A stretch of 23,696 nt of DNA from Candidatus Hadarchaeales archaeon. GTDB lineage: Archaea; Hadarchaeota; Hadarchaeia; Hadarchaeales; WYZ-LMO6. The position numbers and the translations under genes are program-made. The stretch is from contig JAWCKR010000019.1 of assembly GCA_038851755.1 (NCBI GenBank), forward strand, positions 1-23,696, read 5' to 3'. Below, one piece after another: positions 1 through 23,696 of this stretch (positions within the stretch are counted from its first letter, which is position 1; every line of letters begins with the position of its first letter). The notes under the pieces are model-generated. The model had not been told where the DNA came from. It saw only the letters and a program-made list of their open reading frames with translations, and ran no database searches.

Positions 1-134
1 ATCAGTTCCTCCATCCCCGCCGGTCCACCCCTCAGTCGCCTCAACACTTTCCTGCCCTCCGGTTTCAGGGAGGCGCTCTTGGGATGGTTGCCGTATGCCA
101 GGTCCAGAAGTCTCTCCGCCCCCGTCTCCATCAT
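1..134 (-). CDS. 5' part of a hypothetical, probably HTH/wHTH DNA-binding protein (truncated by window start)
   Basis: Not in the ORF track. Hand translation from ATG at 134 (RBS GGTGAGG immediately upstream): MMETGAERLLDLAYGNHPKSASLKPEGRKVLRRLRGGPAGMEEL..., open to the edge. 'KVLRRLRGGP..MEEL' resembles the start of a wHTH. Confidence 0.55.
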   Translation of the reverse strand, partial: MMETGAERLLDLAYGNHPKSASLKPEGRKVLRRLRGGPAGMEEL

Positions 135-141
135 CCTCACC

Positions 142-364
142 TTTGATGGGTTATTCTTCTTTCATGATAGGTAACTCAGCCCTTTAATCCTTTTTCATGG
201 GTATCTCGGGGAGCCTTCAAGAGGTTCCCTTCTTTCAAGCCCCTTTTCTCCCCCTTCTCCAGATTACCCTTTGAAGGGTAAGTGGCCCAGTCCATCCGGG
301 TGGACCGACCCCTTCCCCTCCTTCCGTGGGGGAAGCTCTTTCGGGAGATTACCCTTCATGAGTA
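142..364. repeat. Dispersed ~10-bp motif (consensus ~WTSAWGGGTA), including the perfect palindrome TTACCCTT-TG-AAGGGTAA
   Basis: Copies on +: TTGATGGGTT 143-152, ATGATAGGTA 164-173, TTCATGGGTA 194-203, TTGAAGGGTA 271-280, TTCATGAGTA 355-364. Inverted copies at 265-274 and 350-359. Direct repeat AGATTACCCTT at 261-271 and 346-356. Confidence 0.55.
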
Positions 365-366
365 CC

Positions 367-852
367 TCATCCTTCTCCCACCACAATCCCCTTCGCCTCC
401 CTCTCCACTTCCTCCACCCTCTCCAGGAACTTCTTCGCCCTCTTCCCCACCTCATCTTCCCTCTGGGCTAGGGCACCCACCTTTCCCCGTAGCCCCTCCA
501 ACTTCTTTGCCACCTCCTCCTTGTTCACCTCCTCCCTGAGCTTACTCTTCACCTCCTTCGAATACAACTCCTCCAGCTCCACGTAGGCGTCCATCACCTC
601 CACCATTCCCCTCAGTCTCTCCAGCAGGGAGGCCAGCTCCTCCCCCCTCTCGGTCAGTTTCACCCACCTGATCCTCCCCCTTTCCTCCGAGGTGACCACC
701 CCCATCTCCTCCAACTTCGACAGCACGTTGAAGGCATGGGCGAAGGTGGTGCCCACCTCCTTTGCCACGAGCGATGGGTACTTCTCTCCTCCCCGCAGGG
801 CCAGCACTATACCGGCAGGCTTCTCCTGCACCAGGAATTTCCACATCCTCAT
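367..852 (-). CDS. Winged-helix (MarR/ArsR-like fold) DNA-binding protein with helical C-terminal extension
   Basis: YPSLVAKEVGTTFAHAFNVLSKLEEMGVV..EERGRIRWVKLTERGEELA is a typical wHTH plus wing. The C-terminus is a charged helical/coiled-coil region. Confidence 0.85.
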   Translation of the reverse strand: MRMWKFLVQEKPAGIVLALRGGEKYPSLVAKEVGTTFAHAFNVLSKLEEMGVVTSEERGRIRWVKLTERGEELASLLERLRGMVEVMDAYVELEELYSKEVKSKLREEVNKEEVAKKLEGLRGKVGALAQREDEVGKRAKKFLERVEEVEREAKGIVVGEG

Positions 853-1010
853 CTATTCTTTTTTGTATATTCCATAATATATACTTTTCGGTGAATTTCC
901 TTCCTATTCTTTACAATTGGCAATATACTATTTAGTTATTATATTTTTAATTGAATATAATATAGTGAGGAATAGAAAGGGTGAGATGTATATTATAGAG
1001 TGTATAGTAG
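853..1010. other. Strongly AT-rich intergenic tract (possible DNA-unwinding element or complex regulatory region)
   Basis: Hand count gives 20 G+C in 861-960, against ~60% GC in the genes. Repeats: AGTGAGG (964, 1009, 1027), GTATATT/AATATAC (865, 922, 988) and CTATTCTTT (853, 904). Confidence 0.5.
875..890 (-). promoter_or_regulatory. BRE-TATA promoter of the wHTH gene (leaderless)
   Basis: Minus strand reads CGAAAAG-TATATATTA, about 25 nt upstream of ATG 852. Confidence 0.7.
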
Positions 1011-1049
1011 TGAGGTGGAGGACCGGAGTGAGGGAGGAAGGCAGAGGGG

Positions 1050-2660
1050 TTAGGCCCGGAGGGCCCGGCAAAGGGAGGCCTTGATGAAGGCGTCGAAGAT
1101 GGGGGAAGGACGGGTGGGGCGGGATTTGAACTCGGGGTGGAACTGTGTGGCCATGAAGAAGGGGTGATCCGAGAGTTCTAGGATTTCCATCCTCTTGCCG
1201 TCAGGACTCTTCCCGGAGAAGAGGAGGTTCTTCTCCATAAGGAAGGGGAGATACTCTGGGTTCACCTCGTAGCGGTGGCGGTGCCTCTCGTAGACTCTTT
1301 CTCTCTGGTAGATTTGGAAGGCTCTCGTTCCTTTCTCTATCACGACCTCTTGGGCTCCCAACCTCATGGTACCACCCAAATCCCTCAGGCCCCTCTGTTC
1401 CGGGAGAAGGTCGATTACAGGATGTGGGGTGAAGGGATCTATCTCGGTGCTGTTGGCTCCCTCCAACCCTGCCACGTTTCTCGCGAACTCGACCACCGCA
1501 AGCTGAAAGCCAAAGCACAGCCCCAGGAAGGGCACCAGGTTCTCCCTCGCCCACTTGATGGCGAGGATTTTGCCCTCCGCCCCCCTTGGCCCGAAGCCCC
1601 CGGGGATGACCACTCCCTGACACTCGGACAGTTCCCTCAGAAAGGCTTCGGTTGTCCTCTCCAGCCTCTCCGCGCTTATCCACTTCACCTCCAGCTTCAC
1701 ATCGTTCTTGGCCGCGGCATGCCTGAGGGCCTCGTAGATGCTGAGGTAGGTGTCGGTGAACCTTATGTACTTCCCCACGAGCCCCACCCTCACATGCTTG
1801 CTCGCGTTCGCCATCCTTGAGACCATCTCCACCCAGTCCCCCAAGTCTATGTCCCCTGATCTCAGACCCAGCTTCTGGAGGACCAGAGAGCTGAGATTCT
1901 CGTGCTCCAGCACCAGGGGGAGTTCGTATATGTTCTCCACATCCACAGCGCTGATGACCTCGTTCTCCCAGACGTTGCAGAAGAGGGAGATTTTGCGTCT
2001 GGCTTCCGTGGTGAGAGGGGTATCTGAGCGGCAGACGATGATGTCGGGGGAGATGCCCAGCTGTCGGAGTTCCTTCACACTGTGCTGCGTGGGCTTGGTC
2101 TTCTGTTCTCCCACGGGTCCTGAAGAGGGGACCAGCGTGACATGGATGAAGAGGGTGTTGGTGGGCCCCTCCTCCAGCCTCATCTGCCTCGCCGCTTCCA
2201 GGAAGGGCATGCTCTCCATGTCCCCCACCGTTCCCCCTATCTCCACCATGCAGACGTCTGCCCCGCTCTTCAGGGCGGCCTGCCTTATCCTCCTCTTTAT
2301 CTCATCCACCACGTGGGGGATGATTTGGACGGTACGACCCAGGTACTCCCCCTTTCTCTCCTTGGAGATCACCTCGTAGTACACCTGTCCCGTGGTGATG
2401 TTGTGGTCCTTCGTGAGGTTGACGTCCAGAAACCTCTCGTAGTGTCCCATGTCCAGGTCTATTTCCCCACCGTCCTCCGTGACGAAGATTTCACCGTGCT
2501 CAAAGGGGTTCATGGTTCCGGCGTCCATGTTGAGGTAGGGGTCTATCTTGATGGCCGTGACCTTCAGCCCCCTTGCCTGCAGGAGCTTCCCCAGGCTGGC
2601 CGTGGTAAGCCCCTTCCCCAGTCCGCTCATCACCCCCCCGGTCACCATGACGTACTTCAT
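1050..2660 (-). CDS. pyrG: CTP synthase
   Basis: N-terminal [28 protein letters not shown] and KTKPTQ. Glutaminase motifs [15 protein letters not shown] and FHPEF. Confidence 0.98.
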
Positions 2661-3562
2661 CCTTCCAGCCTTCCCACCAAATTACCTACGTTTTGGACTC
2701 CCTCCCTTTTTAAATAATGCGAGAGCCCCCTGCAAATCTCGGAGAAGACCTTCAGTCCCCTGGTGGCCACCGCCGACCCCAACTGCACCGCCCTGGCCCC
2801 GGCCAGGATAAACTCCGTCGCGCTCCTCCAATCCTCCACCCCTCCGCAGCCTATCACGGGCACGGAGAGGTTCCTGTAGAGTTCGTACACGCAGCGTAGG
2901 GCCACGGGACGGATGGCCGGGCCAGAAAGGCCCCCCGTCACGTTCGAGAGGATGGGTCTTCTAGTGTACACATCCACCACCATGGCGGGCAGGGTGTTGA
3001 TGGCCACCACCCCGTCCGCTCCCTCCCTCTCGGCGGAAAGAGCAGAGGCCAACAGCTGGTCGGAAAACCCAAGCTTCACGAAGAGGGGGATAGAGAGGAC
3101 CTCTTTGGTCTCTCTCACCACCTCCCGGACGAGCTTCGGGTCCCTGCCTATCTCTATGCCATGGCTCTTCACGTGCGGGCAGGAGAGGTTGAGCTCCACA
3201 GCGTCCGCCCCGGCTTCCTCGGCCCTGGAAGCAACCTCCGCAAACTCTCCTCCCTTTCCCCCGGCCACGCTCACGATTACGGGACCACCACCCTTCTTGG
3301 CCAGGGGTAGCTCCTCCCTGAGATATTCCTCATATCCGGGATTGGTGAGCCCCACCGCGTTCACCAGTCCATCCTTCACCCCCACCACCACGGGGGTGCG
3401 GTACCCCTCCCTTCTCTCCCGGGTGAGGCTCTTCGTCACCACCCCTCCCGCCCCTTCCTTCAGGGCCCGGCAAAGGAGGGATCCTGTGGAGAGGACGCCG
3501 GAGGCGAGAAGAGTGGGGTTGGACAGGCGCAGTTTACCCAGCTTTACCGTAAGACCTGACAT
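2657..3562 (-). CDS. pyrD: Dihydroorotate dehydrogenase, class 1B catalytic subunit
   Basis: [48 protein letters not shown]. Confidence 0.96.
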
Positions 3563-4778
3563 TCATCCCCCCCAAACCCTCCACCACTTCCCCATCTAAA
3601 AACACCGGTCTTCCCCTCACGATGGTGCAGAGAGGCGCTCCCACTACCTCCTTCCCCTCGAAGGGGCTGTACTTGGCCTTGCTCTCGAACTTTGAAGGGT
3701 CTATCCTGAAGCTCTTTTTCAGGTCCACCACGGTGAGGTTGCCCACGTATCCCCTCTCTATCCTACCACCTGGCAGGCCAAGGAGCGAGGCAGGGGCCTC
3801 GCTGCATGCCCTCACCACCCTTTCCAGTCCAAGTTTGCCTCTTTTGACGAGGGTGAGGAGGAGGGGGAGTTCGGTCTCCAGCCCTGGAAAACCTCCGGGT
3901 CCGTCAGGCCTCTCCTTTTCCTCTCGCAGGTGGGGTGCGTGGTCGGAGGTTACAACCTCTATCCTCCCACTCCCCAGCCCCTCTAGTAGGGCCACCCTGT
4001 CCCTTCCCGTGCGGAGAGGGGGAAAGACCCTGAAGAGGGGATTCCTCCGGTGAGTCAGTAGGAGATAGTGGGGGCACGTGTCGGCCGAGAGCCGCACTCT
4101 CTTCCTCCACCTCTCCAGCTCCCTGAGCCCTGCGGAGGAAGAAAGATGGGTGAGGTGGAGCCTGAAGCGATGCCTGAGGGAGAGTTCAGCCATCCTCCTT
4201 ATCCCCATCACCTCAGCCTCCGGGGGCCTTTCCCTCCCTCTGAAGAAGGCTGGGTCCTCGGCGTGGGCTATCACCAGCAGCTTTTCCCTGCTCGCGAACC
4301 GAAGGGTTTCTTCCAGCGTTTCTCTTTCCCCGTCTTCTGGGAGATAGACCTTGATGCCCAGGCACCGTCTCCCCACTTCTTTCCGGAGTTCACTTTTTTC
4401 CTCCGGCACCCCGAAGTAAAGGCCGAAATCCACCACAGCCCTTCTCCTGCCTAGCTCCTCCCTCCTCCTCAGCACCGAAATCCTGTTGACCCTCGGGAGG
4501 GTGTTGGGCATGTCCACCACCACCGTGTATCCCCCCCTGGCCGCCGCCTTGGTTCCCGTTCTGAAATCTTCCTTGTGGGAGAGTTCGAAGTCCCTCAGAT
4601 GGACATGCATGTCAATCAGACCGGGGAGGATTACCTTTCCTTCACCCCTGAAGTCCAGCACTTCCCCCCCTGGTTCTACCTCCTCCCCCACCTCCTCTAT
4701 CTTCCCCCTTGAGATCCTGATGCTTCCTTCCCTCAAGCCTTTCGGGGTGAGGATTCTTCCCTTCACCGTGAGCTCCAA
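3534..4778 (-). CDS. pyrC: Dihydroorotase
   Basis: PGLIDMHVHLRD, DMPNT, HAED, HLTHLS, TCPHYL, SDHAPH, SKAKYSPFEG. TTG start with GAGGGGAG RBS, inside the pyr cluster. Confidence 0.93.
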   Translation of the reverse strand: MELTVKGRILTPKGLREGSIRISRGKIEEVGEEVEPGGEVLDFRGEGKVILPGLIDMHVHLRDFELSHKEDFRTGTKAAARGGYTVVVDMPNTLPRVNRISVLRRREELGRRRAVVDFGLYFGVPEEKSELRKEVGRRCLGIKVYLPEDGERETLEETLRFASREKLLVIAHAEDPAFFRGRERPPEAEVMGIRRMAELSLRHRFRLHLTHLSSSAGLRELERWRKRVRLSADTCPHYLLLTHRRNPLFRVFPPLRTGRDRVALLEGLGSGRIEVVTSDHAPHLREEKERPDGPGGFPGLETELPLLLTLVKRGKLGLERVVRACSEAPASLLGLPGGRIERGYVGNLTVVDLKKSFRIDPSKFESKAKYSPFEGKEVVGAPLCTIVRGRPVFLDGEVVEGLGGMNVRSYGKAG

Positions 4779-4800
4779 GTTCTCCCCTCTCTTGGGAGGA

Positions 4801-4814
4801 GGAAAAAAAGAAGG
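4801..4814 (-). terminator. U-rich terminator after the small membrane-protein gene
   Basis: Minus strand CCTTCTTTTTTTCC, about 15 nt downstream of the stop at 4830. Confidence 0.5.
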
Positions 4815-4829
4815 TTGGGATATGGTATT

Positions 4830-5060
4830 TTACTCCTTTATCGATTTCAGAAGGGAGGAGAGGATGATGGCCAGGGCTATGGCCGTCATGCCCCCCAGGA
4901 TGGCTGCTCCGGTCTGGCCCACCTTGTCCACTACGTTTCCCCAGCTGTAGGCTACCTCGCCTAATGCGGCCAGGAGGATGGCGAAGACAAAGACTACCAC
5001 TACTCCGTAGCACAAGTTAAACACCGCCTTCCATCCCTGAAGATTTCCCTTGGCTGGCAT
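4830..5060 (-). CDS. Small two-TM membrane protein, unknown function
   Basis: 76 aa with two hydrophobic stretches (YGVVVVFVFAILLAALG; AAILGGMTAIALAIILSSLL). It has its own BRE/TATA and a downstream T-tract. Confidence 0.75.
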   Translation of the reverse strand: MPAKGNLQGWKAVFNLCYGVVVVFVFAILLAALGEVAYSWGNVVDKVGQTGAAILGGMTAIALAIILSSLLKSIKE

Positions 5061-5083
5061 CCAATTGAAGTTAATCGTTGATC

Positions 5084-5097
5084 TATTTAACTTTCAG
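5084..5097 (-). promoter_or_regulatory. BRE-TATA promoter of the small membrane-protein gene (leaderless)
   Basis: Minus strand CTGAAAG-TTAAATA, 23 nt upstream of ATG 5060. Confidence 0.7.
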
Positions 5098-5195
5098 ACT
5101 CTTCAAGGAGCCTAAAGCTGGAAAATCTGGGGCTAAACTTTGCCTCCTTCCAGCAACTTCAAAGCCAGTTTTCCGCCCGCTTCTCTCGGCATGAT

Positions 5196-5244
5196 CAAGA
5201 AGGAAAAAATCGAGGGCCTTCTCCTACTGTGCCTTCGGCCCCTC
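5196..5244 (-). terminator. Hairpin plus T-tract terminator after pyrK
   Basis: Minus strand GAGGGGCC...GGCCCTC stem followed by GATTTTTTCCTTCTTG. Confidence 0.6.
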
Positions 5245-6074
5245 TACCTATCCCGGGCCCTAAAGTCCCGCGAGGAGAGGGGAAGCCTGCGTCCGGTGGA
5301 GTCCCTCTCGAACTTCCCAAAGTCGGTGCGCAGCAGGAGCCTCCCGTCGAACACGGGGCCCTCCGTGCACACCCTCCATCCCACGGGGTCAAGCACGCAC
5401 GAACCGCACACGCCGAGGCCGCATCTCATGTATCTCTCCAGTGAGACCTGTACTTTCCTCCTTCTCCTCATGCACTCCTCCACTACCTTCACCAGCATCT
5501 CCTCCGGACCACATGCAAGGACCTTCCACGGTCGTTTCGGGAGTTCACGCTCAAGCAAGTCAGTGACCATCCCCTTCTCACCACCGGAACCGTCTTCCGT
5601 GGCTACCTCCACCTCCGCTCCCGTCCTCTTGGCCTCCGAGACAAAGAGAAGCTCCGAGTTTGTCTTGGCTCCCACCAGCACCTTCACATCCACCCCCCTC
5701 TCCCGGAGCCTCCGGCAAGCAAAAATCAGGGGGGCCATTCCAGTGCCCCCCCCTACCAGCAGGTGCGGGCCCTTTCCCAGTCGGAAACCCCTTCCGAGAG
5801 GACCCTTCATCCCCAGGCACCTTCCCCTCCTTATCTCCTGCAGCCTGGAAGTGGTCTCCCCCATCCTCGCCACCGAAATCCTGAGCCTCTTTCCGTCCCA
5901 CCCGGAAACGCTCATGGGCACCTCTTCCTTCCCGGGCAGCCAAACCATGACGAACTGTCCGGGTAGGGGCTCCCTTGGGAGGGAAGAACGGAGGTAAAGG
6001 GAGACCACCGTAGGGCTTTCGCGCACCACCCTCTCCACCCTGGCGGGATACATCCCCAGCTCCTCGAACCTCAA
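5244..6074 (-). CDS. pyrK: Dihydroorotate dehydrogenase electron transfer subunit
   Basis: PGQFVMVW, EVPMSVS, GPLGRGF, VGGGTGMAPL, TEDGS, ACGPE and the [2Fe-2S] motif MRCGLGVCGSC...VCTEGPVF. Confidence 0.95.
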   Translation of the reverse strand: MRFEELGMYPARVERVVRESPTVVSLYLRSSLPREPLPGQFVMVWLPGKEEVPMSVSGWDGKRLRISVARMGETTSRLQEIRRGRCLGMKGPLGRGFRLGKGPHLLVGGGTGMAPLIFACRRLRERGVDVKVLVGAKTNSELLFVSEAKRTGAEVEVATEDGSGGEKGMVTDLLERELPKRPWKVLACGPEEMLVKVVEECMRRRRKVQVSLERYMRCGLGVCGSCVLDPVGWRVCTEGPVFDGRLLLRTDFGKFERDSTGRRLPLSSRDFRARDR

Positions 6075-6077
6075 GCT

Positions 6078-6557
6078 CTAACCCGCGTACTGTTTTACCA
6101 CATCCTCCTGCGAGATCCTGCTCCCGCAGTACTCGCACAGGAGGAGGAGGGGAGACCGCGAGTGAACTTTGAAAGTGGGAGTCACGGGCTCCCTGGGCTT
6201 GTTGGTGATGCAGCTGGGGTTGGTACACCTCACTATGCCCTGAACGCGCTCCGGGAGCTTCACCCTGTTTTTCCTCACCACCTTGTAATCCTGAATCACG
6301 TTGATGGTGGCCTCCGGGGCCACCAGCGCTATCCTGTTCACCTCCACGGCGGAGAGTTCCTTCCCCTCCACCTTCACAATGTCCTTCTTCCCGTACTTCT
6401 TGCTTGTCACGTTCATCACCACGGCCACCGTGTGCTTCTCTCCTCCCACCCCCAGGATCTTTATCACGTTCAGCGCCTGGCCCACGGGGATGTGGTCTAT
6501 CACCGTCCCCCTCTCTATCTTCCTGACCACCAGCTCCTGCGAGTTGCTGGACATCAT
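6078..6557 (-). CDS. pyrI: Aspartate carbamoyltransferase regulatory chain
   Basis: [25 protein letters not shown] and Zn ligands CTNPSC...CEYC. True start is ATG 6557, an ATGA overlap with the pyrB stop; the track's extension to 6953 is spurious. Confidence 0.96.
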
Positions 6558-7459
6558 CTTCCCCCCAGAAGGAGCGAGAGCAGGGCCATCCTCACGGGGA
6601 CGGCGTAGGCGGCCTGCTGGAAGTAGCGAGCATGCCTGCTCTCGTCCACCTTCAGGTCTATCTCGTCCACCTTGGGGAGGGGGTGCAGGACGATGGCCCC
6701 CTCTTTCATCCTTTCCACCAGCTCGGGTGTGAGCCGGTAGCTCCCTTTCACCCTCTCGAACTCCGAGGGGTCGGGGAACCTCTCCTTCTGGATCCTGGTA
6801 ATGTACAGCACCTCCACCTCCCCCATCACCTTCTCCAGGTCGGAGGTGAGCTCGTACTCCACCCCTGAGGCCTTCAGGAACTCCAGCACCTCTTCCCTGG
6901 GCTTGAGGGGAGGGGGCGAGACTAGGAAAAGCTTCTCCACCCCGAACTTGCATATCCCGTAGAGGAAGGAGGTAGCCGCCCTGCCGTACCTGAGGTCCCC
7001 CGCTGCGGCCACCCTCAGGCCCTCTATCCTCCCCACCTCCTTCCGTATGGTGTAGAGGTCCACCATAGCCTGGGTGGGGTGGTGCTGCTTCCCATCACCG
7101 CCGTTGATCACGGGAACCTCCGCCACCTCTGCCGCCAGCTTGGCCGCACCCTCCAGCGGGTGCCTTATCACGATCACGTCCGCGTAGGCGTCCAGCATCC
7201 TCACCGTGTCCGCCAGGTTCTCGCCCTTGGCCAGGGAGGTGGCCTCCTCCCCTCCCACGCCTATTACGCTCCCCCCTAGCCTCAGGATGGCGGTCTCGAA
7301 GCTCAGCCTCGTGCGGGTGCTGGGCTCGAAGAAGGCCGTGGCCAGAATCTTGCCCTTCAGCGCGTTCCCAGGCCTGATGGCGGAGGCCTTTCTGAAGAGC
7401 CGCTCCAGGTCGGAGGAGGAGAAGTCCAGGATGGAGAGCACATCCCTTCCCTTAAACAT
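6554..7459 (-). CDS. pyrB: Aspartate carbamoyltransferase catalytic chain
   Basis: [43 protein letters not shown]. Confidence 0.98.
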
Positions 7460-8060
7460 GGGTCTTTCCCTCCATGTACCCCACGATCTCCCTGTAGTTC
7501 TGTTCCGTAATCCTCCCGCAGGTATAAAGCTCTTGGAGGAGTTCCCTGGCGGTCATCACGGAGAAGAGCCTCACCCCTTCCCTTTCCAGGAGCTCCCTCG
7601 CCCCCTGTTCCCTGTCCACCAGCACCGCCGCCGCCTCCACCCTTCCGCCCTCCTTCCTCACCGCCTCCACGGCCTTTCCCAGGCTCCCGCCCGTGGTGGC
7701 CACATCGTCCACCAGCAAGACCCTCTCCCCCTTCCCAAGTTCCCCCTCCAGCAGGCGCTCCGTTCCGTGGCCCTTGGTCTCCGTGCGGAGGTAGAGGAAG
7801 GGCTTGCCCAGCTCGTGGGCCACCATCACCCCCAGGGGTATACCGGCGGTGGGAACGCCCAGCACCCTCTCGAACTCCAAGCCCTCCCTCCTGAGGAGAA
7901 CCAGATAGGCCCCCACCACCCTCTGGAAGAGCTGGGGAAAGGAGGGGACCCTGCGCAGGTCTATGTAGTAGGGGCTGAACCCACCGGAACTCAGTTTGTA
8001 GCGACCCACCCTCACGCATCCGCAATCCATCAGCGCCTGGGCGAGCGTTCTCCTGTCCAT
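7452..8060 (-). CDS. pyrE: Orotate phosphoribosyltransferase
   Basis: [20 protein letters not shown] flexible loop and PRPP motif [13 protein letters not shown]. Confidence 0.95.
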
Positions 8061-8770
8061 CCTCCCATCTCCCTTCTTATCTCCTCCGCCTTCTCCCGGG
8101 GCGAGGGAGAGAAGACCAGGGCCCTTCCCACTATCTCGAAGTCGGCCCCGGCCCTGAGGGCGGAGCCGAAGGGTGAGCCCTGCACCCCCACGCCCGGGGA
8201 GAAGATGAGGGCCTCGGGATGCCTCCTCCTGGCCTCCCTCAGGAGTTCCGGGAAGGTGGCGGGGAGAACGAGGCCGTCGACACCGGCGGAGAGGGAAGCC
8301 TCCACCAGCTCAAGATAGTGCCTGTTCAGGTACTCCTCGGCCCCCCTGTGGCTCATAGCGCAGACCGCCAGCACCCCCTTCCCCCTCTCCCTCGCCAGCC
8401 CCACCACCTCGCCCAGTCCCTCCCTGATCCCGATGAAGGCGTGGGCGATGAGCGCCTCGAACCCCAGTCCGAAAACCTCCTCCGCCACCAACCTGTCCAC
8501 GTACCCTATGTCGGCCATCTTCAAATCGCAGATGAAGGGACCCTCTATCCCCTCCATGAGCCTCCTCACCCCCTCCGGACCGTAGGCGAGGAGGGAGGGA
8601 AGGCCGAGCTTTATCCCGGCCACCCTGTCCGAGAGCTGGGAGAGGAGTTCCCTGGCCCTCCCAAGCTCGCGGTATTCCCCCGCAGGGTCAAAAGCCAGAA
8701 TTATCCTCGAGTCCGCCCTTTCCGCCTTTTTCCGCAGTTTAGAGGCGAAGCTCTCCAAAAGCCCTTCCAA
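8030..8770 (-). CDS. pyrF: Orotidine 5'-phosphate decarboxylase
   Basis: IILAFD, IKLG, DLKMADIG, MSH, SPGVGVQG, IVGRA. Probable TTG start at 8770 (RBS GGGGAG; alternative 8758) rather than 8929. TTTAAGAA TATA-like element near 8795-8803. Confidence 0.93.
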   Translation of the reverse strand: MEGLLESFASKLRKKAERADSRIILAFDPAGEYRELGRARELLSQLSDRVAGIKLGLPSLLAYGPEGVRRLMEGIEGPFICDLKMADIGYVDRLVAEEVFGLGFEALIAHAFIGIREGLGEVVGLARERGKGVLAVCAMSHRGAEEYLNRHYLELVEASLSAGVDGLVLPATFPELLREARRRHPEALIFSPGVGVQGSPFGSALRAGADFEIVGRALVFSPSPREKAEEIRREMGGWTGERSPRR

Positions 8771-8798
8771 CTTTCTCCCCGCTCTCAAAAAGCTTTTC

Positions 8799-10226
8799 TT
8801 AAAGCGGAGGTCGACGGTGGGCCCAGGGCCTGAGGTCCTCGAAGGCCAGGCAGGCACGCAGGATGAGCTTCTCCGAGAAGCGCTTGCCCACCACCTGCAT
8901 GCCCACGGGGAGCCCCTCCACCCATCCACAGGGCACGGAAGCAGCGGGATGCCCTGTGAGGTTGAAGGGGTAGGTGAGGATCCAGCCCACCAGCGGGCTC
9001 ACCTCCCTGCCGTTGATCTCCGTGGGGCCCAGCTGGTCAACTGGGAAGGGGGGAACCGCCAGCGTGGGGGTGAGGAGGAAATCGAACTCCCTGAAGAGCT
9101 GTTGCATACCCAGCCAAATCCTCCCCCTCGTCATCTCCGCACGCTTGTACTCCACGGCGGAGATCCCCTTCCCCAGCTCGGAGAGGGCCTGGACCTCCGG
9201 CGTCAGTTTCTCTTTCTCCTCTGGTGGGAGGTCACCCAAAACGGAGCTGAAGGCCACCACCCAGAGAGTCTGGAAGGCTCCCTCTATCTCCTCCTTCGTG
9301 GGGAGGGGCGGGTTCTTCTCCACCACCTCTACCCCAAGCTCCTGGAAGGACCAGGCCGCTTCCTCCACGGTCTTCCTCACCCTCTCATCCACCTCGAAGT
9401 ACCCCAGGTTGGTGCTGTAGGCGGCCCTCAGACCCCTTACCCCTCCCTCCAGCTCCGTGTAGTCCCTCTCCGGAGGAGGGAGGCTGAAGGGGTCCACCTC
9501 GTGGAATCCCACCATGACGGAGAGGAGGAGGGCGGCATCCCTCACCGTTCTGGCGATGGGGCCGTGGGTCATGAAGGGGGAGACGTGGCCGAAGGGTCCC
9601 AGCCCCAGCTCCACCATGAGGTCCATAGGGATCAGACCTGAGGTGGGCTTCAGGCCGAAGACGCCGCAGGCGCTGGAGGGTATTCTGATGGAGCCACCCC
9701 CGTCGCTTCCCTCCGCGAAGGGCGCCATCCCGGAGGCCACGGCCGCGGCAGACCCTCCGCTGGATCCCCCCGCCGTCCTCTCCAGGTTCCAGGGGTTGCG
9801 GGTGGCACCGAAGAGGGCGTTCACGGTGTTGCCCATCCAGCCGAACTCAGGGGTGTTGGTCTTACCCAGAGGGATGGCTCCCGCCCCTTTCAGTCTCTCC
9901 ACCACCGCTGCATCCTTGGAGGGAACGAAGTGCTCGAAAACCCTGGAGCCGAAGGTGGTTCTCACCCCCTGCATGGGCGTGAGATCCTTGATGGCGATGG
10001 GTACTCCGTGGAGGGGTCCCAGCTTTTCCCCTCTTTTCACGGCTTTCTCCGCCTCCTCCGCCTTCTTTCTGGCCTCCTCCTCCAGAACCAGGCAGTAGGC
10101 GTTCACCCTCGGGTTGAACTTCCTTATCCTCTCCAGAAAGGCTTCCACCACCTCCACGGGGGAGAGGGCTCCCTCCCGAATCCTGGCGGAGAGTTCAGTG
10201 ACGGGAAGGAAGCAGAGTTCTTTCAT
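8799..10226 (-). CDS. Amidase-signature family protein (GatA-like fold, substrate unknown)
   Basis: GVPIAIKD, GKTNTPEFG, GGSSGGSAAAVA and GSDGGGSIRIP (Lys-cisSer-Ser triad). ATG 10226 overlaps the EF-1alpha stop (ATGA). No gatB or gatC nearby. Confidence 0.9.
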   Translation of the reverse strand: MKELCFLPVTELSARIREGALSPVEVVEAFLERIRKFNPRVNAYCLVLEEEARKKAEEAEKAVKRGEKLGPLHGVPIAIKDLTPMQGVRTTFGSRVFEHFVPSKDAAVVERLKGAGAIPLGKTNTPEFGWMGNTVNALFGATRNPWNLERTAGGSSGGSAAAVASGMAPFAEGSDGGGSIRIPSSACGVFGLKPTSGLIPMDLMVELGLGPFGHVSPFMTHGPIARTVRDAALLLSVMVGFHEVDPFSLPPPERDYTELEGGVRGLRAAYSTNLGYFEVDERVRKTVEEAAWSFQELGVEVVEKNPPLPTKEEIEGAFQTLWVVAFSSVLGDLPPEEKEKLTPEVQALSELGKGISAVEYKRAEMTRGRIWLGMQQLFREFDFLLTPTLAVPPFPVDQLGPTEINGREVSPLVGWILTYPFNLTGHPAASVPCGWVEGLPVGMQVVGKRFSEKLILRACLAFEDLRPWAHRRPPL

Positions 10227-11473
10227 TCCCTCTTCACCACCTCCACGCACACGCCCGCCCCCACGGTCTGCCCACCATGCCTCATGGCAAACCTGGAGAG
10301 ATGGGGAATCTCCCCCGCCCTCTCTATCACGAGGGGTTTTAAGGGTTCCACCTCCACCACTCCCACCTCACCCTTCTTGAGTCCCTCGGGATTTTCCTCC
10401 ACCGTCTCCCCGCTCCTGGGGTCCACCCTCTTGAGCACGGAAACGATCCTGCCTGGGACGCTGGCGGTGTGACAGTGGAAGGTGGGGGTGAAACCTGGCT
10501 TGAGCTGGTATGGGACGTTGAGGATGACCACCTTGGCGGTGAACCTCTGGGCCACGGTAGGAGGACTGTCCGGGTGGCCCACTACGTCCCCCCTCTTTAT
10601 CTCGTCCCTGGAAACCCCCCTCACGTTGAAGCCTATGTTGTCCCCCGGGAGGGCCTTCTCCACGGACTGGTGGTGCGCTTCTATGGACCTCACCTCCCCC
10701 CTCTTCCCAGAGGGCTCGAAGACCACCGTGTCACCCACCCTGAGGATCCCCGTCTCCACTTTTCCTATAGGAACAGTCCCCACCCCGGTGATGGAAAACA
10801 CGTTCTGGAGGGGGATGCGCAGGGGTTTGTCCACGGGCTTCTCCCCTTCCTTAAGGGAGTCCAGGGCCTCCAAAAGGGTGGGGCCTCGATACCACGGCAT
10901 CTTGGGACTCGGCCTCACGATGTTTTCCCCCTGCCAAGCCGAGACAGGAACATAGTGGAAGTCGGCGCTGGGATACCCCAGGTTTCTAAGGAGGGAGGAG
11001 ATTTCCTGCCTGAGCTTGAGGTAGGTCCTCTCCTCGAAGCCCACCAGGTCCATCTTGTTGATGGCCACGACGAGCTGGTTCACCCCCAGGGTGAAGGCGA
11101 GGGCGGCGTGCTCCCTGGTCTGGGGCATCACCCCGTCGTCGGCGGCCACCACCAGCACCGCCGCTTCAGCCTGGCTGGCACCGGTGATCATGTTCTTCAC
11201 GAAATCACGGTGCCCGGGGGCGTCGATGATGGTTAGGATGGTGTTGGGCGTCTCTATCTTCTGGTAGGAGATTTCTATGGTCACCCCCCTTTCCCTTTCC
11301 TCCTTGAGGCGGTCCATCAACCAAGCGAACTTGAAGCTCCCTGCTTCAGGAGGGAGGTCCTTTTCCGAGACCAACCCAAGGTCGAAGAGGGTCCTGCCTA
11401 CAAGGGTGGACTTCCCGTGGTCCACGTGTCCCATGAAGAGCAGGTTCACGTGTTTCTTCGCCAACGGGACCAC
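10223..11473 (-). CDS. tuf: Translation elongation factor EF-1alpha family GTPase (divergent, possibly a paralog)
   Basis: GHVDHGKST, ERERGVTI, DAPGHRDFVKNMITGASQA, NKMD, SAWQG and PGDNIGFNV, with domains II and III present. Start is GTG 11473 or TTG 11464. Confidence 0.92.
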   Translation of the reverse strand: MVPLAKKHVNLLFMGHVDHGKSTLVGRTLFDLGLVSEKDLPPEAGSFKFAWLMDRLKEERERGVTIEISYQKIETPNTILTIIDAPGHRDFVKNMITGASQAEAAVLVVAADDGVMPQTREHAALAFTLGVNQLVVAINKMDLVGFEERTYLKLRQEISSLLRNLGYPSADFHYVPVSAWQGENIVRPSPKMPWYRGPTLLEALDSLKEGEKPVDKPLRIPLQNVFSITGVGTVPIGKVETGILRVGDTVVFEPSGKRGEVRSIEAHHQSVEKALPGDNIGFNVRGVSRDEIKRGDVVGHPDSPPTVAQRFTAKVVILNVPYQLKPGFTPTFHCHTASVPGRIVSVLKRVDPRSGETVEENPEGLKKGEVGVVEVEPLKPLVIERAGEIPHLSRFAMRHGGQTVGAGVCVEVVKRE

Positions 11474-11479
11474 CCACGC

Positions 11480-12181
11480 TCAGGAAGAGGTCGATCCTCC
11501 CCCGGAAGGAGAGGTGAGGAGGAAGAGGCGCAGATAGCTCTCGGTGTTCGACTTGAGTTCTTTCAGATCCTTCACCATCCTGTCGAGGGCCCTCCGGAGG
11601 GGAAGGAGGTGCGCCTCACCCACCCCGCGCTTGGCGAGGGAAATCCCCTCCAGGTCCCTGAGGATGGTCTCCGCCATGTTGGCCACCCTCTCCAGCGAGG
11701 AAACCGACTCACGCAGGGCCTCCTGTGAGGGCTTGCCCGAGAGGGTTGCCAAGGTCCCTTTCAGGAGGTCCGAGACTTCCCTCGAGCGGGAGTCCAGCTT
11801 GAACTTGGCCAGATCCTGGAGCTCGGGCCTGGTGAGGGCTATGGAGAGCCTTGAGGTGAGGAGTTCCGAGTTGGAGACGATGGAGCCCAGGTCCGCCCTG
11901 AGCACCATGGTAGCGAGGGGAAGGTCCGAGGGGCCCAGCTTCTGAAGCTCCTTGGCGGGCTCACCCGCGTCCACCCAGAGGGAGAAGTCCTCCACGGGTA
12001 CCTCCAGGGGTCGGCGGGAAGGCGAGGTGAGGTAGAGGGCGAAGACGGAGAGGGCCACCAGGCAGGAAGCGGCGGAGATGAAAAGCATCCAAGGGGTGGT
12101 TCCACCCACATCCAGCCCCACCAACAGGAGGGCCCCTATAGAAGCCAGCAAAGCTAAGATGGGTAGGGGATGAATCCTCAT
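11480..12181 (-). CDS. Hypothetical membrane-anchored protein (two N-terminal TMs, helical cytoplasmic domain)
   Basis: Hydrophobic segments LPILALLASIGALLLVGL and WMLFISAASCLVALSVFALYL, followed by amphipathic helices. The gap to tuf is 6 nt. Confidence 0.75.
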   Translation of the reverse strand: MRIHPLPILALLASIGALLLVGLDVGGTTPWMLFISAASCLVALSVFALYLTSPSRRPLEVPVEDFSLWVDAGEPAKELQKLGPSDLPLATMVLRADLGSIVSNSELLTSRLSIALTRPELQDLAKFKLDSRSREVSDLLKGTLATLSGKPSQEALRESVSSLERVANMAETILRDLEGISLAKRGVGEAHLLPLRRALDRMVKDLKELKSNTESYLRLFLLTSPSGGGSTSS

Positions 12182-12226
12182 CAAGGGAAATGGTTTTATC
12201 CATCAAAAAGCCTTTCGGAGAGGGCG

Positions 12227-13006
12227 ATGGACGAAATTTTTCCCAACCATCCCCGGGCCGAGTCCCTCCGGATCCGGAAGAGGCTCGCGGAGGGAATGAG
12301 GACAGGGATGGTGGTCCCGGAAGGGCTTGCGGCCCACGGAAGGGGAGAGGCCTTTGACTATCTCTTGGGGGAGAAGACCACGGAGTTCGCCAGGGAGGCC
12401 ATAGAGGCCGCAGCTGCAGCCCTCTTGGTCGCCTCTCACCCGGTGATTTCCGTAAACGGTAACACCGCCGCTCTCGTCCCGGAGGCCGTGGTCGAACTCT
12501 CGGAGGTTACCGGGGCCAAGGTGGAGGTGAACCTCTTCCATCGTTCTCCGGGACGGGAGGTTTTGATAGCCGAGCACCTGAAAAAGCACGGGTGCCGGGA
12601 GGTGCTCGGGGTGAAAGAGGAGGACGCCGTGAAGATACCGGAGGTCCAGAGCGAGAGGAGGAGGGTGGACAGGAGGGGAATCTTCTCCGCCGATGCGGTC
12701 CTGGTGCCGCTGGAGGACGGCGACAGAACCGAGGCCCTGAGGGCCCTGGGGAAGCTGGTGATAGCGGTGGACCTCAATCCTCTGTCCAGGACCGCCAGGG
12801 CTGCCAGCATCACGGTGGTGGACAACGTGGTGCGCGCCCTTCCCATGATGGTGGAGGAGTGCAGGAAGATGAAGAATCTACCGAGAGAGGACCTGAGGAA
12901 GAGGGTGGAGGGTTTCGACAACCAAAGGAACCTGGGGGAGACCCTGAGGCTGATGTGCAGACGTCTGGAGGAATTCTCGGAGAGGGGAGGAGACCTATTT
13001 AAGTGA
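12227..13006 (+). CDS. pps: Archaeal 4-phosphopantoate--beta-alanine ligase (phosphopantothenate synthetase)
   Basis: HPRAESL, AHGRGEAFDYLLGEKT, SVNGN, EVNLF, VLVPLEDGDRTEAL, DLNPLSRT, DNVVRA. Adjacent to panB; start set at ATG 12227. Confidence 0.95.
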   Translation: MDEIFPNHPRAESLRIRKRLAEGMRTGMVVPEGLAAHGRGEAFDYLLGEKTTEFAREAIEAAAAALLVASHPVISVNGNTAALVPEAVVELSEVTGAKVEVNLFHRSPGREVLIAEHLKKHGCREVLGVKEEDAVKIPEVQSERRRVDRRGIFSADAVLVPLEDGDRTEALRALGKLVIAVDLNPLSRTARAASITVVDNVVRALPMMVEECRKMKNLPREDLRKRVEGFDNQRNLGETLRLMCRRLEEFSERGGDLFK

Positions 13007-13025
13007 GGGGGGAGAGGGGGGTGTA

Positions 13026-13859
13026 GTGGAGACCAAAATTACCACCACCACCCTGGCGGAGCTGAAAGCCAGGGGGGAGAAGATCTGCATGCTCACTGCC
13101 TACGACTACCCCTCCGCCCGTCTCTTGGACGAGGCGGGCGTGGAGGTGATCCTGGTGGGGGACTCGGTGGGCAATGTCCTGCTGGGATACCCAAGCACCC
13201 TTCCCGTCACCATGGAGGAGATGTTGCATCACACCAGGGCGGTGGCCAGGGGGGTGAAGAGGGCCCTGGTGGTGGGGGACATGCCCTTTCTTTCCTACCA
13301 GCCCAGCGATTCGGAGGGGGTCCTCAACGCGGGGAGGTTCATCAAGGCGGGTGCGGAGGCCGTGAAGGTGGAGGGTGGGACCCCCGTCATGGGGAGGATC
13401 AAGGCGATGCTGGACGCGGGCATCCCGGTGATGGGCCATCTGGGTCTCACCCCCCAGTGGATCCATCAGTTCGGGGGGTACAGGGTGAGGGCCAAGACGG
13501 CCGACGCTGCCAGAGTCCTCCTGCGTGAGGCCAAGGAACTGGAGAAACTGGGGGTCTTCAGCTTGGTGCTGGAGGGGATACCCTGGCAGGTGGCCAAGCT
13601 CATCACCGAGAACCTGGAGATACCCACCATAGGGATAGGGGCTGGGCCCTACTGCGACGGCCAGGTGCTGGTTCTGCACGACATGCTGGGGATTTCCGGC
13701 CGTGTGCCCAAGTTCGTGAAGAAGTACGCTAACCTGGGAGAGGAGATGAGGAAGGCGGTCTTGGAGTTCATGAGGGAGGTGAAGGAGGGGAAGTTCCCGA
13801 CCATGGAGTTCAGCTACGAGATGCCTAGAGAAGAGGCGGAAAAGCTGGAAAAGGGGTAA
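13026..13859 (+). CDS. panB: 3-methyl-2-oxobutanoate hydroxymethyltransferase
   Basis: MLTAYD, LVGDS, GDMPF, VKVEG, MGHLGLTPQ, IGIGAG, DGQVLV. Confidence 0.97.
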   Translation: METKITTTTLAELKARGEKICMLTAYDYPSARLLDEAGVEVILVGDSVGNVLLGYPSTLPVTMEEMLHHTRAVARGVKRALVVGDMPFLSYQPSDSEGVLNAGRFIKAGAEAVKVEGGTPVMGRIKAMLDAGIPVMGHLGLTPQWIHQFGGYRVRAKTADAARVLLREAKELEKLGVFSLVLEGIPWQVAKLITENLEIPTIGIGAGPYCDGQVLVLHDMLGISGRVPKFVKKYANLGEEMRKAVLEFMREVKEGKFPTMEFSYEMPREEAEKLEKG

Positions 13860-13878
13860 GGGGCGGAGGATTTTTAAG

Positions 13879-13921
13879 TTTATAAACGGGGTATTTTTGG
13901 TCAAAAAAAGAAAGGAGGTGA
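13879..13921 (+). promoter_or_regulatory. TATA box and RBS of the histone-variant gene
   Basis: TTTATAAA at 13879-13886; GGAGGTGA at 13914-13921. Confidence 0.75.
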
Positions 13922-13925
13922 GGTA

Positions 13926-14132
13926 ATGGGAGATGCCAAGACCAAATTGCCGAAGGCCACCATTATCAGACTTTTCAAGGATGCGGGCGCCGACCGTGTT
14001 TCCGGTGACGTGGCTGATGCCGTGAACAAGATCCTTTTGGAGGTAGCGAAGGGGGCCATCAAGGCTGCCAAGGCCGAGGGGAAGAAGACGGTCTCAGCCG
14101 ACAACCTCAGGATGGTAATCGTGGTCACTTAG
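13926..14132 (+). CDS. Histone-fold protein, non-canonical variant
   Basis: LPKATIIRLFKDAGADRVS...AIKAAKAEGKKTV aligns to HMf-type histones but has a shorter alpha2 helix. Strong promoter, RBS and terminator. Confidence 0.88.
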   Translation: MGDAKTKLPKATIIRLFKDAGADRVSGDVADAVNKILLEVAKGAIKAAKAEGKKTVSADNLRMVIVVT

Positions 14133-14170
14133 GGGCTGGAAAGCTCCCGATTTTTTCCTTTCTTGCTTTT
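14132..14170 (+). terminator. GNRA hairpin plus T-tract terminator
   Basis: GGGGCT-GGAA-AGCTCC followed by CGATTTTTTCCTTTCTTGCTTTT. Confidence 0.7.
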
Positions 14171-14188
14171 TAACCACATTTTCTCCCG

Positions 14189-14785
14189 TTATCTCTTCGA
14201 GGAGAGGGTGAGTTCACCCCTCGTCCTCTCGATGAGCCCCCTCACCACATCCTGCTTCCTCTTCATTCCCGGCAGGACCGCATCAGGGTAATCGAACTCC
14301 ACTAGGAGTTCGTAGATTTTCTCCATGAGAGAGAAGAGCTCCTCGGCTGGCCTGAATTCCCCCCTTCTGAGGCAATCAAGAACTGCCCTCCTGAGTTCTC
14401 CCGAAGCATCGGCCAGCCCCATGAGGTAGGGCTCGTAGGGCACGCCCACCTCCTCAGGCTCGGGTATCCTCCTCTCCCTCAGAAGGGTCCTCACCAGGAA
14501 GGCCTCCCCGTACTCCTGCTGCGCCGCTCTGACCGTTCCGGAGGCCTGGAGGGAGGGGTCCTCCCCGCACATCGAGAGCATCTCCTCCAAGGTTTTCCTG
14601 GCCTTCTCCATCAGCTCCCCGGCCTGTTTTTCATCCCCCCTGTGGAGGGCGAAGATGGACCTGGCGGAGAGCCTCACCACCTCCCTGGAGAGGTTCAGAA
14701 GTTTCTCCCTCAGCTCCTCCTCCCTGTCGAAGTGCTTTCTCAGCTTCTCCAGCATTTCCTTCTTTATCGGGTGGGGCTCGGACAT
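14189..14785 (-). CDS. Translin/Trax family protein (archaeal C3PO-like RNase)
   Basis: REKLLNLSREVVRLS, QEYGEA and YLMGLADASGELRR (catalytic Glu/Asp motifs), MKRKQD. Confidence 0.9.
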   Translation of the reverse strand: MSEPHPIKKEMLEKLRKHFDREEELREKLLNLSREVVRLSARSIFALHRGDEKQAGELMEKARKTLEEMLSMCGEDPSLQASGTVRAAQQEYGEAFLVRTLLRERRIPEPEEVGVPYEPYLMGLADASGELRRAVLDCLRRGEFRPAEELFSLMEKIYELLVEFDYPDAVLPGMKRKQDVVRGLIERTRGELTLSSKR

Positions 14786-15207
14786 CAGGAGAACTCCTTG
14801 GTGGGCCTCAGGAGGTTAGTCTTGTGGTACCTAAGCTTGAGGATCATGCCCTTCTTCTCCAGGTTGTTCACCAGCGCACTCAGCTTGGCCTTGGAGAGGT
14901 CCATTCTCCTCCTCAGGTCATCCTGCCTTATCTCCTTGCACCTCAGGATTTCCTCAAAAACCCTCCTCTCGTCCTCGCCCAGCCCCATTATGGCGACCTT
15001 CATGGTCCTCTCCTTAGCATACTTTCTGAAGAGAAAAGCCAGTACAGTGGCCATGGATCCGGCCACGGTTACCATGATGCCCACCGCCAGCAGGAGGGAG
15101 GAAACCTCCAGGGATCCCCCCGGAGTGAGGAGAACGAGGACGGTGGCCAGGGTGAGCTGGAGGAAGAGGGTGAGCAGGATGAGGCCCAGCATCTCCTTCA
15201 GCGTCAT
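14785..15207 (-). CDS. Membrane-anchored winged-helix transcriptional regulator (COG2512-like)
   Basis: Two TM segments followed by LGEDERRVF..IRQDDL..LSKAKLSALVNNLEKKGMI..HKTN. ATG at 15207, TTTAAA box ~25 nt upstream, and a TGATG overlap with translin. The track's extension to 15876 is spurious. Confidence 0.85.
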   Translation of the reverse strand: MTLKEMLGLILLTLFLQLTLATVLVLLTPGGSLEVSSLLLAVGIMVTVAGSMATVLAFLFRKYAKERTMKVAIMGLGEDERRVFEEILRCKEIRQDDLRRRMDLSKAKLSALVNNLEKKGMILKLRYHKTNLLRPTKEFS

Positions 15208-15240
15208 CGTAGAAAGAGGGAGGAAGAGTTTAAAAAAATT

Positions 15241-15347
15241 TTGAAGGAGGTAAAAAAGAAGATTCTGAACGGTCAGGAGTTTTAAAAGGGTTCCTTTCCT
15301 GAAAAAAGGCTTTATTTTTCCTCCTTTCAATGCCTGCTTTGACCGTT
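15241..15347. promoter_or_regulatory. Divergent promoter region with two inverted-repeat pairs
   Basis: AACGGTCA (15268-15275) pairs with TGACCGTT (15340-15347). TTGAAGGAGGTAAAAAA (15241-15257) pairs imperfectly with TTATTTTTCCTCCTTTCAA (15312-15330). Confidence 0.45.
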
Positions 15348-15402
15348 TCGGGAGAGTTCTCAAATATCCCTTCCACACATAGAAACCATCGGAGGTGAAA
15401 AG

Positions 15403-16416
15403 ATGGAAAATCGGGGAATAGCGCCCCTGATAGCGGCCGTGGTGCTGGTGGCGGCCTTGGGTACCTCCACAGCGGTTCCCGTAGCCGCCTCGGTGGCCAA
15501 TGTGGACCCCGACCACCCCCTCTACTCCCTGAAGAGGGTAGGGGAGAGGATAAGGGGTCTCAGCGACACGCAACAGATGAAGCTGAGATGGCAGGAATAC
15601 CAGAGAATGGTGGAGAAGGGCAAGGGGCTCCAGTACCAGAAGATCCTGAAGGAGTTCGTGGATAAACTGAACTCGGTGGCGCCCTACGACGTGAAGACCA
15701 GGCAGGAGATCATCTCGTGGATGCAGGAACAGATGCCGGGCATAGGGGAGATCAGGTTGAAGCTGGCGGAGCAGGTTGCCGGGGAAAATGAGGAGTGGGA
15801 GAACGAGGTGCAGCAAATAAGGGCCTGCTGGGAAAGGGAGAAAAACCTGGAGAACCTGAGCGCGGGGATGCTTCATCTCAGGGAAAGGATAAGGGAAAGG
15901 GTCAGGGAGCAGTACCTGAGGATAGAGAACCTGCTGGAGAATGCTTGTCTGAGGATGAGGGTGCAGGAGAACCTAGCTCTAACCTGGCAGGAGGCCCGCC
16001 AGAGGGGAGAGGAGATCCTGCGCACCAGGTTCAGTCACCTGCTGGAGTTCTTTGAAAACAAGTACCCTGAGGTGGAAGCCATGCTGTCCCTGGCCCCCGA
16101 GAACCTGCCCGGGAGAAAGGCGGCGGGGAGGCTGGTGGACCTAGCCCTGAGGGAGAAGGAGCTGGCCCTCCACGCCTACGACGAGAACCTGCTCGGAAGG
16201 GCGGTGGGCATTCTGACCTCGGCGGTAATGCACCTGAGAAACGCGGAGCGAATCCTAGAGCACGCGCAGGAGTGGGAGCCCCAGAACGCCCCCCAGTGGG
16301 AGGAGTGGCGGGAGAGATGGGGAGACCTCAAAGAAGAGTTCAGGGAACTTTGGGAGAACGTACAACAGAACCTTGAGGAGTTCCGGAACAGAATAAGGGA
16401 GAGGTGGGGAGGATAG
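15403..16416 (+). CDS. Surface/secreted helical protein with class III-like signal peptide and DUF5667-like motif
   Basis: N-terminal RG|IAPLIAAVVLVAAL and DPDHPLYSLKRVGERIR (PxxPLYxLKRxxE), followed by coiled-coil. GGAGGTGA RBS. Confidence 0.75.
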   Translation: MENRGIAPLIAAVVLVAALGTSTAVPVAASVANVDPDHPLYSLKRVGERIRGLSDTQQMKLRWQEYQRMVEKGKGLQYQKILKEFVDKLNSVAPYDVKTRQEIISWMQEQMPGIGEIRLKLAEQVAGENEEWENEVQQIRACWEREKNLENLSAGMLHLRERIRERVREQYLRIENLLENACLRMRVQENLALTWQEARQRGEEILRTRFSHLLEFFENKYPEVEAMLSLAPENLPGRKAAGRLVDLALREKELALHAYDENLLGRAVGILTSAVMHLRNAERILEHAQEWEPQNAPQWEEWRERWGDLKEEFRELWENVQQNLEEFRNRIRERWGG

Positions 16417-16430
16417 CCTCTCCCCCCTTT

Positions 16431-17360
16431 TTATTTTTTCATCAGGACCACGGAGCTCACCGGAGCTTCGTCCACGATCCGGTAGCCCGTGAGCCTCTCC
16501 AGTTCTTCCGCGAAAGCCCTTATCTCCTGATGGGTGGGCATGAGGGCCGGTCCCAGCCTCTGCCTGGAGTATCCCACCGGAAAGTATCCCTTGGGCTCCA
16601 CATAGTCCGGTCTGGCCTTCTCCACCAGCCTGGCGTAGCCCTCCGGGTCCTTCAGGTTCAGCTCCTTAACAAGTGTTAGCCTCAGCACCTTCCTGCAGGA
16701 GAAAGAAGGAAGGAGCTCCAGACTGAGGTTCAGCCTCTCCCACCCGTCTGGAATCCTTGGCCTGCACACCTTGGAGTAGGTGGTTTCGTCGGGGGCAGGA
16801 AGAGTGAGGTAGAGCTGGGTGGGCTCCACTCCCAGCTTCTCCAGTCTTTCAGGCATGGTGCCGTTGCTCACGAGAAAGGTGGTGAAGCCCCTTCGATGGA
16901 ACTCCTCCAGCAGGTGATTCAGCGGGAGATAGAGGGTTGGCTCCCCCGCCAAGCTTATGGCGGCATGCCTGGGGTGCTGGGCCTCCTCCCACTTGCGCAA
17001 GTCCACCCCGGGGTTGCCTTTGAAGCCGCTCAAGAGCTCCCTTTGGGCTAAAACGGCTTTCTCCACCACCTCTGAGGGGTCGTCGGGTGGAAGCTCCTCG
17101 TGTGGATCTAGCGTGGCCTCAACCATCCTCCAGCAGAAGAGGCACTGATGGGTGCAGTGGAAGAGAGAAGGGGTGAACTGAAGACAGCGCCAGGAGGAGA
17201 TTCCGTAGAACTTGGACTTGTAGCATTCCCCCTTCCCCAGCAGGCTCTTCCTGGTCCAGAGACATGTTTTCACCGCGGAGTTCTCCCCCACCAGCCTGTA
17301 CCCCTGCTTCTGGTAAAGCTCCCCGAACTGCCTGAGCCTCTCCCGCACGGATCCCTGCAT
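16431..17360 (-). CDS. taw1: 4-demethylwyosine (imG-14) synthase Taw1/TYW1, radical SAM
   Basis: SAVKTCLW, CYKSKFYGISSWRC, CTHQCLFCWR, AISLAGEPT, FLVSNG, VEPKGY..VGYSRQRL. Probable start ATG 17360, a TGATG overlap with the nifB stop (GAGGTG RBS); alternative GTG 17375. Confidence 0.95.
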   Translation of the reverse strand: MQGSVRERLRQFGELYQKQGYRLVGENSAVKTCLWTRKSLLGKGECYKSKFYGISSWRCLQFTPSLFHCTHQCLFCWRMVEATLDPHEELPPDDPSEVVEKAVLAQRELLSGFKGNPGVDLRKWEEAQHPRHAAISLAGEPTLYLPLNHLLEEFHRRGFTTFLVSNGTMPERLEKLGVEPTQLYLTLPAPDETTYSKVCRPRIPDGWERLNLSLELLPSFSCRKVLRLTLVKELNLKDPEGYARLVEKARPDYVEPKGYFPVGYSRQRLGPALMPTHQEIRAFAEELERLTGYRIVDEAPVSSVVLMKK

Positions 17361-18220
17361 CACCTCATGTAGCACTTGAGGTCTTTTCCCAGTTTTCCCA
17401 CCGCGTCAGCCCTGCACTGCCTGCAGTGGGTCATCTGGTCGATGTATCTGGAGCAGAGACGCTGTAGCCTGACCTTTTCCTGGAGTGAGGGAGGGGGAAG
17501 GTGTGAGAATCTGAACTGGGGGATGAGGGGGATAAGGTTCTGCTTGTACACACCCAGTTTTCCTATCCTCCTGGCCACCTCCACCACGTGTCTGTCGTTC
17601 ACCGTGGGAATGATCACCGTGTTCACCTTCACCACGATTCCCCTCTTCACGGCCTCCTCCACACCCCTGAGCTGGTTCCCTATGAGGAGCTTGGCCCCTT
17701 CCTCCCCCTGGTACTTCTTCCCCCCGTAGAGCACCCAAGAGTAAATCTTCTTTCCCACCCTAGGATCCACGGCGTTGATGGTCACCGTGAGGGTTCCTAT
17801 CCCCAACTCCACCAGATCCCCCATCCTGTCGGGCAGGAGGAGGCCGTTGGTGCTGAGGCAACGGTGCAAACGTGGGAACCTCTTCCTGACTAGACTGAAG
17901 GTCTCGAAGGTCTCCTCGTTGAAAAGGGGTTCTCCCGGCCCGGCCACGGCCACCACCTTTATCCAGGGATGTCTCTTCACCACCTCCTCCAGCCTGCGGA
18001 GGGCCTGTTTGGGGGTGAGCACCCTGCTGGTCACCCCTGGTCTGGACTCGTTGACGCAGTCGAACCTCCTCACGCAGTAGTTGCACTGGATGTTGCACTT
18101 GGGGGCCACGGGGAGGTGCACCCTGCCAAAGAGGTGGAGGGCCTCCCTGCTGAAGCAGGGATGCTCTCTTATTCTGCGCAGCTGGGAGGGATCCCAGGCT
18201 GCTTTCCCCTTCCCACCCAT
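17360..18220 (-). CDS. nifB: Stand-alone radical SAM NifB (FeMo-cofactor NifB-co biosynthesis family)
   Basis: All NifB fingerprints are present: HPC, HLPVAPKCNIQCNYC, NESRPG, AGPG, TVTIN and CRQCRADA. No NifX-like domain. Confidence 0.9.
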   Translation of the reverse strand: MGGKGKAAWDPSQLRRIREHPCFSREALHLFGRVHLPVAPKCNIQCNYCVRRFDCVNESRPGVTSRVLTPKQALRRLEEVVKRHPWIKVVAVAGPGEPLFNEETFETFSLVRKRFPRLHRCLSTNGLLLPDRMGDLVELGIGTLTVTINAVDPRVGKKIYSWVLYGGKKYQGEEGAKLLIGNQLRGVEEAVKRGIVVKVNTVIIPTVNDRHVVEVARRIGKLGVYKQNLIPLIPQFRFSHLPPPSLQEKVRLQRLCSRYIDQMTHCRQCRADAVGKLGKDLKCYMR

Positions 18221-18272
18221 CCCCCTCCTTCCATCTTCCCCCTATTTAGCTTTCCCAGACCACGGAGTAGGA

Positions 18273-19115
18273 ATGGGGGGCCTGAGGAGAGAACTCGAGG
18301 GGATTCTGACGGAAGAGGAGCTGGCGAAGCTGAGGGCCTTCGACCTGGTGGGGGACATAGGGGTGCTGAGGTTACCTCCGGAGCTCCTCCCCAAGAAACG
18401 TGAAATAGGGGAAGCCCTTCTGAGGGTCCACCGCCACCTAAGAACGGTACTTCTCCAGGTTTCCCCCGTGAAGGGGGAGTTCAGGACCAGGAGACTGGAG
18501 GTGGTGGCTGGGGAGCCCAGGACGGAGACCCTGCACAGGGAGAGCGGCTGTATGTTCAAAGTGGACCTGGACAAGGTTTACTTCTCCCCCAGGCTGGCCT
18601 ACGAGAGGATGAGGATAGCCAAGCAGGTGAGGGAGGGGGAAGAGGTGACCAACCTTTTCGCAGGGGTGGGGTGTTACTCCATCGTGATAGCGAGGCACTC
18701 AGGGGCAAGCAGGGTGTACTCCGTGGACAAGAATCCAGAGGCCTTCAGGCTCATGTGCGAGAACATCCGTCTGAACAGGGTGGGGGAGAGGGTCATTCCC
18801 TTCCTGGGGGACGCGAGGGAGGTGGTCTCCTCCCAGCTTCGGAGGAGGGCCGACAGGGTGCTCATGCCCCTCCCGGAGGCGGCCAGACAGTTCGTGGGCA
18901 CGGCCCTGGAGGCCCTGAAGGAAGAGGGAGGGATCGTGCACTTCTACGATGTGGGGGAGGAGCCTGACCCCTTCTCGCCCTCGATCAGTTTCTTGAAAAG
19001 AGAGGTGGAGAGGCAGGGGTGGAAGCTGGAGGTGCTGGACAAGCGCCTCATAAGGTCGTACGGGGTGAGGCTGTATCACCTGGTTCTGGACCTCCTCCTC
19101 CGCCCGAAAGGATAA
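18273..19115 (+). CDS. Trm5/Taw2 (Met-10+) family tRNA-37 SAM-dependent transferase, Trm5a/Taw21-like, lacking the D1 domain
   Basis: FDLVGDIG, GEFRTR, HRESGC.FKVD..KVYFSPRLAYER, FAGVG, DKNP and DRVLMPLP. About 280 aa from ATG 18273. Confidence 0.85.
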   Translation: MGGLRRELEGILTEEELAKLRAFDLVGDIGVLRLPPELLPKKREIGEALLRVHRHLRTVLLQVSPVKGEFRTRRLEVVAGEPRTETLHRESGCMFKVDLDKVYFSPRLAYERMRIAKQVREGEEVTNLFAGVGCYSIVIARHSGASRVYSVDKNPEAFRLMCENIRLNRVGERVIPFLGDAREVVSSQLRRRADRVLMPLPEAARQFVGTALEALKEEGGIVHFYDVGEEPDPFSPSISFLKREVERQGWKLEVLDKRLIRSYGVRLYHLVLDLLLRPKG

Positions 19116-19135
19116 AAATTGACCTTTTTTGTGTA

Positions 19136-19151
19136 AAAAGAAGGTTAATAA
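19136..19151 (+). promoter_or_regulatory. BRE-TATA promoter of the canonical histone
   Basis: AAAAGAAGG-TTAATAA, about 30 nt before ATG 19181. Confidence 0.6.
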
Positions 19152-19180
19152 AGGGAAAAACGGAAAAATAAACGGTGCAT

Positions 19181-19384
19181 ATGGAGATTCCACTGGCCAC
19201 GGCTGACAGGCTGATAAGGAAGGCCGGGGCGAAGAGGGTAAGCGAAGACGCCGCCAAGGCGCTGGCGGAGGTGCTGGAGGAATACGCCATCTCCGTGGCT
19301 TCCGAGGCCGTCAAGCTGGCGGAGCATGCGGGCAGGAGGACCGTGCGGGACGAGGATGTGCGCCTGGCGAGCAGACGCACCTAG
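19181..19384 (+). CDS. Canonical archaeal histone (HMf family)
   Basis: MEIPLATADRLIRKAGAKRVSEDAAKALAEVLEEYAISVASEAVKLAEHAGRRTVRDEDVRLA, with H49, R52 and D59 equivalents intact. Confidence 0.96.
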   Translation: MEIPLATADRLIRKAGAKRVSEDAAKALAEVLEEYAISVASEAVKLAEHAGRRTVRDEDVRLASRRT

Positions 19385-19794
19385 TCTTCCCACTTCCTGG
19401 CAAGTTTTCTCTTGAGCAACTCCTCCCCTAAATCCACCCACTCCTCCCCCCTTCGGAGGTAAACACGCGCCAGGAGTCTCCCATAGGGGTCTCTTTCACC
19501 GTCCATCTCGCAGCGAATCCTCTCCCCGGGAGGGCAGAGGGAGTCCACGAAGACTTTGGCGAGAACTCCCCTGGCCTCGGAAAGCTCGAAGGCGTCCACC
19601 CCGGCCAGTCGGAGCTTCTCCACCCTCCCCACCTCCGGCCAGCCAAGGCTCTCCAAAATCCTGACCTCTATCGTGTCTCCGTCGACCACCCTGAGCACCT
19701 CGGCGGAGAAGTGGATGGTGTGCCCATTTTCCCTTGAGGGAAGAAAGAGGAGGAGGAAGAGGGAGAGAACGGCCAGAAGCGGCCATACCTTCAT
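19381..19794 (-). CDS. Thermonuclease (SNase) family protein with signal anchor
   Basis: VVDGDTIEV, LRLAGVDAFE and RDPYGRLLARVY, with a hydrophobic N-terminus. Confidence 0.9.
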   Translation of the reverse strand: MKVWPLLAVLSLFLLLFLPSRENGHTIHFSAEVLRVVDGDTIEVRILESLGWPEVGRVEKLRLAGVDAFELSEARGVLAKVFVDSLCPPGERIRCEMDGERDPYGRLLARVYLRRGEEWVDLGEELLKRKLARKWED

Positions 19795-19855
19795 CCCTCC
19801 ACTGGCGGGGAGAGGGCTAATAAGGGAAGAACGCGGGTACGAGAAGGTTCGAAAT

Positions 19856-20887
19856 CTACCTGCGGAACTTCAGTTTCTTCAGTTCCACCCAGACTCGGTA
19901 CACTTCTTTTTCACTGCCGTCCGTTCTCTTCAGCGCCACCGTCCCTATTTCAGGGTCGGAGAGGTGGCCCAAGAGGCCCCCCACTGTCGTTTCGTGAAGG
20001 AAGAGCCAGTTCACCATCTCTAAATTCATGTCCTTTGTCAACTCCAAGAACCTCACCAGGAAGTTTGCCTGAAGGTTCTCGGAGTTCTCCGAGGAACTCC
20101 AGCCTATCTCCGTGAAAGCGATGGGCTTGCTCGTGTATTGCTCCGCTCTTGAGTAGTAGTCTTGGGGGAGGGCATCCGGGGAGGTGAAGGTTTTGTAGGG
20201 ATAGGTGGTGAGCCCGATTACGTCCACCCTGCTGCTCAGCTCCCGGAGAAGCCCCCATTGCTGATTCTGCAGGAGGTGATCGTAGGAGAGGACGACCAGC
20301 ACCTTGGTGCCCGAAGAGACCTGCTTCACGGCAGCGTAGGCCTCTTCCAAGAGGGAGAGGTATGGATCCAAATCCTCGGGATGCAGATAGAAGTAGTCGT
20401 TTACCTCGTTCCCCAACGAAAAGTACTCCGGCTTGAACTCCTCCGCTATCCTCCTAGCCTCCTCCACCCAGGCCTCCCTGAAGCCCGAATCCGAGAGGCT
20501 GGGAGTGATGCCCGGAGGAGCCTCCACCCTGTACTCCAGGCCACTGGGTCCCACCCTCACCTTGGCGAAGCTTAGAGTGAGGAAGGGCTTCAGTCCATAG
20601 ACTCTCAGTGCAGTGACCACACCGTTTCTTTTCAAGAGCTCGAACTCCCCTATTCCCTGGTTTTCCACCCAGACCATTCCCACCTCCGCTATTTTTCCCG
20701 TCTCCTCGTAGGCCTCCACCAAATCCTCAAAGGTGCTGTTGGGTGAGTTCGCCGGATTGGGCACCAGACCCAACAAGAAACTCCTCTCCGCCTGGGGAAG
20801 AGAAGATGGTTTCTCTTTTCTCAAGGTGAGGACGACGGAAGCCAGCAAGAGCAGCGGGATTAGGACAAGAGCTGCTTTCTTTATCAT
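19856..20887 (-). CDS. Secreted/anchored glycoside hydrolase-like TIM-barrel protein (clan GH-A-like)
   Basis: Signal anchor; SLGNEVN (acid/base), GLTTYP and PIAFTEIGW (nucleophile). Confidence 0.75.
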   Translation of the reverse strand: MIKKAALVLIPLLLLASVVLTLRKEKPSSLPQAERSFLLGLVPNPANSPNSTFEDLVEAYEETGKIAEVGMVWVENQGIGEFELLKRNGVVTALRVYGLKPFLTLSFAKVRVGPSGLEYRVEAPPGITPSLSDSGFREAWVEEARRIAEEFKPEYFSLGNEVNDYFYLHPEDLDPYLSLLEEAYAAVKQVSSGTKVLVVLSYDHLLQNQQWGLLRELSSRVDVIGLTTYPYKTFTSPDALPQDYYSRAEQYTSKPIAFTEIGWSSSENSENLQANFLVRFLELTKDMNLEMVNWLFLHETTVGGLLGHLSDPEIGTVALKRTDGSEKEVYRVWVELKKLKFRR

Positions 20888-20980
20888 GGTTGAATCCTTT
20901 ACCGGGAGCGTAAAAAGCTTGAGCCCCCATGCGGAACGCGTGGGGAGAGAGGTTTTGGATCTTCACGACCAGAAGAAGTG

Positions 20981-20996
20981 GAAAACTTTTTTATAT
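20981..20996 (+). promoter_or_regulatory. BRE-TATA promoter of the DHS-family gene
   Basis: GAAAAC-TTTTTTATAT, about 20-25 nt upstream of ATG 21016. Confidence 0.65.
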
Positions 20997-21015
20997 CTCA
21001 TCGTGGAAAAAGGTG

Positions 21016-22017
21016 ATGCGCAAAACTCCTTACTTCAAGGAGAAACTTGAGACGATAGAGGTAAGGAAGAAGAGCCTCTCCCAGCTGCTCCAGGAGATGG
21101 CCAAAACGGGCTTCCAGGGGAGGAAGCTGGGCGAGGCCGCTGCCCTTTGGGAGGAGATGCTGGGCATGAAGGATATGGCCATCTTCTTCGGATACACAGG
21201 TTCCATGAGCACCACGGGCATGTGGAAGATCGTGTGCTGGCTGATAGAGAAGAGATACATAGATGTTCTCGTCTCCACCGGAGCCAACATCTCCGAGGAT
21301 ATCCTGGAGGCTATGGGGGGGACCTACTGGAGGGGGACGGATTTCGTGGACGATGCTGACCTCCTGAAGCACAAGATAGACAGGTTTTACGACGTGTACG
21401 CGGACGAGCTGGAGTACAGGAAGATGGAGGGATTGATCACCGAGTTCATGGAAACGCTGGAGGAGGGTCGCCCCTACTCCTCCAGGGAGTTCCTGTGGGA
21501 GTTCGGGAAGTGGTTGAACAAGAAGGGAATAAACTGCATCGTCTCCACCGCCTACAGGAAGAAGGTACCCATCTTCTGCCCAGCCATCATAGACAGCGGT
21601 TACGGGATAGCTTATCTCCAGGCGAAGAAGAAGGTTTGTCTGGACCAGGGGAGGGACTTCGCTGAGCTGCTCGAGATGGGCAAGAGGCTGGGGCAGAGGG
21701 GTGTAATCTATATCGGGGGCGGTGTTCCCAAGGATTTCGTTCAGCTCCTCGCGGTGGCGATTGACCTCCTCAGGGGAGGGGAGGACCCATACCCTCACGA
21801 CTACGCCATCCAGATCACCACCGACCAGCCCGTCTGGGGGGGGCTGAGCGGGTGCACGCTCAAGGAGGCCATAAGCTGGGGTAAGATTTCTCCCCAAGGC
21901 AAGAATGTGACTTGCTACTGCGACGCCACCATCGCCCTTCCCCTGCTCTCCCACTACCTCAACGAGAGGGTGAAGAGCAGGAAGAGCTACCCAGATTTCT
22001 CCTGGCTCCTGAAGTAA
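21016..22017 (+). CDS. dys: Deoxyhypusine synthase family protein
   Basis: [60 protein letters not shown] (active Lys) and CDATIALP. Start set at ATG 21016. Confidence 0.92.
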
Positions 22018-22049
22018 GGGTTTTATCCCTGGAAAGGCAAAGAAAGAAA

Positions 22050-23696
22050 GTGCCAGAAAGAGAACTGAAGCTTACCGTGGCTGAGAACTCCCACCAGCCA
22101 GACGTGGGGAGGGGTCTGGCTCGTATCCCCGACCACGCCGCCGAGAGGCTGGGGATAAGCCCAGGGGATGTGGTGGAGGTCCAGGGGACCAAGGTCACGG
22201 GAGTGATAGCCATGAAAGGGTTCTCCGAGGACAGGGGACTCGATATCATAAGGATAGACGGGATCATCAGGCACAACGCCGGGACCTCCATAGGTGAGAA
22301 GGTCCTGGTGAGGAAGGCCGAGGTGAAGGAGGCCAAAAAGGTCTCCTTGGCACCAGCCAGCCCAGGCATAAGGATTTCCGTCCCCGGGGAGGTGATGAGG
22401 CGCAACCTGCTCGGGAGACCCCTCACCAGGGGAGACCTCATCACCACGGCCTCCCTGAGGAGGGGCTTCGGGGAGCCCTTCATCGAGCAGATCTTCGGTT
22501 CCTTCCTGGAGGAGACCCCGCTGGGCCTGGGGGAGATGAGGTTCATCGTGGTCTCCACGGTTCCCCCGGGGATCGTGCTGGTGGTGGACTCCACCGAGAT
22601 AGAGGTGCTTCCCGAGGCCGTGGCGGTGAAGGAGACCAAGGTCCCGGCCGTGACCTACGAGGACATCGGTGGGCTGAAGGAGGAGCTGAAGAGGGTGAGG
22701 GAGATGATCGAGCTTCCCCTGAAGCACCCGGAGCTCTTCGACCGGTTGGGCATAGAGCCCCCCAAGGGGGTGCTGCTCTACGGCCCGCCAGGGACGGGAA
22801 AGACCCTGATAGCGAAGGCGGTGGCCAACGAGTCGGGAGCCAACTTCGTTTCCATCAACGGGCCTGAGGTGATGTGCGTGGATGGTGAGACCCCCATTCT
22901 CTGGGAGGGAGAGGTGAGGCGGGTGGCAGAGGTGTTTGAAACCGCCAGGGGGGAGGAGAGAGGAAGGGGCCAGAACCACCTCTCCTTCACCGCGAGCGGT
23001 TCGGTGAAGGGTGTGAGGAACCCCTCCTTCTCCGTCACGGATGTGGGGCTTACGGAACTGACGGAGGTCAGGGTTCCCTTTTACTACGAGCTGAAGCTGG
23101 GCACCACGGTTTACAGGGTCTCCTCGAACCATCCCCTTCTGAGCCTCCGCGGGGGTGAGATAAGGTGGTCGACCCCCCCGGAGCTGAGGCCCGGAGACCA
23201 CGTTCTCGTTTCGGTGCTCTCCGAGCTGAAACAACCGAGCATCGATTTCGAGGGAGAGGGAATAAAGGTCCCGGGGCGCTTCAGCAAGGAACTGGCTTTC
23301 CTGCTCGGGCTCATAGCAGGAGACGGCCACGTGGGACACGACAACGTCACCTTCGCGGGGAAAGAAAGGAGCCTGCACTCAAAGTTCAGGGAGATGGTGA
23401 GGAGGATTTTCGGAATAACCAGGTGCAGGAGCTACGGGGGGGAGGTGCCCAGGACCACCATCTACTCCACTGAGCTGGTACGTTTCCTGAACTACCTGGG
23501 ATTCAAATCCGGGAGGAAGGATTACCACGAGTTTCTGGGGAGGTGGTTACCCTCCTTTGACCAAGAGCTCTTGGTTTCCTTCCTCTTGGGACTCCTCCTG
23601 ACGGACGGCACCAGGAATAGGTATTCGCTGGTGATTTACAGTTCCGACAGGGAAGCGCTGGAGAGGCTCAAAGCAGTTTCCCTGTCCAGGGGCTTC
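22050..23696 (+). CDS. cdc48: CDC48/VCP-family AAA+ ATPase, intein-containing (3'-truncated by window)
   Basis: Absent from the ORF track because there is no stop in the window. Hand translation from GTG 22050 gives [95 protein letters not shown]. Confidence 0.95.
22875..23696 (+). mobile_element. Intein with LAGLIDADG homing endonuclease, in the CDC48 D1 domain
   Basis: The in-frame insert starts CVDGETPI (block A), followed by [10 protein letters not shown] (block B), ELRPGD, and LAGLIDADG motifs LLGLIAGDG (23301-23327) and LLGLLLTDG (23583-23609). The C-terminal splice junction lies outside the window. Confidence 0.93.

Follow-up and report, generated by a model that had tools for sequence, protein, structure and literature searches.

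A minimal NifB encoded next to taw1 in a Hadarchaeon with no detected nitrogenase, and its probable role in activation of methyl/alkyl-coenzyme M reductase

The window analyzed here, a 23,696-nucleotide stretch of a Candidatus Hadarchaeales genome (GCA_038851755.1), carries on its minus strand a nifB gene (17360–18220) that encodes a minimal, radical-SAM-only NifB of 286 amino acids, a predicted synthase of the [8Fe-9S-C] cluster (NifB-co, or L-cluster). The window protein scored 355.6 bits against TIGR01290, above the cut-off of 343.65 (353.8 bits in the genome-level search), and because the match spans model positions 5–279 of 441, with 280–441 unmatched, the NifX domain is absent. All six diagnostic motifs were found, as an earlier note on this DNA had stated: HPC at residue 20, CNIQCNYC at 42, ESRP at 58, AGPG at 93, TVTIN at 145, and CRQCRADA at 266. 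PDB 6y1x matched at 413.9 bits with ~68% identity and the NifB structures 7bi7/7jma at 280 bits, and 6y1x and 7bi7 both have the same residue at nine Cys/His positions (H20, C22, H35, C42, C46, C49, C121, C266, and C269). The radical SAM CxxxCxxC motif is present, and the number and kind of the Cys/His residues, with those predicted to bind the two further [4Fe-4S] clusters (K1 and K2), fit the ligand sets of Saini et al. Across the family genomes, the reading frame is unbroken wherever it was assembled whole; dN/dS within the genus is 0.06–0.21, and synonymous sites are saturated relative to the more distant family genome G005. Judged by its sequence, the gene is a genuine nifB under constraint, and formation of NifB-co ([8Fe-9S-C]) is its predicted function in the Hadarchaeon. 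In a tree of 84 NifB sequences (80 loci chosen as the most similar and four from the family; a quick method with SH-aLRT support only and a midpoint root), the family's NifB grouped with ANME-1/GoM-Arc1-type sequences (SH-aLRT 93); given this sampling, the tree indicates neither a donor nor a direction of transfer.

nifB runs directly into taw1 (16431–17375, minus strand), which encodes 4-demethylwyosine synthase TYW1 (TIGR03972, PF08608, and PF04055). Taw1 scored 393.2 bits against TIGR03972, above the cut-off of 317.95, and its Cys residues include the two triads C38/C51/C64 and C74/C78/C81. The minus-strand junction reads ...ATG AGG TGA TGC AGG..., with GAGGTGATG present, and one base is common to the nifB TGA stop and the taw1 ATG (17360), which confirms the fusion of stop and start described previously. 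The upstream GTG at 17375 is a mechanical start given by the ORF finder; for taw1 the more probable start is the ATG at 17360, because alignments with relatives begin only at residues 4 to 12.

On its other side, nifB is separated by a 52-bp divergent spacer (18221–18272, assigned to no strand) from a plus-strand gene (18273–19115, ATG at 18273) for a Trm5/Taw2-family tRNA methyltransferase of 280 amino acids (PF02475, 180.6 bits; PF25133, 69.8 bits). The spacer holds a TATA-like box, TATTTAG, at 18243–18249, about 23 bp from each ATG, and TTTAGC, in this box, is the only invariant spacer block in four genomes of the genus (G000, G001, G002, and G004). The 52-bp length of the shared divergent promoter proposed earlier was thus confirmed; its role as a promoter is putative, suggested by the TATA-like box. 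The accompanying label, Trm5a/Taw21-like, has to be replaced. Among NCBIfam models, the protein scored best with Trm5b (254.8 bits; cut-off 600), ahead of Trm5a/Taw21 (159.1 bits), Taw22 (155.5 bits), and Taw2 (150.8 bits), all below cut-offs, and it is nearest to Trm5b (m1G37), without the first 80 positions of that model. A Trm5-family paralogue on contig C2 is nearest to the Taw2 model (211.7 bits).

The order nifB then taw1 is kept in 6/6 genomes of the family, including G005, whose NifB is 71% identical, and the overlap persists across a distance large enough to have saturated synonymous sites. The Trm5-family gene lies divergently upstream of nifB within the genus, and the two are separated in G005 by AmmeMemoRadiSam, an unrelated radical SAM gene. 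Outside the family the arrangement was not found: taw1 adjoins nifB at none of 79 non-Hadarchaeal archaeal NifB loci and is not beside nifB in G051, the only other NifB-bearing Hadarchaeon. The six genomes that have the adjacency count as one evolutionary event because all come from one family. Insertion of nifB into an older trm5–taw1 pair was considered and rejected, as no Trm5-like gene occurred within 1.5 kb of taw1 at 25 loci of NifB-less relatives. For a wider view, 801 ORFs from the 5-kb flanks of nifB at 80 archaeal loci were clustered, and the Pfam scan took the 56 representatives of clusters with at least three members, leaving out 376 smaller clusters. These representatives comprised only varied housekeeping and oxidative-stress genes, with neither nifHDK nor mmp genes among them, so that context says little about archaeal nifB. 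Contigs from two runs labelled metatranscriptomic but probably DNA (X1 and X2) cover 16271–19400 at ~99% identity and document presence only; a raw RNA run (X3), of which only ~12% was read, gave 0 reads on the stretch, too little to test expression.

The window's own genome comprises 26 contigs and is 93% complete. A Pfam scan of the 25 window ORFs found none of the NifH/D/K/E/N/X families, in agreement with what had been noted for the window. The same held at genome level: PF00148 (NifD/K/E/N, CfbD, and relatives) had 0 matches in this 93% complete genome and 0 in 5/6 family genomes, and the sole match, in the sixth, is a CfbD inside an F430 gene cluster. No true NifH was found in the genome either; PF00142 gave weak P-loop matches only, of 19–29 bits, the best being 28.6 bits over model positions 6–59. 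These results bear out the nitrogenase-independent role that the earlier note had suggested for NifB. A small NifX-like protein (PF02579) adjoins a flavodoxin in the genome and was considered as a carrier partner of NifB; it occurs in 3/6 genomes of the family versus 22/35 of the rest of the order and does not correlate with NifB.

The same genome encodes methyl/alkyl-coenzyme M reductase (MCR) and its activation genes. Contig C12 has mcrA, an intervening ORF, mcrB, and mcrG; another mcrA (two in total) is located at the edge of contig C20. Contig C2 carries, at 43311–51700, genes for the MCR Gln C-methyltransferase, Mmp3, Mmp6, Mmp5, Mmp15, Mmp17, Mmp7, McrD, McrC, and Mmp8, and, at 30868–32451, A2 (646.8 bits; cut-off 517.1). 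A2, McrC, Mmp7, Mmp17, and Mmp3 each scored above their own cut-offs, so that the activation set is complete for these five. McrA (514.6 bits; cut-off 767.75) and McrB (405.8 bits; cut-off 516.25) both fell under their equivalog cut-offs, and the enzyme activated is therefore probably an alkyl-CoM reductase. By alignment to chains I and H of PDB 8s7v, all seven L-cluster ligands that PMC12176620 names for the Methanococcus maripaludis complex, C12, H49, C55, and H118 of McrC and H84, C90, and C143 of Mmp7, are kept in the Hadarchaeal proteins. nifB itself is distant from the mcr and mmp genes, on a different contig from the mmp cluster.

In the order (41 genomes), NifB and Mmp7 were each found in 6/6 members of the window's family and in 0/35 others, and McrA in 4/6 and 0/35; G001 and G003 yielded no mcrA but do have Mmp7. 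Taw1, by comparison, occurs in 39/41, 33 of which are without NifB. Across the phylum, NifB is present in 7/66 genomes, the six of the family and G051 of another family, and mcrA in five of these seven, G051 included. Every NifB-bearing Hadarchaeon of at least 88% completeness carries Mmp7. Neither Mmp7 nor McrC was found in G051, which is weak but real counter-evidence because that genome is 79% complete, in ~200 contigs.

Published work offers close counterparts. In papers of 2023–2026, NifB of nitrogenase-free methanogens is described as essential and is named as the probable origin of the [8Fe-9S-C] clusters that MCR activation needs; the link is only "probable" in them, and transfer of NifB-co to McrC/Mmp7 is not demonstrated there. 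Many nitrogenase-free methanogens and alkane oxidizers retain nifB, and archaeal nifB sits away from nif clusters (PMC13474568). The Nature paper PMC12176620 assigns three [8Fe-9S-C] clusters to the MCR activation complex and states that the carbide assignment needs further validation. The preprint 10.1101/2023.10.20.563283 reports that Methanothrix thermoacetophila lacks nitrogenase and that its NifB makes [8Fe-9S-C] in vivo. This NifB (6y1x) is a close likeness, being minimal and single-domain, ~68% identical, and from a nitrogenase-free host, with the cluster-ligand positions all kept, but the gene studied here comes from a Hadarchaeon with a divergent, Acr-like MCR rather than from a Halobacteriota methanogen, and it is joined to taw1 in a predicted operon. 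The M. maripaludis activation system (8s7v/8s7x/9h1l) is matched in its A2, McrC, Mmp7, Mmp17, and Mmp3 and in the seven L-cluster ligands, whereas the Hadarchaeal McrA and McrB fall below equivalog cut-offs and probably form an alkyl-CoM reductase. Methanothermobacter marburgensis, according to PMC12176620, shares a co-linear mmp cluster and a NifB in the same genome; its nifB follows the mmp cluster, whereas that of the Hadarchaeon is on another contig beside taw1. Bacterial NifB-NifX fusions in nif operons share the radical SAM core and its motifs, whereas the Hadarchaeal protein has no NifX domain, no nif neighbors, and no nitrogenase detected in its genome. Literature searches joining nifB with Hadesarchaea or Hadarchaeota returned nothing on the subject; Hadarchaeal NifB may already appear in the tables supplementing Saini et al. 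and in the trees deposited with the Nature paper.

This literature alters how the locus is to be read. The statement in the earlier note that nitrogenase is the only established client of NifB is out of date (10.1101/2023.10.20.563283; PMC13474568), and its label "undescribed system" was not supported, the role of NifB in MCR activation having already been proposed in print. Among the roles it suggested, the nearest is a cofactor for an unknown enzyme, but that enzyme has been identified in the literature as the MCR activation complex (PMC12176620), which is encoded here. A link to Taw1 or tRNA modification was not borne out, given the occurrence of Taw1 in 39/41 and NifB in 6/41 genomes and the adjacency at 0/79 loci elsewhere and not in G051. 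The work of 2023–2026 explains the finding, and so no new system is opened.

With nitrogenase not found and MCR present, NifB most likely builds the clusters of the reductase activation complex. We put the probability at roughly three in four that NifB serves this complex and not nitrogenase, with its placement at taw1 a matter of genome packing. NifB would fuse two [4Fe-4S] clusters and insert a SAM-derived carbide, giving the [8Fe-9S-C] L-cluster. The client would be the ATP-driven methyl/alkyl-coenzyme M reductase activation complex (A2, McrC, Mmp7, Mmp17, and Mmp3), in which McrC and Mmp7 would hold three L-clusters that pass low-potential electrons to F430. The host is a hot-spring Hadarchaeon with divergent (Acr-like) MCR genes, and nifB was probably acquired along with MCR/Acr metabolism or to serve it. 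The predicted two-gene nifB–taw1 operon, found in this family only, probably reflects packing in a compact genome rather than a common function. Delivery of the NifB product to McrC/Mmp7 is suggested by the co-occurrence of NifB and Mmp7 in the order (6/6 versus 0/35).

Other readings account for some of these observations. The L-cluster might go to another client, either in place of the MCR activation complex or in addition to it, as could be argued from G051, which has NifB with Mmp7/McrC not detected, from the NifX-like PF02579 protein beside a flavodoxin, and from the wording "probable" for the NifB-to-MCR link in print. The NifX-like protein does not track NifB, however (3/6 versus 22/35, and Saini et al. 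agree), and all NifB-bearing Hadarchaea at least 88% complete carry Mmp7; we consider another client unlikely. It is far more doubtful that NifB works with Taw1, through Fe-S supply or repair or a radical wyosine step, with the overlap coupling both. The TGATG stop/start overlap with GAGGTGA upstream, the gene order in 6/6 family genomes, G005 included, and the divergent Trm5-family gene in the genus would fit such a partnership, but 33 of the 39 Taw1-bearing genomes of the order are without NifB, Taw1 is ordinary in its two Cys triads and TYW1 equivalog score, the adjacency is missing from the 79 non-Hadarchaeal loci and G051, the AmmeMemoRadiSam gene intervenes between nifB and trm5 in G005, and six genomes of one family amount to one event. 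Just as improbable is that the coupling was selected alongside MCR activation, with NifB having a second, tRNA-linked job or Taw1 depending on it for a reductant used by both or to have its clusters supplied or repaired; the argument for such selection is that the overlap survived a divergence that saturated synonymous sites.

A nitrogenase or Mar/NFL operon served by NifB could lie in the unassembled 7% of the genome, which is in 26 contigs. Gene islands of unusual composition are often missing from binned genomes, and one was seen in G003. That such an operon escaped detection is harder still to credit, as PF00148 is absent from 5/6 family genomes, among them G002 (95% complete, four contigs), with CfbD as its only match, and no true NifH was found (best PF00142 match, 28.6 bits over positions 6–59). 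The grouping of the family's NifB with ANME-1/GoM-Arc1-type sequences in the 84-sequence tree (SH-aLRT 93) would also suit a functionless passenger of horizontal transfer. We give that reading the least credence, since the frame is intact wherever assembled whole with all motifs kept, and dN/dS is 0.06–0.21 with synonymous sites saturated against G005.

As a separate observation, no tetrapyrrole/F430 genes were found in 5/6 family genomes, and in the remaining one an 11.7-kb island next to a tRNA gene carries the complete pathway. The F430 genes missing from five of the six genomes may interest researchers on alkane-oxidizing archaea more than NifB does.

For NifB in the service of MCR activation, Hadarchaeota are a natural comparison, with NifB in 7/66 genomes, mcrA in 5/7 of these, and nitrogenase-type genes absent from the seven. 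This pattern, seen beyond the classical methanogens, lends independent comparative support to the link that has been proposed between NifB and the activation of MCR, and it offers a small thermophilic NifB/McrC/Mmp7 set with which that link may be tested.

The three genes of the locus lie where the earlier note had placed them: nifB (17360-18220, minus strand, 286 aa), taw1 (16431-17375, minus strand), which encodes TYW1, and a gene for a Trm5-family methyltransferase (18273-19115, plus strand). NifB matched TIGR01290 with 355.6 bits (cut-off, 343.65) and contains all six motifs listed in that note. The alignment covers only model positions 5-279 of 441, indicating the minimal archaeal form that lacks the NifX domain. 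As described, the nifB stop is fused to the taw1 start (TGATG, a one-base overlap preceded by GAGG), and the divergent spacer between nifB and the Trm5-family gene is 52 bp. Across four genomes of the genus, TTTAGC was the sole conserved block of this spacer, and it lies inside a TATTTAG box, ~23 bp from each ATG, that may be a TATA box shared by both genes. The label Trm5a/Taw21-like was not upheld, since the methyltransferase is nearer to Trm5b, its closest model (254.8 bits), than to Taw21 (159.1 bits), with every Trm5/Taw subfamily score under its cut-off. A paralog on contig C2 was closest to Taw2, and no TYW3 was found.

The window makes up one entire contig (C19) of its genome (1.25 Mb in 26 contigs), which encodes one NifB. 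Runs containing the stretch are labeled hot springs metagenome, and 85%-identical NifB homologs are named Hadesarchaea or Hadarchaeales in public sources. PF00148, which covers NifD/K/E/N, CfbD, and relatives, was found in zero proteins of this genome, which is 93% complete. A genome-wide search for PF00142 returned no true NifH, only P-loop matches of 19-29 bits. NifB is thus an orphan across the genome as it had appeared to be in the window, and the absence of PF00148 proteins bears out the suspicion of a nitrogenase-independent role.

Fe-S cluster supply or repair for Taw1 had been suggested as one form of that role. Among 41 genomes of the order, six from the family of the window (f1) and 35 from other families, Taw1 was encoded by 6/6 and 33/35, respectively, and NifB by 6/6 and 0/35, with only MoaA-like matches below 38 bits in the other families. 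The presence of taw1 in 33 NifB-less genomes argues against a link between the two proteins, and the Taw1 of the window is a typical TYW1 that carries the two customary Cys triads. The adjacency proposed as a test across archaea is kept within f1, with nifB followed by taw1 in 6/6 genomes, and fails beyond it: in the 80 NifB loci of highest similarity from a species-representative genome collection, some of them too short to reveal a few adjacencies, taw1 adjoined nifB only in the single Hadarchaeal one (0/79 elsewhere). Nor was taw1 beside nifB on the 4.4-kb nifB contig of G051, a Hadarchaeota genome from another family. The divergent trm5 gene adjoins nifB throughout the genus; in the sister genus (G005:C20), a radical SAM gene of the AmmeMemoRadiSam system (locus L163, 2563-3615) parts nifB from a Trm5b-like gene. 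No Trm5-like gene was present within 1.5 kb of taw1 in 25 loci fetched from NifB-less relatives, which makes the "wyosine locus" itself a feature of f1. Archaeal nifB is generally found apart from nif clusters, according to the accessible text of PMC13474568, and its neighborhoods in our survey held varied housekeeping genes only, so its position carries little functional weight. The nifB-taw1 arrangement is most simply explained as lineage-specific operon packing. Separately, Taw1 in three f5 genomes (G015, G009, and G012; loci L128, L129, and L130) occupies open frames of 566-608 aa, roughly double the usual length, which suggests fusion with another domain.

The window's NifB shares 68% identity with the solved Methanothrix thermoacetophila NifB (6y1x) and ~50% with the M. 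thermautotrophicus enzyme (7bi7 and 7jma), and nine of its Cys/His positions are identical in 6y1x and 7bi7. As far as the accessible text reports, M. thermoacetophila lacks nitrogenase, its NifB sustains viability and diazotrophy in M. acetivorans, and NifB occurs in 245/245 methanogen proteomes examined as well as in species of methanotrophs and alkanotrophs (Saini et al., bioRxiv 2023). Within the genus, nifB dN/dS was 0.06-0.21; synonymous sites were saturated against the sister genus.

The accessible text of PMC12176620 (Nature 2025) describes the M. maripaludis MCR activation complex as McrC, Mmp7, Mmp17, Mmp3, and A2, with three [8Fe-9S-C] L-cluster-like cofactors in McrC and Mmp7, liganded by McrC H49/H118 and C12/C55 and by Mmp7 H84/C143, with C90 near. 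Contig C2 of the window's genome carries, in a single cluster and in this order, genes for the MCR glutamine C-methyltransferase, Mmp3, Mmp6, Mmp5, Mmp15, Mmp17, Mmp7, McrD, McrC, and Mmp8, with component A2 encoded 11 kb upstream (646.8 bits; cut-off, 517.1). When the Hadarchaeal Mmp7 and McrC were aligned to PDB 8s7v_H and 8s7v_I, respectively (chain I being offset by a 36-residue tag), 7/7 of the L-cluster ligand residues were conserved. Two mcrA genes are present, one in an mcrA-(ORF)-mcrB-mcrG operon on C12 and one cut by the contig end at the edge of C20. On C12, McrA reached 514.6 bits against a cut-off of 767.75 and McrB 405.8 bits against 516.25, pointing to a divergent, Acr-like enzyme. 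The 203-aa ORF between mcrA and mcrB (locus L121, 7589-8200) had no NCBIfam match.

In the order sample, Mmp7 followed the distribution of NifB (6/6 in f1 and 0/35 elsewhere), and McrA was found in 4/6 and 0/35. Across the phylum, NifB occurred in 7/66 genomes, the six of f1, which are related and amount to about a single event, and G051, a second event. G051, which carries mcrA, encodes a 74%-identical NifB (contig G+C, 49%; G051 loci C74:1163-2035, L165, and C33, L164). Mmp7 and McrC were undetected in G051, and because this genome is 79% complete in ~200 contigs, their absence is either a gap or a weak exception. The activation complex of MCR/Acr is the most likely client of NifB, and earlier publications have already proposed this role. 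Our literature search, supplements aside, returned no paper naming NifB in Hadarchaeota for MCR activation; in the main texts, "nifB," "F430," and "McrC" were absent from the Hadarchaeon culture paper (PMC10811742), and "nifB" and "F430" from PMC6783470.

A midpoint-rooted tree of 84 NifB sequences, built by a quick method from a sample biased to the closest sequences, placed the f1 proteins in a clade (SH-aLRT 99) nested in a 25-sequence group (SH-aLRT 93) with Methanophagales (ANME-1), Argoarchaeum/GoM-Arc1, and related bins. We claim only an affinity to ANME-1/GoM-Arc1-type sequences and infer no donor. Two of five genomes checked in this group, including the ANME-1 bin behind locus L044, had just one CfbD-like PF00148 match each and thus likewise encode NifB without NifDK. 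Archaeal-type NifB also occurred on contigs assigned to Nitrosotalea sp. and to a Dehalococcoidia bacterium (L037 and L053; 67% and 59% identity), which are probably mis-binned or transfers.

The remaining genes of the window are housekeeping by Pfam: the pyr operon, EF-1alpha, a GatA-type amidase, pantothenate genes, histone, deoxyhypusine synthase, and CDC48. The CDC48/AAA ATPase gene (21912-23696, plus strand), which continues past the contig end, is split by a LAGLIDADG-type domain (PF14528, residues 460-530), suggesting an intein. In X1 and X2, two runs labeled metatranscriptomic and flagged as probably DNA, positions 15437-15984 had numerous 60-base contigs and a summed contig depth ~100-180x that across nifB/taw1. 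This segment falls where two candidate ORFs overlap, 15403-16416 (plus strand, 337 aa, no family match) and 14785-15876 (minus strand, DUF7343/Lrs14-like HTH at the C-terminus). The excess could reflect a highly abundant transcript or sequence common to many strains.

G003 was the sole f1 genome with a PF00148 match. It carries, beside a tRNA-Arg(gcg) gene, an 11.7-kb island (C15:5631-17306, locus L161; G+C, 52-55% vs 62-65% in the flanks) that no other genome of the genus carries. Its genes, sirC, cfbB, cfbC, cfbD, cfbE, cfbA, hemD, cobA, hemC, hemL, hemB, and hemA, constitute a complete glutamyl-tRNA-to-F430 pathway. In the window's genome, the flanking sequences correspond to C8:54817-49143 and C8:49131-46416, and the counterpart site (C8:49131-49143) is contiguous and empty. 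A tblastn search of that genome with the 12 island proteins returned only HemL-related aminotransferase paralogs, and HemB was found in 0/4 other f1 genomes. The window's genome and these four show none of the island genes, even though MCR and its activation machinery are encoded. Either most of f1, an MCR-bearing family, is unable to make tetrapyrroles or F430 and would depend on import, or binning regularly drops the island.
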